The notes: generated by a model from the letters alone, not told the origin. A stretch of 64,000 nt of DNA from Bacteroidaceae bacterium (GCA_017555825.1 JAFZFQ010000046.1:8741-72740); one strand, 5' to 3'. Positions 1 to 64,000 are shown, counted from the stretch's first letter. Numbers and translations: made by a program.

Positions 1-483
1 AGGATAGTCGCTCTTGATGGGTGTGCCTTTGAGTTGGCGGTTGTAGGTGTCTATCACAGCCTTGAGCATGGCCTTGTCGTTGTCGTCGGCACGATAGCTA
101 CCCCCTTGCAATGCCATGTCTTTGTCGGTATTGACCGGTGTACTACCCGATATAAGGGTAGATATCAACATCTTGCCAAATGTGCGAAATCGCTCCGTTG
201 CACTCTTGTCGACGCGCTCAATGAGCACACCGAGTCGTTGGCGACCTATCTCCTTGATAGCAATGCGGCGACCCTCATCGTTCTTTTCGTCATAGAGAAC
301 AAGGCAAGCTCCCTCATATATGGTTATCATTTCGCTCTCATCGATATACTCTTTGGCTCGTATGGTGAGGTTCTTCTCGCCACGCGTCACTTTGCCATGA
401 ATGGTATATACGCGATATTCCTTGGCTTCGCATACCAGGGTTGCCAATATAGTGAGCAGTATATATAATGCTATACGTTTCAT
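1..483 (-). CDS. Exported hypothetical protein (partial, runs off window start); third gene of CHASE2-caspase operon
   Basis: Missing from ORF track because its stop is outside the window. Hand translation from ATG at 483: MKRIALYILLTILATLVCEAKEYRVYTIHGKVTRGEKNLTIRAKEYIDESEMITIYEGACLVLYDEK...MALQGGSYRADDNDKAMLKAVIDTYNRQLKGTPIKSDYP, open to base 1. Sec signal peptide; starts 7 bp after the caspase stop. Confidence 0.85.
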   Translation of the reverse strand, partial: MKRIALYILLTILATLVCEAKEYRVYTIHGKVTRGEKNLTIRAKEYIDESEMITIYEGACLVLYDEKNDEGRRIAIKEIGRQRLGVLIERVDKSATERFRTFGKMLISTLISGSTPVNTDKDMALQGGSYRADDNDKAMLKAVIDTYNRQLKGTPIKSDYP

Positions 484-490
484 AATGAGC

Positions 491-2905
491 TTATTTTATA
501 AACAGGGGGAAGTCTATCTCCTCGATGTTGCGATAGATGGGTTTCTGCTTGTTGCCGGTGAGTTGAGGGATGCGCTTCTCTAAATAGTTGCGCACCTCTA
601 TCACGGTAATGCGGTTGTCTTTGTCATGGTCCGACTTGTCAAACTCAAACGACTCGATAAGTGCTTGTGTAAAGATGCCATGCTTGTGCTCGGCCGACTC
701 GCGCGACTTGACATCCTTGCTGCTCGATGTGTATATGCACGTACCGTTGGGTGTGCTGTTCATTTCGCGGAAGAAGTTTTCGCTCGACACCGTGCCTCGG
801 TAGCCTTCGAGCAACTTGCCCGAGTAGCAAGCATCGATAAATACCAACAGCTTGCAGTTGATGTAACTTATATCTTCGACAAAGGTGCTTGAGCTGTATC
901 CGCCACGGCGAGGTGTAGAGGCATCGGTAACATTGTAGGTCGATAGGTAGTAGCGGTCGCGTTCGTCTACAAGTCCGTGTCCGGCAAAGAATATTACCGC
1001 CATATCACTTGCTGAGGCCTTGTCGGCCAGATAGTTGATTTTTTCCGAGATTTGGCTGCTTGTTACATCTTTGCCCACAAGCAGTTGGGCATCGATGTTG
1101 GCAAACGTATTTCTATGCTTCTTGCTTATGGCCTCTATCACGTCACGGGCGTCATTCTCGGCATAGCGCAGATTGCCCAAGTTGGGGTCTTGGTAGTCGT
1201 TGAGTCCAATGGCCAAGATGTAGAGGGTAGACGACTTGCGCACCGACTCCTCTCGATCGTAGCAATAGCGTATCATGTGGGGCTCGCCACCCACACACCA
1301 CATCGTGAGCATACAGTCGCGTTGAGGCAACTCTATCTCGCACACACCGGCCTTTACTTCCTCTTCCGATAGAGTTGCTGTCGCGCCTCCATCTATGCGG
1401 TACTTTATGGTATGCGATGCATCCGATATGGCAAATCGCACCTCTTGTCGTGTGTCGCTAAATGTAACCTGTTCGTCGGTGAGTACTTTCAACTTGGGTG
1501 CTTCAACTTTGGTTGTAAGGTGGCTTTCCAAGGCTTTTCTAATCTCCTCGGCCAGCTCTTGTTCGCTCCTTTGATTATTTTCTTCATAAACATACTCTGT
1601 GCTATATGAAGATACTCCGGTGAGGAGTGTTGGAAGTGACGGAGGAGGGTTGATACCTTTGGCACGTTCTTCTTCCAAATTTTCTAATGCCATTTGAGCT
1701 TCAATGTTTCCTTGGGCGGCAGCCATTTGCCACCACTTTTCGGCCTCATTCATGTCGTATGGCACGCCATTGGCTTGTGCGTAGCAATGTCCCAAGGCAT
1801 TTTGTGCTTCGGCCATTCCTTGTTCGGCTGCCATAAGATACCATTTAGCAGCCTCTTTGTAGTCTTGTTTTACACCATTTGCATAGTAATAGCAGTCTCC
1901 CAAATTGAGTTGTGCAGTAGCATATCCTTGCTCAGCAGCTTTGTAAAACCACTTCAAAGCCTGGGCAAAATCTTGCTTATAAAAGCCTTTTCCTTTGTAA
2001 TAATTCTCTCCGATGAGGTATGATGTGGGAGCGTTGGCATGTTCCGAAATCATATCCCACACTTCTTGAGATGGTAGCCAACCAAGCTCTAAAGCGTTCA
2101 GCCAACAATCAATAGCTTTGTCATAGCTTTTATCAGTTCCTTTTCCATCGTAATAGCAGTATCCTTTTTCTATCCATGCACGAAAGTCTCCTTGTTCGGC
2201 AGCTTTGGTAAATAATTCAAAAGCCTTTTTATAATCTTGTTTGGGACCACCTTCCTCTTCATAGAAATACCACAGACCAAGTTCAAATAAAGCAGTGGCA
2301 TGATTTTGTTTGGCTGCTTTTTTCAACCAATAAAGAGCTGTTTTTACGTCTTTTTTTACCCAACTATCTTCATAGAAAAGTCGGTACAGCCAATACAGGG
2401 CATTAGAATCTCCTTTATTTGCTGCTTTAAGAAGCCAACTATGGGCAATACTATAATATCCCTCCCAATCATCTCCTTTATAATAATAATCTATACCGAC
2501 TTCAGTTTGGGCTTCAAAGTTGCCTTGTAGAGCCTTTTGATAAATATCTAAATCAACCGTTACATATACAGATTCTTTTTCCGAAGCTGATAATATGGCA
2601 TCTACAAACATGTCTTTTTTTTCAATATAGACAGTCAGGTCTTTATATCCAATAAAACTTATTATAAGGGGGGTGTTGTCGGATACCTCTATCTTGAATT
2701 CGCCATTTATGTTGGTTACTGAACCAGATCCATTCTTTTGAGTAACAACTGCACCGATGATAGGTGTTCTGTTCTCATCGTAAACATATCCTGTAACGGC
2801 AATTTGTGCAATGCCTCTATATGCGAACATTACAAAAAATGCCACAAGTGTAATACGAAGCAAATTGCTGCCAATCAATATATTATGCAATGCTCTTTTT
2901 TTCAT
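491..2905 (-). CDS. Exported caspase-family (peptidase C14) protein: signal peptide, CarboxypepD_reg-like domain, 7 SEL1 repeats, Ig-like linker, caspase domain
   Basis: Catalytic motifs IFFAGHG and FIDACYSG; caspase N-terminal strand LYILAIGLNDY...NLRYAENDA; SEL1 repeats (e.g. AQLNLGDCYYYANGVKQDYKEAAKWYLMAAEQG); VTGYVYDENRTPIIGAVV...FIGYK resembles CarboxypepD_reg. Confidence 0.9.
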   Translation of the reverse strand: MKKRALHNILIGSNLLRITLVAFFVMFAYRGIAQIAVTGYVYDENRTPIIGAVVTQKNGSGSVTNINGEFKIEVSDNTPLIISFIGYKDLTVYIEKKDMFVDAILSASEKESVYVTVDLDIYQKALQGNFEAQTEVGIDYYYKGDDWEGYYSIAHSWLLKAANKGDSNALYWLYRLFYEDSWVKKDVKTALYWLKKAAKQNHATALFELGLWYFYEEEGGPKQDYKKAFELFTKAAEQGDFRAWIEKGYCYYDGKGTDKSYDKAIDCWLNALELGWLPSQEVWDMISEHANAPTSYLIGENYYKGKGFYKQDFAQALKWFYKAAEQGYATAQLNLGDCYYYANGVKQDYKEAAKWYLMAAEQGMAEAQNALGHCYAQANGVPYDMNEAEKWWQMAAAQGNIEAQMALENLEEERAKGINPPPSLPTLLTGVSSYSTEYVYEENNQRSEQELAEEIRKALESHLTTKVEAPKLKVLTDEQVTFSDTRQEVRFAISDASHTIKYRIDGGATATLSEEEVKAGVCEIELPQRDCMLTMWCVGGEPHMIRYCYDREESVRKSSTLYILAIGLNDYQDPNLGNLRYAENDARDVIEAISKKHRNTFANIDAQLLVGKDVTSSQISEKINYLADKASASDMAVIFFAGHGLVDERDRYYLSTYNVTDASTPRRGGYSSSTFVEDISYINCKLLVFIDACYSGKLLEGYRGTVSSENFFREMNSTPNGTCIYTSSSKDVKSRESAEHKHGIFTQALIESFEFDKSDHDKDNRITVIEVRNYLEKRIPQLTGNKQKPIYRNIEEIDFPLFIK

Positions 2906-4110
2906 TTTTTACATACCAATTTATTTTTCAAACTACACCACATTGTCTCAAATCTTTTTCTACAATCATCTTTCATAGCCATATACAGCTCTACCGTATT
3001 GGGTAGCATGGCCATGGCTGCCATGAGCAGTATGGGCGATACATAGCGGTGTGACGATATAAAGAGCCAACCGCTCAAACACACCACCAGCAGGGCTGTT
3101 GCTACGGGGTATATCCAGTTGAAAAAGGCCATGAGGAACTTGTAGTCGCGCCTTTGACAAGTCATAGATATGAGCCAATAGACAATCACAAATCCCCATA
3201 ACAAGAGTGCTTCAAGGGGCAATATCCATCCGTTCGATACTGTGCGAGTGGGGCGATCCAATAGCGTGTCTATGGTGTAGGCGTGTATTATTGTACCGTT
3301 CATCTTGCCCATAGGGGTGTAGTGGACATCCTCTTCGTTATTCACATTGCCCAACAGCACGATGCGACCCATTATCTCATCGGCATATAGGTGTAGTGAG
3401 TCGGCATTGATGATGCGAAATTTTTGTGGCATGAAATCTATTATACCATCGACTTGCTCGGGTGCGATGGCACTACCGCCAAACAACACTCTATAGCGTG
3501 ATGCCAGCACCGATGCAAATGAGCCCAATGTGTCGCCGGCTACTTTGCGCCACAGGGTGTAGTTGCGCACATATCCCCCTTCGCCTATGCTCTTGAGGTT
3601 GCTATAGGCACGATGGACGAGTTCATTGTCGAGTATCGATTGTGATGTGGACTCAAATTGCTGTGTCGCGTCGTTGTAGTTCAAGAGCTTGGTTATGGCT
3701 ACAAGGTTGTTGCCGTGGCGAGCCACTGTGTTTTGTAGTTGTTGAGTACCCAACGTGTCGCCTGTAGGGCGGTCGAAGATAATATCGATGCCCACTGTTG
3801 CCGGCTCATAGGTCATGAGCCCGTCTATGGTCGAGGCTATCTCGCCACGAGTCTTGTGTGAAGTGTCTATGATGACTATGCGGTCGTTGGGCTTGGCATT
3901 GTCGCTATTGCGATAGAGTGAATAGTAGAGATCGGTAAACGAGAAGCTATCGAACGATCGTGACACGGGGTCGAGCAACCCCCAATTGGGTAGCGCGAGC
4001 ATAAGCAGCGCGGCTATGGCGCCTATGAGCAGGGTAGATATGAGTGTGTGTATACATACCGACTTGGCATGTGTGCTCCGGCATGTGACGTTTCCTTCTT
4101 TGCTATCCAT
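2902..4110 (-). CDS. Stand-alone CHASE2-domain membrane protein
   Basis: N-terminal TM; CHASE2 motifs IVIIDT...R.EIA, VGIDIIF, RIVLLG...EDVHYTPMGKMNGTIIHAYTIDTLL; three C-terminal TM helices; only a short cytoplasmic tail. Overlaps caspase start by 4 bp (ATGA). Confidence 0.85.
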   Translation of the reverse strand: MDSKEGNVTCRSTHAKSVCIHTLISTLLIGAIAALLMLALPNWGLLDPVSRSFDSFSFTDLYYSLYRNSDNAKPNDRIVIIDTSHKTRGEIASTIDGLMTYEPATVGIDIIFDRPTGDTLGTQQLQNTVARHGNNLVAITKLLNYNDATQQFESTSQSILDNELVHRAYSNLKSIGEGGYVRNYTLWRKVAGDTLGSFASVLASRYRVLFGGSAIAPEQVDGIIDFMPQKFRIINADSLHLYADEIMGRIVLLGNVNNEEDVHYTPMGKMNGTIIHAYTIDTLLDRPTRTVSNGWILPLEALLLWGFVIVYWLISMTCQRRDYKFLMAFFNWIYPVATALLVVCLSGWLFISSHRYVSPILLMAAMAMLPNTVELYMAMKDDCRKRFETMWCSLKNKLVCKK

Positions 4111-4136
4111 CTAAAAAACTCAGATTTAACTTTCTG

Positions 4137-4144
4137 CAAAGTTA
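4137..4144 (-). promoter_or_regulatory. Bacteroidetes -7 promoter element (TAACTTTG) for CHASE2-caspase operon
   Basis: Matches TAnnTTTG, 26 bp upstream of the CHASE2 ATG. Confidence 0.55.
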
Positions 4145-4279
4145 ATAAGTTTATTGTAACAGTCAAGTATGTGCCTCTACTTATCGCTGTGTATGGACAG
4201 GTGGGTTGTAAAAAGGATTTCAAAAAACATAATAGACTTAAAAACTGTATAAATTTTTCTTATTGCCGTCAAGTTGTGT

Positions 4280-4287
4280 TATCTTTG
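4280..4287 (+). promoter_or_regulatory. Bacteroidetes -7 promoter element (TATCTTTG) for DUF2723 operon
   Basis: TAnnTTTG followed by CA, upstream of 4356. Confidence 0.6.
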
Positions 4288-4355
4288 CAGATTGTTACGA
4301 GCACGCACGCGTACGCGTGTGACAATCATCGCAAAAACAATAAGAAAATAACTAT

Positions 4356-7300
4356 ATGAAACAGTACAATTTACTGAACACCGTGATGGGTTGGGTAGTA
4401 TTTGCTATAGCGGCAATTACCTATATCCTCACATTGGAACCTACAGCCAGCTTCTGGGACTGTGGTGAGTTTATTGCATCGGCATACAAGCTCGAAGTGG
4501 GTCACCCTCCCGGCAACCCCATCTTTATGCTTACGGGTCGTTTCTTTGCCAACTTTGCATCCGACCCCTCGCAAGTTGCTTATATGCTCAACTTGATGTC
4601 GGCTCTGTTGAGTGCCGCCACTATTTTGTTCCTATTCTGGACTATCACACACCTTGCCAAGAAATTGGTTGTGCCACAAGGTAAGGAAATGACCGTTGCC
4701 CGCATGATTACCATTTTGGCAAGTGGTCTTGTAGGTGCATTGGCCTATACTTGGAGCGACACATTCTGGTACTCGGCTGTTGAGGGTGAGGTATATGCCT
4801 ACTCTTCATTCTGTACAGCAGTGGTATTCTGGCTCATTCTCAAGTGGGAGAGTGTTGCCGACGAGCCCTACGCCAATCGCTTCCTCATTCTTATAGCCTA
4901 TATCATGGGTGTATCTATTGCGGTACACTTGCTCAACTTGTTGTGTATACCTGCCATTGTTTTGGTATATTACTATCGCAAGTTCAACAATATCAGTGCC
5001 AAGGGTTCGCTTGTAGCATTGGTGGTGTCGTTTGTCATCATAGCCTTGTTGCTCTTTGGTATCGTGCCCGGATTTGTTAAGGTGGCCGGTTGGTTTGAAC
5101 TCTTGTGTGTCAATGTATTGGGTATGCCCTATAATACAGGTGTTATGGTATACTTCTTGCTCACAATGGGTGTCATTGCATGGTCTATCTACGAGACATT
5201 CTCGGGCAAGAGTCTTGCACGAGCCCGTGTCCTATTCTTGGCAAGTATCATCCTCTCGGGTATGCCTTTTATTACCGACAATATCTTTGTCGGATTGGTA
5301 GTGTGTGCATTGCTTGTAGCGGCTGTAATGGTGGTCAAGAAGGTTTCGTTCCGCTTGATGAACACCGTTTTGGCCTGCTTGTTGGTGATACTCATTGGTT
5401 ACTCGTCGTATGCGCTCATCCTCATACGCTCGGCTGCCAATACGCCCATGGATCAAAACTCGCCCGAGGATATTTTCACTCTCGGTAGCTACCTCAACCG
5501 TGAGCAATATGGCGAGACTCCCCTCTTGTATGGCCAAACTTTTGTGTCGAAAGTGAAGCGTGTAAATGGCGAGGCTCAAATAAAAGAGGGTAAAAACATC
5601 TATCAAAAGGTCGTAAAAGCCAATCCCGACGAGCGCGATCGCTATGTGGTGACAGGCAAGAAAGAGACCTACATCTACGAGAGTGAGACACAAATGTTCT
5701 TCCCTCGCATGCACAGCAACAAGCCCACACATATATCGGCCTACCGCGAGTGGTCGGGTGCATCGGCGGCTGCCAAGCCTACATTTGCACAAAATATGCA
5801 GTTCTTCCTCGATTATCAGCTCAATCACATGTATTGGCGTTATTTCTTGTGGAACTTTGCCGGTCGTCAAAACGACTTGCAAGGCCATGGCGAGGTAGAC
5901 AAGGGCAACTGGATAAGTGGCATCAACTTTATCGACAAAATACGTGTAGGTGATGCATCGCTTTTGCCCGACGATATGGCCAACAATCCCGGCCGCAACG
6001 TATTCTATATGTTGCCTCTCATCTTGGGTATTATAGGTCTGCTATACCAAGCCTTCTCGGGCAAAAATGGTATTGAGCAGTTTTGGGTAACTTTCTTCCT
6101 CTTCTTCATGACAGGTATAGCCATTGTGATATACCTCAACCAAACACCCTATCAACCTCGTGAGCGCGACTATGCCTATGCCGGCTCGTTCTATGCCTAT
6201 ACGATATGGATAGGTTTGGGTGTGGCTGCGGTTACTCGTGGATTGGAGATAGCATTGGAGAAGATGCGCATTAACAACAAGGCTATTCCCGCTGTTGTAG
6301 CTGCGGTAGTGTGCTTGTGTGTGCCCTTGCAAATGGTGAGCCAAACATGGGACGACCACGATCGTTCGGGTCGCTATGTAGCTCGCGACTTTGGTATGAA
6401 CTACCTGTCGAGTGTCGAGCCCAATGCCATCATATTTACCAATGGCGACAACGATACCTTCCCCTTGTGGTATGCACAAGAGGTAGAGGGTTTCCGCACC
6501 GATGTGCGTGTATGTAACCTCTCATACTTCCAAACCGATTGGTATGCCGATCAGATGAAGCGTCCCGCTTACGAGTCGGCACCCCTGCCCATCTCGGCTT
6601 CGCGCGATGTATATGCCCACGACAAGTTGTCGTATGCCTATATATTGCCCGTAAACGAAAATCTATCGCTCTCGGCAACCGATGCCCTCGACTTCTTGTA
6701 TAGCAAGGATCCCCGCACCAAGAAGACTCAATATGGCGAGTTGAACTACTTGCCTACCAACAAGATTTATATTTCGGTCGATAGCGCTACAGCCTTGGCT
6801 CGTGCCGGTATGCCTGCCGGATATGAAGATTGTGTGGTAGATCGCATCTATCCCAAGTTGAGCGGTAAGAGTGGCCTTTACTTCTATGAGGTTGCCGCAT
6901 TGGATATGATCAATACCAACATCCAACAAGGCTGGGAACGTCCTATCTACTATGCAGTAACTGTGTCGAACGACCTCTATTTGGGTCTTGAAGATTACTT
7001 TGCACTCACCGGCTTGGCACAACATGTAGTGCCTATGAAGACCGAGGCTTGTGGCGGTGTCGATACCGAGCGCATGTATGACAACATGATGAACAAGTTC
7101 CGTTGGGGTGGCTTGGAGGCTGCTACCGAGGAGAATCCTATATATCTCGATGAGAATATACGTCGCATGTGTCAAACAACTCGTGTAATGTTCAACAATC
7201 TTGTTGAGCAGCTCATTGTCGAGGGTGAGAATGAGAAGGCTATCAAGGCCCTCGATTTCATTAGCGACAAGATGCCCGGTTGGTTGATTCCCTACGAGGC

Positions 7301-7562
7301 ATTGGCAATACAGATGGCCAACAGCTACTTCACTCTTGGCGAGTATGACAAAGCCAAAGAGTTGCTTGTCGACAACATCAATCGTAGCTTGCAATACATT
7401 CGTTGGTTCAAGACACTTACACCTTCGCAATATCGCTCGGTAAGTGACAAGGAGCTACACCAATATGTCATGCAAGCCGGCTTGACTCTCTTGTATGAGA
7501 ATGGCATGCAACAGGTTGCCGAAGATATTGTTGCCGAGGCGCAAGCCAACGGTATTTTATAA
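4356..7562 (+). CDS. DUF2723 / TMEM260-like multi-pass GT-C glycosyltransferase
   Basis: SFWDCGEFIASAYKLEVGHPPGNP motif, SAVEGEVYA, many TM helices, QPRERDYAY and NGDNDTFPLWY motifs typical of Bacteroidetes DUF2723 proteins. Confidence 0.85.
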   Translation: MKQYNLLNTVMGWVVFAIAAITYILTLEPTASFWDCGEFIASAYKLEVGHPPGNPIFMLTGRFFANFASDPSQVAYMLNLMSALLSAATILFLFWTITHLAKKLVVPQGKEMTVARMITILASGLVGALAYTWSDTFWYSAVEGEVYAYSSFCTAVVFWLILKWESVADEPYANRFLILIAYIMGVSIAVHLLNLLCIPAIVLVYYYRKFNNISAKGSLVALVVSFVIIALLLFGIVPGFVKVAGWFELLCVNVLGMPYNTGVMVYFLLTMGVIAWSIYETFSGKSLARARVLFLASIILSGMPFITDNIFVGLVVCALLVAAVMVVKKVSFRLMNTVLACLLVILIGYSSYALILIRSAANTPMDQNSPEDIFTLGSYLNREQYGETPLLYGQTFVSKVKRVNGEAQIKEGKNIYQKVVKANPDERDRYVVTGKKETYIYESETQMFFPRMHSNKPTHISAYREWSGASAAAKPTFAQNMQFFLDYQLNHMYWRYFLWNFAGRQNDLQGHGEVDKGNWISGINFIDKIRVGDASLLPDDMANNPGRNVFYMLPLILGIIGLLYQAFSGKNGIEQFWVTFFLFFMTGIAIVIYLNQTPYQPRERDYAYAGSFYAYTIWIGLGVAAVTRGLEIALEKMRINNKAIPAVVAAVVCLCVPLQMVSQTWDDHDRSGRYVARDFGMNYLSSVEPNAIIFTNGDNDTFPLWYAQEVEGFRTDVRVCNLSYFQTDWYADQMKRPAYESAPLPISASRDVYAHDKLSYAYILPVNENLSLSATDALDFLYSKDPRTKKTQYGELNYLPTNKIYISVDSATALARAGMPAGYEDCVVDRIYPKLSGKSGLYFYEVAALDMINTNIQQGWERPIYYAVTVSNDLYLGLEDYFALTGLAQHVVPMKTEACGGVDTERMYDNMMNKFRWGGLEAATEENPIYLDENIRRMCQTTRVMFNNLVEQLIVEGENEKAIKALDFISDKMPGWLIPYEALAIQMANSYFTLGEYDKAKELLVDNINRSLQYIRWFKTLTPSQYRSVSDKELHQYVMQAGLTLLYENGMQQVAEDIVAEAQANGIL

Positions 7563-7610
7563 ATTACCGAGGAGTGCCTTGCAAGGCATTCCTCTTTTTC
7601 TTTTATACGT

Positions 7611-8219
7611 ATGTTTATAGAGCGACCACCCCTATTGTACCGCATGTTCTTTTCGGAGGCAATATGGCGTATTCCCCGCAAGGAGAAGACCGTATATCTT
7701 ACCTTTGACGACGGCCCCATACCACAAGTTACGCCTTGGGTATTGGAGGTGTTGGCACAATATGGAGTGCATGCTACGTTCTTCTGCACCGGCGACAATG
7801 TGGCTCGTAATCCGGGTCTTTTTGCTTCTTTGCGAGCGGCGGGGCATCAAGTGGGTAACCACACCATGAGCCACGTGAAAGGTCTCAATATGAATACTCC
7901 CGACTATTTGCGCAACATCGAGAAGGCTCACGATCTTATTCAGAGTCCGCTTTTCCGTCCGCCTCATGGCTTTATGCGTCCCAGCCAATTTGAGGCTGTC
8001 AAGGATAAGTATACAACAGTGATGTGGGATGTGGTTACGCGCGACTATAGCAAATGTCTTGATGGCCGGCAAGTGCTTGACAATGTGCGTAAATACACTC
8101 GCAATGGATCTATCATTGTGTTTCACGACTCGCTCAAGGCTCAAAAAAATCTGCGCTATGCTCTGCCTCGCGCAATAGAGTGGTTACAAAGCAATGGCTA
8201 CCGATTTGCTACCCTCTGA
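7611..8219 (+). CDS. Polysaccharide deacetylase (NodB/CE4)
   Basis: YLTFDDGP, GNHTMSH, FRPPHG, IIVFHD motifs. Confidence 0.9.
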   Translation: MFIERPPLLYRMFFSEAIWRIPRKEKTVYLTFDDGPIPQVTPWVLEVLAQYGVHATFFCTGDNVARNPGLFASLRAAGHQVGNHTMSHVKGLNMNTPDYLRNIEKAHDLIQSPLFRPPHGFMRPSQFEAVKDKYTTVMWDVVTRDYSKCLDGRQVLDNVRKYTRNGSIIVFHDSLKAQKNLRYALPRAIEWLQSNGYRFATL

Positions 8220-9138
8220 CCTCTCGGTTGCCATAGGCGAGAAGGCCTTGCAAATGGGCTTCTCGGCGTGTGGTTTTGCATTGGTGCAAGATGTGCCCGA
8301 TGAGGTCTATAACCATTGGCAAGAGTGGATAGCTACCGGCAAGCACGCTACAATGGGCTATATGGAGCAGCACGCGCCATTGCGCCGCAATCCTCAAGGT
8401 TTGTTGCCTGGGGCTCGCACTGTTATATCTGTGGCACTCAACTACTATCCGGCCGAGGATATGCCTGCCGGCAATCCGCGATTTGCACGCTATGCCTACG
8501 GGCGCGACTATCACGATGTGATGCGCTGCATGCTGGGTGAGTTGGTGCAGTATATACAATCGTTGCAACCCTGCGAGTGTCGTTGTTGTTGCGATACAGC
8601 ACCCCTTTTTGAGCGATATTGGGCTATGCAAGCCGGTGTAGGCTTCACAGGGCGCAACAGTCAGCTCATCATACCCGGCAAGGGTAGCTATTTCTTCCTG
8701 GGCGAGATACTCACTACGCTCAATCTTCCACCCTCACAGCCTATAGAGTCACAGTGTGGCGAGTGTCGTAAGTGTATCGATGCCTGCCCTGTCAGGGCTA
8801 TATCAGACAATAGGATGATAGATGCACGACGCTGTATTTCGTGCCAAACTATAGAGAATAGGGGCGATATACCTACCGAAGTAGCCAAGCGTATGGGGCG
8901 CAGAGTATATGGCTGCGATACCTGCCAAGAGGTGTGTCCTCACAACCGACATGCTGTGCCCACCTCCATTGCCGCCCTTGCGCCACGTCCCGAATTGTCT
9001 ACACTCACTTATAGTCGTCTCACGACCCTCACGCAGGCCGATTTCTCTCGCATATTTGCCGGATCGGCTGTTAAGCGAGCCAAGTATCAGGGTCTCATGC
9101 GCAATGTTGAGGCTTTAGACCCCACACTCTTTGAGTAG
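8194..9138 (+). CDS. queG: tRNA epoxyqueuosine(34) reductase
   Basis: ARYAYGRDYH, DTAPLFER.WA, CGECRKCIDACP and GCDTCQEVCPHN Fe-S motifs. Confidence 0.92.
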   Translation: MATDLLPSDLSVAIGEKALQMGFSACGFALVQDVPDEVYNHWQEWIATGKHATMGYMEQHAPLRRNPQGLLPGARTVISVALNYYPAEDMPAGNPRFARYAYGRDYHDVMRCMLGELVQYIQSLQPCECRCCCDTAPLFERYWAMQAGVGFTGRNSQLIIPGKGSYFFLGEILTTLNLPPSQPIESQCGECRKCIDACPVRAISDNRMIDARRCISCQTIENRGDIPTEVAKRMGRRVYGCDTCQEVCPHNRHAVPTSIAALAPRPELSTLTYSRLTTLTQADFSRIFAGSAVKRAKYQGLMRNVEALDPTLFE

Positions 9139-9168
9139 CATTATACCTCGCTTTACACCTATAAAAAT

Positions 9169-9196
9169 GGCGGTTGCCCCAAGTGGAGCAACCGCC
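9169..9196. terminator. Probable bidirectional intrinsic terminator
   Basis: Hairpin ggcggttgc...gcaaccgcc between convergent genes. Confidence 0.65.
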
Positions 9197-9221
9197 TATT
9201 GTTTCCTGTTATAATCGTCGA

Positions 9222-11078
9222 TTATTTGCGGAGAGAGATGGGATTAACCTTCAAGGGAGTACCTTGACCGGCAATTGTAGCCTTCTCGCCCAATGTAGCT
9301 TTCATGCGCATGGGTGCTTTGCTTGTAGCGGGTGCAAAGTCCAAGTTGTACATGTCTGAGAAGAGGTATGCACCGCCGTCGTAGATGTACCAAAGAACGG
9401 GACGTTCGCTATCCAAGAAGAACTCAGTCTCAGAAGTAGCAACGAATGTGAGCATGCTGACGCCACCAGAAGATGTTGCGTCACCCAAAAGGAGCTCAAT
9501 TTCTACAGGATTGCCTTGTTGGTCTTGCAATACGCAAGTACCTACTACACTATACAAGTAGCTGTTGCCACAATCTTTATCGATAAATGAGAGAACATCG
9601 TATGTAGTGCCGTCGAGTTCCATAACATAGCTCAAAGCGCCCATTGTGGGGTTCTCTTCTGCGAGCATACCAGACTCGGCCAAGAAGCCTGTTATAGCCC
9701 AGTCGATACCGGTCATACCGTCGGCACCTTCAAATACCTCTGAGAGATCGAACACCTCATCGGCCATAAACATTGTAGATGAAGTGATATGTTCAGTCTC
9801 AGTTTCTGATGTAGGTACGTCAAATGCCCAGTTGTAAGCACCGGGGAGGAAGTATGTATATTCGGCATTTACTGCGGGTTTCTCTCTTGTGATGAGTGCG
9901 ACGTTGGCTACGGGATATGCAAATGTTGCATCCATGATGTAAGTAGTACCTACAAGAGCTTGATACCACCAACCATCTTCGCCCTCAAGAGCGTTACCGG
10001 CACCAATCATGTAATCTTCGGGGAAGGTAATAAAGTTGTCTTCTACAGTCATTACCAAGTCGCCTGTAGTATCAATATTTTTACCGTCCTTTGATGCACC
10101 TACAATAAATCTGTAGTTGTAAGAAACTACTTCATAGAGAACTTGACCCAAGGGCATAGTGAGTGTGCCTTTGGCCTCGTCGTAGTAGGCATATACGGGG
10201 CTTACTTCCTCTGCGGGAAGACCACCAAACAAGAAGATGGGGCTGATCCAGTATTTGTTGGCTTCGGTTGCATCGGCTGTGATGTTTACAGTCCAAGACT
10301 CACCGGGATTGCCTTCAAATGCGCTCTCGGCATAAGCATTGTATGTACCCTCGATGCCACCTTCGGTGTATTCGGTTGTGTTGCTTACGCACATTTCGCC
10401 TTCAACCTCGGTGAAGAACAATTGAGAAGCAGGTGCTTCTACGGGTGAATCCATACCATTGAGGTAGATGTATACAACGGGGATGTTAACTTCTTTGGTG
10501 AAAGTAACATTGTAGATAGCTTGATACCACCAGCCTTTTGATCCTGCAAGGATGTCGCCGATACCGAAGTAGTATTGCTCGGCAAATGAGATGACTACAC
10601 CTTTGTTGCTCTTAGAGATAGACATTGTGATATCGCTTGTAGTGTCGATGTTGCTACCATCCTCTGATGTACCGATAACCAATTTTGCTTCGCCGTTGGC
10701 ATCAAGCAATACTTGGCCCAAAGGCATGGTGAGTGTGCCTTTAGAAGCATTGAATGTAGCATAAACGGGGTCGATGTCGGCCTCAGTTGCGCCTTCAAAC
10801 AAGCAGATGGGTTGAATCCATACTTTGTTGGCGTCTTTAGAGTCGGCTGTGATGTTTACAGTCCACTCTTGAGTGGGTTGACCTTGGAATGCGCTGGGAG
10901 CCGAAGCCTCGTATGTACCCAAGATGTCTTCTACAGTGATGTCAGCAGCGGGAGCTTTGCGCATCATTTTGTGCTCAACATTTTTGCCTGCTTTCAACTC
11001 TTTGGTGATAGCTTGTTGAGCTTGCATGGGCATCATCAAGCCCATGGCGATTGCTATGATTGTAAATATTCTTTTCAT
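9222..11078 (-). CDS. Exported acidic hypothetical protein with a two-copy internal repeat, no obvious CTD
   Basis: Signal peptide MKRIFTIIAIAMGLMMPMQA; repeat GTY.A.A.SAF.G.....WTVNITAD...NK.WI.PI.LF...PVYA....GTLTMPLGQVL occurs twice. Confidence 0.8.
   Translation of the reverse strand: MKRIFTIIAIAMGLMMPMQAQQAITKELKAGKNVEHKMMRKAPAADITVEDILGTYEASAPSAFQGQPTQEWTVNITADSKDANKVWIQPICLFEGATEADIDPVYATFNASKGTLTMPLGQVLLDANGEAKLVIGTSEDGSNIDTTSDITMSISKSNKGVVISFAEQYYFGIGDILAGSKGWWYQAIYNVTFTKEVNIPVVYIYLNGMDSPVEAPASQLFFTEVEGEMCVSNTTEYTEGGIEGTYNAYAESAFEGNPGESWTVNITADATEANKYWISPIFLFGGLPAEEVSPVYAYYDEAKGTLTMPLGQVLYEVVSYNYRFIVGASKDGKNIDTTGDLVMTVEDNFITFPEDYMIGAGNALEGEDGWWYQALVGTTYIMDATFAYPVANVALITREKPAVNAEYTYFLPGAYNWAFDVPTSETETEHITSSTMFMADEVFDLSEVFEGADGMTGIDWAITGFLAESGMLAEENPTMGALSYVMELDGTTYDVLSFIDKDCGNSYLYSVVGTCVLQDQQGNPVEIELLLGDATSSGGVSMLTFVATSETEFFLDSERPVLWYIYDGGAYLFSDMYNLDFAPATSKAPMRMKATLGEKATIAGQGTPLKVNPISLRK
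10143..10920 (-). repeat. Intragenic duplication (units offset about 570 bp)
   Basis: acttgacccaagggcatagtgagtgtgcctt (10143) vs acttggcccaaaggcatggtgagtgtgcctt (10711); cggctgtgatgtttacagtcca occurs in both units. Confidence 0.8.
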
Positions 11079-11084
11079 GACCGA

Positions 11085-11555
11085 TTATTTTTTGATGAAT
11101 TTAACTGTTGTTTGGTTTACTTGCAACATGTAAATGCCGGCAGCGAGGTTCGACACGTCGATGCGACCATTGTTGGGGGTGAGAGTAGCTTCGATGAGCA
11201 AAGCACCGTCAAGACCCATTACGCGCACTTGAGCTGCCTCACGGAGACCTTGCAAGCGCAATTCGTTAGTTACGGGGTTGGGGAAGAGTGTCACAGCAAG
11301 ACGCTCGGCCGATACGCCCTCTACAGACTCGGGAACCGATTGGCTGAAAGTAACATTGCTGATGCCCACCATCATTTCACCGTCGGTCTTTACAACGGCA
11401 AATTCTTCTGAATTGTCAGTGAACAACATGTAAGCAACTTCGCTTACGGGTACATAGTATTGGTTGTCGGCTACAAGGTGCCAAGCATCTTGAGCGAACA
11501 TACGACCTGCGCACATCATTACAACTGCGCACAACAAAAGTAATTTTTTTGTCAT
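11085..11555 (-). CDS. Small T9SS type A CTD protein
   Basis: Start moved to MTKKLLLLCAVVM (11555), downstream of the promoter at 11610-11617. C-terminus VTLFPNPVTNELRLQG...GIYMLQVNQTTVKFIKK is a canonical type A CTD. Confidence 0.88.
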   Translation of the reverse strand: MTKKLLLLCAVVMMCAGRMFAQDAWHLVADNQYYVPVSEVAYMLFTDNSEEFAVVKTDGEMMVGISNVTFSQSVPESVEGVSAERLAVTLFPNPVTNELRLQGLREAAQVRVMGLDGALLIEATLTPNNGRIDVSNLAAGIYMLQVNQTTVKFIKK

Positions 11556-11609
11556 AGTTCTTAAGGTATAAGTTAGTGAATAAATTAGTTCGTTAAATTT
11601 CACGATTTG

Positions 11610-11617
11610 CAAATGTA
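11610..11617 (-). promoter_or_regulatory. -7 promoter element (TACATTTG)
   Basis: TAnnTTTG upstream of the small CTD gene. Confidence 0.55.
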
Positions 11618-11754
11618 CAACAAGATTTTCTAAATCTATAATAATTTTATGTTTTATTGATGATGTTTTGTGCTTTTTGTATCAAAGATTGGCCGTGTAT
11701 ATTCAATTGTATATTCAATGTTTTTACGTCCTGTGCACCAATAGTAGTTCTATC

Positions 11755-11792
11755 AAAAAAAATGAGGGTGCATCACTATGATACACCCTCAT
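11755..11792 (-). terminator. Intrinsic terminator after cysS
   Basis: atgagggtg...caccctcat hairpin followed by a T-run on the minus strand. Confidence 0.7.
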
Positions 11793-11815
11793 CAATAAGG
11801 TAAAGTATTGTTTTA

Positions 11816-13288
11816 TTATTTAAGTTTCCACTCGGTACCTTCTTTGGTGTCTTTGAGTTCAAAGCCTATTTCACCCAAGCGGTCGCGGATGAGGTCGCTG
11901 GTAGCCCAATCTTTGCGAGCTTTGGCCTCACGACGCATTTCGAGCAACAAATCAACGGCCTTGGCATACGCCTCGTTTCCATTGTTGTCGGCTTGTGTAT
12001 TTTCTACAAGACCCAAGATGTCGAACATGAACATACGCATAGTCTCGCGCAACTCGTCGAGGTCGGATTGCGACAAGGTAGCGTTGCCTGCCAATACCGT
12101 ATTGATGATGCGCACACCCTCGAAGAGGTGTGAGATAACAATGGGGGTAGACAAGTCGTCGTTCATAGCCTCGTAGCAGTTGTTGCGCAACTCTTTTACG
12201 TCGATTGTAGATGTGGCTGCAGGAGTTATCTTGCTCAAGTTGTTCCAACCCTCCATCAAGCGGTTGTAGGCCTTCTCCGATGCTTGCAAGGCTTCGTTGC
12301 TAAAGTCTACCGTGCTACGGTAGTGGGCTTGCAAGATGAAGAAACGAATGGTCATGGGCGAGTAGGCTTGTTGAAGCAAAGCGTGGTTGCCGGTGAAGAA
12401 TTCGTCGAGAGTGATGAAGTTACCGAGCGACTTACCCATCTTTTGTCCGTTGATGGTTATCATGTTGTTGTGCATCCAATAGCGCACTGTTTCGTGGCCT
12501 TGTGCTGCAACCGATTGTGCAATCTCGCACTCGTGGTGGGGGAAGAGCAAGTCCATACCGCCTCCGTGTATATCAAACTCTTCGCCGAGGTATTTGGTAC
12601 CCATAGCCGAGCATTCGAGGTGCCAGCCGGGGAAACCATCGCTCCAGGGCGAGGGCCAACGCATGATGTGTTCGGGAGCGGCTTTTTTCCACAGAGCAAA
12701 GTCGAACGAGCGACGTTTCTCGCTTTGACCGTCGAGCTCGCGGGTGGTGTTGAGCAACTCTTCGATATTACGACCCGACAACTTGCCATAGTGGTGGTCG
12801 GCATTGTATTTTTCAACATCGAAGTATACCGAGCCCTCGCTTTCGTAGGCATAGCCGGCTTCGAATATTTTCTTGATATACTCTATTTGTTCAATGATGT
12901 GACCCGAAGCATGAGGCTCGATGCTGGGAGGCAATACGTTGAGAGCTTCCATGGCTTTGTGGTAGCGATTGAGGTAGTGTTGTACTACTTCCATGGGCTC
13001 CAAGCGCTCCAAGCGAGCTTTCTTGGCAATCTTGTCTTCGCCCTCGTCTGCATCATGCTCCAAGTGGCCTACGTCGGTAATGTTGCGCACATAGCGCACC
13101 TTGTAGCCCAGATGGGTGAGGTAACGGAACAAGATATCGAATGTAATGGCGGGGCGGGCGTGTCCCAAGTGGCCATCACCATACACAGTGGGACCACACA
13201 CATACATGCCCACGTGGGGGGCATTGAGGGGCACGAAGGGTACTTTAGTACGCTTGAGCGTGTTGTATATAAACAAAGGATTTTCCAT
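11816..13288 (-). CDS. cysS: Cysteine--tRNA ligase
   Basis: [13 protein letters not shown] (HIGH-like), [17 protein letters not shown]. Confidence 0.97.
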
Positions 13289-13307
13289 TATATTATAAAT
13301 GTATGTC

Positions 13308-14441
13308 TTATTGTTTTTTAATCACTTCTTTCACTTGGTTGAGGAAATCCTCATCGGGGTAGCCTCGCAAAAGGATAGTACCGTCGGGGGCAAAGAGGAT
13401 GAGGTGGGGTATGCCACTCACACCGTAGGTCTCGGCTGCGGGGTTGTGGTCGCTCAATATTTGAGGCCAGGGCATTTGCTCCTCTTCGATAGCGCGCATG
13501 CTGTCTTTTACCTTGTCGCGAGTGGCAAGACCCAATATTTCGAGTCCCAAGTCGTGGTACTCATTGTAGAATTCTTTCAACAAAGGCATAGACTTGCGAC
13601 AGGGAGGACACCATGAGGCCCAAAAGTCGGCCAAGACATAGTAGCCATTGCCTACATAGTCGCTCAACGAAATGCTTGTTCCCTCCTCATACTCTACGGT
13701 GAAGTCGGTAAAGGGCATGCCCTCGGCAGTAGCTTTGAGCTGGATGCGACGTTGTATGCGGCGGCTCACGGCCGGGTTTTCCAATACATAGTCGCTCATG
13801 GTGTCGAGTATGGCGTCGATGCGCTCCTCATCTTCGCACTTGGCGAGGTATGTGTTGAGTATGATTGCACCCACAATGTCGTTGGTGTGAGCGGGAAGCA
13901 TGCTCTCCATTTGCTCTACAAATGCAGCGTTGAGTTGGTCACGCTCGGCATAGAAGGCATTCTCGGCATCCTCGGGGCTCAATGTGTTGTTGTCCATCAA
14001 TGTTGTGAGGCTGTCGCTCAGTAGTTTTATGCGACCGTTCAATGCCTTGTTTGCATCGTTAAATGCAATGTAGTCGGCGTTGAGGGTAGTACCTTCGAGC
14101 ATAACACCTTGGTTGAGGTCTATCTTTATGCTCTTGCCGGGCTCGGCTATAAATGCAAAGTGTACGGTAGTGTCGCTGAGGTGATACTTCATGCTGGGAG
14201 TTGCATAAGTAGCATCTACGATAATGGCCTCGAAGGCTGTATCGACTTGTTGAGTGAAAGCAATAACACCATCGGTAACAAATGTGCTATCAAGAACCTC
14301 AATGGCCATCTTGTCTACCAAGTAAAATTTGGTATCGGGCATGTTGTCGATAAGTGCTTCTACCTTGAATGTGTTGTCCTTGCAGCACGATGCAAGCAAC
14401 AGTGTTGCAAACAATGCGATGAAAATATGACTACGTTTCAT
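13308..14441 (-). CDS. TlpA-family thiol-disulfide oxidoreductase lipoprotein (DUF4369 + AhpC/TSA)
   Basis: Lipobox LLASC; [12 protein letters not shown]; [12 protein letters not shown]. Confidence 0.88.
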
Positions 14442-14461
14442 AGTTGTTGCATTTTGTGATA

Positions 14462-15553
14462 TTATTCTTTGTCAAAAGCCTCTTTTACAGTCTCAAACAA
14501 GTCGTCGGTGGGCAATCCGCGAGTGACGATAGTGCCGTCGGGAGCAAAGAAAATGAGGTGAGGAATACCTGTGATACCGTAGATGTCGGTAGGAATTTCT
14601 TGTGCATTGATGATTTGAGGCCAAGGCATTTGCTCCTCCTCGATGGCTTGGAGTGTGTTGGCGGGCTTGTCCCATACGGCTACACCCAATATTTCGAGAC
14701 CTTGAGCATTGTATTCGTTGTACAACTCTATGAGGCGGGGCATAGACTTGCGGCAGGGGCCACACCATGAAGCCCAGAAGTCAACAAGCACATACTTGCC
14801 TTTGCCCACATAGTCGCTCAACGATACTTTAGTACCATCTTCTTGCTCGATAGTGAAGTCTACAAATCGTGCGCCGGCAGCAGTAGCTTTCTCTTTGTTG
14901 CGAGCCTCTACTGTGGGTGCAATTTTGGGGCTGGTGAGTACTTTCTCACCCATCTTCTCAAGCACAGCGTCAAGCTCTTCTTCGTCGACACCTGTACTAA
15001 GGTATGTTTCGAGCAATGTTATACCCAACACATCGTTGGTGTGGCGGTCAAGGAGTTCTTCCATTATCTCGATTACGGGCTCGTCGAGGTTCTCAACCTT
15101 TTCCATAAATACGGCTTGTGCCTCGTCCATTGTGATAGCTTCGCTTTGCAACAGAGCCATAAGACTGTCGCTGATGGCCATGTAACGCTCGTTGAGTTGG
15201 TTGTAGCTGTTGAGGTAAAGACTAAAGTCTTTGTTCAACTTGTTGGCCTTGATAAATGATTGAGTTAAGAGGTTTATCTCTACATTGCAACCAGGCTCAA
15301 CAATTACGGGCATATTGGCCTCCATATTGGCAACCATACCCATAAAGCTCTCGGTGGTTGTACCTTCAAAGCTAAATTGGCCGTTGAGGATATAGGTGGT
15401 ATCAATAGGGGCGTTCTCGTTGTAGTTCAAAAGGTAAATTTCGGTGCTGTCGAGAGCTCCTTCTATAGTGCCCGATATTTTGTAGCTATTGCTGTTGCAG
15501 GCTACAAGCATAATGCTCGCAACGAGCATCGAAAGAAAAATACTTTTTTTCAT
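14462..15553 (-). CDS. TlpA-family thiol-disulfide oxidoreductase lipoprotein (paralog)
   Basis: Lipobox LVAC; VDFWASWCGPCR; GIPHLIFFAPDG. Confidence 0.9.
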   Translation of the reverse strand: MKKSIFLSMLVASIMLVACNSNSYKISGTIEGALDSTEIYLLNYNENAPIDTTYILNGQFSFEGTTTESFMGMVANMEANMPVIVEPGCNVEINLLTQSFIKANKLNKDFSLYLNSYNQLNERYMAISDSLMALLQSEAITMDEAQAVFMEKVENLDEPVIEIMEELLDRHTNDVLGITLLETYLSTGVDEEELDAVLEKMGEKVLTSPKIAPTVEARNKEKATAAGARFVDFTIEQEDGTKVSLSDYVGKGKYVLVDFWASWCGPCRKSMPRLIELYNEYNAQGLEILGVAVWDKPANTLQAIEEEQMPWPQIINAQEIPTDIYGITGIPHLIFFAPDGTIVTRGLPTDDLFETVKEAFDKE

Positions 15554-15585
15554 AACAGTGATTCTTTATCTTTTAAGTATTGTTA

Positions 15586-17382
15586 TTACATGCGTTCGGG
15601 TACATCAATGCCCAACAGGCTCATGCCCGAGGCTATCACTTTGGCAACATTGGCCGAAAGCATCAAGCGGAAGGCGCGCACTGCCTCGTTCTCCTCTTTC
15701 AAGATTGAGAAGTCGTGGTAGAATTGGTTGTACTCCTTAACGAGGTCATACACGTAGTTGGCAATTTGTGCGGGGCTGTACAAACGACCAGCCTCGGCTA
15801 CAGTGGCCGGATATGAGGCAAGGCGTTGGATGAGGTCGATTTCCTTTTCGGCAGGAACAACACTGTTCATCTCTATTTTGCTATAGTCGATACCGGCATC
15901 GGCTGCTTTGCGCATTACCGATCGTATGCGAGCATAGGTATATTGAATGAAGGGGCCTGTATTGCCGTTGAAGTCGATACTTTCTTTGGGGTTGAATGTC
16001 ATATTCTTGCGAGGATCGACCTTGAGGATAAAGTATTTGAGAGCACCCATACCTACGATGCGTGATATTTCGCGTGCCTCCTCGGCGGTGCAGCCATCGA
16101 GTTTGCCAAGTTCGGCCGATGTCTCGCGTGCTGTAGCCTCCATTTCATCCATCAAGTCGTCGGCGTCTACAACTGTACCTTCGCGGCTCTTCATCTTACC
16201 CTCGGGCAGCTCTACCATACCATACGAGAAGTGAACGAGGTCTTTGCCCCACTTGAAGCCCAACTTGTCGAGCAAGATAGAGAGCACCTGGAAGTGGTAG
16301 TTTTGCTCATTACCCACTACATATATCATCTTGTCGATGGGGTAGTCTATAAAGCGCAACTTGGCAGTACCTATATCTTGAGTCATGTATACCGATGTGC
16401 CGTCGCTACGCAACAACAACTTGTGGTCGAGACCTTCGCCGGTGAGGTCGGCCCACACCGAGCCATCTTCCTTGCGGTACATAATGCCTTTTTCGAGGCC
16501 TTCGAGCACTTTGTCTTTACCCTCAAGATATGTTTCGCTCTCGTAGTAAATCTTGTCAAAGTCTACACCCATGCGACGGTAGGTCTCGTCAAAACCGGCA
16601 TATACCCACTCATTCATCATGCGCCACACGCTACGCACCTCTTCGTCGCCGGCTTCCCAACGACGCAGCATTTCGCGAGCCTCGGCCATAAGGGGCGATG
16701 CGGCCTCTGCCTCTTCTTTGCTCTTGTTCTCTTTCTCCATGATAGCTGCTACCTCGGCTTTGTAGTGCTTGTCGAAGAGTACGTAGAAGTCGCCAATCAA
16801 GTGGTCGCCCTTCTTACCGGCAGTCTCGGGGGTAACGTTGTTGCCCCACTTTTGCCAAGCAAGCATTGACTTGCAGATGTGAATACCACGGTCGTTTACG
16901 ATATTGGTCTTTACCACACGGTTGCCGTTAGCCTCCATGATGCGCGAGAGGCTATAGCCCAAAAGGTTGTTGCGCACGTGACCCAAGTGGAGGGGTTTGT
17001 TGGTATTGGGCGATGAGTACTCGATCATTACCAAGGGCGACTCGTCGGTGGCTTGTGTGATGCCAAAGTGCTCGTCGTGCTCTATCTCGTGCAATAGTCC
17101 TGCCCAGAATGCGGGTGCGATAACAAGGTTCAAGAAGCCTTTGATTACGTTGAAACCGGCCACGGCGGGCTCGTTGGCAATCAAATATTCGCCTATCTCT
17201 TGAGCTGTTGCCTCGGGACCTTTTTTCGAAGCACGCAAGAAGGGGAATACTACTACTGTGAGGTTGCCCTCAAACTCTTTCTTTGTCTTTTGCGGCATAC
17301 AGGTGTTTGTGTCGGCCTCTATACCGTAGAGGGCCTTCACTGCGTTGGCTGTTGCCGATGCTATAATTTGTTCTATTTTCAT
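15586..17382 (-). CDS. argS: Arginine--tRNA ligase
   Basis: IEYSSPNTNKPLHLGH, GKMKSREG, GNTGPFIQYTYARI. Confidence 0.97.
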   Translation of the reverse strand: MKIEQIIASATANAVKALYGIEADTNTCMPQKTKKEFEGNLTVVVFPFLRASKKGPEATAQEIGEYLIANEPAVAGFNVIKGFLNLVIAPAFWAGLLHEIEHDEHFGITQATDESPLVMIEYSSPNTNKPLHLGHVRNNLLGYSLSRIMEANGNRVVKTNIVNDRGIHICKSMLAWQKWGNNVTPETAGKKGDHLIGDFYVLFDKHYKAEVAAIMEKENKSKEEAEAASPLMAEAREMLRRWEAGDEEVRSVWRMMNEWVYAGFDETYRRMGVDFDKIYYESETYLEGKDKVLEGLEKGIMYRKEDGSVWADLTGEGLDHKLLLRSDGTSVYMTQDIGTAKLRFIDYPIDKMIYVVGNEQNYHFQVLSILLDKLGFKWGKDLVHFSYGMVELPEGKMKSREGTVVDADDLMDEMEATARETSAELGKLDGCTAEEAREISRIVGMGALKYFILKVDPRKNMTFNPKESIDFNGNTGPFIQYTYARIRSVMRKAADAGIDYSKIEMNSVVPAEKEIDLIQRLASYPATVAEAGRLYSPAQIANYVYDLVKEYNQFYHDFSILKEENEAVRAFRLMLSANVAKVIASGMSLLGIDVPERM

Positions 17383-17407
17383 ACTTCTATTATATATAAT
17401 AAGCGTG

Positions 17408-17415
17408 CAAAGATA
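17408..17415 (-). promoter_or_regulatory. -7 promoter element (TATCTTTG) for argS
   Basis: TAnnTTTG 25 bp upstream of the argS ATG. Confidence 0.6.
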
Positions 17416-17648
17416 ATCAATTTATATTGATATACTTATCACACCTTTGCGAAAAAGCTCTTTTCTTTGGTAAGAAATCAAAAAAAAGTGGGATTTTTGT
17501 TATAGTTTTTGTCAAAAATACTCTTTGTATCGCAATGATGGCATGGGCTTGCGTGTTGTGAATTCTTAATTTTAATAAATTTAAGCCTCCTATTTCGCAC
17601 ATTTTATTAATAAAACATACAATAGCAAGGCGGGTGATAATTATTTAT

Positions 17649-17656
17649 TACCTTTG
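17649..17656 (+). promoter_or_regulatory. -7 promoter element (TACCTTTG) for rhomboid operon
   Basis: TAnnTTTG followed by CA. Confidence 0.6.
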
Positions 17657-17723
17657 CACTGCAAAAGTCGGGTGTAGGAGTAGATAGATTCTTTTATCAC
17701 CCTGTTAATAAATACAATATACT

Positions 17724-18422
17724 ATGCGTTCATATTTCAATTCTATCCCGCCGGTTACCAAAAACCTGCTTATAATAAATGTCTTGATGTGGTTTGCCAC
17801 AATAGCCATTGGTATAAACCCTGCAACGGGTAGCTATCGAGTTGTAGAGTGGATGGGTCTCCACCTTTTTGGAGCATCTAAGTTCAACGTGGCACAGCTC
17901 ATTACCTATATGTTCTTGCACGATCCCTCGTCGTTTGCACACGTCTTTTTCAATATGTTCTCGGTCTATATGTTTGGCCGTACACTTGAGCAAGTGTGGG
18001 GTGGCAAGCGCTTTTTGTTCTATTATATCACCACCGGTATAGGTGCAGGTCTCATACAGGAGGCTGCCTGGTTTATTGAGTACGGCAACTATATATCGCA
18101 AGTGGTAGATGTGTATGGTTGGTCGCAAGCCTCTATGGCTCTCAACGGTCTTGTTACTGTGGGTGCTTCGGGAGCGGTATTTGGTATACTATTGGCTTTT
18201 GGTATGTTGTTTCCCAACGTTCCTCTATATCTCATGTTTATTCCTGTGCCCATCAAGGCCAAGTGGTTTGTGCTCGGATATGGTCTCATAGAGCTTTTCT
18301 TGGGTGTAAGTGCTACCAGCGATGGTATAGCTCACTTTGCTCACTTGGGAGGTATGTTGGTGGGTGTATTGCTCATACTCTATTGGAGAAAAAAAGGTAT
18401 AGGCAATGGCGGGTATTATTGA
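17724..18422 (+). CDS. Rhomboid intramembrane serine protease
   Basis: HVFFNM, GASGAVFG (catalytic Ser), HFAHLGG (catalytic His). Confidence 0.93.
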   Translation: MRSYFNSIPPVTKNLLIINVLMWFATIAIGINPATGSYRVVEWMGLHLFGASKFNVAQLITYMFLHDPSSFAHVFFNMFSVYMFGRTLEQVWGGKRFLFYYITTGIGAGLIQEAAWFIEYGNYISQVVDVYGWSQASMALNGLVTVGASGAVFGILLAFGMLFPNVPLYLMFIPVPIKAKWFVLGYGLIELFLGVSATSDGIAHFAHLGGMLVGVLLILYWRKKGIGNGGYY

Positions 18423-19332
18423 TAGACTCAAATACCATTTGGATGGCGCCCCTACGCTCAAACGCCTCATATACATTAATGTGGCAGCGTTTGTAGCGAT
18501 ACATCTGGTGTCGGTGGTACTCATGCTCTTCAATGTAGACTCGCTGCAGTGGCTATCGTATGTAGAAGTACCCTCGACGCTCAAAATATTGCCCTATCGC
18601 ATTTGGACTCTCTTCACCTACATGTTTGTTCACTACGACCTGTGGCACATCTTGTTCAATATGATGTGGCTCTATTGGTTTGGTAGTATTTTCATGCAGT
18701 ATTATTCTCAAAAACACCTCAGTGTGCTCTATGTTTTGGGAGGACTCTCGGGTGCGGCGTTGTATCTCTTTTCGTACAATATTTTCCCCTATTTTGCCGG
18801 TAAGGAGGGCATGATGTGTGGCGCTTCGGCTTCTATTATGGCTATTGTTTTTGCTACCACACTGCGCGTGCCCAATTTCAAGATAAACCTCATGTTTATA
18901 GGCACTGTGTCGCTCAAATATATAGCACTTGTTACTATCCTTATAGACCTTATGAGCATGACATCGGCCAATGCCGGTGGCCACTTTGCTCATATTGGTG
19001 GCGCTATTATGGGTGTGATATTTGCAATGTGCTGGAATAGGGGTACCGATATATTGCAACCTTTCAACAAGTTGATTGATAGAGTGGTGACAGTGTGGCG
19101 TGCCCCGCACATCAAGATACGCAAGCCCAAGAAGGCTCCCTTTACTCGCACTGCCGAGGAGAAAAAGGCCCCCCGCACACACCGTCGCCCCGAGACCGAT
19201 AGCGAATATTTTGCCCGCAAGAAACGCGAGGCCGAGGAGATTGATAAGATACTCGATAAAGTGAAGAAATCGGGCTATAGTGCCCTCACAACCGACGAAA
19301 AACAAAGATTGTTCGATGCCAAAAAGAACTAA
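18406..19332 (+). CDS. Rhomboid intramembrane serine protease with C-terminal soluble extension
   Basis: HILFNM, GASASIMA, HFAHIGG; C-terminal EIDKILDKVKKSGYSALT typical of Bacteroidetes rhomboids. Confidence 0.9.
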   Translation: MAGIIDRLKYHLDGAPTLKRLIYINVAAFVAIHLVSVVLMLFNVDSLQWLSYVEVPSTLKILPYRIWTLFTYMFVHYDLWHILFNMMWLYWFGSIFMQYYSQKHLSVLYVLGGLSGAALYLFSYNIFPYFAGKEGMMCGASASIMAIVFATTLRVPNFKINLMFIGTVSLKYIALVTILIDLMSMTSANAGGHFAHIGGAIMGVIFAMCWNRGTDILQPFNKLIDRVVTVWRAPHIKIRKPKKAPFTRTAEEKKAPRTHRRPETDSEYFARKKREAEEIDKILDKVKKSGYSALTTDEKQRLFDAKKN

Positions 19333-20467
19333 AAAACCGCAGCGAGGCAAGGCCGATAAAGGCAAGAAGCGTGCCAATCCATTGCGTAGGGCTGTAGCAA
19401 TAGTTGTGCTGTTGCTGTCGGTCGTATCGTCGGTAATGCTTGTTGCGGCTGCCTATGTCGAGTATCTTTCGCCCGAGCAATATACTCTCCCGGCGCTGTT
19501 GGGACTTGCCTTCCCACTTTTTGCACTCTCTACAATTGTACTTTTTGTCTTTTTGTTATTGCTTTATCCTCGCTATTCGCTCCTGTCGCTTGTGGCTTTG
19601 TTGCTGTCGATACCCGCTATGCGACAATACTGTCCTATCAACAGAGGCAACGACCGTCTCATAACCAATCGACCGGGATTTTCGATGCTTACCTACAACA
19701 CGTTTCACTTTGAAGATGTAGAAAAAGAGGCGTTAGAGGGGCAAATCGATTACAATCGTACGCTGCAAAACATCATCAATGCCGACGCCGATATTGTGGC
19801 TATCCAAGAGCGGGCTTATTCTTCGTTCAAAGAGAACAAGCGCCTCAAGTTTACTGCAGAGCAGGTTGCCGAGTTAAATAAGCTATACCCTCACCAAATT
19901 ACAAAATCGAAGGGCGCTATACTCTCTAAGTATCCGGTTCGACTGCTCTCAGACACGACATATACCCAAACTGCGTTTACAACCGTGTATGAAGCCGATA
20001 TAGATGGCCGCGTGGTGACAATCATAAACAGTCACCTGCAATCTATAGGCTTTACAAGTGACGACAAGGCGCTGTATGAGGAGTTGACAAGTCGCCCCGA
20101 CAGTATTGATGGTAAAATAGGTGAGGCAAAACAATTTACGCACAAGTTGCTCGATGCCTTTGTACAGCGAGCTCGTCAAGTAGAGGCTGTCGATTCTATT
20201 GCACGCAGTATAGGTGGCAACATCATCTTGTGTGGCGATATCAACGACACCCCCAACTCATACGCCTACCATGTGCTGAAGAAAAATCGCAATGATGTAT
20301 ATCTCGACTTGGGCTCGGGTCCGGGATATACCTATATGGCCAATCGCATGTGGGTGCGCATCGACTACTTGTTGTACGAGGGCGATATGCAACCGCGATA
20401 TGTGAATGTTATAGAGAAACGCTCGTCCGATCACTACCCTGTATATGCCGAATTTGAATGGAAATAG
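19316..20467 (+). CDS. Endonuclease/exonuclease/phosphatase family membrane protein
   Basis: MLTYNT, ADIVAIQE, CGDINDTP, RIDY, SDHYPV; start moved to MPKRT (19316). Confidence 0.88.
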   Translation: MPKRTKKPQRGKADKGKKRANPLRRAVAIVVLLLSVVSSVMLVAAAYVEYLSPEQYTLPALLGLAFPLFALSTIVLFVFLLLLYPRYSLLSLVALLLSIPAMRQYCPINRGNDRLITNRPGFSMLTYNTFHFEDVEKEALEGQIDYNRTLQNIINADADIVAIQERAYSSFKENKRLKFTAEQVAELNKLYPHQITKSKGAILSKYPVRLLSDTTYTQTAFTTVYEADIDGRVVTIINSHLQSIGFTSDDKALYEELTSRPDSIDGKIGEAKQFTHKLLDAFVQRARQVEAVDSIARSIGGNIILCGDINDTPNSYAYHVLKKNRNDVYLDLGSGPGYTYMANRMWVRIDYLLYEGDMQPRYVNVIEKRSSDHYPVYAEFEWK

Positions 20468-20589
20468 CACATTATTAGTGCTGTAATCACATTCTTCTCT
20501 TTAAAAATTGGTGTATATCTGCAAAAATATCTATTTTTGTGCCGTTAAGAAAGAGACACGACATATTAATATTTTTAAACCTATAATCA

Positions 20590-22683
20590 ATGAAACGTTT
20601 ATTTTTACCTGCAATCATCTGCCTTATGATGACCGCATGTCAACAACAATCAAGCAATCCGTTCTTGAGTGCCTACAACACTCCCTTCGATGTGCCTCCC
20701 TTTGAGCAAATCGAAAACGAACACTACATGCCCGCATTTGAAGAGGGTATCAAACAACAAAAAGCCGAGATTGAGGCTATCGTAAATAACCCCGAGACTC
20801 CCAATTTCGAGAATACTATTTTGGCTCTCGACTTGAGCGGTATGCTCTTGCGCAATGTAGAGCTCACATTCTTCTCGTTCACCGAGTCTATGTCTAACGA
20901 CACTCTTCGCGATATCGCTGCCGAGATAACTCCTATGCTCACAGCTCACGCCGACGATATTATGCTCAACGATGCTCTCTTTGAGCGTATCAAGGTGGTA
21001 TATGACAACCGCGAGAGCGAGAATCTCGATCGCGCTCAAGAGCGTCTTTTGGAGAAATATTACAACAGCTTCGTTCGCTCGGGTGCTCTCCTCTCAGCCG
21101 AGGATAAAGAGACTTTGCGCGGTATCAACAGCGAGTTGTCATCGCTCTCTCTTAGCTTTGGTAACAATGTATTGGCCGAGAACAACGCTTTTGAGTTGCT
21201 CATCACCGATGAGGCCGACCTCGCAGGTCTTCCCGCCGGTACTGTAGCTGCTGCTAAAGAAGAGGCTGCCGCTCAAGGCAAAGAGGGTTGGATGTTTAAC
21301 CTCTCTGCTCCCAGCCGCATTCCTTTCTTGCAATATGCCGACAACCGCGACTTGCGCGAGAAACTCTATACTGCCTATGTAATGCGTGGCGATAACGACA
21401 ACGAAAATGACAACAAGGCCAACATCAAACGCATCCTCGAATTGCGCTTGCAAAAGGCTCAACTCCTTGGCTACAAGACTTATGCCGACTTCGTTCTCGA
21501 CGACCGTATGGCTAAGACCGACAAGGCTGTAAACGACCTCTTGCTCAATATCTGGAAATATGCTGTTCCCCGCGCTAAAGAAGAGATTGCCGATATGCAA
21601 AAGATTATCGACCGCGAAGGTGGTAACTTCAAGCTCGCTCCCTGGGACTATGCCTACTATGCCGAGAAAGTTCGTCAAGAAAAATATGCTCTCAACGAAG
21701 ATGAGTTGAAGCCCTACTTCTCACTCAATAAAGTACTCGATGGTGTATTTATGGTAGCCGAGAAACTCTATGGTATTACATTCCAAGAGCGCACCGACAT
21801 TCCTTCATATCACCCCGAAGTGCGCACATACGAGGTATTCGATGCCGAAGGCAAGCACCTCTCTGTATTCTTCTGCGACTACTTCCCCCGCGCAAGCAAG
21901 CGTTCAGGTGCTTGGATGAGCACATTCCGCGAGTCGTATGTTGACGCCAATGGCAACGAAGTTCGCCCCTTGGTATACAACGTTGGTAACTTTACCAAGC
22001 CCACTGCCGAGACTCCCTCATTGCTCACTCTCGACGAGGTTGAGACACTCTTCCACGAGTTTGGCCACGGCTTGCACGGCATGCTCACTCGCGTCGATTA
22101 CTATGGTATCAGCGGTACAAGTGTAGCTCGCGACTTCGTAGAGTTGCCCTCACAAATCACCGAGCACTGGGCTACTCACCCCGAGGTATTGAAAATGTAT
22201 GCTCACCACTACGAGACAGGCGAAGTAATTCCCGACGAGCTCATTGCTAAGATGGAGCGTGCCGGTAGCTTCAACCAAGGTTTTGCTACTACCGAGTTGG
22301 TAGCTGCTGCTCTCCTCGATATGCGCATGCACGAGTTGACCAACTACGACAACTTCGACGCTCGCGAGTTCGAGAAACAAGTTGCTGCCGAGCTTGGCCT
22401 TCCCGCCGAGATTACCTATCGCTATCGCAGCATGCACTTCAACCACGTATTCTCTGGTGGCTATGAGGTAGGTTACTACAGCTACCTTTGGGCCGAGGTG
22501 CTCGATGCCGATGCTTTCGAGGCATTTGTTGAGAATGGTATCTTCGACAAGGCTACTGCCGATGCCTTCCGCATCAACATACTTGAGGCCGGTTCGAGCG
22601 AGGATCCCATGAAGCTCTTCATCCAATTCCGTGGCGCAGAGCCCAACCCCGAAGCTCTCATCCGCGGTCGTGGTCTTAAATAA
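20590..22683 (+). CDS. dcp: M3 family metallopeptidase (peptidyl-dipeptidase Dcp-like), lipoprotein
   Basis: Lipobox MTAC; LFHEFGHGLH; RDFVELPSQ; YYSYLWAEVLDAD. Confidence 0.9.
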   Translation: MKRLFLPAIICLMMTACQQQSSNPFLSAYNTPFDVPPFEQIENEHYMPAFEEGIKQQKAEIEAIVNNPETPNFENTILALDLSGMLLRNVELTFFSFTESMSNDTLRDIAAEITPMLTAHADDIMLNDALFERIKVVYDNRESENLDRAQERLLEKYYNSFVRSGALLSAEDKETLRGINSELSSLSLSFGNNVLAENNAFELLITDEADLAGLPAGTVAAAKEEAAAQGKEGWMFNLSAPSRIPFLQYADNRDLREKLYTAYVMRGDNDNENDNKANIKRILELRLQKAQLLGYKTYADFVLDDRMAKTDKAVNDLLLNIWKYAVPRAKEEIADMQKIIDREGGNFKLAPWDYAYYAEKVRQEKYALNEDELKPYFSLNKVLDGVFMVAEKLYGITFQERTDIPSYHPEVRTYEVFDAEGKHLSVFFCDYFPRASKRSGAWMSTFRESYVDANGNEVRPLVYNVGNFTKPTAETPSLLTLDEVETLFHEFGHGLHGMLTRVDYYGISGTSVARDFVELPSQITEHWATHPEVLKMYAHHYETGEVIPDELIAKMERAGSFNQGFATTELVAAALLDMRMHELTNYDNFDAREFEKQVAAELGLPAEITYRYRSMHFNHVFSGGYEVGYYSYLWAEVLDADAFEAFVENGIFDKATADAFRINILEAGSSEDPMKLFIQFRGAEPNPEALIRGRGLK

Positions 22684-22711
22684 GATTATACACCAATCTT
22701 CTACATACACG

Positions 22712-22750
22712 GGTCGGGCTGTCGCATGGCAGCCCGACCTTTTTTCTTTT
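22712..22750 (+). terminator. Intrinsic terminator
   Basis: ggtcgggctg...cagcccgacc hairpin plus T-run. Confidence 0.8.
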
Positions 22751-22828
22751 TTATGTATTGTATCTTCTCGTCGCTTTAGCTATCTTTGCGCAATAGATTC
22801 CGATACCTTAACTATAACATATAACGCT

Positions 22829-23605
22829 ATGTCAACAGTACTTTTTCACGAGATAGTTTTTGGCCCCATACGCAGTCGTCGTTTGGGCGTTTCGTTGGGC
22901 GTAAATCTTTTGCCCCTCGATGGTAAGTGGTGCTCATACGACTGCATCTACTGTGAGTGTGGCTATAATGCCGACAATCGCGAAGACCGTAAAATATACA
23001 ATCGCGACGAGGTGCGCACAGCTCTTGCTACCAAGCTTGCTCAAATGCGTGAGGCAAATGATCCGCTCGATGTCATTACCTTTGCCGGTAATGGTGAGCC
23101 CACGTTGCACCCCGAGTTTGAGGGTATTATCGACGATACCATTGCCTTGCGCAATGAGTTCTATCCTTCGGCGCAGATTACTGTACTCACCAACTCTACT
23201 CGTCTCGAAGATGATAGCGTCTACAGTGCACTGTGCAAGATAGACAACAATTGCCTCAAACTCGATACCATGAATGCTCGCACCATGCGCCTCATGAATG
23301 TGCCTGCAGGACACTGCGACCCCGAGCGTGTTGTGCGTGCTATTGAGCGCTTCGAGGGTCGTTGCATTGTGCAGACCATGTTTACCCGAGGCGAGCACGA
23401 CGGTGAGCGTGTAGATAATACCACCGAGCAAGAGGTGGCCGACTGGTTGAAGGCTATCGAGCGCATACGTCCCCGTCAAGTACAGATATACTCTATCGAC
23501 CGCAAGACTCCCGAGCAATCGCTCGAAAAAGTTCCTGTCGAAGAGCTACGCACCATAGGCGAGCGTGTCAAAGCCCTTGGCATTGACGTTAATGTTGCCG
23601 GATAA
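22829..23605 (+). CDS. Radical SAM protein (TYW1/COG0731-like, function unknown)
   Basis: VFGPIRSRRLGVSLGVNL, CSYDCIYCECG (CxxxCxxC), TFAGNGEPTLHP. Start moved to MSTVLF (22829), downstream of TATCTTTG at 22781. Confidence 0.85.
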   Translation: MSTVLFHEIVFGPIRSRRLGVSLGVNLLPLDGKWCSYDCIYCECGYNADNREDRKIYNRDEVRTALATKLAQMREANDPLDVITFAGNGEPTLHPEFEGIIDDTIALRNEFYPSAQITVLTNSTRLEDDSVYSALCKIDNNCLKLDTMNARTMRLMNVPAGHCDPERVVRAIERFEGRCIVQTMFTRGEHDGERVDNTTEQEVADWLKAIERIRPRQVQIYSIDRKTPEQSLEKVPVEELRTIGERVKALGIDVNVAG

Positions 23606-23633
23606 GCTATAAGTATATACCCCCAAAAAAATA

Positions 23634-23667
23634 AAGAGTCTTGCCCCGTGCATGGAGCAAGACTCTT
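23634..23667. terminator. Intrinsic terminator between convergent genes
   Basis: aagagtcttgc...gcaagactctt hairpin; T-run on the minus strand. Confidence 0.7.
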
Positions 23668-23787
23668 CTCATTATATACCCACCTATGCCCATGGTCGTA
23701 GGCATAAGTCTATCTCATAATCCGGAGATAATATCTATTACATCACACCTTTACGGGTAGCAAGGTGCTTTTCTTTGTCATTTGCCA

Positions 23788-24945
23788 CTACAGCACTACC
23801 TTGGCAGTAGCGCCACTATTGAGGCGGGCTATATACACACCTGCAGGGAGTGTAGCCACATCGATGTTAGCCGTAGTAGCACCTTGGCGCACAGCTTGTG
23901 TAGCCACTGCACGACCCGTAGCGTCATATAGCGTGATAGCTTCGCCTGCCTGAGCTGTGGGGAACTCCGCCATCAGCGCATCGCCATTGTTATATATTAC
24001 GAGAGATTCTTTATCTAATAAATGTTTGTATACACCTGCCGGGTATATTGTGGCACTTTCGCATGTGTTGCACAATTCAATATAGATTTCATTATAGGCT
24101 AAATCTCCGATGAACGCTGTCACTGAAAACTGATAATTGTCGAAATTGTCAAGATATAACGATGTATTGGCCAAATATAGTTTAAGTCTGTTTCCATCTA
24201 ATTTTACAACAGCACATTTATCATCGCCCCATCCGGTTAATAAACTGCCTACTATTGTTATGTATTCTCCTTCGATTGAGGCCGATAATTCTATTGTCTC
24301 GTCACAGTGTTCAAGCGTGTTGATGGGATATATCTTGTATCCTGCATCATATACCGATTTACCGTCGCGATTGAAAGAGAGAAGTTGATTTTTTTCTCCG
24401 TTGGGCATTACAACAATATTTTTCCCAGACAATATACTCCAAGTTGAACCAATACCATGTAGTATCTTATCATTTATATTTTGTTTGCTATCATCTTGAA
24501 AGGTAACTTCGACCTGCATATAGTCCAATATATTGCCATTTGCATCTGTAACTGTTCCCAACTCGTATATCTGACATTTTTTTATATCTTCAGGCGTCCC
24601 GCCATTGATATAGTTATCTATTGGTAATTCTTTGCCCACATACCATTCGCCAAAGTCATATATGCAATACTCTGTATTGTCTTTAAAATTGTATCGGTAT
24701 ACCATATTATCGTCGGTAGTTCGTAGTAGTGCGCTAACTTTATTATTATAGTCATTACGAACTACTTGATATGTTAAACCATTAACAACAGTGTCTTTGT
24801 CGATGTAGAAATTATAAACAGATATAGCGTCGAATGAGTAGCTCATTTGACACCATTGTGTTGTATTGTTGTAAAACTTATTGTTGCTATAAGTAATCAG
24901 TGTTATTAAGCTCAACAAAACCGATAACAAAACTCTTCTTTTCAT
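23788..24945 (-). CDS. T9SS type A CTD protein with AT-rich passenger
   Basis: Signal peptide MKRRVLLSVLLSLITLITYS; CTD ITLYDATGRAV...IDVATLPAGVYIARL...KVVL; passenger motifs IDKDTVVNGLTYQ, EYCIYDF, HGIGS. Confidence 0.85.
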   Translation of the reverse strand: MKRRVLLSVLLSLITLITYSNNKFYNNTTQWCQMSYSFDAISVYNFYIDKDTVVNGLTYQVVRNDYNNKVSALLRTTDDNMVYRYNFKDNTEYCIYDFGEWYVGKELPIDNYINGGTPEDIKKCQIYELGTVTDANGNILDYMQVEVTFQDDSKQNINDKILHGIGSTWSILSGKNIVVMPNGEKNQLLSFNRDGKSVYDAGYKIYPINTLEHCDETIELSASIEGEYITIVGSLLTGWGDDKCAVVKLDGNRLKLYLANTSLYLDNFDNYQFSVTAFIGDLAYNEIYIELCNTCESATIYPAGVYKHLLDKESLVIYNNGDALMAEFPTAQAGEAITLYDATGRAVATQAVRQGATTANIDVATLPAGVYIARLNSGATAKVVL

Positions 24946-24993
24946 AATCTATTGATATATAGTTCTTAATTCTGTAAAACTTCTATAATTGCG

Positions 24994-25173
24994 TTATTGG
25001 GCAAGTAAAAACCCATTTGAAAACTTTGCAGTAGGTACATCTGTGATAATATGTTTTCCTATACCTTTTTCTATCTACGCGTTACCGCTTTGAAGAAATG
25101 GGGTATACTTATGCTCGGCGTAAGTAGCCAACGAGAATGCCAATGTGGCAAAAAGAAGTAGTGACTTTTTCAT
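24994..25173 (-). pseudogene. Remnant leader of an exported protein, interrupted by TAG
   Basis: Hand translation: MKKSLLLFATLAFSLATYAEHKYTPFLQSGNA*IEKGIGKHIITDVPTAKFSNGFLLAQ*. Intact signal peptide; TAG at 25075-25077. Confidence 0.55.
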
Positions 25174-25248
25174 GGTATTTGGTATTGGTTCTGAGCGCAA
25201 GCTATTGAATATTAGTTAATAAAACAATAGTTTTGACTATTTATTAAC

Positions 25249-25256
25249 CAAATTTA
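25249..25256 (-). promoter_or_regulatory. -7 promoter element (TAAATTTG) upstream of remnant leader / T9SS gene
   Basis: TAnnTTTG match. Confidence 0.45.
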
Positions 25257-25322
25257 ACAAACGGGGGGGTAATTACATCCTCTTAACATTTTATCGCGAG
25301 AATGCAATGTGTGTAGGGGGGG

Positions 25323-25790
25323 TCAATCTATTTCGGCAAGTAGTTCGCAAGCCGTGCGGTGTAGGATGGGGTGTACCCAAGATGGGGCTATCTCACAGAG
25401 GGGCGCGAGTACGAAACGGCGTAGATGCATGCGGGGGTGTGGCAGTGTGAGTACCTCGTCGTTGCATACTATATCATCGCATGCAATGAGGTCTATATCG
25501 AGTGAGCGGTCGCAGTATGAGCCATCGGCATTGCGGTGTGTGGTGCAGCCCAGGTCGAGTTCTATGCGGTGTGTCGTAGCCAGTACATCGTGTGGTGTCA
25601 TGGTGCTGCGCACGGCTATAACGGCGTTCATAAAGAGGTTGTCCGACTCGAAGCCGTCGGCGCGGGTTTCATACATCGACGAGCGGGCGACTACCTCGCC
25701 AATACGCTTGCCTATCAAGGCAATCGCTTGCATCAATATTTGCTCTCTTTCTCCTATATTCGAGCCGAGTCCTATGTAAAAAAGTTTCAT
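25323..25790 (-). CDS. folK: 2-amino-4-hydroxy-6-hydroxymethyldihydropteridine diphosphokinase
   Basis: IGLGSNIG, SMYET, FMNAV, DRSLDIDL, LPHPRMHLRRFVLAPL. Confidence 0.95.
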   Translation of the reverse strand: MKLFYIGLGSNIGEREQILMQAIALIGKRIGEVVARSSMYETRADGFESDNLFMNAVIAVRSTMTPHDVLATTHRIELDLGCTTHRNADGSYCDRSLDIDLIACDDIVCNDEVLTLPHPRMHLRRFVLAPLCEIAPSWVHPILHRTACELLAEID

Positions 25791-26002
25791 AAAAAACCGT
25801 TTATAAACTATTCAAACCCTTGTTTTGTGTTGCAAAGTTATCAAAAAAGTTTATCGGTGCAACAATGCAAATGATATTTTTGTTGAAAAATATATCTCTT
25901 TTTATGCCGTTAGTATGGCGAAAAAGCTATACCTTTACGCTCGATTTCGCCTCCAAAAGCGGGGCAATTTAATGTAAAGATTTAACAAAAACAGCATAAT
26001 CA

Positions 26003-28381
26003 ATGGAGACCAAAGTCATTACCATCATCAAGCGCGACGGAGCGTCGGAGGCTTTTTCGATTGACAAGATAAAAAGAGCCATCGAGAAGGCCTATCGTGC
26101 CGGCAACATCAACGACGAGTCTACAATAAATCAAGTGGCCGAGCGTGTGATGCAAAACATTACTACTACCGAGGTGTCGGTAGAGCAAGTGCAAGACCTT
26201 GTCGAAATGGAGTTGATGCGTGTCAATCCCGATATTGCCAAGCGATATATTATCTATCGCGAGTGGCGTACCAAGGAGCGCGACAAGCGCACGTCGATGA
26301 AGCATGTGATGGATGGTATTGTGTCGGTAGAGAAAAACGATATAAACCTGAGCAATGCCAATATGTCGTCGCACACTCCTGCCGGACAGATGATGACCTT
26401 TGCCTCGGAGGTAACAAAAGATTATGCCTATAAATACTTGGTGGGTGTGCGCTATGCTCGTGCGCACAAGAATGGCGATATACACATTCACGACCTCGAC
26501 TATTACCCTACCAAGACCACTACTTGTACTCAATATGACCTCGACGATATTTTCTCTCGCGGTTTCCACACCAAGAATGGTACTGTGCGTCCGCCTCAAT
26601 CTATCTTGAGCTATGCGACGTTGGCTACCATTATATTCCAAACCAACCAGAATGAGCAACACGGCGGACAGTCTATCCCTGCCTTCGATCACTTTATGGC
26701 AGCCGGTGTGCTCAAGAGCTTCCGCAAGCACCTTATAGATGGTATATCGTTCTTGATGGAGTTGAAGGGTTGTGAGAAGGCTGCCGACTTGAAAGAGGCC
26801 TTTGCAACTGTTATAACCACCATTGCCGAGAATGATGCTCAGAGCGAAGCGGTATTGAAGGTGTTGCAAGAGCAAGGTGTGGAGATAACCATGCCCGAGT
26901 TGCACAAGTTGTGGATGCACAGCTATGAGTCTACTCGCAAAGATACCCACCAAGCTATGGAGGGACTTATACACAATCTCAATACTATGCACTCACGTGG
27001 TGGTAATCAAGTGGTATTCAGCTCTATCAACTATGGTACCGATACCAGCGCCGAGGGTCGCATGGTGATACGTGAATTGTTGGCTTCTACTGTTAAAGGA
27101 CTTGGAACAGGCGAGGTGCCTGTTTTCCCTATACAGATTTTCAAGGTAAAAGAGGGTGTATCGTACTCGGAGGCCGACTACAACAAGGCAATGGAGAATA
27201 TCGAAGATGCCTTGGCCGGCAAGATGGAGTTTGAGACTCCCAACTTTGACCTCTTGTTGCTTGCTTGCAAGACTACTTCTACATCGTTGTTCCCCAACTT
27301 CCTCTTCCTCGACGCGCCCTACAATGTGCATGAGGATTGGCGTGCCGACGACCCCAATCGTTTCCGCTACGAAGTAGCTACCATGGGTTGTCGTACACGT
27401 GTGTTTGAGAATCTCAACGGATTGAAGAGCTCTTGGGGTCGTGGCAACCTCTCATTTACCTCTATGAATATGCCTCGCTTGGCTATTGAGGCACGTCGCG
27501 AGGCCGAGGAGTTGCACCCCTACGACGACAAGCACGTAGTGCGCAAGGAGGCTCGCATCATCTTCCTCGAAAAGGTGCGCATGATGACTGCTATGATTGC
27601 CGAGCAACTCTATGAACGCTATCAATACCAGCGCACTGCACTTGCACGTCAGTTCCCCTTCATGATGGGCAACGATGTGTGGAAGGGTGGTATGCAACTT
27701 GCCCCCAACGACGAAGTGGGCGATACGCTTCTCTCGGGCACATTGGGTATAGGCTTTATCGGTGGTCACAACGCTATGGTGGCTATCTACGACGAGGGTC
27801 ACACCCATAGCCAAGAGGCATGGCACACTCTTTACGATGCTATACAAGTAATGAACACTGTTGTAGAGGAGTATAAGCTGCGTTATGGTCTCAACTATTC
27901 GGTGTTGGCTACTCCTGCCGAGGGCTTGTCGGGTCGCTTTACCAAGATGGACCGCCAACGTTATGGCGTGATACCCGGTGTTACCGATCGCGACTACTAT
28001 GTAAACTCGTTCCATATCGACGTGAAAGAGCCCATAAGCATTGTCGACAAAATCAAGAAAGAGGCTCCTTTCCATGCTATTACTCGTGGTGGTCACATTA
28101 CATACGTGGAGCTCGATGGTGAGGCCAAGAAAAATGTAGTGGTGGTGCTCAAGATTGTAAAAGTGATGCAAGACGAGGGCATTGGTTACGGCTCTATCAA
28201 TCACCCCATTGACACTTGTCGCGAGTGCGGTTACAAGGGTGTGATATACAGCAAATGCCCTGTGTGTCAGAGCGAAAATATCATGCGCATGCGTCGCATT
28301 ACAGGTTACTTGACCGGTAGTCTTGAAACATGGAACTCGGCCAAGCAAGCCGAGGAGCGTGACCGTGTAAAACATACCTAA
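26003..28381 (+). CDS. nrdD: Anaerobic ribonucleoside-triphosphate reductase (class III) with ATP cone
   Basis: IIKRDG ATP cone, HIHDLDYY, MGCRT, Zn site CRECG...CPVC, glycyl radical motif RRITGYL. Confidence 0.97.
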   Translation: METKVITIIKRDGASEAFSIDKIKRAIEKAYRAGNINDESTINQVAERVMQNITTTEVSVEQVQDLVEMELMRVNPDIAKRYIIYREWRTKERDKRTSMKHVMDGIVSVEKNDINLSNANMSSHTPAGQMMTFASEVTKDYAYKYLVGVRYARAHKNGDIHIHDLDYYPTKTTTCTQYDLDDIFSRGFHTKNGTVRPPQSILSYATLATIIFQTNQNEQHGGQSIPAFDHFMAAGVLKSFRKHLIDGISFLMELKGCEKAADLKEAFATVITTIAENDAQSEAVLKVLQEQGVEITMPELHKLWMHSYESTRKDTHQAMEGLIHNLNTMHSRGGNQVVFSSINYGTDTSAEGRMVIRELLASTVKGLGTGEVPVFPIQIFKVKEGVSYSEADYNKAMENIEDALAGKMEFETPNFDLLLLACKTTSTSLFPNFLFLDAPYNVHEDWRADDPNRFRYEVATMGCRTRVFENLNGLKSSWGRGNLSFTSMNMPRLAIEARREAEELHPYDDKHVVRKEARIIFLEKVRMMTAMIAEQLYERYQYQRTALARQFPFMMGNDVWKGGMQLAPNDEVGDTLLSGTLGIGFIGGHNAMVAIYDEGHTHSQEAWHTLYDAIQVMNTVVEEYKLRYGLNYSVLATPAEGLSGRFTKMDRQRYGVIPGVTDRDYYVNSFHIDVKEPISIVDKIKKEAPFHAITRGGHITYVELDGEAKKNVVVVLKIVKVMQDEGIGYGSINHPIDTCRECGYKGVIYSKCPVCQSENIMRMRRITGYLTGSLETWNSAKQAEERDRVKHT

Positions 28382-28890
28382 TGCACCAACTCAATATTAT
28401 AAATGTATTTCCCGAGACCATAGCCGACGGCTATGGTCTTCGTTATGCCATTTACTTGGCCGGATGTCGTCATGCTTGTGAGGGGTGTCACAACCCCGAG
28501 AGCTGGTCGCCTACAGCCGGCGAACCTTTTACCGAAGAGATATTATTGCGTATCATTGACGAGATTAACAGCGATAGCCTGCTCGACGGTATTACCTTGA
28601 CGGGGGGCGATCCTTTTTACAACCCTGAGGCTCTGCTCGAACTGCTGGTGCGTCTCAAGCGCGAGACAAAGCAGAACATCTGGTGCTACACAGGCTTCAC
28701 CTACGAGGCGCTGATGCAACACGAGATTACCCGCGACTGCTTGCGTTTTATCGATACCCTTGTCGATGGGCCATTTGTCAAGCGACTCTATGACCCTGCG
28801 TTGCACTTCAGGGGAAGTAGCAATCAGCGCATCCTACACCTGCATCCTAATGCTACAACCATCGCCCGGGAGGGTGGATATAGACCATAA
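28381..28890 (+). CDS. nrdG: Anaerobic RNR activating enzyme
   Basis: GCRHACEGCHNPESW, GITLTGGDP, FRGSSNQR. Confidence 0.95.
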   Translation: MHQLNIINVFPETIADGYGLRYAIYLAGCRHACEGCHNPESWSPTAGEPFTEEILLRIIDEINSDSLLDGITLTGGDPFYNPEALLELLVRLKRETKQNIWCYTGFTYEALMQHEITRDCLRFIDTLVDGPFVKRLYDPALHFRGSSNQRILHLHPNATTIAREGGYRP

Positions 28891-28891
28891 G

Positions 28892-28933
28892 AAAACCGGT
28901 GTGTCAGATAAAATTTCTTGACACACCGGTTTT
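28892..28933. terminator. Bidirectional intrinsic terminator
   Basis: aaaaccggtgtgtca...tgacacaccggtttt 15-bp stem between convergent genes. Confidence 0.8.
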
Positions 28934-28951
28934 TTTATTATAGCCGAAGCC

Positions 28952-29356
28952 TTATTTTTTGGCTTCCAAGATAGGCAAGTTGGCCTCGGTGGGGATGTAA
29001 ATCACCTTGTCGGTAGCAGTATTTTGTTGGCGCACCCACAAGTATTGTATATAGGTGGGAGTAAGCGAGCCATTCTCTATTTGTATCGCCTCGGCGGCAC
29101 CTTTGGCGCGCTCTACCTCGGCTTGGGCATTGAGTTTCTCGGCTTCCAAGTTGGCCTTGGCCTCCTCTATCTTGATGCGACGGTTTTGCTCGGCCTTAGC
29201 AAACTCGGCTCTACCGCTCATCTCTTGACTCCACACGGTGTAGGTGGGTATGGCAAACATGAAGAATGCGATAACCAAAACAACTGTAAGCAACATAGAC
29301 CAGTAGAACGATGCGTGATAAATGGTCCTTCCGGGTTCTCTTGTGATGAATTTCAT
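28952..29356 (-). CDS. Small membrane protein resembling the C-terminal part of SPFH/prohibitin proteins
   Basis: One TM helix, Ala/Glu coiled coil (AKANLEAEKLNAQAEVERAKGAAEA), LTPTYIQYLW, VIYIPTEANLPILE. Confidence 0.7.
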   Translation of the reverse strand: MKFITREPGRTIYHASFYWSMLLTVVLVIAFFMFAIPTYTVWSQEMSGRAEFAKAEQNRRIKIEEAKANLEAEKLNAQAEVERAKGAAEAIQIENGSLTPTYIQYLWVRQQNTATDKVIYIPTEANLPILEAKK

Positions 29357-29392
29357 GATAGATATTATTATGGGTTACTAATAAAATTCATT

Positions 29393-30610
29393 CTATCGCA
29401 ACATGTTGGCTACACGCTTCACTGCGGCAATAAAGGTGTCTACCTCTTCGCGGGTGTTGTATGCGGCAAATGAGGCTCTCACTGTGCCATCGATGCCCAA
29501 GGCGTGCATGAGCGGTTGTGCGCAGTGGTGTCCTGTGCGCACGGCTATGCCCAACTTGTCGAGTAACATGCCCATGTCGTAGTGGTGTATATTGCCTACG
29601 AGGAACGATATGACAGGTGTCTTGTGTGCGGCTGTGCCGTAAATTCTCAAGTCGTCTATCTCTTGCAGGCGAGCGGTAGCATATTGTAGCAGGTCATCCT
29701 CATGAGCTTTCATAGCCTCAAATCCCACGCTCTCTATCCAATCGAGAGCGGTAGCAAAGGCTGCACTGCCCACATAGTCGGGTGTACCCGCCTCAAACTT
29801 ATAGGGCAACTCATTGAAGGTGGTGCGCTCAAATGATACTTGAGCAATCATTTCGCCACCGCCTTGGTAGGGGGGCATGGCATTGAGCCACTTTTCTTTG
29901 CCATAGAGTACGCCTATACCTGTGGGGCCATACACCTTGTGTGCCGAGAATACGTAGAAGTCGGCATCGAGCGCTTGCACATCGACAGCCAAGTGGGGTA
30001 TGCCTTGTGCGCCATCGACCAGCACAGGCACGTCGTGCGAGTGGGCGTAGGCAATCATATCCTCAACGGGGTTGATAGTACCCAGTACGTTCGATGCATG
30101 CATTACACACACCAATCTTGTGCGCTCGTTGAACAAGCTATGATATACCTCCAAATCCAATTCTCCGCGTTCGTTGATGGGTACAACTCGCAGTTTTATA
30201 TCCTTGCGACCTTGCAACAGTTGCCAGGGTACAATGTCCGAGTGGTGCTCCATAACGGTGAGTATCACTTCGTCGCCATCGTGCAAGAATTGCTCACCAA
30301 AGGAGTGTGCTACCAAGTTTATCGCCTCGGTAGTACCACGAGTGAATATAATCTCATGGCTGTGACGGGCGTTGATGTAGCGTTGCACGCGCTTGCGGGC
30401 ATTTTCGTGTGCTTCGGTGGCCTCTTGGCTCAAGGTGTGCACGCCGCGGTGTACATTGGCATTTACACGACAGTAGCTGTGTGCAATGCGGTCGATAACA
30501 CATTGCGGGTGTTGCGATGTGGCGGCATTGTCGAGGTATATGAGCGGCTTGCCATATATCTCACGACTCAATATAGGGAATTGGGAACGAATAGAGGCTA
30601 TATCTAACAT
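29393..30610 (-). CDS. sufS: Cysteine desulfurase SufS
   Basis: YLDNAATSQ, NANVHRG, FSAHK.YGPTGIG, RTGHHCAQP; start moved to MLDIASIR. Confidence 0.95.
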   Translation of the reverse strand: MLDIASIRSQFPILSREIYGKPLIYLDNAATSQHPQCVIDRIAHSYCRVNANVHRGVHTLSQEATEAHENARKRVQRYINARHSHEIIFTRGTTEAINLVAHSFGEQFLHDGDEVILTVMEHHSDIVPWQLLQGRKDIKLRVVPINERGELDLEVYHSLFNERTRLVCVMHASNVLGTINPVEDMIAYAHSHDVPVLVDGAQGIPHLAVDVQALDADFYVFSAHKVYGPTGIGVLYGKEKWLNAMPPYQGGGEMIAQVSFERTTFNELPYKFEAGTPDYVGSAAFATALDWIESVGFEAMKAHEDDLLQYATARLQEIDDLRIYGTAAHKTPVISFLVGNIHHYDMGMLLDKLGIAVRTGHHCAQPLMHALGIDGTVRASFAAYNTREEVDTFIAAVKRVANMLR

Positions 30611-30612
30611 CG

Positions 30613-31968
30613 TTATTGTTGTTTTTGTGTGCGCATGGCACATTGCTGACATTGCGACAACTCGCCGCGGAAACGTTTCTCTACCAATTGACGCAGACGG
30701 TCTTTGAGGGCCTCAAGACGCACATTCTCTATCACGTCGCTCATAAATGCAAACTGCAAGAGCATGCGGGCCTCGGCCTCTGAGATACCACGTGTGCGCA
30801 TGTAGAAGAGTGCTTGTTGGTCGAGCTGACCCACTGTTGCTCCGTGGCTACACTTCACATCATCGGCATATATCTCCAATTGGGGCTTGGTGTACATGTG
30901 TGCGGTAGATGAGGCACAGAGGTTCTTGTTGCTTTGGTAGGCCTCGGTCTTTTGAGAACCCTCGCGCACCAAGATACGGCCGGCAAATGAGCCTATGGCG
31001 TTTTCGTCAAGCACAAACTTGAAGAGCTCGTTGCTTGTGCAGTGTGCTGCGCGGTGGTCGATGTGGCTATACACGTCAACCTTCTTCTCGCCATCGGCAA
31101 TGGCCATACCGCAGAGTTGAGTCTCGCAACCTTCGCCATCGAGAGCTATGTAATAGTTGTCGCGGGTAGCGCCATTGCGCAGGGTTATGCCGTTGACCAA
31201 TACGTTTGATGTAGCGGCTTGGTGTACAAAGGTAGACGACACACGTTGCACGCAAGAGGCGTTCTCCTCAAGGTTATAGTAGTCTACCACGGCGCCCTCG
31301 CCGGCATATATTTCGGTTACTTGGGTTATCACTTGGTTTATGCCATCGTCTTCGCTGTGGTCGCACACCAAGAGTTTGGCTTGCGCACCCTCTTCGGCCA
31401 CTACCAAGATACGGCGGTTGTGCATCATAGATACACCGCCACTGATGATGTTGACAAGCTGTATAGGGCGTTCCAATACTACATGACGAGGAATGTACAA
31501 GAAGAAACCATCTTGAGCCAAGAGGGTGTTCAAGGCCACAGTGCCATCTTTGCTCATGTCGGCTACCTTGCCATAGTAGCGTGCTACCAACTCGGGATGA
31601 GACTCGGCTATATCGCGCAGAGAGCCTGCCAATACGCCGTCGGGCAACTCGCGGTTGCGATCGTTGCGGTAGAAGTTGTCGCCTACAAGGAAGTAGAGCT
31701 GTGTAGAGAGGTTGGGAACATCGCAACGGAAAGCCTCGTGGGGTTGTGAGGGCAACTCGATGCGTGTGATGTTCAAGCCGTAGTCGGGCGCAAAAATCTC
31801 TTCAAGGTTGGTATGATGATAGTCTTCGTGGCGTGTTGTGGGCAGTCCGTTGCGCTCTATCTCTTGCAGAGCAGCCGGACGCAAAGCGTTGAGCACCGCT
31901 GTCGAGTGACGGTCTATCACCTCATGATGCTCACGATAGAGGTCTATATATTGTTGTAGTGCTTGCAT
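30613..31968 (-). CDS. sufD: Fe-S cluster assembly protein SufD
   Basis: KPQLEIYADDVKCSHGATVGQLD, LFYMRTRGI. Confidence 0.95.
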   Translation of the reverse strand: MQALQQYIDLYREHHEVIDRHSTAVLNALRPAALQEIERNGLPTTRHEDYHHTNLEEIFAPDYGLNITRIELPSQPHEAFRCDVPNLSTQLYFLVGDNFYRNDRNRELPDGVLAGSLRDIAESHPELVARYYGKVADMSKDGTVALNTLLAQDGFFLYIPRHVVLERPIQLVNIISGGVSMMHNRRILVVAEEGAQAKLLVCDHSEDDGINQVITQVTEIYAGEGAVVDYYNLEENASCVQRVSSTFVHQAATSNVLVNGITLRNGATRDNYYIALDGEGCETQLCGMAIADGEKKVDVYSHIDHRAAHCTSNELFKFVLDENAIGSFAGRILVREGSQKTEAYQSNKNLCASSTAHMYTKPQLEIYADDVKCSHGATVGQLDQQALFYMRTRGISEAEARMLLQFAFMSDVIENVRLEALKDRLRQLVEKRFRGELSQCQQCAMRTQKQQ

Positions 31969-31977
31969 ATCTCTCTA

Positions 31978-32733
31978 TTATAATTCGCCCAACTCTTTTT
32001 TAATCCAATCGTAGCCCTTCTCTTCGAGTTCGAGAGCCAATTCGGGACCACCCGATTTCACGATACGACCTTTGTACAATACGTGTACAAAGTCGGGTGC
32101 AATGTAGTCGAGCAGACGTTGGTAGTGAGTAATCACGATAGTAGCATTATTCTCGGTTTTGAGCTTGTTGACACCCTCGGCTACGATGCGCAATGCGTCG
32201 ATGTCAAGACCGCTATCGGTCTCGTCGAGGATTGATAGGCGGGGCTCAAGCATGGCCATTTGGAATATCTCGTTGCGCTTTTTCTCACCGCCCGAGAAGC
32301 CTTCGTTTACCGAGCGACTTGCCAACTTGTTGTCCAACTCGACAATGGCACGTTTCTCGCGCATGAGTTTCAAGAAGTCGGTGGCCGACATAGGCTCTTC
32401 GCCACGGTACTTGCGCAACTCGTTGATGGCGGCGCGCATGAAGTTTACCATGCTCACACCGGGTATCTCAACGGGGTATTGAAAGCTGAGGAACAAGCCT
32501 TCGTGAGAGCGGTCTTCGGGCGAGAGTGCCAAGAGGTCTTTGCCGTAAAATTCAACCTCACCCTTGGTTACTTCGTATGCAGGATTACCTGTGAGCACTG
32601 CCGAGAGTGTACTCTTGCCCGAGCCGTTAGGACCCATGATGGCGTGTACCTCACCGGGACGCACTGTCAGGTTTATACCTTTCAATATCTCTTTGCCATT
32701 GATATTGGCATGTAAGTCTTTTATTTGTAACAT
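31978..32733 (-). CDS. sufC: Fe-S cluster assembly ATPase SufC
   Basis: GPNGSGKST, LFLSFQYPVEIPGV, NEGFSGGEKKR. Confidence 0.97.
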   Translation of the reverse strand: MLQIKDLHANINGKEILKGINLTVRPGEVHAIMGPNGSGKSTLSAVLTGNPAYEVTKGEVEFYGKDLLALSPEDRSHEGLFLSFQYPVEIPGVSMVNFMRAAINELRKYRGEEPMSATDFLKLMREKRAIVELDNKLASRSVNEGFSGGEKKRNEIFQMAMLEPRLSILDETDSGLDIDALRIVAEGVNKLKTENNATIVITHYQRLLDYIAPDFVHVLYKGRIVKSGGPELALELEEKGYDWIKKELGEL

Positions 32734-32836
32734 ATTGTAGTCTTATTTTTTGTTTACCAATTATTTTTCTTTTTACCACATTGCGTTGCAACTTACCAGC
32801 CTATGGTATATAGCATGAGCAATATGATATATCGCA

Positions 32837-32844
32837 CAAAGATA
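32837..32844 (-). promoter_or_regulatory. -7 promoter element (TATCTTTG) upstream of sufC
   Basis: TAnnTTTG about 100 bp upstream of the sufC ATG. Confidence 0.55.
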
Positions 32845-33039
32845 CACTTTTTCTGCTGTTTTGCATAGTGTAGGTGGTTAAAAAATGTATGTGTGTATAC
32901 GTGTTGATTTTCAATAAGATACAAAAATCAGAAGCATTTTCTGTCGAAAAAATTTTGTTACATCAATATCTCATCATATATTTGTATCGGTTGCCGATAT
33001 AATGACAGCCGATATAACGCGTATCGATATATATAAATT

Positions 33040-33387
33040 ATGCAAGAAAACACAGGTATAGTTCTCACGGAGGCAGTATATTACATACTGCTCTCGCTTA
33101 CTACCCCCCTGCACGGGTATGGTATAATGCAGAAGATAGAGGATATGACTCATGGCCGATTGATTGTCTCGGCCGGTACGTTGTATGGTGCTATCAACAC
33201 GCTGCTTGAGCGAGGTTGGATAAAGCAACATGTTACAGCCGAGGATAGCCGTCGCAAAGAGTATGTGATAACCGATGAGGGAAAGAAGGTGCTCAAGGCC
33301 GAATTGGCTCGATTGCGCCAATTGGTGGAGCATGGTGAAGCTACCCTCGCAAAATTCAATTTCAATTTAAGTATAACCTTAGTATAA
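33040..33387 (+). CDS. PadR family transcriptional regulator
   Basis: YILLSLTTPLHGYGIMQ, AGTLYGAI..L, RRKEYVITDEGK. Confidence 0.9.
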   Translation: MQENTGIVLTEAVYYILLSLTTPLHGYGIMQKIEDMTHGRLIVSAGTLYGAINTLLERGWIKQHVTAEDSRRKEYVITDEGKKVLKAELARLRQLVEHGEATLAKFNFNLSITLV

Positions 33388-33396
33388 TGCAGAATT

Positions 33397-33978
33397 ATGG
33401 AGACAAAACGTTATTTCAGGTATTTCACCATTGCCGACTATGAGCAAGAGGAAAAATGGATAAATAATATGAGCCGCTGTGGCTGGAACTTGGTGCGTAC
33501 CAATGGACTGATATATACCTTCGAGAAGGGCAATCCTGGTGAGTATATATACAAGATAGACTTGCCACGTGAGTCTATGACCAACGTTGAGGCCGATGCC
33601 TACTATAAGTTTATGGAGGAGTTTGATATTGAGGTTGTTACTACTCATAAGATGTGGCGCTATTTGCGCAAGAAGAGTGCCGACGGGCCCTTTGATATGC
33701 CCAACAACGCTATGGCGCAACTCTCTATGGTCAATCGAGCCTATGGCGTGGCTACCAAGCTCACCAATACCCTTATTGTGATATTTGCGCTCATTATTCT
33801 GTTATTGACTCTTGTTTTGAACCTTGTTGATGGTGTTGCTGCTGCATTTATTACCGGCATGGTTACGAGTCTGGGTCCTTCGGCTCTTGTTGCTATGGCG
33901 ATTATTCTTGTGCCCATTTCGCGACGTCTGCGCATACGCATGAATGAACTGATGGACGAGATACAAGTCAAAGGATAA
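33397..33978 (+). CDS. DUF2812-like membrane protein
   Basis: YEQEEKWINNMSRCGWNL...YTFEKGNPGEYIYKID; two C-terminal TM helices; follows PadR. Confidence 0.8.
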   Translation: METKRYFRYFTIADYEQEEKWINNMSRCGWNLVRTNGLIYTFEKGNPGEYIYKIDLPRESMTNVEADAYYKFMEEFDIEVVTTHKMWRYLRKKSADGPFDMPNNAMAQLSMVNRAYGVATKLTNTLIVIFALIILLLTLVLNLVDGVAAAFITGMVTSLGPSALVAMAIILVPISRRLRIRMNELMDEIQVKG

Positions 33979-33994
33979 ATACTCCCAACATATA

Positions 33995-34038
33995 CCAAAC
34001 GAGGCGACCTGCGGTGAAATGCGGGTCGCCTCGTTTGG
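33995..34038. terminator. Bidirectional terminator
   Basis: ccaaacgaggcgacc...ggtcgcctcgtttgg long stem between convergent genes. Confidence 0.75.
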
Positions 34039-34054
34039 TATGATATAGAGTGGG

Positions 34055-34678
34055 TTACTGGAAGATGTAACCAACCGATATGCCGAGTTTAAATATGTCG
34101 TTGCGTGTGGTTTGGTTTAGAAAAGATGCTTGTCGGGTGAGGTCGGGCAGATAGGCAAAGTTGAGACCCACTCGCACATCGTTGAAATTGTAGGCCACAC
34201 CCACCTCGGCTTTGAGACCAAACATTACCTCGTTTTTGACAAATGATACATTATCATCATCAAAATAGTGATTCATTGTGGTTGTTACAGGGATGTCGAG
34301 TTTGGGGCCTATGCCTAAGTAGGCGTGAAACTTCTTGTATCCGAGTTTTCCACGGAAGGTTGTGTTGAAGTGGATGTTGTGGCGTTGCAATCGCCAATCG
34401 ACTTCTTCGATAGGCAATCCTGTACCCTCTATAATATCAATTCGATCAATACCACCGGTTGTCATATAACCGACCTCGCTCGATAGGTAATACCAACTAT
34501 TTTCCAACCAATCGATACCCAAAGTGAGACTGTTGCTTACCAATGTCTTTGTAAAATTGTGCGTAGGAGTGTCGTCTTGCATTGAAGAAAATGATGTGCC
34601 CACGTCGAGTTTGATAACTTGTGCCGACAGCGGTAGAGCTGCAAGAATGATGACGGAGAGTAATGCTATTCGTTTCAT
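34055..34678 (-). CDS. Outer-membrane beta-barrel (porin-family) protein
   Basis: Signal peptide, alternating beta-strands, C-terminal ISVGYIF. Confidence 0.75.
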   Translation of the reverse strand: MKRIALLSVIILAALPLSAQVIKLDVGTSFSSMQDDTPTHNFTKTLVSNSLTLGIDWLENSWYYLSSEVGYMTTGGIDRIDIIEGTGLPIEEVDWRLQRHNIHFNTTFRGKLGYKKFHAYLGIGPKLDIPVTTTMNHYFDDDNVSFVKNEVMFGLKAEVGVAYNFNDVRVGLNFAYLPDLTRQASFLNQTTRNDIFKLGISVGYIFQ

Positions 34679-34727
34679 GGTGCTTGTTTTTGCGGTGAGT
34701 TATTGTATGCTTGGTTCTTGTGGTGAG

Positions 34728-35369
34728 TTACTTGCGGCCGAAATCGGCGGGGATTTCGCCCCATTGGTCGGTTTCCCACTTGATGATGCGGTTGGTGTAG
34801 GTGTTGTTATGCAACCATGCTTCGGCACGGGCTATCATGTCGAAGATGGGGGCATTGACGGCGTTGCGTTCCAACTTGGTCTTGCATTGCTTTTGCTTCA
34901 CCCACAACATGGCATTGCGGCTGTCGCTGTATATAGGCATGTTGTTGCCCATCTTTTTGAGTAGTGCCAGACCGTGTACGAGGGCCAAAAATTCGCCGAT
35001 ATTGTTGGTGCCCTGCTCCATGGGGCCTATGCGGAATACTTCCAATCCTGTGGCAACATACACACCGCGATACTCCATCTTTCCGGGGTTGCCACTGCAG
35101 GCGGCATCGACCGCCAAGCTGTCGCGTATGACGCTTGCCGGCAGTGTGGCAGGGGTAAATGTTTTGGTGTGATGCTGGCTCATTTGTTTGAGTATGCCTA
35201 TATGTTCCGATGCGCTGCCTCGGAATGCCTCTATGGCGGCCTCTTTCGAGTCAAAAGCCTTGTATTGGGCGCCCTTATAGCCTTCGGTCTGTAGGCGGCA
35301 CTCCTCCCAAGAGTCGTATACTCCGGGCGAAAGGCCTTCCCAAACAACATAATATTTCATTTTTTTCAT
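34728..35369 (-). CDS. rnhA: Ribonuclease HI with N-terminal viroplasmin-like hybrid-binding domain
   Basis: KYYVVWEG..PGVYDSWEEC, AVDAACSGNPG, GTNNIGEFLA, IYSDS, EIPADFGRK. Confidence 0.9.
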   Translation of the reverse strand: MKKMKYYVVWEGLSPGVYDSWEECRLQTEGYKGAQYKAFDSKEAAIEAFRGSASEHIGILKQMSQHHTKTFTPATLPASVIRDSLAVDAACSGNPGKMEYRGVYVATGLEVFRIGPMEQGTNNIGEFLALVHGLALLKKMGNNMPIYSDSRNAMLWVKQKQCKTKLERNAVNAPIFDMIARAEAWLHNNTYTNRIIKWETDQWGEIPADFGRK

Positions 35370-35452
35370 CGGGAAATTTTTCTTTTGAGTGAACTCATTG
35401 GTGCAAAAGTAAGCTTTTTCTTGGAAAACTCTCTATCTTTGCCCCAATAAAG

Positions 35453-35995
35453 ATGACTGATACCTACATGAAACAACCGATATTTCTCATAGGCTATATG
35501 GCAGCGGGCAAGACCTCGTTGGGCCGTTTCGCGGCCAAGCGTCTGGGGCGAGAGTTTATCGACCTCGATAAGTATATCGAGTCGCGTTTTCGTCAGAGTA
35601 TTAGCGACTTGTTTGCTGCGCGGGGCGAGGAGGCTTTTCGTATTATAGAGCGCAATATGTTGCACGAGGTAGCCGAGTTTGACAATGTGCTTGTTGCCAC
35701 AGGTGGTGGCACGCCTTGTTTCTTTGATAACATGGCCTACATGAACGAGCGCGGCGTGGCGGTTTTTCTCACGTGTTCGGTAGAGGTTATATGTCATCGC
35801 TTGATGATTGCCAAGGTAAAACGTCCGCTTGTAGAGGGCTGTACGCCCGAGCAGTTGCACAGCAAGGTAACAACCATGCTCGAGCAACGTTTGCCCTATT
35901 ATACCCAGGCTCGCTATACATTTCAGGCCGATGAATATGAAAAAGCAACTGCCCTGGCATTGGCTACCGAGCAGTTGCGCGAAATATCGGAATAA
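35453..35995 (+). CDS. aroK: Shikimate kinase
   Basis: IFLIGYMAAGKT, FIDLD, ATGGGTPCFF, KRPL. Confidence 0.93.
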   Translation: MTDTYMKQPIFLIGYMAAGKTSLGRFAAKRLGREFIDLDKYIESRFRQSISDLFAARGEEAFRIIERNMLHEVAEFDNVLVATGGGTPCFFDNMAYMNERGVAVFLTCSVEVICHRLMIAKVKRPLVEGCTPEQLHSKVTTMLEQRLPYYTQARYTFQADEYEKATALALATEQLREISE

Positions 35996-36010
35996 TCGTA
36001 TTTCCCTCTT

Positions 36011-36880
36011 TTAGTCTCTCTTATCGACACCCCACATGAGCTTGTTGCGCAAGGTCTTCGAGAAGGTGTGTCCGTTTCCCTTTACAACCTTGATGGTAAA
36101 TGGTGCTTTGCGCAGGGTGATAGTCTCGCCGGCAGGTAGTTGTATAGAACGACCGTCGCAACTGAGCATAAACTTGCCCGTGCGGCAAGCTACTTGAAGC
36201 GAAATGGTAACATCATCGTTTACAACCAACGGGCGCACTGTGAAGCTGTGCGGTGCTACGGGAGCCAACACCCAGTTGGCTGCTTGCGGCATGAGAATGG
36301 GGCCTCCGGCACTAAGTGCGTAGGCTGTAGAGCCTGTGGGAGTGGCTATAACCAAGCCGTCGGCCTGGTAGGTGTTGAAGTAGTCGTCGTTGATAGCAGT
36401 GCGTATAGAAATCATCGAGGCACTATCTTGCTTGAGTATGGCAACCTCGTTGAGCGAGTAGGGCCATATAGTCTCTATGCCGTTGGCATCGACTTGTAGC
36501 AATGTGCGTTCTTCTACTTGATACTGGCCTTTGAGTATATCTTGCAGGGTGTGTCCTACCTCATTGCCCGACAAGTCGGCCAGGAAGCCTAAGTGTCCGG
36601 TGTTGATGCCCAAGATGGGTATACCTTTGCTGCCAATACAAGTGGCAGTGTGCAAGAAAGTGCCATCACCACCTATGCTCAGCGCCATGTCAGCGTCGAA
36701 ATTGTGGTCGGATATATAGTTCATGTCGGGTAGCTGCAGGGCGCTATCGGTGAGCAACATATCGACAAATTCTTGCTCGATACATATCTCGCACCCCAGG
36801 GCTACGAGCGTGTCGAATAGTTCTTGTACAACCTCTTGGTATGAGGTGTGATATTGTTTACCAAATATTGCTATTTTCAT
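36011..36880 (-). CDS. nadK: NAD kinase
   Basis: IGGDGTFL, GINTGHLGFL, LNEV, DGLVIATPTGSTAYALSAGGP; start moved to MKIAIFGK. Confidence 0.95.
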   Translation of the reverse strand: MKIAIFGKQYHTSYQEVVQELFDTLVALGCEICIEQEFVDMLLTDSALQLPDMNYISDHNFDADMALSIGGDGTFLHTATCIGSKGIPILGINTGHLGFLADLSGNEVGHTLQDILKGQYQVEERTLLQVDANGIETIWPYSLNEVAILKQDSASMISIRTAINDDYFNTYQADGLVIATPTGSTAYALSAGGPILMPQAANWVLAPVAPHSFTVRPLVVNDDVTISLQVACRTGKFMLSCDGRSIQLPAGETITLRKAPFTIKVVKGNGHTFSKTLRNKLMWGVDKRD

Positions 36881-37041
36881 GACAATAAAAACTCGATAAC
36901 ACAACAAATGTAGTTCATTTATCATAAAACAACAAAACGGGGCGCGATTTTTTGTGTATTATTGCCGAAATATCTATTTTTGTATCAGTGTGCAGATGCG
37001 CTTGTAGCATGTGCAAACAAGGATTTTAGGAATATTACAGA

Positions 37042-37974
37042 ATGGTAAAAGTGCTTGTAACGGGTGCAAATGGTATGTTGGCATCCAATTTGATAGATGA
37101 ATTGCTTCGCAAGGGTTATAGTGTAGTGGGTATGGTGCGCCGTCGCTCATCGTATCGTGGTGTGCAAGGTGAAAACCTGGAGTTGTTTGAAGGTGACTTT
37201 AAGAATCCTCAACATCTTGAGAAGGCCTTGCAGGGCTGTACCGGCCTTTTTCATGTTGCTGCTATTACTGACCAGACGTTGCTCAAGTATGAAGATTATG
37301 AGGCTGTAAACACGAAACCGGTGTCGGTGTTGATGGATACTGCTGTGAAGTGTGGCCTCAAGCGCGTTGTATTGGTAAGCACAGCCAATACCATAGGCAA
37401 CGGTTCTTGGGAGATGCCTGCCGATGAGACAAAAGAGTGGAATGCACCCCTCTCTGAGTCATTCTATGCACAGAGCAAGGCTGCAGCCGAGAAGATATTC
37501 AGGAAATATGTCGATAAGATAGAGTGTGTAATTGTCAACCCTACCTTTATGGTGGGTCGCTTTGGTACAAGTGCCGGTTCAAACCAAATTTTCGACATGG
37601 CTCACGCTGTTACATTCTGTCCACCGGGTGGTAAGAACTTCTTGGATGTTGAAGAGGCGGCTCGTGGTATGGTACTTGCCTATGAGCAAGGTCGCAGTGG
37701 CGAGAACTATCTGATATGTGGCGAGAATATATCGTTTAAGGACTTTTACAAGCGCATATCGCGAGTGAAACTCATGGTTATGGTTCCCGAGTTTGTTATG
37801 AAGTTCTTCGGATTGATAGGCAACTTATTGCGCTCTATGGGCTTTAAGGTGGCATTCTCATTACCCAATATGAAGATACTGTGCATGCCCGATGCCTATG
37901 TGGGTGATAAGGCTCGCCGAGAATTGGGTTTTGATCCCAAGCCTCTTGCCATAGCCGAGATGGCCGAAAAATAG
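37042..37974 (+). CDS. NAD-dependent epimerase/dehydratase (extended SDR, dihydroflavonol-reductase-like)
   Basis: VLVTGANGMLA, FHVAA, YAQSK (YxxxK), VIVNPTFMVG. Confidence 0.88.
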   Translation: MVKVLVTGANGMLASNLIDELLRKGYSVVGMVRRRSSYRGVQGENLELFEGDFKNPQHLEKALQGCTGLFHVAAITDQTLLKYEDYEAVNTKPVSVLMDTAVKCGLKRVVLVSTANTIGNGSWEMPADETKEWNAPLSESFYAQSKAAAEKIFRKYVDKIECVIVNPTFMVGRFGTSAGSNQIFDMAHAVTFCPPGGKNFLDVEEAARGMVLAYEQGRSGENYLICGENISFKDFYKRISRVKLMVMVPEFVMKFFGLIGNLLRSMGFKVAFSLPNMKILCMPDAYVGDKARRELGFDPKPLAIAEMAEK

Positions 37975-38114
37975 AGCTGCAAGTTAAATTCTTATTCGAT
38001 CGCCTTGTGCAAATCAACGATAAGATGCTTTGTATGGGGTAAAAAATAAGTAAACTTATTTTGTTCTCCTCTCGCTTATCGCTATCTTTGTTCCCTATAA
38101 AAGAATAAATAATT

Positions 38115-38828
38115 ATGACCAAACTGAGTGTTAATGTCAATAAGATAGCTACTTTGCGCAATGCGCGAGGTGGCAATGTGCCCAATGTGTTGAAGGTGGC
38201 TCTCGATTGTGAGACTTTCGGAGCCGATGGTATTACTGTGCATCCTCGTCCCGACGAGCGTCACATTCGCTATGCCGATGTATATGAATTGCGACCTGCG
38301 TTGCGCACCGAGTTCAATATCGAGGGTAATCCTACCGAGTCGTTTATCGACTTGGTGCTTAAAGCTAAGCCCGCTCAAGTAACCCTTGTGCCCGATGCCC
38401 CCGATGCTATCACCTCAAACGCCGGATGGGATACTCGCACACACTTCGATTTCTTGGTAAAGGTTATCGACCAATTTAAGAGTGCCGGTATACGCACCTC
38501 TATTTTTGTGGGTACCGACCTTGAACTTATTACTTTGGCAGCAAAGACCGGTACCGACCGTGTAGAGTTGTATACCGAGCCCTATGCTGCTCAATATCCG
38601 CACGACCCCGCTGCTGCAGTAGCTCCCTTTGCCGAGGCTGCCAAGCATGCTCACAGCCTGGGATTGGGTATTAATGCCGGTCACGATTTGAGTCTTGAGA
38701 ACTTGAAGTATTTCCACGACAATGTACCCTATCTTAGTGAGGTATCTATTGGTCATGCCCTTATTGCCGATGCTCTCTATCTGGGACTTGAAACTACCAT
38801 TGCACGCTACAAAGAGTGCCTTAAATAA
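38115..38828 (+). CDS. pdxJ: Pyridoxine 5'-phosphate synthase
   Basis: [42 protein letters not shown]. Confidence 0.96.
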
Positions 38829-38836
38829 TAAGTGTT

Positions 38837-39553
38837 ATGAAAGTTAGTTTGCTTGCTCTCTTGTTGCAATTGCCGGTAGATACACTCAATACCGCCAATG
38901 CTGTAGGTGCCGATGTTGTTGCCGAGGTACCCGAGTTGAATATATGGTCGCTCATGCTCAAGGGTGGTTTCTTTATGATACCCTTGTTGTTGCTGTCGAT
39001 ACTCTCGATATACATCTTTGTAGAACGTCTCTTGGTGGTGCGTAAGGCCGGCCGTGAGGACAAAACCTTTATGGATCGCATCAAAGACTACATACACGAT
39101 GGTGAGATAGATGCAGCCTTGAAGTTGTGTCGCAAAACCGATACCCCTGCTGCACGACTCATTGCCAAGGGTATATCGCGCTTGGGTCGTCCTATGAACG
39201 ATGTGCTGGTCGCTATTGAGAATGCCGGAAATATAGAGATAGCCCAGCTCGAAAAGGGTTTCCCCTGGTTGGCTACAACTGCTGCCGGTGCACCAATGAT
39301 AGGATTTTTGGGTACTGTTACCGGTATGGTCAACGCATTCTACAATATGGCTTCGGCGGGCAACAATGCCGATATAACCACCCTTTCGAGTGGTATATAT
39401 GAGGCTCTTGTTACTACTATTGCCGGTCTTGTAGTGGGTGTTATCGCCCTCTTTGCCTATAACTACTTGGTGGCTCGCGTTGATGGCGTGATGAACCAGT
39501 TGGAGACAAAGACTATGGAGTTTATGGACTTGTTGAACGAGCCTGCCGCTTAG
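38837..39553 (+). CDS. exbB: MotA/TolQ/ExbB proton channel protein
   Basis: APMIGFLGTVTGMV, GIYEALVTT.AGL. Confidence 0.92.
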   Translation: MKVSLLALLLQLPVDTLNTANAVGADVVAEVPELNIWSLMLKGGFFMIPLLLLSILSIYIFVERLLVVRKAGREDKTFMDRIKDYIHDGEIDAALKLCRKTDTPAARLIAKGISRLGRPMNDVLVAIENAGNIEIAQLEKGFPWLATTAAGAPMIGFLGTVTGMVNAFYNMASAGNNADITTLSSGIYEALVTTIAGLVVGVIALFAYNYLVARVDGVMNQLETKTMEFMDLLNEPAA

Positions 39554-39560
39554 GCAATAC

Positions 39561-39977
39561 ATGCTTATGGCTATCAAGAGAAGACATCGCATCAATCCCA
39601 ACTTCAGCATGGCGTCGATGACCGACGTGATATTTCTGTTGCTCATATTCTTTATGGTGACATCGACCGTTGTATTTCCCAATGCAATAAAGGTAAACTT
39701 GCCACAAAGCAGCCAACAAGCTGCTGCCAAGCCCTTGTCGCGTGTAACCATCGATGCCAACCTCAACTACTATGTGGCATTTGGCAACGAGCGTGAGCAA
39801 CCTACCGACATAGACCAACTGCTCGACTTCTTGCTCAAGACTCGCGAGCGCGAGCCCGAGATGTTTGTGGCGATATATGCCGATGAGTCGGTTCCCTATG
39901 GCGAGGTGGTAAAGGTACTCGACCTTGCCAATAAGCACAATCTGAAAATGGTGTTGGCAACAGCCCCCGAAAAGTAA
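39561..39977 (+). CDS. exbD: ExbD/TolR protein
   Basis: MTDVIFLLLIFFMV, VNLPQS, ADESVPYGEVVKVL. Confidence 0.92.
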   Translation: MLMAIKRRHRINPNFSMASMTDVIFLLLIFFMVTSTVVFPNAIKVNLPQSSQQAAAKPLSRVTIDANLNYYVAFGNEREQPTDIDQLLDFLLKTREREPEMFVAIYADESVPYGEVVKVLDLANKHNLKMVLATAPEK

Positions 39978-39989
39978 TCATATAGCCGT

Positions 39990-40781
39990 ATGACCCCTAA
40001 TCAACGCAATAAACTCATTGCCGTCGTGACTACCATCGCGGTGCATGCTGTTGTGTTGTCAATTTTGGCATCGATAGTTCTCCATAGCGAGCCTGTAAAG
40101 GAGGAGCTTGGAGGTGTCTTTGTGCAGATGGGGTATATTGATGAGGCTCATGGTACTTTTGAGCCATATATGCCCGAGCCTGTAGAGCCCCAGGAGGAAT
40201 CGATACAGCCCGAGGTACTGCCCGAACAGGGTGTTGAAGAGTTGATAACTCAAGATGCAGAGCAGACTGTGGCTCTCGAAGAGAAAAAGAAGCGTGAGGA
40301 GCAGGAGCGTCGTCGACGCGAAGAGCAGCTCAAACGCGAAGCCGAGGAGCGACTCCTCGCCGAGCAACGCGAGAAAGAACAGCGCGTGAGCAATGCCATG
40401 CAGAATGCTTTTGGTACTACTGCCGAGGGTAGTAGTGGCACGGCCGACAAGGGCGAGGGCGTGCAAGGTTCGCCCACAGGCAATGCCCCTACAGGTGTGT
40501 CGCAAGGCATAGGTGGTTGGGGCGACTTCAGCTTGCACGGTCGCAAGTGTATTGACTTGCCCAAGCCTCGCTATAACAGCAATGTTGAAGGTACTGTTGT
40601 TGTAGAGATAACAGTAGATAAAAACGGTGTTGTGATAGCCGCCTCGGTAAAGGTTGGTAGTTCTCCCAACGAAGCGTTGCGTGCAGCTGCAGTAGAGGCT
40701 GCCAAGAAAGCCCGATTTGACAGCTCGGCAAAGAGTGTTACGCAGGTAGGTACCATTACCTATAAATTCCGACAAAGATAA
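39990..40781 (+). CDS. tonB: TonB family energy transducer
   Basis: N-terminal TM with His, Pro/Glu linker, C-terminal EGTVVVEITVDKNG...AAVEAAKKARF. Confidence 0.85.
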   Translation: MTPNQRNKLIAVVTTIAVHAVVLSILASIVLHSEPVKEELGGVFVQMGYIDEAHGTFEPYMPEPVEPQEESIQPEVLPEQGVEELITQDAEQTVALEEKKKREEQERRRREEQLKREAEERLLAEQREKEQRVSNAMQNAFGTTAEGSSGTADKGEGVQGSPTGNAPTGVSQGIGGWGDFSLHGRKCIDLPKPRYNSNVEGTVVVEITVDKNGVVIAASVKVGSSPNEALRAAAVEAAKKARFDSSAKSVTQVGTITYKFRQR

Positions 40782-40853
40782 TCCTCGTTTTTCTATTCAA
40801 TCTTTAATACTATCGCACATAGTCACAACTATGTTCCCTCGATGTACCTATAA

Positions 40854-40898
40854 ATACCGAAGCGGAGCATCTTTGTAGCAGACGCACCGCTTCGGTAT
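40854..40898. terminator. Probable terminator between convergent tonB and pyrC
   Basis: ataccgaagcgg...ccgcttcggtat stem. Confidence 0.6.
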
Positions 40899-40919
40899 GA
40901 TTGTAATTATGGTATTTTG

Positions 40920-42263
40920 TTATCGCTCAAAGAGGAGTAGCTGACCACGGCAGTTGTCGTTGATAGTGCCGTTTTCGTATGCTACAACACCGTTTACGAG
41001 GGTGTGTGTGATGCTGTGGGGATAGGTATGACCTTCGAGGGGCGACCATCCGCAGCGCGACAAGATCTTGTCGGGGGTAACGGTGTAGGGGCGACGAGGG
41101 TCGATGATGGCAATATCGGCATAGTAACCTTCGCGTAGGTATCCGCGACGTGCTACACCAAAGAGTGCTGCCGGTGCATGACACATCTTCTCTACTACTT
41201 GTGTGCGGGTGAAGTGTCCGCGTGTAGATAGTTCGAGCATGGTTTGCAATGAGTATTGCACCAAGGGGCCACCCGATGCAGCCTTTAAGCACGAACCCTC
41301 TTTCTCGCTGAGCAAGTGGGGCGCGTGGTCGGTAGCTACGATATCGAGTCTATTGCAGGCAGTAGCTTCGAGTAGGGCACGACGGTCGGCGCAAGTCTTG
41401 ATGGCAGGATTCCACTTAATGCGGTTGCCATAGGTGGCATAGTCGTTGTCGTCAAACCACAAATGGTGTACGCACACCTCGCCGGTAATGCGTTTTTCGG
41501 CCAATGGGCGGTCTTCGAGCAAGGTGAGCTCTTGGGCTGTAGAGAGGTGCAACAAGTGTAAGCGGGCGTTGTGGCGCGATGCAAGCTCAACGGCTTTGGC
41601 CGACGAGCGGTAGCATGCCTCGGTGTTGCGTATCATGGGGTGGAAATAGATGGGCAAATCTTCGCCAAACTTGGCCACATATCGGGCGCGATTGGCTTGG
41701 ATAACCTCCTCTTCCTCGCAGTGTGTAGCTACCAATACGGGAGCCTCGGCAAATATCTTTTCGAGGGTCTTGCTACTGTCTACAAGCATGTTGCCTGTAG
41801 ACGAGCCCATAAACAGCTTGATACCGCACACGTGGGTATAGTCGAGCGTTGTTATCAACTCGGCATTATCGTTTGTGGCTCCTATGTAGAACGAGTAGTT
41901 GGCTATAGAGGTCTCTTGTGCCTGCTGTTGTTTCCATGCAAGAGCTTCGGCTGTAATTGTAGCAGGCTTGGTATTGGGCATGTCCATGTACGATGTCACA
42001 CCACCGGCTACGGCGGCACGACTTTCGGTAGCGATATCGGCTTTGTGTGTCAATCCCGGCTCGCGGAAGTGTACTTGGTCGTCGATAACACCGGGTATCA
42101 CCCAACAACCCTCGGCGTCGATAGTGCGGTCGGCCATAGCAAGGATGCAGGCATCGAGGTCTCCTTCGACGATGTGTGTTATGGTATTGTTGTCGATGAT
42201 AATGTTACCGACATACTCTCGACCCTCGTTGATTATGAGGCCGTTAAGGATAATGGTACGCAT
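40920..42263 (-). CDS. pyrC: Dihydroorotase
   Basis: PGVIDDQVHFREPG, GGVTSYMDMPN, KWNPAIK, ATDHAPH. Confidence 0.92.
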   Translation of the reverse strand: MRTIILNGLIINEGREYVGNIIIDNNTITHIVEGDLDACILAMADRTIDAEGCWVIPGVIDDQVHFREPGLTHKADIATESRAAVAGGVTSYMDMPNTKPATITAEALAWKQQQAQETSIANYSFYIGATNDNAELITTLDYTHVCGIKLFMGSSTGNMLVDSSKTLEKIFAEAPVLVATHCEEEEVIQANRARYVAKFGEDLPIYFHPMIRNTEACYRSSAKAVELASRHNARLHLLHLSTAQELTLLEDRPLAEKRITGEVCVHHLWFDDNDYATYGNRIKWNPAIKTCADRRALLEATACNRLDIVATDHAPHLLSEKEGSCLKAASGGPLVQYSLQTMLELSTRGHFTRTQVVEKMCHAPAALFGVARRGYLREGYYADIAIIDPRRPYTVTPDKILSRCGWSPLEGHTYPHSITHTLVNGVVAYENGTINDNCRGQLLLFER

Positions 42264-42265
42264 GA

Positions 42266-43027
42266 TTATGATTGTTTTTTCTGCGGATATTTGCGGAAGA
42301 AACTATTGAGCTTGAGTTTGATAACACCTATTACGGCTTCGCTGAAGATACCTCCGCTCATCTTGCTCTCGCCGAGTACTCGGTTGATGAAGATAATAGG
42401 TACTTCTTGTACATTGAAACCGCATTTTACGGCTGTAAACTTCATTTCTATCTGGAAAGCATAGCCCTTGAACTCTATTTTGTCGAGCTCCATTGTCTCC
42501 AACACCTCACGACGGTAGCATACAAATCCTGCTGTGGTGTCGTGTATCTTCATGCCGGTCACGATGCGCACATATTTCGATGCGTAGTACGACATGATAA
42601 CACGTCCCATGGGCCAGTTCACAACGTTTACACCCGATACATAGCGCGAGCCTATTGCCATATCGGCTCCATTGTCGCGACATGCAGCCTTGAGGCGTAG
42701 CAAGTCTTCGGGGTTGTGAGAGAAGTCGGCGTCCATCTCAAAGATATAGTCGTAGCGGTGCTCTATGGCCCACTTAAAGCCGGCTATATATGCTGTGCCG
42801 AGTCCCAACTTACCTTTGCGTTCGAGGATGTGCAAACGCTCGGGAAACTCGTTTTGCAATCCCTTGACGATGGCTGCTGTTCCGTCGGGCGAGTTGTCGT
42901 CAATAACCAATATATCAAACGATTCGGGCAGGTTGAAGACTGCTCTGATGATATTCTCAATATTCTCTTTCTCGTTATAGGTGGGAATGAGAACAAGACT
43001 GTCGTGTATAGTAACGCTTGCAGACAT
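42266..43027 (-). CDS. Polyprenol monophosphomannose synthase-like GT2
   Basis: IIPTYNEKENI-type motif (LIPTYNEKENI), DDNSPDGT, GLGTAY, EMDADFSH, GSRYV. Start moved to MSASV (43027) because a TATCTTTG element lies at 43051-43058. Confidence 0.88.
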   Translation of the reverse strand: MSASVTIHDSLVLIPTYNEKENIENIIRAVFNLPESFDILVIDDNSPDGTAAIVKGLQNEFPERLHILERKGKLGLGTAYIAGFKWAIEHRYDYIFEMDADFSHNPEDLLRLKAACRDNGADMAIGSRYVSGVNVVNWPMGRVIMSYYASKYVRIVTGMKIHDTTAGFVCYRREVLETMELDKIEFKGYAFQIEMKFTAVKCGFNVQEVPIIFINRVLGESKMSGGIFSEAVIGVIKLKLNSFFRKYPQKKQS

Positions 43028-43137
43028 ATTTCTATGGTATTTAGTATTCACAAAGATACAAATAGCTTCTATTGATACAAAAAAATATCTCTATTTATTT
43101 TGACTACTTTCTTTGTTTGTGCTCTTCATAATATACC

Positions 43138-43169
43138 GAGAGGCCGTGTCGTTGCCGACACAGCCTCTC
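43138..43169 (-). terminator. Hairpin downstream of beta-barrel gene
   Basis: gagaggc.gtgtcg...cgacac.gcctctc. Confidence 0.55.
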
Positions 43170-43187
43170 TATGGTTTGTAGTAGTTG

Positions 43188-44108
43188 TCAGAATAGACGG
43201 AACGAAACTCTAAGATTGAGTACGGGATAGACTTGCAGGCCTTTTGCAAAGCTTACGTAGCTGCCTATCTTGCCGTCGATGTTCTCTACATCGCGCGCCA
43301 GGTCGGTACCGTCGTGTGTAACAATCTTGGGTGCACCACCCCAGAACATCACACCGGCATCAAAATCGAGTCTTACGCTATCGTTGCTCTTAGATACCTT
43401 GCCTCCATAGCCCACGCCCAAGTAGGGCTTGAATGTGTTGACCCACAGGTCTAACTTTACGGTGCCATCTGTGCCGGGCTCCAACATATAAGCCTCACCG
43501 GTATCAACCCTATCGCCCACATGTATACCCAGGCGGCCACTCTCCAAGAACTTATCTTCGAGCTCGGGTGTGAGGTAGACATCGTCAAATATAGGCTCGC
43601 CGGCCTCTATCTTGTCGTAGATGTTGTTGTACATAGTCACGCCAAGCAACGCTGCCATGTCTTCAATGGCATTGCACGCGCTGGCTATCTTGGATGTACC
43701 GCAGTAGAAACCCGCTGTGACGTGGAAGCCCACATTTTTTATGGGGAAATAGTCGACAAACAGATTGCCATTGTAGAACGAGGGGGAGCCCACCATGTCG
43801 ATGTTGCTATCGATATCAAGGCCGGTAAAATCGGAAAACTTATCGGCCATTGAGTCAAATTTATTGCCACCTTCGCCTTCGAGGCCAAATCTCATTCTTA
43901 CATCAAACTCGGGTATGAAAGAGAAGCCGGCTCTTACACGAAACTGCTCATTGATGGGCGCTGCCAGGTCAAATCCTATACCTGTTGTACCTACTGTAAT
44001 ACCGAGGTCGAGGTGCTCAAATGCCGCAACCTTCTGTTCTTGTGCATAGGTGCCTGTAAGGCCCAAGCATAGCACTGCTATAAGAAGAATAATTTTTTTC
44101 ATGTGCAT
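43188..44108 (-). CDS. Outer-membrane beta-barrel protein (uncharacterised)
   Basis: Signal peptide; VGTTGIG, KPYLGVGYG, C-terminal YPVLNLRVSFRLF. Confidence 0.78.
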   Translation of the reverse strand: MHMKKIILLIAVLCLGLTGTYAQEQKVAAFEHLDLGITVGTTGIGFDLAAPINEQFRVRAGFSFIPEFDVRMRFGLEGEGGNKFDSMADKFSDFTGLDIDSNIDMVGSPSFYNGNLFVDYFPIKNVGFHVTAGFYCGTSKIASACNAIEDMAALLGVTMYNNIYDKIEAGEPIFDDVYLTPELEDKFLESGRLGIHVGDRVDTGEAYMLEPGTDGTVKLDLWVNTFKPYLGVGYGGKVSKSNDSVRLDFDAGVMFWGGAPKIVTHDGTDLARDVENIDGKIGSYVSFAKGLQVYPVLNLRVSFRLF

Positions 44109-44258
44109 ATATGTATTTCTATAACATTTAGCCGTTTTTGCTTAAAGAGTGCAAATAAATAGTAAAGAGGCTCTAATACCAAGAGGTTTACCTCTTTTTT
44201 TGATTTTTTTAACATGATGGCTACTCTCCTGTGTGCGGGCGTCGAGCCTACTGCAAGA

Positions 44259-44300
44259 AGAGCGCCCTCATGGTGTTGTTATCAACCATTGGGGCGCTCT
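44259..44300 (-). terminator. Hairpin downstream of Big_2 gene
   Basis: agagcgccc...gggcgctct stem. Confidence 0.55.
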
Positions 44301-44320
44301 ATGTTCTGCGTGTCGAAAAA

Positions 44321-47300
44321 TTATTTTACCATAATTTTCTTGCTTGTACCATCTTCAAATATCACAAGGTTTATACCCTTTTGCAATGCTTTCATGGGCA
44401 CACCTTGTAGATTATATATTTTATATGTAAGCTCGCCTTGGCTCAATATGCTTTCAATACCCAAGTCTTTGTTTACCTCGACCTCGCAGGTTGCAATGTG
44501 GCCACCATCGACCGATTGTGCTGTTACTTCGGCATTGCCTTGGCTCAAGGCAACTACGCTACCATCTTCGTTGCGCTTGATGATAGTTTCGTCGCTTACA
44601 CTCCATTCTACAAGTCCGTCGGTTATCTCAAAGGGTAATGTGTATGCCACGGGTGTAAAGCTGTCGCCTACATAGAGCTTGATGTATGTAACCGATAGTT
44701 CAATGCCGGTACAGCGTGCATATACCATTATCTCGCAAGAGGCCGATATGTCGCTGTGTGTGGCACTTGTTGCGGTTATTGTGGTCACACCGTAGTCTAC
44801 GGCTGTTACATAGCCATAGGCGTCTACTGTGGCTACGTTGCTGTCGGCGGTAGACCATATAAGCTCCTTTTCAATAGCATCTTCGGGGTATACTGTGGCT
44901 GTCAGTGCAACGGTGTCGCCGGCATACATGGTAAGTGACTGCTCGTCGAGCGATATAGATTCTATCTCGATGTAGGGCATTACTGTTACTGTACACTTGG
45001 CAGTGTGACCGCCATCGACCGATGTTACAATGACATCAGCTACACCTGGTTTCAAGGTGACGATTGTGCCATCCTCTTCGCGTCGGATGATAGTTTCGTC
45101 GCTGATGCTCCACTCCATCTCGCCGTCGCTTGTCATAAGGGGGAGAGTGTTGGCCAAGAGGACAAATCTACTGCCTTCGAGCAACTCAACCTCTGTAGCT
45201 GACAATTTGATGCCTTGTGTGTGCTCGTATACTACTACCGAACAAGTGTCGGCTACGGCATTGTTGCTGCTGACAAAGGCTATTACATTGGCTTTTCCGG
45301 CTCCTACAGCCTTAACTTCGCCATTTGCTACGCTTGTTACCTTCTCGTCGCTACTCAACCACACCACGGTCTTGTCAGTGGCATCTTCGGGCAGAACTGT
45401 TGCGATAAGTGTATGACTATCTTCTACATACATTCTCAACGACTCGTCGCTGAGGGTGAGTGTCTTGGCTACGGGGATGGTTTTGACTGTTACTGTACAC
45501 TTGGCAGTGTGACCGCCATCGACCGATTGTGCTATTACCTCGGCAACACCTTCGCTCAATGCCACGATACTGCCATCTTCGTTGCGCTTAACGATGTTCT
45601 CGTCACTCACACTCCACTCTACCATGCCATCGGTTTTGCCAAGAGGAAGGGTATTGGCCGAGAGGTAGAAGTTGTCTCCTACCATTACTTCGGCAAACGT
45701 ACCTGATAGCTCGATGCCGGTACAGTGCTCATACACCGTTATCTCACAGGTAGCGCCTATCGCTGTGTTTGACTCGCATATAGCCGATATAGTAGCTTTG
45801 CCATATCCTACAGCCACAACGGCACCATTGTCATCTACAGTAGCAACGTTGTTGTCGCTGCTCGACCAAGTGAGGTTGGGATATGAGGTGTCGTGGGGGT
45901 GTACAGTGGCTACCAGAGTGCGATTGTCGCCGGCATACATGGTGAGCGATTGCTCGCTCATCGTTACCGATTCTACGGCAACCAAGGTCTCTACAGTAAC
46001 CGTACACTTGGCAGTGTGACCGCCATCGGTTGTCTTGGCAGTAATCTCGGTAGTGCCTGCCGCCAAAGCAACGATAGTGCCGTCATCTTCGCGTCTGACA
46101 ACATTTTCATTGCTCACACTCCACTCAATTCTTCCGTCGCAGGTGGCGAGGGGGAGGGCATTGGCTGTGAGCACAAAGCTCTCGGTAGTATATAGGTGCG
46201 CGCTTGTTGCCGAGAGTTCTATACCGGTGCAATGGTCGTATACATTAATCTCGCAACTTGCCTTAGCAGCGCTGTTTACTGCCGAAAATACGGTGATAGT
46301 AGCCTTTCCGTAGCCGGTAGCTGTTACTACACCATTGGCGTCGACACTTGCAACGTTGCTATTGGTGCTCGACCATTTCAATGTCTTGTCGAAGGTATCA
46401 GCGGGCTCAATTGTTGCAATGAGTGTGTGGCTATCGCCGGTATACATTGTCAACGAGTTGATGTTCAATGTTACTTTCTCGGCTACAGGTATTTTCTTCA
46501 CTGTTACTGTGCACTTGGCAGTATGGCCTCCGTCGGTTGCCTTGGCAATAACCTCGGCTACACCTTCGGCCAAGGCGCGAACTGTACCGTCGTTGTTGCG
46601 CTTGATGATTTTTTCGTCGCTCACACTCCACTCTATCTTTCCGTCGCTTGTCGATTGAGGCAATGTATAGCCGGTGAGTGTAAATGTCTCGCCAACGTAT
46701 AGCTCGGCGCTTGTGGCCGACAGCTTCACGCCTGTGCAGTGATCCAGCACGTTCACCTCACAAGTAGCCTTGGCCGCGCTATTGGCTACAGAAGTAACGG
46801 TGATAGTAGCCTTGCCATATCCGGTAGCTTTTACCACACCATTGGCGTCGACAGTAGCCACCTTGGTATTTGAACTACTCCATTTCAGCGATTGGTCGCT
46901 GGCGTTGTCGGGATTGATGGTTGCAGTGAGTGTGTGGCTGTCACCGGTATACATCGAGAGTGTACTCTTCGATAGCGATACCGATTTTACTGCTATATTG
47001 GGCTTAAATTCGCTCTCCGATACCAACTTTATCTCGGCGGGCGAGTTGGCAGGAACAACGAGGTAAGCTGTATTGGCAGGGATGAAGTTGATGTTGGCTG
47101 TGATAAAGCCCAAGCTGCCGTCGGACATTGTGCCAAGTATGCGCATGGTCTTGGCGTCGTAGGCAAGTTGGTTATTGTGCTTCTTGGTACCGTTGTTGAA
47201 GTATACACCCTTCATCAAGTTGCCCGACAGTGAGGCAGCACCATTGTCGCCTATAGTTATCTTATTGTCGACATAATTTGATGATTTACATTTCACATAC

Positions 47301-47950
47301 ACGGGTGTAGAGGCAGGTACCTTGCCATCTTTCACCTCTTTCCATACGGCCTGTCCGTCGGCAACAGTGCTCACATAGTAGGCTGTCATGTCGGCTGGCA
47401 GTGTAAATGGAAATGCAGCGTAGATAGTTGTATAGTGTTGGCCACCCGCTGTTACAGTGGGTTTAAAGGCGAAATATTGTCCGTCGTTTTGGTCGACCGG
47501 TTTGATATACCAGTCGCGTGTCTTGTTGCTATTGGTGAGTACCACACCCTCGTCGAATGTAGTATTCTCGTCGCATAGGTATTTGGTCAATCCGCTATGC
47601 GAGGCGTATGCTTTGTATGTGCCGTTTTTATTGTCATACAACTTTACATAGTAACCTATAATGCTGTATGAGCTGGTACCTTGAGCCTTGAAGTTATAGC
47701 CGTCGCCTGCAGGGGTAATGTAGATGATAGATGCGGGGTCCGATACTACGTTTTCAAAGTATTTCTTGGTTTCGAGTGCACCCAGGTCGGCCTCTGTGGT
47801 CGATAGATTTACGCTACCTCTGTTATCTATAACTCTGATGTATCGTTCTGTAACCTTGTTTTGCACTCGGTAATAACCGCTGCCGGTATAATCGGCCAGG
47901 GCCAGGTTGGCAACAGCTATGGCAAAAATAAATAGTAGAAACTTCTTCAT
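44321..47950 (-). CDS. Exported adhesin-like protein with 10 Big_2 (Ig-like) domains and short T9SS-like CTD
   Basis: Signal peptide; five A/B pairs of Big_2 repeats (WSSS..KVATVD..G.V.A.G.G.ATIT / EWSVSDE.II.R..DG...DGGHTAKCTVTV); C-terminal YKIYNLQG...KGINLV...KKIMVK. Confidence 0.88.
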   Translation of the reverse strand: MKKFLLFIFAIAVANLALADYTGSGYYRVQNKVTERYIRVIDNRGSVNLSTTEADLGALETKKYFENVVSDPASIIYITPAGDGYNFKAQGTSSYSIIGYYVKLYDNKNGTYKAYASHSGLTKYLCDENTTFDEGVVLTNSNKTRDWYIKPVDQNDGQYFAFKPTVTAGGQHYTTIYAAFPFTLPADMTAYYVSTVADGQAVWKEVKDGKVPASTPVYVKCKSSNYVDNKITIGDNGAASLSGNLMKGVYFNNGTKKHNNQLAYDAKTMRILGTMSDGSLGFITANINFIPANTAYLVVPANSPAEIKLVSESEFKPNIAVKSVSLSKSTLSMYTGDSHTLTATINPDNASDQSLKWSSSNTKVATVDANGVVKATGYGKATITVTSVANSAAKATCEVNVLDHCTGVKLSATSAELYVGETFTLTGYTLPQSTSDGKIEWSVSDEKIIKRNNDGTVRALAEGVAEVIAKATDGGHTAKCTVTVKKIPVAEKVTLNINSLTMYTGDSHTLIATIEPADTFDKTLKWSSTNSNVASVDANGVVTATGYGKATITVFSAVNSAAKASCEINVYDHCTGIELSATSAHLYTTESFVLTANALPLATCDGRIEWSVSNENVVRREDDGTIVALAAGTTEITAKTTDGGHTAKCTVTVETLVAVESVTMSEQSLTMYAGDNRTLVATVHPHDTSYPNLTWSSSDNNVATVDDNGAVVAVGYGKATISAICESNTAIGATCEITVYEHCTGIELSGTFAEVMVGDNFYLSANTLPLGKTDGMVEWSVSDENIVKRNEDGSIVALSEGVAEVIAQSVDGGHTAKCTVTVKTIPVAKTLTLSDESLRMYVEDSHTLIATVLPEDATDKTVVWLSSDEKVTSVANGEVKAVGAGKANVIAFVSSNNAVADTCSVVVYEHTQGIKLSATEVELLEGSRFVLLANTLPLMTSDGEMEWSISDETIIRREEDGTIVTLKPGVADVIVTSVDGGHTAKCTVTVMPYIEIESISLDEQSLTMYAGDTVALTATVYPEDAIEKELIWSTADSNVATVDAYGYVTAVDYGVTTITATSATHSDISASCEIMVYARCTGIELSVTYIKLYVGDSFTPVAYTLPFEITDGLVEWSVSDETIIKRNEDGSVVALSQGNAEVTAQSVDGGHIATCEVEVNKDLGIESILSQGELTYKIYNLQGVPMKALQKGINLVIFEDGTSKKIMVK
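44440..47000 (-). repeat. Intragenic tandem array, 504-507 bp period, 5 units
   Basis: Identical 42-mer actgttactgtacacttggcagtgtgaccgccatcgaccgat at 44982-45023 and 45486-45527; homologous positions near 44490, 46008 and 46515. Confidence 0.85.
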
Positions 47951-47965
47951 TCTTTATACATAGAA

Positions 47966-48014
47966 AAAACTCTGCCCTGTCATATAGAAAACTATACTAC
48001 CAAGGCAGAGTTTG
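47966..48014 (-). terminator. Probable terminator after ompA
   Basis: aaaactctgcc...ggcagagtttt stem with T-run on the minus strand. Confidence 0.6.
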
Positions 48015-48028
48015 TTATGTGAGATTTT

Positions 48029-49180
48029 TTATTTCTCTACTTCAACCACCTTTTTAGATTTTGCAACGGCGATTGTTACGCGGTTGGCAGTACCTTCGAG
48101 GGGTTGTACAGTATCGCCCTTGTGGTCGATACTGATGCGTGATGCAGCAATATTGTATTTGTTGATCAAAGTGTCGGCAACGGCTTGTGCACGTTTCTCG
48201 GCCATCTTGGCGTTGATAGTGGGGTTACCTGTACCCCTGTCGGCATAGCCACAGATACATACAGTTGCTTCGGGGTATTCTTTGAGGAAGTCGGCAACCT
48301 CTTGTACCTTTATCATCTCAGACTCAGGGATAACGGTATTACCGGCGTTTTTGAAGTAGATGGCACGGTTGATTTCGTGGAAAGTAGTCTCTACGTAGAT
48401 TCTCTTCTCTACAACTTTCTCCACAATCTTTTCTACGGGTTGTACTTCATAGCGCACCTCGGGCTCAACAGCAGTTTTCACCTTCTTGTTTCTCTCGCCA
48501 AATACGTATGTTACACCCACAAGACCATTGAAGTACCAGTCTGTGTTGTCGGCTTTCTTAGAGTTGTACTCGTCGCCAATTATGTTGGCTTGGAGTTCAA
48601 GGCCTATGCTCCAGTTTTGGTTGATGTGGAAGTCGGCCATAAGACCTGCGCGACCAAGGGCAAAAGCCTTAGTACCGGTCCACAAGTTGCGCAAGTTTTC
48701 GCTGTGGCTGTAGTATGAGTTCAACTCGGCTTTTACGGCTGCAGCTTGGTCGTTGCCCCAAGCGATATTGGCACCCACACCGGCAAATGCGCTGAGTGTG
48801 AATACGCGATCGGGGTTGTAACCGAAGATGGCGTTAGAGAGGTTCAATGTAACATCTACTACAGGTGCAACAAAGTTCCATTTCCAAACCTTGTTCATGT
48901 CATTTATTTCCCAGCCGGCCTTGCTCTCAAAAGCGTTGACCGACAAGCGAGCGCCAATGTATTTGTTGAAGTTATAACCACCGGCTACTTGGAGGTTGTA
49001 TGATGCCAAATGACCGAATGAAGTCTCACCCAAAGTATATTGTGCGCCTAATGGCTGTACTTGTATATACCAATGAGGAACGAAGACGTTTTCTACCTTC
49101 TCGCTCGCTTCTTGAGCAGTGGCAGCAGAACACAATCCCATCATCAGCACACCAGCCAATAAAGTTTTATTAATTTTCAT
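48029..49180 (-). CDS. OmpA family outer-membrane protein
   Basis: Signal peptide, N-terminal barrel (PHWYIQVQ...), C-terminal OmpA domain (GYADRGTGNPTINAKMAEKRAQAV...NRVTI). Confidence 0.92.
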   Translation of the reverse strand: MKINKTLLAGVLMMGLCSAATAQEASEKVENVFVPHWYIQVQPLGAQYTLGETSFGHLASYNLQVAGGYNFNKYIGARLSVNAFESKAGWEINDMNKVWKWNFVAPVVDVTLNLSNAIFGYNPDRVFTLSAFAGVGANIAWGNDQAAAVKAELNSYYSHSENLRNLWTGTKAFALGRAGLMADFHINQNWSIGLELQANIIGDEYNSKKADNTDWYFNGLVGVTYVFGERNKKVKTAVEPEVRYEVQPVEKIVEKVVEKRIYVETTFHEINRAIYFKNAGNTVIPESEMIKVQEVADFLKEYPEATVCICGYADRGTGNPTINAKMAEKRAQAVADTLINKYNIAASRISIDHKGDTVQPLEGTANRVTIAVAKSKKVVEVEK

Positions 49181-49213
49181 AATTCTGTATATTAAAATTA
49201 TTCTTTATTTTCA

Positions 49214-49240
49214 ATCAAGTGGGAACGAGTCCCACTTGAT
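49214..49240 (-). terminator. Hairpin between lipoprotein and ompA
   Basis: atcaagtggga...tcccacttgat. Confidence 0.55.
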
Positions 49241-49259
49241 CTATTTCCTCTTTAGTGCC

Positions 49260-52200
49260 TTACTTTACAGTTACATAGAACTTCTTAGCGACTTCCATAC
49301 CGCTGAAGTCTACGCTGGTGTAAGTTACCTCGTAGATGTAACCCTTCTTGGCAGAGAAGTTTACTACCATAGTGTCACCGTCGAGAATTTCGGCGATGCC
49401 AGCTTGGCCGTTGGCTGCTGCCAATGCCGACATGTACTCGCCACCGTCAACTTGAGCGTTCTTGCTGCGGTCCATAGAGTATACGTTGGTTACACCCACA
49501 AGTTTCTTGTAGGCAGGAGCAAGAATTTCGGCAGTGTATGAAGTGGGGATGAATTGTACATCGCCCGAAGTCATCCAAGTGGGGCTGTAGATAGTTTGGC
49601 TAAGTTTTTGGAAGCCGTCGGTAGTCTTAACAAGCATGATGGGTTGCAATGTCTTGTTGATAGAGTTGACTGCCGAGAGCAACTTGTTCTCTACCTTGTC
49701 AAGGAAGTTGATAACTTTGTTCTTGAGGTTTACTACAGCATTGTCTATTTCGGTGTCGATATTGGCGAGTTTGTCGGTAAGCTCTGTGAGGCTACCAAGC
49801 TCGTCGAGGTATGAGTTTACAGTATTGATAATGTTGTTGATGTTGTCTTGTTGACCAGCCAACATACCGTTGATGTCGCTTTCCAAGCACTCAATCTCAC
49901 GGAGTAACTTCTCAAACTCGGTCATGTCAACAGGAACCTTGATGTGCAAGGGAACCTCAACGGGAACATTGCCACTCCAAGTGAAAGGTACTTTGTCTTG
50001 AATGTTTTGTTGGGGTACTACAACGTCATAAGGAACTGTTGTGTCAAAGTATCCAACAATATTGCCCAATGCGTCTTTAACCTCACCAGCAACGGGAATT
50101 TCAACATGTACAGATTGAGAAGGAACGTTAACATCGAGATCGATGAGTTTGTCGATAGTAACGGTAACTGAAGTGTTGATGATAGTATCGTACTCTACAA
50201 CAATATCAAGGTTGATGTCGTCGAAGTTGATGTTGATAGAGTCAAATGTGATTTTGTCAATCTTCTCAATATCCAAGTCGAGTGTTATGTCGGGCATAAC
50301 AAGTTTGAGCTTGTTGGCAATTTTATCCAAGATATTGCCTGTAAAGTTTTGCATCTTGTCGAAGCCGGGGAATGATGTGTAGTTGGCATCTTTCATAAAG
50401 CTGTATGACAAGGGCTTGATGGCTGTAGTAGCGAGGTTGTATTGTGAGTAGATGCTACGAGTTACACCAAGTTCGTCGGTCCAAGTAGCCTTCAATGCGT
50501 TGGCATCGAGTTGTTGGTTGAATTGGTTCAATACGTCGATTACAGTGTTGGCAACTTGAGTAGCGTTGATACCATTGGTAGGAGTGAGAATATCCTTAAC
50601 AGTCTCTTTGATTTCGCCTTTGTTGAAGTCGAATGTCATGGCAACACTCTCGATGTCTTCGGCAGCCAAAGTAGCCTCAGCCTCGTACAAGCCGTTTGCA
50701 GCCGAACGAGTGTAGCCGAATGTGAGTTTCTTGTCAGAGTATGCAAGAGGAGACAATTTGATGCCCGACTCTTCTTCGATACTGTTTACGATGGGGAGTG
50801 TTTGACCCTCGAAGTTTACGTTTGAGGGGTTGATGGTTACATAAATCTTACCTGCGCTGCTTACAATAGCTTCGCCATCCTCGGCCAATGTTTCGGGTGT
50901 AACGCCGAGCATTTCGATATCTTTTTGTGAGAGAACTTCATTGTCTCTTACATAGTAGCGAGGATAGTATGTGGGGAATTGAGCACCATAGCTGCCGGCG
51001 TAGCCATAGTATGACATCAAAACGTTGGTTTGGATGTTGGCGGGAGCCGAGTAAGAACCGATTACGGGGTTCTCAGTACCTTGAATCAAGATGCTGGTGA
51101 TGAATTGCTTCAATGACTCGTCTACTTTGTTGAAGAGGTCGGTGAGTTTCTTGATTTGGTTGGCATTCTCTTTAACTCGTCTCATAACAGACTCAACCAG
51201 GCTCTTCAAGTTGTCGATTTGATCTTGCAACTTGGCATCGGCCTCTTTGTAGGCTGCATTGAGTTGGGTCAATGTTGTGTTGATACCGTTGATTTGAGAC
51301 AATACATCGTTGATGCGGTCGTTGGTATATTTCTTGGCTTCAACCAAGTTGTCGTTGGCCAATTTCATGGCCTCAGTTACGCTTTCTTTTATAGTGTTCA
51401 ACTCGTTGCAGATGCTGTCTACTTTGGCAGTCAAGAGGTCGTTGTCCTTCTTGTGCTGTTCTTTCAATTCTTGCAATGAGCTCTCAAGAGCGTCGATTCT
51501 GATAGAGTCGCGCTCGGCAAGAGCTTGAGCCTCGGCTACATCGCTAATAACGCTGTTCAATGTTACTAAGATACCGGCAACAGCAACGTCAAGAACGCCG
51601 ACTTGAGTTTGGAGAGAAGTGATAGATTTTTCGTTCGCGGCAACTCTCTTCTCCAAGTTAGAGATGTCGGCAGTGATTTTGTCTGCGAGTTCTTTCTTTG
51701 CATCGGCAATAGCGTCGTTGAGCTCGTCTTTAGCATCTTGGATGGCTTCTTCGAGTTGACGTTTGTTCTCGGCGATAGCATCTTCGAGATCTTTTTTGTT
51801 TTGTTCGATAGTTTGAGTCATCTCGCTCAATTGAGTCTTCAAGTAAACGGTGAGTGAGTTCAACTCGTTTTGAAGTCTCAACAACTCTTTTTGCAATTCT
51901 TCCTTCAAGGCAGCATCGGCTTCCTTCAACTCTTTCAATGTCTTCTCGGTCTCGGCCAATTTGCTGTTGATCTCGTTGATAGATTTTTGAAGAGCTTGGT
52001 GCTCGGCTTCGTTTTGTGCAATATGAGTGGCAAACTCGGCGAGGTGTTTGTTATATTCTTCTATTGTAACATAGTTGTTCTCAACATACTCTTGCCAGAT
52101 TTTGATTTCTTGTTTCCAGGCTTCGCAGTTTTCTTTGCACTCTTTTTGAGCCTCTTCGAGTTTTGTGATTTGCTCTTCTAAAGCAGCTACTTGAGTGTTG

Positions 52201-52352
52201 ATAATTTGTTCCAAAGTTGCATTTTGGTCTTGCATTTGACCTTGAAGATCGGCATACAAATCTTCGTTATAGTCTTTACAAGAAACAAATGAGCCAACAG
52301 TGGCACAAATTATAGCCACCAATAGCAATGCATTGTAAAATCTCTTTTTCAT
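49260..52352 (-). CDS. Large surface lipoprotein with long N-terminal coiled coil
   Basis: MKKRFYNALLLVAIICATVGSFVSC-KDYNED lipobox plus acidic export-signal-like segment; about 400 aa of heptad/hendecad pattern; globular C-terminal half. Confidence 0.85.
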   Translation of the reverse strand: MKKRFYNALLLVAIICATVGSFVSCKDYNEDLYADLQGQMQDQNATLEQIINTQVAALEEQITKLEEAQKECKENCEAWKQEIKIWQEYVENNYVTIEEYNKHLAEFATHIAQNEAEHQALQKSINEINSKLAETEKTLKELKEADAALKEELQKELLRLQNELNSLTVYLKTQLSEMTQTIEQNKKDLEDAIAENKRQLEEAIQDAKDELNDAIADAKKELADKITADISNLEKRVAANEKSITSLQTQVGVLDVAVAGILVTLNSVISDVAEAQALAERDSIRIDALESSLQELKEQHKKDNDLLTAKVDSICNELNTIKESVTEAMKLANDNLVEAKKYTNDRINDVLSQINGINTTLTQLNAAYKEADAKLQDQIDNLKSLVESVMRRVKENANQIKKLTDLFNKVDESLKQFITSILIQGTENPVIGSYSAPANIQTNVLMSYYGYAGSYGAQFPTYYPRYYVRDNEVLSQKDIEMLGVTPETLAEDGEAIVSSAGKIYVTINPSNVNFEGQTLPIVNSIEEESGIKLSPLAYSDKKLTFGYTRSAANGLYEAEATLAAEDIESVAMTFDFNKGEIKETVKDILTPTNGINATQVANTVIDVLNQFNQQLDANALKATWTDELGVTRSIYSQYNLATTAIKPLSYSFMKDANYTSFPGFDKMQNFTGNILDKIANKLKLVMPDITLDLDIEKIDKITFDSININFDDINLDIVVEYDTIINTSVTVTIDKLIDLDVNVPSQSVHVEIPVAGEVKDALGNIVGYFDTTVPYDVVVPQQNIQDKVPFTWSGNVPVEVPLHIKVPVDMTEFEKLLREIECLESDINGMLAGQQDNINNIINTVNSYLDELGSLTELTDKLANIDTEIDNAVVNLKNKVINFLDKVENKLLSAVNSINKTLQPIMLVKTTDGFQKLSQTIYSPTWMTSGDVQFIPTSYTAEILAPAYKKLVGVTNVYSMDRSKNAQVDGGEYMSALAAANGQAGIAEILDGDTMVVNFSAKKGYIYEVTYTSVDFSGMEVAKKFYVTVK

Positions 52353-52736
52353 TTTGTTTTTATTTTAGTTATTAATTTGTTTTTTTGCATTTTATGTGGG
52401 TGCAATACACCCAATCAAACCAGTCTGCAAATATGCAACATTTTAATAAAATATACAAGCGTTTGCATATTTTTTTGCTCTAAAATCTCTCTTTATAAGG
52501 CATTAATGCCTCAAGTAGTTGCTTGACTATAAAGTTCGTGGCGTGGAGCCTCCCTTTAGAAGAATATAACACTTGGGATTGGTATACAGAGCTACGGTGT
52601 GTCTAAAAAATATTTAAATTATAAATGCCACGATTTTGCTCATTTGAGTTGCAGCAGGAGTAAAAAACGACTCACATATTTTGTTTACCTCTCGCCTTTC
52701 ATTATCTTTGCCCTACATTAATAAATATAATATACT

Positions 52737-53177
52737 ATGACCGATAAGAAAACTGTAGGCCTTGCATGTGACCATGCAGGCTTTGAGATGAAAGAGCGCG
52801 TAAAGGCTATGCTTCAATCTCGTGGATATGAGTGTAAAGATTTTGGTTGCTATTCGACCGAGAGTGTTGACTACCCCGATTTTGCACACCCTCTCGCTCT
52901 TGCGGTAGAGAGTGGCGAGTGCTATCCCGGTATAGCTATCTGTGGTAGCGGTAATGGTATAAATATGACTTTGAACAAACACCAAGGTATTCGTTCGGCA
53001 TTGTGTTGGACTGAGGAGTTGGCCGAGTTGGCTCGCTTGCACAACGATGCCAACGTATTGGTTATGCCCGGTCGTTTTATTCCCCTCGAATTGTCAGACA
53101 AGATTGTTGATATTTTCCTCGCAACAGCATTTGAAGGCGGACGTCACAACCGTCGCGTAGAGAAGATACCTATGTAA
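52737..53177 (+). CDS. rpiB: Ribose 5-phosphate isomerase B
   Basis: GLACDHAG, VDYPD, ICGSGNGI, HNDANVL, FEGGRH..RV; promoter TATCTTTG at 52703. Confidence 0.96.
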   Translation: MTDKKTVGLACDHAGFEMKERVKAMLQSRGYECKDFGCYSTESVDYPDFAHPLALAVESGECYPGIAICGSGNGINMTLNKHQGIRSALCWTEELAELARLHNDANVLVMPGRFIPLELSDKIVDIFLATAFEGGRHNRRVEKIPM

Positions 53178-53186
53178 TAGAAGATA

Positions 53187-53540
53187 TTACCATTCTACAA
53201 TAACCCCCACACGGTCTATCTTGCCTGTGATGGGGGGATTTTCTTTATATACGGCTACGCGTCCACCGCTTATGAGGGGGAAGCGTGTCTTCAGGCGCGA
53301 AATGATGCGACCGGCTACGTGCTCAAGTAGCTTTGAGGGCTCAGACATGACCGACTCTATCTCGCTGTATATGGTGGCATAGTTGATGGTGTTGGCGAGG
53401 ATGTCGTTGCGCAGAGCTTGCTCGAAAGGGACTTTTACCTTGAGTTCTACGCTGAAGTTGTTGCCCACTTTCTGCTCTTGGATATCTACGCCGTGATAGG
53501 CATAGAAGTGCATTTCGTCGAAATGTATATAGGTCTTCAT
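53187..53540 (-). CDS. folB: Dihydroneopterin aldolase
   Basis: FYAYHGV...EQKVGNNF, TINYA, SKLLEHVA, KENPP. Confidence 0.93.
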   Translation of the reverse strand: MKTYIHFDEMHFYAYHGVDIQEQKVGNNFSVELKVKVPFEQALRNDILANTINYATIYSEIESVMSEPSKLLEHVAGRIISRLKTRFPLISGGRVAVYKENPPITGKIDRVGVIVEW

Positions 53541-53641
53541 CGTTATAAGTGTTTATTGCCGTAGTGCAAAGATGAAAATTTTTTTTCAATTTATCCCTCT
53601 CTCCCGGTGTATATCTTGTAGTGAACTCTCCGGCAGATAAA

Positions 53642-53674
53642 AAAACGTTCCACTCGGTGTGAATGGAACGTTTT
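53642..53674 (-). terminator. Intrinsic terminator after ompA
   Basis: aaaacgttcca...tggaacgtttt stem. Confidence 0.7.
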
Positions 53675-53696
53675 CTATTGTAACTGTAGTAGTTTC

Positions 53697-54899
53697 TTAT
53701 CTCACGGCTTTGATAGTAGCAGCGCGGTCGAGTACATAGTTGAACTTGTTGAGGGGCTTGGTGTCGGTAGCTGTAGAGAGCTGATCGGGGTTTACACCAT
53801 ACTTAACAAGTGCTTTGTAGAGTGATTGAGCACGAGCTTCGCGCAATTTTGCGTTGAAAGCATCTGTACCTGTCTCTTTGTCGGCATAACCGGTAACAAC
53901 ATATTTGGTGTTGGGGTCGGCCTTGATAGCATCGGCCATAGCCTTAACAACTTTCTTGTTGCAAGCGTTGATAGACGATTGGTTGATGTCGTAGTAGATA
54001 GTGAAAGCGGGAGCTTGATCTTTGCAAGCCTCGTCGATGGCCTTGGCCATGCGTTGGTTGGTAGCTGCCAATTCGCTTTCGAGGTCTTTGATGCGGTTGT
54101 TTGCCTCTTGCAATCTTGCTACGAGAGCGTCGCCTTCAGCATCGCTGTATTTGGGTACTACGGGTACAACCACGGGAATAACGGGAGCTTCCCAACCACG
54201 TTGGTTGAACTTATAGGCTATACCAACAGCGGCCGATGCCATGAAGTTGTTGAGGCAGTCGCCTGTTTCTTGAGAGAGACCACTGTCGTATTGGCTGGCT
54301 TTGAGCTCGATGTTTACGTCAACGGCGTCGCTTACGTGGAAGCTGTTGATCAAACCACCGCGAATCTCAGTGCCCCATTTGCCTGCGGCGAAGTCAGAAC
54401 CCCAACCGTAGCCATAACCGAAACCACCGTAGATAACGAGTGAATAAACACGAGTCTTGCTGTATCCACCAAACAAGTTTACGAGGTCTACCATACCGTC
54501 GATGTGGGGACGAAGACCTTGGTGTTTTTGGATAAACAAGTTGTTGTAGCTTGCACCGTCTTGATAGCCGAACGCGTCAACACTTGATGTAGCACCGTTG
54601 GCACCCATGTAGTCCAAACCGATGCGAGTACCAAATATGGGAGTCCACCATTTGCCAAAGTTCAAGGCCACATTGGGGGCAATGCGGTTGGTGAAGTTCG
54701 AGAGGTCGCCATCTTCGGGGCTGAAGAAAAGGCTTATACCACCATCGAGAGAGATATACCAGTTGTCCCAGAAGCCGTTGAGCATGAGGCCTTGTGACTC
54801 TTCTTGTACAGTCTCTGTCTCAGTTGTTGCGGCCATTGACATGGGGGCAACAAATAATGCCATAAGCATTAAAACTGCAAATAATTTCTTCATAATCAT
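53697..54899 (-). CDS. OmpA family outer-membrane protein (barrel + coiled coil + OmpA domain)
   Basis: FWDNWYISL, GKWWTPIFGTR, TGYADKETG...NAKLREARAQS. Confidence 0.92.
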   Translation of the reverse strand: MIMKKLFAVLMLMALFVAPMSMAATTETETVQEESQGLMLNGFWDNWYISLDGGISLFFSPEDGDLSNFTNRIAPNVALNFGKWWTPIFGTRIGLDYMGANGATSSVDAFGYQDGASYNNLFIQKHQGLRPHIDGMVDLVNLFGGYSKTRVYSLVIYGGFGYGYGWGSDFAAGKWGTEIRGGLINSFHVSDAVDVNIELKASQYDSGLSQETGDCLNNFMASAAVGIAYKFNQRGWEAPVIPVVVPVVPKYSDAEGDALVARLQEANNRIKDLESELAATNQRMAKAIDEACKDQAPAFTIYYDINQSSINACNKKVVKAMADAIKADPNTKYVVTGYADKETGTDAFNAKLREARAQSLYKALVKYGVNPDQLSTATDTKPLNKFNYVLDRAATIKAVR

Positions 54900-54966
54900 G
54901 TTATTAATTTAGTTTATAATTTAATTCTTGTTGCAAATGAGGCACTTAATGCCCAAGTTCATGAGC

Positions 54967-54974
54967 CAAAGGTA
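54967..54974 (-). promoter_or_regulatory. -7 promoter element (TACCTTTG) for ompA
   Basis: TAnnTTTG upstream of 54899. Confidence 0.55.
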
Positions 54975-55123
54975 TTGTTTTAGATTTGAAAATCCAAATA
55001 AGTAGCTTAAAATCTGTATATTTATTATAAATACATCCTGTTTGCAAGATTTTTTTTATTGTGACTTTAAGCCGGCCTTACCTTTGCTTAATAATGGTCT
55101 ATAGCCCGTGTGGGCTATAGTCA

Positions 55124-57160
55124 TTATTTGCCCAAGAAGTTCTTGATTTCGTTGGCAACAAGTTGGGGTGTGAAGCCCAATTTCTCGTCAAGTACCTTGT
55201 AGGGAGCCGAGTGACCGAAGTGGTCGAGACCATGTATCAAGCCTTTGTCGCAACCTACGATGGGCCACAATGTTGAGGGCAGACCTGCAGTCAAACCATA
55301 AACGGGGAGGCCTTGAGGTATGATGGTATCTTTGTACTCTTGGGGTTGAGCTGCATACAAGCCAAGTGAGGGAGCCGAAACGATTTGGCTGCGGATGCCT
55401 TCGGCCTTGAGTATTTGTGCTGCCTCGTAGAGAGTAGAAACCTCCGAACCGTTGGCTACCAATACTACATCGGGATTTTCGTCTTTGGCAACGATATATG
55501 CACCCTTGACACTTTGCAATGCCTCGGTATAACGGCACTCGCCCATAGCGGGAATGTCGTTGATGTCTTGGCGAGAGAGTATCAATGCAGTGGGAGTTGT
55601 GGTGTTTTCCATTGCGAGCTTCCAAGCAACGGCAGTCTCGGCGCTATCGGCAGGACGCAATACGAGCATACTGTTGTTGCCGCTGTGGTTTTTCAATTGC
55701 TCCATGAGACGTATTTGTGCCTCTTGCTCAACGGGCTCGTGAGTGGGGCCGTCTTCACCTACGCGGAAGGCGTCGTGTGTCCAGATGTATTTGGCGGGGA
55801 GCTCCATCAATGCAGCCATGCGCACAGCGGGTTTCATATAATCTGAGAATACGAAGAATGTACCACAAGCAGCTTGCATACCACCGTGCAACAACATACC
55901 GTTTACTACAACAGCCATTGTCAACTCGGCAACACCGGCTTGGAGGAATGCGCCTGTAAAGTCACCGGGAGCAAATGCGTGAGTTTTCTTCAAGAAGCCG
56001 TCGGTCTTGTCGCTATTGGCAAGGTCGGCCGATGATACTACCATGTTCTTGCAGTTTTCGGCGAGTACCGAGAGTACAGTGGCCGATGCTGTGCGGGTAG
56101 CAATATTGGGTTTGAACTCGATTGCGCCGTAGTCGATGGCGGGAACTTCGTTGGCGAAGTATCTTCTCAACTCCTCGGCTTGCTCGGGATTGGCTTTCTC
56201 CCATGCAGCTTGTTCGGCCTTGCGCTCGGCTACGATGCGACGCAACTCCTCGCGACGAGCAGCATAGAGTGCTTCGGTCTCGGGGAAGAGAACAAAAGGA
56301 TTGGCTACATCGCCACCGAGGTTCTCGATAGTCTTTTCGTAGCTTGCACCCGACTTGCTCAAGGGTTGTCCGTGAGTAGAGCATTGGTGTTCGAAACTTG
56401 TGCCTTCGGCAGTAACACAACCCTTACCCATGATGGTGCGACCAATGATGAGTGTGGGGCGCTCTTTTTCGTTTTGAGCCTCTTCGATAGCTTGGCATAT
56501 AGCAGCGGCGTCGGTGCCGTCAATTTCTATTACATTCCAACCCCAAGCGCGATATTTGGCAGCAGTATCTTCCGATGTTACCTCACCGGTAGAGGTAGAG
56601 AGTTGGATGCTGTTGCTATCGTAGAACATGATGAGGTTGCTGAGTTTCAAGTAACCAGCCAAGCGACCGGCGCCTTGTGAAATCTCCTCTTGTATACCAC
56701 CGTCAGAGATGAATGCGTATGTTTTGTGCGACATCCATTGACCGAAGCGAGCTGTGAAGAATTGCTCGGCAATAGCTGCACCAACTGCCATTGTGTGACC
56801 TTGACCAAGGGGGCCGGAGGTGTTCTCAATACCGCGAGCGAAGTCTACTTCGGGGTGACCGGGTGTTACGCTGCCCCATTGACGGAAACTTTGAAGCTCC
56901 TCCATAGTGAACTTGCCGGTAAACGCGAGTACGCTGTAAAGCATAGGCGACATGTGACCGGGATCGAGGAAGAAGCGGTCTCTGTTGATCCATGTAGCGT
57001 CATCGGGGTCGTATACCAAATATTTGGCATAGAGTGCGTTGGTAAAATCGGCACCACCCATTGCACCACCGGGGTGGCCTGACTTGGCTTTTTCTACCAT
57101 GGCTGCTGTCAATACTCTGATGTTGTCGGCAGCACGATTGAGGTTTTTCATTATGTCCAT
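55124..57160 (-). CDS. tkt: Transketolase
   Basis: SGHPGGAMG, RDRFFLDPGH, SGPLGQG, SDGGIQE, GEDGPTHEPVE. Confidence 0.97.
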   Translation of the reverse strand: MDIMKNLNRAADNIRVLTAAMVEKAKSGHPGGAMGGADFTNALYAKYLVYDPDDATWINRDRFFLDPGHMSPMLYSVLAFTGKFTMEELQSFRQWGSVTPGHPEVDFARGIENTSGPLGQGHTMAVGAAIAEQFFTARFGQWMSHKTYAFISDGGIQEEISQGAGRLAGYLKLSNLIMFYDSNSIQLSTSTGEVTSEDTAAKYRAWGWNVIEIDGTDAAAICQAIEEAQNEKERPTLIIGRTIMGKGCVTAEGTSFEHQCSTHGQPLSKSGASYEKTIENLGGDVANPFVLFPETEALYAARREELRRIVAERKAEQAAWEKANPEQAEELRRYFANEVPAIDYGAIEFKPNIATRTASATVLSVLAENCKNMVVSSADLANSDKTDGFLKKTHAFAPGDFTGAFLQAGVAELTMAVVVNGMLLHGGMQAACGTFFVFSDYMKPAVRMAALMELPAKYIWTHDAFRVGEDGPTHEPVEQEAQIRLMEQLKNHSGNNSMLVLRPADSAETAVAWKLAMENTTTPTALILSRQDINDIPAMGECRYTEALQSVKGAYIVAKDENPDVVLVANGSEVSTLYEAAQILKAEGIRSQIVSAPSLGLYAAQPQEYKDTIIPQGLPVYGLTAGLPSTLWPIVGCDKGLIHGLDHFGHSAPYKVLDEKLGFTPQLVANEIKNFLGK

Positions 57161-57221
57161 AAAATATAGTGTAAGATGGTTTTTGTAAAATTTGTTACAA
57201 AATTAATATAAATAACTGATT

Positions 57222-59996
57222 TTACAGCTTTTTATGAGGTTCTTTTTTGTCTCTTTTTTGTTGGTTGCAGGCTATGGCAATAATTCTTATCACCTCGCCT
57301 ATCAATGCTACTACCGAAGTGGCGAGGATGAGTTGCCACCAATCGCTGACTGAGAGTGGTGTGACATTGAACATTTCGCCTCCGAATGTAACGATGAGTA
57401 TCTGACCTACGATAATCGATATACCAACACATAAGAAGCCGTTGCAGTTCCATATAGAAGTAAAGGCCAATTGCTTGGTGGCAAATGCCTTGGCATTGAA
57501 CATATTCCAAAATTGCAACATGACAAAAATGGTGAAGAAGAGTGACAACTCGTATGTCGATAAGGTCCCGTTATGGCCAAACATGAAGTAGTAGTCGAAT
57601 ATTTTATTCCACTCTATCTGTGCGAAGGCTGTAATGTCGGTGTGGTTGAAGTATTGCAACAATCCAAATAGGAATATTACAAATAAAATACCTGTACCTA
57701 TAATGGTGCGCGCCATCGAGGGTGTGATGATGTGTGCTCCGAGAGGGCGAGGCCTCTCTTGCATCACACTCTTGTCGGGCGGGAGCGAGGCGAGTGCCAT
57801 GGCTGCAAAGGTGTCCATGATGAGGTTTACCCACAGCATTTGTGTAACGGTGAGGGGCGACTCGGTGCCCAATGCTGCTCCGAGTAAGACAATAAGGCAG
57901 GCGGCCACATTGATGGTCATTTGGAATACGATAAATCGTTGTATGTTGTGGTAGAGTGATCGCCCCCACATTACCGCTTTGTTGATAGAGGTAAATGAGT
58001 TGTCGAGGATGGTAATGGCGCTGGCCTCTTTGGCTACGGTAGTACCGTCGCCCATCGACAGGCCTACTTGCGCGGCGTTAAGTGCCGGAGCATCGTTGGT
58101 GCCGTCGCCGGTTACAGCAACCACCTTGTTATTGCGTTGTAGCGCCTTTACGAGTCGCTCTTTGTCCAGAGGTCGTGCGCGGGCAATAATCTTGAGGTCT
58201 TGTACTCGCTCGGTGAGCTCCTCGTCGCTCATGGCAGCAACTTGGTCGCCGGTGGTAATGTTTGTGTCGTTGTCGTGTATTGTCCAAAGACCTATCTGGC
58301 GACCTATCTCGCGAGCTGTGGCTTGGGTGTCGCCGGTGATGATTTTGATATCGATACCGGCATTGATACACGATTGTATAGCCTCGGGTACATCGGGGCG
58401 CACGGGGTCGGCTATGGCGGCTATACCCAGCAGTGTGAGCTGTATGTTGGAGTTGAGCATGCCATTTTCAAAGCAACTCAGCTCGTCGACCTCGGCATAG
58501 GCCAGGGCGAGTGTGCGTAATGCGCGATTTTGATAATCGAGAAGTTCGCGCTCGATGTTTTGCAGACAAGGTTCTATGGGAGCAGTACCTTGTGTGGTGC
58601 ATATAGTATGGCACTTTTTCAGTATAATCTCGGGAGCGCCTTTTACATAGAGAATGCGTTTTTTTAGAGTTGGCGATGCGATAACAGTACCCATATATTT
58701 TCGTTCGGTCGAGAAGGTGAGTTGCTCGGCAATGGGTATGGAGTGTCGCAGGGTGTTGTAATGAATGTTTTGCTTGTTGAGCCATAGCAACAGAGCTCCC
58801 TCGGTGGGGTTGCCTATCACACCGATGCGTCCGTCGGCAACAGTATTGAGGTTGGCAGTGGTGTTGAGGGCGATACCCTCACTGATGAGGGTGTCTATAG
58901 TAGCGTTTGAGCCCAATTCTTGCTTGTCGAGGGCATAGAAGTGTGTCTCTTCTACCTGCATTTGATTCTGTGTGAGAGTGCCGGTCTTGTCGGTACAGAT
59001 AACCGATGTTGCACCCATTGTCTCGCAAGCGTGCATTTTGCGCACGAGGTTGTTGGCCGATAGCATGCGCTTCATGCTAAGGGCAAGGCTCAGTGTGACG
59101 CTCATAGGCAAGCCTTCGGGTACAGCTACCACGATGATTGTGACGGCAATCATAACAGTGTTGAGCATGTATTGTCCTATGCTTATCCAATCGGTAGAAT
59201 GGTCGCCTGTGAAGAAGGTGATGCAGCGTATAATCAAGATGAGTGCTGCAATGGCATAGCTCACCTTGGTGATGAGTGCGGCCAACTTGTCGAGCTGTAT
59301 ATTGAGCGGAGTCTCTACGTCGTTTTCTATTTGCGCACCTTTGTATACCTTGCCATACTCGGTAGCGTCGCCCACTTGTTGCACCTGCATCACACCATGT
59401 CCCTCCATAACGGTACTGCCATTGAGCACCATGTTGCTGGGATATGTGGCGCGAGGGTCGTTCTTGTCGGGGTCGGCATATTTGTTGGCCATGGGTTCGC
59501 CGGTGAGGCTCGACTCGTTTACTTGTAGCGATACCGATTCTATCAGCGTGCCGTCGGCCGGAATCTCGTCGCCTGTGTTGATGATAACGATGTCGCCCAC
59601 TACCACTTCGCGCTTGGGTATCTCGATGATGTTGCGGTTGCGAACAACTTTTATGAGGCTTTCGTCGCCTATCTGGTTGATAATTTCAAATTTGCGGTTG
59701 GCGCTCACCTCAAAAGCAAATCCTATACCCGTGGCAAGCAGGATGGCAATAAGAATGCCGGTGGGTTCGAGAAAAGCGTCTATGCCTTCGACTCCTGTTG
59801 CTACTTGATAGGTGGCAACACCAATGGAGAGTATCCAGGCGATGAGAAGGATGCGGATGATGGGGTCTTCAAACTTTTCCAAGAAGAGTTTCCACAGCGG
59901 GGTTTTGGCTGGTGGCGTGAGTTCGTTGCGACCATATTTCTCGCGGCTGGCTATGACCTGTTGGTCGGTAAGTCCTTTTTCAAAGTAATTGCTCAT
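57222..59996 (-). CDS. Calcium-translocating P-type ATPase (PMCA-type)
   Basis: TGE(P) actuator, VPEGLP, ICTDKTGTLT, TGDGTNDAPAL, MLWVNLIMDT. Confidence 0.93.
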   Translation of the reverse strand: MSNYFEKGLTDQQVIASREKYGRNELTPPAKTPLWKLFLEKFEDPIIRILLIAWILSIGVATYQVATGVEGIDAFLEPTGILIAILLATGIGFAFEVSANRKFEIINQIGDESLIKVVRNRNIIEIPKREVVVGDIVIINTGDEIPADGTLIESVSLQVNESSLTGEPMANKYADPDKNDPRATYPSNMVLNGSTVMEGHGVMQVQQVGDATEYGKVYKGAQIENDVETPLNIQLDKLAALITKVSYAIAALILIIRCITFFTGDHSTDWISIGQYMLNTVMIAVTIIVVAVPEGLPMSVTLSLALSMKRMLSANNLVRKMHACETMGATSVICTDKTGTLTQNQMQVEETHFYALDKQELGSNATIDTLISEGIALNTTANLNTVADGRIGVIGNPTEGALLLWLNKQNIHYNTLRHSIPIAEQLTFSTERKYMGTVIASPTLKKRILYVKGAPEIILKKCHTICTTQGTAPIEPCLQNIERELLDYQNRALRTLALAYAEVDELSCFENGMLNSNIQLTLLGIAAIADPVRPDVPEAIQSCINAGIDIKIITGDTQATAREIGRQIGLWTIHDNDTNITTGDQVAAMSDEELTERVQDLKIIARARPLDKERLVKALQRNNKVVAVTGDGTNDAPALNAAQVGLSMGDGTTVAKEASAITILDNSFTSINKAVMWGRSLYHNIQRFIVFQMTINVAACLIVLLGAALGTESPLTVTQMLWVNLIMDTFAAMALASLPPDKSVMQERPRPLGAHIITPSMARTIIGTGILFVIFLFGLLQYFNHTDITAFAQIEWNKIFDYYFMFGHNGTLSTYELSLFFTIFVMLQFWNMFNAKAFATKQLAFTSIWNCNGFLCVGISIIVGQILIVTFGGEMFNVTPLSVSDWWQLILATSVVALIGEVIRIIAIACNQQKRDKKEPHKKL

Positions 59997-60118
59997 TTCC
60001 GGTTTTTATCTATATACACAATCTTACAATCTTTGAGCATATTATACAACCCGTCTATTACACACCCCGGGTGGGTCGATAATAAACGGGTCAATATGTT
60101 TTATAGAGCATAAATACT

Positions 60119-61483
60119 CTATTGAGATATGAGGCTGACAGCCTCTTGCGGCGTGACAAGTTGTTGTTCGCCGGTAATCATATTTTTCAGTGCAATCTTT
60201 CCTGCTTCAATTTCGCTCTCGCCTACGATAGCAACATAGGGTATGTGGTGAGTATCGGCATAGCCCATTTGTTTTTTCATCTTAGATGACTCGGGGTATA
60301 CCTCGGTGCGAATGCTATGAGCGCGGAAAAGAGCTGCGTGTTGCATGCACACATCGCACTCTTTGTCGCCAAAGTTTACAAACATTACTTGTGTGGCTTG
60401 TAGCGAGTCGGTGGGGAAGAGGTCGAGTTGGCTCAACACGTCGTAGATGCGGTCGGCACCAAACGACATACCTACGCCCGATACGTTGGGCATACCAAAG
60501 ACGCCTGTGAGGTTGTCGTAACGACCACCACCGGTGATGCTGCCTATTTGCACATCGAGAGCCTTCACCTCAAGGATGGCACCGGTGTAGTAATTGAGGC
60601 CGCGAGCCAATGTGAGGTCGATGTCGAGTTGGGCTTTGAGGGGTTGGTTGGTGAGCTTGCCAAGGATAAACTCGAGCTCTTCGATACCCTTCAAGCCTAT
60701 TTCAGACTGAGCAAGTGCTTGGCGCAAGGTGTGCAACTTGCTTTCGTTGCTACCTTCGAGCAAGATGATGGGTTGGAGTTGGGCAATAGCCTCTTCGCTC
60801 AATCCTTTGTCGCGCAACTCGTCATTTACCTTGTCGAGTCCCATCTTGTCGAGCTTGTCGATGGCTACAGTTATATCAATAATCTTCTCGGGTGCGCCTA
60901 TTATCTCGGCAATACCGGTGAGAATCTTGCGGTTGTTGAATTTGATGGCTACGCGAATGTTGAGGCGTGTAAATACATCGTCGATGATGTGGAGCAACTC
61001 TACTTCATTGAGCAAAGAGTCTGATCCGATAATATCGCCATCGCATTGGTAGAACTCGCGGTAACGGCCTTTTTGAGGACGGTCGGCGCGCCATACGGGT
61101 TGTATTTGGTAGCGCTTGAAGGGGAAAGTGAGTTCGTTACGGTGCATCACCACATAGCGTGCAAAGGGCACTGTGAGGTCATATCGCAAGCCTTTCTCGC
61201 ACAGACGAGCTGCCAAGCGGGCGGTGTTACGCTCGCAGAGCTCGGCATCTTCTACACCCGAAAGGAAGTCGCCCGAGTTGAGTACCTTGAAAAGCAGTTT
61301 GTCGCCTTCTTCGCCATATTTGCCCATCAAGGTTTGCAGAGTTTCCATGGCGGGGGTTTCTATTTGGCTGAAGCCATATAGAGCATAAACTTCGCGAATG
61401 GTGTTGAATATATAGTTGCGTTTGGCCATCTCTTCGGGAGAGAAGTCGCGAGTGCCTTTGGGTATAGAGGGTTTTTGAGCCAT
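60119..61483 (-). CDS. hisS: Histidine--tRNA ligase
   Basis: [41 protein letters not shown]. Start moved to MAQKPS, downstream of promoter at 61514-61521. Confidence 0.97.
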
Positions 61484-61589
61484 ATCGATGTGAATTAATG
61501 TAATTTCAAAACGCAAAGATAATACAATTCGACTGCATTATCAATAGATAAAGGGGTATTATGCGCTACTCTTTGCTGTAAAAAACAAC

Positions 61590-61617
61590 AAACCTGCCGT
61601 GTTGTATCGGCAGGTTT
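61590..61617 (-). terminator. Intrinsic terminator
   Basis: aaacctgccg...cggcaggttt stem. Confidence 0.6.
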
Positions 61618-61628
61618 GATTTATTGTG

Positions 61629-62306
61629 TTAGTCGTCGTTGCGTCCCATGAACATGAAGATGTAGTATACCAGCGTTGCCAGCGAACTGAGTGCTGCTAC
61701 AACGTAGGTGTATGCAGCCCATTTGAGGGCGTCTTTGGCCATCGGGTGTGTTTGTGTATTGGTAACACCGGCTGTATTGAGCCATGCAAGTGCTCGTTGG
61801 CTGGCGTTTATCTCTACCGGTAGGGTAATGAAGCTGAAGAGTGTGGTGATACCAAAGAGTATAATACCTGCAAGCATGATTTGAGGGAATGACTCTATGG
61901 TGAGAATACCTATGAGCAACACCCATTGCATCCAATTTGAGGCAAAGCTTACCACCGGTACAAGCGACGAGCGCATCTTCAATGGAGAGTAGCTGTGGGC
62001 ATGTTGCAGGGCATGACCTGTTTCGTGGGCTGCTACGGCCGCCGCTGCTATACTGCAACTGTTAAATACCGCATCGCTCAGGTTGATGGTGTGTGTTTGC
62101 GGGTTGTAGTGGTCGGTGAGTGTTCCGGGTGTGTGGGTTACTGTAACATGGGTAATACCATTCTCGCGAAGCATTTGTTCGGCGATATCTCTGCCGGTGA
62201 GTCCATAGGGCATGGGTACTTCAGAATACTTCTTGAAACGACTCTGCAACATGTGTTGTACAATGTAGCTGAGTATAGCAAATACTATAAATATAATGTA
62301 TATCAT
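61629..62306 (-). CDS. Putative membrane zinc metallopeptidase (YugP-like)
   Basis: TDHYNP, AAHETGHALQH, TLPVEINASQRA, AAYTYV. Confidence 0.9.
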   Translation of the reverse strand: MIYIIFIVFAILSYIVQHMLQSRFKKYSEVPMPYGLTGRDIAEQMLRENGITHVTVTHTPGTLTDHYNPQTHTINLSDAVFNSCSIAAAAVAAHETGHALQHAHSYSPLKMRSSLVPVVSFASNWMQWVLLIGILTIESFPQIMLAGIILFGITTLFSFITLPVEINASQRALAWLNTAGVTNTQTHPMAKDALKWAAYTYVVAALSSLATLVYYIFMFMGRNDD

Positions 62307-62428
62307 AATGTGTAGTTATTAATATGTGACAAAGATAGGTGATAGTTGATGAATAGGTGGTTAATATAGCGGTAAATTATGTTAATGTGTTAAAAGTTGC
62401 ACGCTTGCGCTATGGGTGGTAAAAAAGT

Positions 62429-62460
62429 AAAGGGGAACTTCGTTGTGGAAGCTCCCCTTT
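62429..62460 (-). terminator. Intrinsic terminator after queA
   Basis: aaagggga.cttc...gaag.tccccttt stem. Confidence 0.6.
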
Positions 62461-62488
62461 GCTATATATATAATGTGTAGTCTTGTTA

Positions 62489-63538
62489 TTACAAAATGAG
62501 CATGGCATCGCCGTATGCACCGAAGCGGTAGCCCTCTTTGAGTGCTGTGTTGTAGGCTTCGAATACTATCTCGTAACCACCAAATGCAGCCACCATCATG
62601 AGCATGGTAGAGTAGGGCATGTGGAAGTTTGACACAAGGCTGTTGGCTACGGTAAAGTCGTAGGGGGGGAAGATAAACTTGTTGGTCCATCCGTCGTAAG
62701 ACTTAACGTGTCCGTTGGTGCTCACAGCAGTTTCAAGAGCACGCAATACCGATGTGCCTATGGCGCACACTTTGTGTCCCTCGTCCTTGGTAGTGTTGAG
62801 CTGTGTTACCAACTCGGGGCTTACGATAAGCTGTTCCGAGTCCATCTTGTGCTTGGTGAGATCTTCAACGTCGATTTCGCGGAAGTTGCCCAAGCCCGAG
62901 TGGAGTGTTATAAATCCACTCTCGATACCCTTAATCTCCATGCGCTTGAAGAGCTCACGGCTGAAGTGCAAGCCTGCGGCAGGGGTTACTACAGCACCTT
63001 CGTGGCGAGCAAAGATACATTGGTAGCGCTCGGCATCTTCGGGCTCAACTTCACGGTTGATATACATGGGTAGCGGAGTCTCGCCAAGTTGATACAGAGC
63101 TTGCTTGAACTCGTCGTGCGGGCCATCGTATAAGAAACGAAGTGTGCGACCGCGTGATGTGGTGTTGTCGATAACCTCGGCTACCATAGAGTCGTCTTCG
63201 CCAAAGTAGAGCTTGTTGCCAATGCGGATTTTGCGAGCAGGTTCTACCAGTACATCCCACAAACGATGCTCTTCGTTGAGCTCGCGGAGAAGGAATACCT
63301 CGATTTTGGCACCGGTTTTCTCTTTGTTACCAATGAGACGTGCGGGGAATACGCGTGTGTCGTTGAATACAAAGAGGTCTTTGTCGTCATAATAGTTGAT
63401 GATTTCCTTGAAAATGTGATGCTCGATAGTGCCTGTTTTGCGGTTAACAACCATCAGACGCGATTCGTCACGATTCTTTGCGGGGTGAAGGGCGATTTGC
63501 TCTTCGGGAAGTTTAAACTTAAATTGCGAAAGTTTCAT
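62489..63538 (-). CDS. queA: S-adenosylmethionine:tRNA ribosyltransferase-isomerase
   Basis: LPEEQIA..P...[44 protein letters not shown]; start moved to MKLSQF. Confidence 0.95.
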
Positions 63539-63561
63539 TTCGTAAATTTTATGTTGTGTTA

Positions 63562-63999
63562 TTACTTTTCTACTACTATAGCATCTTCGTCTTCTACAAC
63601 TGCCACTTGTAGCAGTGCATCTATGGCGTCGATGTTGAGGCAATCTTCGAGTCGTACATTGCCTACGCGGGTGCGCTCAAGGCCGATGAGGTGAGCACCA
63701 CTGTCGAGGGCCTCGCCAATATCGCGGGCCAATGCTCGTATGTAGGTTCCTTTGCTACACACTACACGTATCTTGGCTACGGGGGCGGTGAAGTCGAGAA
63801 GCTCTATTTCGTCGATAACAAGTTCTTTGGCTTTGAGTTCAACCTCTTTTCCCTTGCGAGCCATCTTGTAGGCGCGAGTGCCGTTTACCTTGCAGGCCGA
63901 GTAGGCGGGGGGTACTTGTTGTATAGTGCCGGTGAATTGGGGCAGTGTAGCCTCGATAAGTTCGCGGGTGATGTGCTCGTGTGGGTAGGTGGCATCAAT
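63562..63999 (-). CDS. truB: tRNA pseudouridine(55) synthase, C-terminal part (5' end outside window)
   Basis: Frame extends to the window edge: [11 protein letters not shown]...[24 protein letters not shown]...[17 protein letters not shown]...LERTRVG. Confidence 0.93.
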
Positions 64000-64000
64000 C

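Follow-up and report, generated by a model that had tools for sequence, protein, structure and literature searches.

Caspases of clan CD that are joined to a CHASE2 sensor with one plus three transmembrane (TM) helices have been described as the Trichodesmium erythraeum metacaspase-CHASE2 and EACC2-caspase-CHASE2 fusions (PMC3501461, PMC2853523, PMC8195603), in which the caspase lies N-terminal to TM1 and is predicted to be cytoplasmic, as an intracellular output of the receptor. CHASE2 is also paired with an adjacent small exported protein in the Burkholderia 'BiofilmReg' system (LysM-FecR and a CHASE2 histidine kinase) and in the case of the S. meliloti CHASE2 cyclases CyaD1, CyaD2, and CyaK (PMC5192318, PMC13001267). 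Within Bacteroidota, genomic island 15 of Psychroflexus torquis combines signal-peptide-bearing metacaspases with a CHASE2-family protein (35 kb, four WD40 metacaspases; PMC3914696, Fig. 9). This cluster was drawn without analysis and loosely tied to programmed cell death; the paper names neither a partner protein nor an output-less state, and it gives no topology or mechanism (PMC3914696). In the type III-E CRISPR Craspase, the repeat-bearing caspase-like protein Csx29 (TPR-CHAT) cuts the co-encoded two-domain protein Csx30 in a flexible linker; Csx30 joins a conserved N-domain to a variable C-domain, which in some cases is a DUF4384 (bioRxiv 10.1101/2022.08.17.504292). In LapD-LapG-LapA and ExoR-ExoS-ChvI, a receptor in the inner membrane governs a periplasmic protease or Sel1-repeat protein or is itself governed by it; ExoR is such a Sel1 protein, and its regulation is proteolytic (PMC4550343).

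Here, we analyzed a 64,000-nucleotide stretch of a Bacteroidaceae bacterium genome (the window), which at its left end encodes a CHASE2 protein, an exported caspase with Sel1 repeats, and an exported partner. Unlike in the Trichodesmium and EACC2 fusions, the caspase carries a predicted signal peptide of its own or, in a natural fusion described below, follows a predicted fifth TM that would put it on the same (periplasmic) side as CHASE2, and the locus has no EACC1 or EACC2 module. The Burkholderia and S. meliloti receptors have a kinase or cyclase output and a recognizable FecR/LysM partner, neither of which was detected here. LapD reads cytoplasmic c-di-GMP, LapG is a transglutaminase-like protease, and ExoS is a kinase, families that are absent from this locus; the caspase protein resembles ExoR weakly, at the level of Sel1 repeats (E = 0.0036). 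The Porphyromonas gingipains (clan CD, C25) are likewise exported Bacteroidales cysteine proteases with a caspase fold and Arg/Lys specificity, but they are secreted by the T9SS via a C-terminal domain (CTD) and act on host proteins, whereas the protease studied here is of the C14 type, lacks a CTD, and is tied to a CHASE2 protein. Craspase is cytoplasmic, RNA guided, and linked to a sigma factor, and this locus has no Cas genes, so the likeness is a mechanistic analogy only. The literature searched contained no functional study of this cassette.

The three genes travel together

A preliminary description of this DNA had claimed tight coupling of three minus-strand genes behind one promoter. 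ORF coordinates matched the coupling, with a 4-bp overlap (ATGA, 2902-2905) between the CHASE2 and caspase genes followed by a 7-bp gap (484-490) ahead of the partner gene (Table 1). Retrieval of the flank left of base 1 completed the partner gene, which encodes 293 aa (contig C32, 8342-9223) and extends 399 bp beyond the window's left edge. As for the promoter, TAACTTTG was found upstream of the CHASE2 gene, within the cassette that is missing from the empty sites of congeners (blastn). TAnnTTTG occurs in 66 copies in the window versus 42.6 ± 6.3 in shuffles, an enrichment that marks it as a genuine motif of this genome, although one TAACTTTG site by itself is weak evidence for a promoter.

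The putative promoter and the three genes constitute a single cassette of 4.6 kb that is either present or absent between two core genes. Of 14 congeners, 5 carry it, with the triad in synteny, and three congeners (G009, G007, and G012) have clean empty sites. When compared with these by blastn, the left boundary coincides with the stop codon of the partner gene, and homology to all three loci resumes at C32 position 12961 (window 4221). The genes of the triad move together, and those flanking them are housekeeping genes. A cytoplasmic 161-aa ORF past the window edge was considered as a hidden CHASE2 output and rejected, since it is a core gene found in 14/14 congeners with or without the cassette. 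No cytoplasmic output partner is encoded just outside the window, the neighboring genes being excluded by the cassette boundaries.

Table 1. Features of the cassette, in window coordinates
Feature	Position	Strand	Remark	Basis
Cassette-specific upstream region	4111-4220	-	right-hand boundary ~4220	blastn of three empty-site loci versus own region
Putative promoter element TAACTTTG, Bacteroidetes-type -7	4137-4144	-	26 nt upstream of CHASE2 ATG	sequence, motif enrichment
CHASE2 gene	2902-4110	-	402 aa	ORF, Pfam
CHASE2 TM1 (predicted)	3985-4053	-		hydropathy, AF2
CHASE2 domain, predicted periplasmic	3232-3984	-		Pfam, AF2
Three CHASE2 TM helices (predicted)	2977-3231	-		hydropathy, AF2
Basic tail of CHASE2 protein, predicted cytoplasmic	2905-2976	-	24 aa	hydropathy, AF2
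Caspase gene	491-2905	-	804 aa	ORF, Pfam, NCBIfam
Signal peptide of caspase protein (predicted)	2807-2905	-		N-terminus MKKR...AYRGIA/Q
CarbopepD_reg-like domain	2606-2797	-		Pfam; PDB sequence match to SusC N-terminal domain
Sel1 repeats	1670-2482	-		Pfam; PDB sequence matches to Sel1 proteins
Linker and Ig-like region of caspase protein	1241-1669	-		domain coordinates
Peptidase_C14 domain	494-1240	-		Pfam, NCBIfam
Second S1 Asp, D585 (AENDA), predicted	1151-1153	-		alignment
Catalytic His643 codon (FFAGHG)	977-979	-		conserved in 10/10 aligned caspase domains from CHASE2 loci
D691-A-C693	827-835	-	Asp two residues ahead of Cys (metacaspase-type S1 residue, predicted)	D-x-C conserved in all aligned domains
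Catalytic Cys693 codon (IDACYSG)	827-829	-		conserved in all aligned domains
Arg703 in EGYR/G	797-799	-	10 residues past catalytic Cys; candidate autoprocessing site	alignment
Partner gene, first 161 codons	1-483	-	open at window edge	ORF
Partner Arg131 codon (QGGSYR/A)	91-93	-	end of disordered linker; candidate cleavage/recognition site	conservation

The encoded proteins

Pfam CHASE2 (PF05226) matched the first protein with 71 bits (cut-off, 26.3) over positions 53-254 of the 257-position profile. By both hydropathy and the AF2 model (pLDDT 81.5), TM1 (about residues 20-42) precedes a predicted periplasmic domain, after which come three TM helices (about 294-378) and a K/R-rich tail, as in the topology of the CHASE2 family (one TM, an extracytoplasmic domain, and three TM). 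The hydropathy segments are 15-47, 294-319, 325-354, and a weaker fourth, the AF2 helices span 5-42, 293-320, 324-353, and 360-401, and both ends of the protein are rich in K/R. Hydropathy, together with the positive-inside rule and domain precedent, predicts an inner-membrane protein whose conserved domain faces the periplasm; the predicted export of the caspase and the partner has the same basis. The chain stops 24 aa past the last TM with no C-terminal kinase, cyclase, or GGDEF domain, which bears out the earlier claim of an output-less CHASE2 protein. In the family alignment, the invariant residues are all periplasmic, R88, D109, and D261 being kept in very distant homologues, and no conserved column was seen in the TM helices or the tail. 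We conclude that the protein holds no hidden output, given a tail that is short, of variable length, and devoid of conserved columns.

The caspase protein matched Sel1 six times (142.7 bits), Peptidase_C14 (56.2 bits; cut-off, 21.4), and CarbopepD_reg_2 (40.2 bits), the last being a domain that had been missed before. As had been proposed, its N-terminus resembles a signal peptide by hydropathy, so that the protease is predicted to be exported, and the His(GHG)/Cys(DAC) dyad is intact and conserved in the aligned homologues. D585 and D691 align with positions that we take, from the structure of TbMCA2, to be the S1-pocket Asp residues of metacaspases; no PDB sequence match was found to anchor the S1 alignment. 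An acidic, metacaspase-like S1 pocket would make the protease specific for Arg/Lys. In 8 of 10 aligned proteases, xR(G/S) occurs 8 to 12 residues past the Cys, and cleavage may take place at the corresponding EGYR/G. The NCBIfam model caspase_w_EACC1 (NF047832) scored below threshold (88 bits; cut-off, 140), the cassette contains no EACC1-type gene, and none of its three proteins matched the T9SS sorting domain Por_Secre_tail (PF18962). The number of Sel1 repeats varies even among contigs of one species (1072 versus 964 aa), the caspase domain being ~88% identical.

The partner, whose N-terminus (MKR...VCEA/K) resembles the claimed signal peptide by hydropathy, continues with a beta domain and a long helix, after which a disordered linker leads to a DUF4384-like beta-sandwich encoded outside the window. 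In its AF2 model (pLDDT 84.5), residues 115-131 are below 50 and the beta-sandwich occupies 162-290. DUF4384 (PF14326) matched 11 of 27 aligned family members (best E = 2.5e-6) but not the partner itself at E ≤ 1. R131 is among only 7 positions conserved at ≥90% in the family, and a basic residue stands there in 15 of 17 divergent partners (14 Arg and 1 Lys; 16 of the partners come from the CHASE2-locus set, where they represent 15 loci, and one is L008). Conservation of the N-module, which had no match to a Pfam family, ends just past this Arg/Lys in distant partners. The FecR-like protein expected beside CHASE2 was not detected: hmmscan gave no FecR match in the 27 family members at E ≤ 1 or in 10 distant partners, and hhalign of the partner against six Bacteroidales FecR proteins (PF04773) gave a probability of 3.2%, so this identity was not supported. 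Neither the CHASE2 nor the partner AF2 model had a significant PDB match, and structure therefore yields no functional clue.

CHASE2 loci across the order

CHASE2 without output is not peculiar to this locus, as it is the sole form in our sample of the order: in 401 genomes, 22/22 CHASE2 genes lacked an output domain and had open frames of ≤466 aa. The CHASE2 frames in other classes of the phylum are 715 to 845 aa, long enough for an output domain. Nearly all CHASE2 genes of the sample adjoin a small exported protein bearing the partner's N-module; such a small exported gene was seen at all 13 loci examined first and at most of six later ones. Most CHASE2 loci also adjoin exported Peptidase_C14 or CHAT proteins with WD40, WG, TPR, or Sel1 repeats, and the co-occurrence implied by the preliminary description is thus seen both in the congeners, as a syntenic triad, and order-wide, as CHASE2-only genes beside partner-like and exported caspase/CHAT genes. 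The genome under study has, in its 2.1 Mb, a second, paralogous triad composed of a TPR-CHAT protease, a CHASE2-only protein, and a partner. At one CHASE2 locus, an S8 subtilase replaces the caspase. In three genomes, all of one genus, the CHASE2-partner pair occurs without a protease next to it, suggesting that the protease may be accessory rather than an obligatory output.

Two independent assemblies of a related organism encode CHASE2 and the caspase as one 899-aa protein (P0057), and the gene that comes after it encodes a partner of 31% identity. The joint, RKR-AAIIIALLATAASANA/D, contains a fifth TM or signal segment after RKR, which would place the protease part on the periplasmic side. 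This fusion supports the idea that the proteins may be a physical unit at the periplasmic face. The placement of DUF4384 is complementary: partners have the domain where the protease does not, and where the partner is without it, the protease or a neighboring gene carries it, a pattern that would fit a single complex.

Possible function of the cassette

We propose, with a probability of about 0.55, that the cassette is an autonomous module for proteolysis in the periplasm, with cleavage as its output and the partner as a plausible substrate. Its physiological role may be envelope defense or cell death, remodeling of the envelope, or communication. CHASE2 and the small exported protein would make up a constant receptor pair, which would hold or regulate at the membrane the Sel1-repeat caspase as enzymatic output, the repeats offering a variable binding surface. 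The protease would be Arg/Lys specific, as are metacaspases and orthocaspases, and would cut the partner just past the conserved Arg/Lys that closes the linker, thereby parting the N-module from the DUF4384 beta-sandwich, and may process itself at EGYR/G. The cleavage idea draws on the near invariance of R131 despite a pLDDT of <50, on the end of N-module conservation at this point in distant partners, on the predicted catalytic His and Cys, both S1 Asp residues, and the xRG past the Cys, and, by analogy, on DUF4384 as the C-terminal domain of some of the Csx30 proteins that Csx29 (TPR-CHAT) cleaves; Arg131 could instead be a binding or structural residue. The preliminary description had envisaged fully extracytoplasmic signaling, with which the searches for a hidden output, the co-occurrence, and the predicted export and intact dyad of the caspase agree; a FecR likeness of the partner and a restriction of output-less CHASE2 to this locus were not supported.

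More tentatively, and compatibly with periplasmic proteolysis, the cassette might be an envelope-level defense, abortive infection, or inter-bacterial conflict system, in which the variable repeats (Sel1, TPR, WD40, and WG) would sense a periplasmic invader or damage and the caspase would destroy envelope proteins, killing or arresting the cell. The patchy accessory distribution (5/14 species, clean indels), the two paralogous systems in one 2.1-Mb genome, and the variation in Sel1 repeat number within a species at ~88% identity of the caspase domain are in line with this role. Gasdermin systems, with their repeat plus caspase/CHAT proteases, were counted as an architectural parallel, and the build also resembles that of the Craspase proteases (bioRxiv 10.1101/2022.08.17.504292). 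However, PADLOC-DB 2.0 gave only the generic 'caspase' model on the protease (E = 1.7e-9) and no match for the CHASE2 protein, the partner, or the proteins of the paralogous triad. Moreover, no defense genes, integrase, or transposase adjoin the cassette, phage or plasmid homologues were not found, and the caspase-type defense proteases so far known are cytoplasmic. A role in defense or communication is therefore speculation.

Exported Arg/Lys proteases of clan CD are well established in Bacteroidales as the gingipains, and a housekeeping or nutritional protease of this kind, which would mature or degrade envelope proteins in the periplasm without sensing, with CHASE2 as an anchor or maturation factor and the partner as a chaperone or inhibitor, would also agree with a weak Peptidase_C25 match in one related protease and with the frequency of Sel1 and CarbopepD_reg in periplasmic scaffolds and SusC N-termini. 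We consider it unlikely, since the lack of a T9SS C-terminal domain argues against secretion for feeding, the invariant polar residues R88, D109, and D261 of very distant CHASE2 homologues point to more than anchoring, and the distribution is sporadic. It is improbable that the protease only conditions a ligand and that the CHASE2-partner pair signals to the cytoplasm through a kinase, cyclase, or anti-sigma factor encoded elsewhere, which it would contact laterally within the membrane: although CHASE2 frames reach 715 to 845 aa in other classes of the phylum and there is precedent for CHASE2 kinases whose genes accompany those of periplasmic partners (PMC5192318), no candidate lies in or beside the cassette, whose boundaries exclude the neighboring genes, the CHASE2 TM helices and tail lack conserved columns, and no FecR-type anti-sigma match was found in the genome itself.

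The cassette appears to be a self-contained three-gene unit of a rumen/gut Bacteroidales genome that seemingly works wholly outside the cytoplasm, and in the proteolytic module proposed here, sensing would lead to periplasmic proteolysis instead of phosphorylation or a second messenger.

The three-gene locus and its products

The window covers contig C32 8741-72740 of an assembly of 2.09 Mb in 70 contigs, and records of the same genus derive from the gut of sheep, goat and water deer. The preliminary description had proposed three tightly coupled, co-directional minus-strand genes at the left end of the window. ORF calling agreed, with a 4-bp ATGA overlap followed by a 7-bp gap, and retrieval of the left flank from the contig completed the third gene, so the observation of the three-gene locus is confirmed. 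The same description had stated that the CHASE2 protein lacks an output domain and that the other two products carry signal peptides, and these claims stood as well. The first protein matched CHASE2 in Pfam with 71 bits, and hydropathy and the AF2 model (pLDDT 81.5) gave one transmembrane (TM) helix, a periplasmic alpha/beta domain, three further TM helices and only a 24-aa basic tail. The second protein contains six Sel1 repeats, a Peptidase_C14 domain (56 bits) with an intact His643/Cys693 dyad, and an N-terminal CarbopepD_reg_2 domain. Its N terminus and that of the third protein, hereafter the partner, are signal-peptide-like, which predicts export.

Comparison with known structures returned little. 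A PDB sequence search with the second protein found Sel1 proteins and the N-terminal domain of SusC homologues, and the isolated caspase domain matched no PDB sequence even at an E value of ≤10. Neither the CHASE2 model (best E value, 0.38) nor that of the partner (best E value, 4.6e-3, to generic beta-sandwiches) had a significant Foldseek match in the PDB. The motif TAnnTTTG is over-represented in the window (66 versus 42.6 ± 6.3). The GC content dips to 34 to 38% at window positions 2001-3000, versus about 47 to 52% on both sides; this stretch takes in the end of the CHASE2 gene and, within the caspase gene, the CarbopepD_reg part and the first Sel1 part.

Features of the locus and of related loci (window coordinates unless stated)
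Feature	Position	Strand	Remarks
161-aa ORF	contig C32 7783-8268	-	73 bp left of partner gene, outside window
Partner gene	1-483, open at window edge	-	293 aa once contig fetched
Caspase gene	491-2905	-	804 aa; ORF call
CHASE2 gene	2902-4110	-	402 aa; ORF call
TAACTTTG	4137-4144		26 nt ahead of CHASE2 ATG
TMEM260-like protein O-mannosyltransferase homologue, C-terminal TPR	4356-7562	+	1068 aa; divergent; core in all congeners
Paralogous triad	contig C18 18419-23961 (L019 6419-11961)	-	own genome, 2.1 Mb
393-aa protein at the fusion locus	L020 7925-9106		downstream of fused gene and partner
Broken CHASE2 gene	G406:C44:90994-91680 (L055 7779-8942)		in-frame TAA

Inheritance as a cassette, a second triad and a natural fusion

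The CHASE2 triad was present at this site in 5 of 14 species of the genus, and both flanking genes, the 161-aa ORF on the left and the TMEM260-like glycosyltransferase gene on the right of the insertion site, were found in all 14. In three congeners (G009, G007 and G012), these two core genes are directly adjacent, with no cassette between them. The blastn limits of the extra DNA are the partner stop codon and a point ∼110 bp ahead of where the CHASE2 gene starts; it thus comprises 4.6 kb, with a promoter and the three genes. These limits and the empty sites rule out that the cytoplasmic ORF next to the cassette is a concealed output partner. The 161-aa ORF, which matches no Pfam family and has neither a signal peptide nor a TM segment, is a core gene of the genus because it is kept at 77 to 95% identity in the 14 species; as it is core and lies outside the cassette, it was ruled out as such an output. 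Inspection of the cassette ends showed no visible repeats or target duplication, and a search bearing on mobile-element origin gave no matches on plasmids or phages.

The genome of the window also has a paralogous triad on contig C18. Encoded there are a 196-aa exported protein, a 943-aa TPR-CHAT protease with a signal peptide, a CHASE2-only protein of 405 aa and a 284-aa exported partner. This CHASE2 protein is 24% identical to that of the window, and two congeners, G009 and G011, have the triad as well. A fusion of CHASE2 and caspase into one 899-aa protein was found in two independent assemblies of a related metagenomic organism, and a partner homologue (31% identity) is encoded after it. 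The former signal peptide is retained at the joint as RKR-AAIIIALLATAASANA/D, which under the positive-inside rule puts the part of the fusion with the CarbopepD_reg, Ig-like and caspase regions in the periplasm. Further downstream at this locus are the 393-aa protein, which has neither a signal peptide nor a precomputed Pfam match on record, and then a 4TM-phosphoesterase.

Recurrence across the order and conserved residues

We searched 401 genomes from 236 genera of the order with the Pfam CHASE2 model and obtained 22 genes in 20 genomes; Bacteroides thetaiotaomicron, a control genome, had no CHASE2 match. Apart from two fragments, the open frames measured 395 to 466 aa, versus 715 to 845 aa in other classes of the phylum; therefore, the output-less CHASE2 proteins are a distinct subfamily, and they are the sole form found in the order sample. 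Nineteen loci were fetched. In all 13 fetched first, the CHASE2 gene was directly adjoined by, and usually overlapped, a gene for a small exported protein (255 to 316 aa) with the conserved N-terminal module of the partner (N-module). Eleven of the 13 also had a protease gene as a neighbor, for an exported Peptidase_C14 protein combined with DUF4384 (666 to 695 aa), with WG repeats (580 aa) or with WD40 repeats (1134 aa), for a 943-aa TPR-CHAT protein or, at one locus, for an S8 subtilase with a separate DUF4384 protein. The CHASE2-partner pair stood alone in three genomes of one genus. Of the six loci fetched later, two had a partner module that a profile recognized, three had an unmatched small gene beside CHASE2 (signal-peptide-like at its start in two of the three), and one was a fragment at a contig end. 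At L055, the CHASE2 gene is broken into two ORFs (133 and 156 aa) beside an intact partner gene, with no protease gene nearby; this locus is possibly a decaying copy. Searches for related loci with a single CHASE2 protein as the query gave no match, and those with a narrow alignment (A3) found only congeners and one distant MAG.

Only 31 relatives of the partner were found when 1.8 billion representative proteins were searched exhaustively. A word-indexed profile search aimed at distant homologues added nothing but close relatives and paralogues, annotated "hypothetical protein" where named, and hmmscan matched the N-module of the relatives to no Pfam family. Similarity of the partner to FecR was not detected by sequence (no hmmscan match; hhalign probability, 3%), and a FecR-like partner was dropped as a reading. 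FecR (PF04773) was absent from this genome and four congeners at an E value of ≤1e-5, so the genus may lack FecR-type anti-sigma factors; another Bacteroidales genome gave six matches in the same search.

The AF2 model of the partner (pLDDT 84.5) comprises a signal peptide, a small beta domain (residues 22 to 83), a helix (84 to 112), a disordered stretch (115 to 131), a second helix (134 to 151) and a beta-sandwich (162 to 290), which DUF4384 matches in 11 of 27 family members. Arg131 (GGSYR/A) ends the disordered stretch and belongs to a set of just seven positions with a conservation of 90% or more. We compared the residue at this point in 17 partner proteins, of which 16 come from 15 loci of the CHASE2 set and one is that of L008; it was Arg in 14 and Lys in one, and similarity between N-modules was detectable only until just past it. 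The distribution of DUF4384 is complementary: at this locus, the fusion locus, the WG-caspase locus and both CHAT loci, the partner carries the domain and the protease does not, and at loci whose partner has no DUF4384, the protease or an adjacent gene does.

GHG, D-x-C and the Asp of A-x-(N/K)-D-A are common to ten caspase domains from CHASE2 loci; we take these, from metacaspase structures, to be the catalytic dyad and the two S1 Asp residues for Arg/Lys specificity. In eight of these domains, xR(G/S) follows 8 to 12 residues past the Cys. Between species, identity is about 88% for the caspase and Ig-like parts, 67% for CHASE2 and 59% for the partner, and the number of Sel1 repeats varies between species and also, from contig to contig, within a species (804, 964 and 1072 aa).

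Possible mechanism, known systems and significance

Beyond the observed gene order, domain content, cassette behavior, fusion, recurrence and conservation patterns, we infer that the three proteins would form one complex facing the periplasm, with the protease as the probable output of the module and the partner presumably cut at its conserved basic residue. Csx29-Csx30 offers an analogy for such cleavage, since some Csx30-type substrates likewise end in DUF4384 (bioRxiv 10.1101/2022.08.17.504292). In its complete form, the proposal is a periplasmic caspase-type switch: the N-module of the obligate partner would be the protein ligand of the CHASE2 subfamily, an Arg-specific exported caspase or CHAT protease would set its binding or release, the variable repeats would sense an external cue, and the receptor output would be proteolysis at the membrane, not a cytoplasmic signal. 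We regard this whole as tentative, with roughly three chances in ten of being right. As to the role of the module, its patchy distribution, paralogy and variable repeats give a hint of a function in conflict or defense; in contrast, phage and plasmid searches were negative, as was PADLOC, which rules against a known defense system.

Related arrangements have been catalogued. Caspase-CHASE2 fusions are known from cyanobacteria and EACC2 systems (PMC3501461, PMC2853523, PMC8195603), in which the caspase is predicted to be cytoplasmic, whereas the caspase part of the present module is predicted to be periplasmic. Some CHASE2 kinases are encoded with FecR/LysM partners (PMC5192318), whereas the partner here is not detectably FecR-like by hhalign. 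A Psychroflexus island that encodes secreted WD40 metacaspases together with a CHASE2 protein was drawn without analysis (PMC3914696), and a count from 2012 covers Sel1-metacaspase architectures as well as N-terminal TM or signal segments (PMC3501461). Our literature search found no functional study of the module, no paper combining CHASE2 with "CHAT domain" and no description of a periplasmic orthocaspase system. Altogether, the module is real and conserved and is predicted to be extracytoplasmic, and it is assembled in a new form from known families.

For CHASE2, a sensor domain of wide occurrence, we are aware of neither a defined ligand nor a solved structure, and bacterial caspase homologues are mostly treated as cytoplasmic death or defense proteases. 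The module is predicted to unite both at the periplasmic side of the inner membrane without any cytoplasmic output and therefore offers a simple three-protein system for CHASE2 binding and exported caspase function. It can be tested directly and is relevant to the CHASE2 ligand question: the conserved basic residue in the disordered linker is a concrete, cheap biochemical handle, and clean presence or absence within one genus provides natural isogenic-like comparisons. If the periplasmic switch proved true, it would represent a kind of envelope signaling or cell-fate system not described before and would give CHASE2 its first defined partner. As the hosts are gut and rumen Bacteroidales, envelope proteolysis of this kind could influence phage resistance, competition and host interaction.
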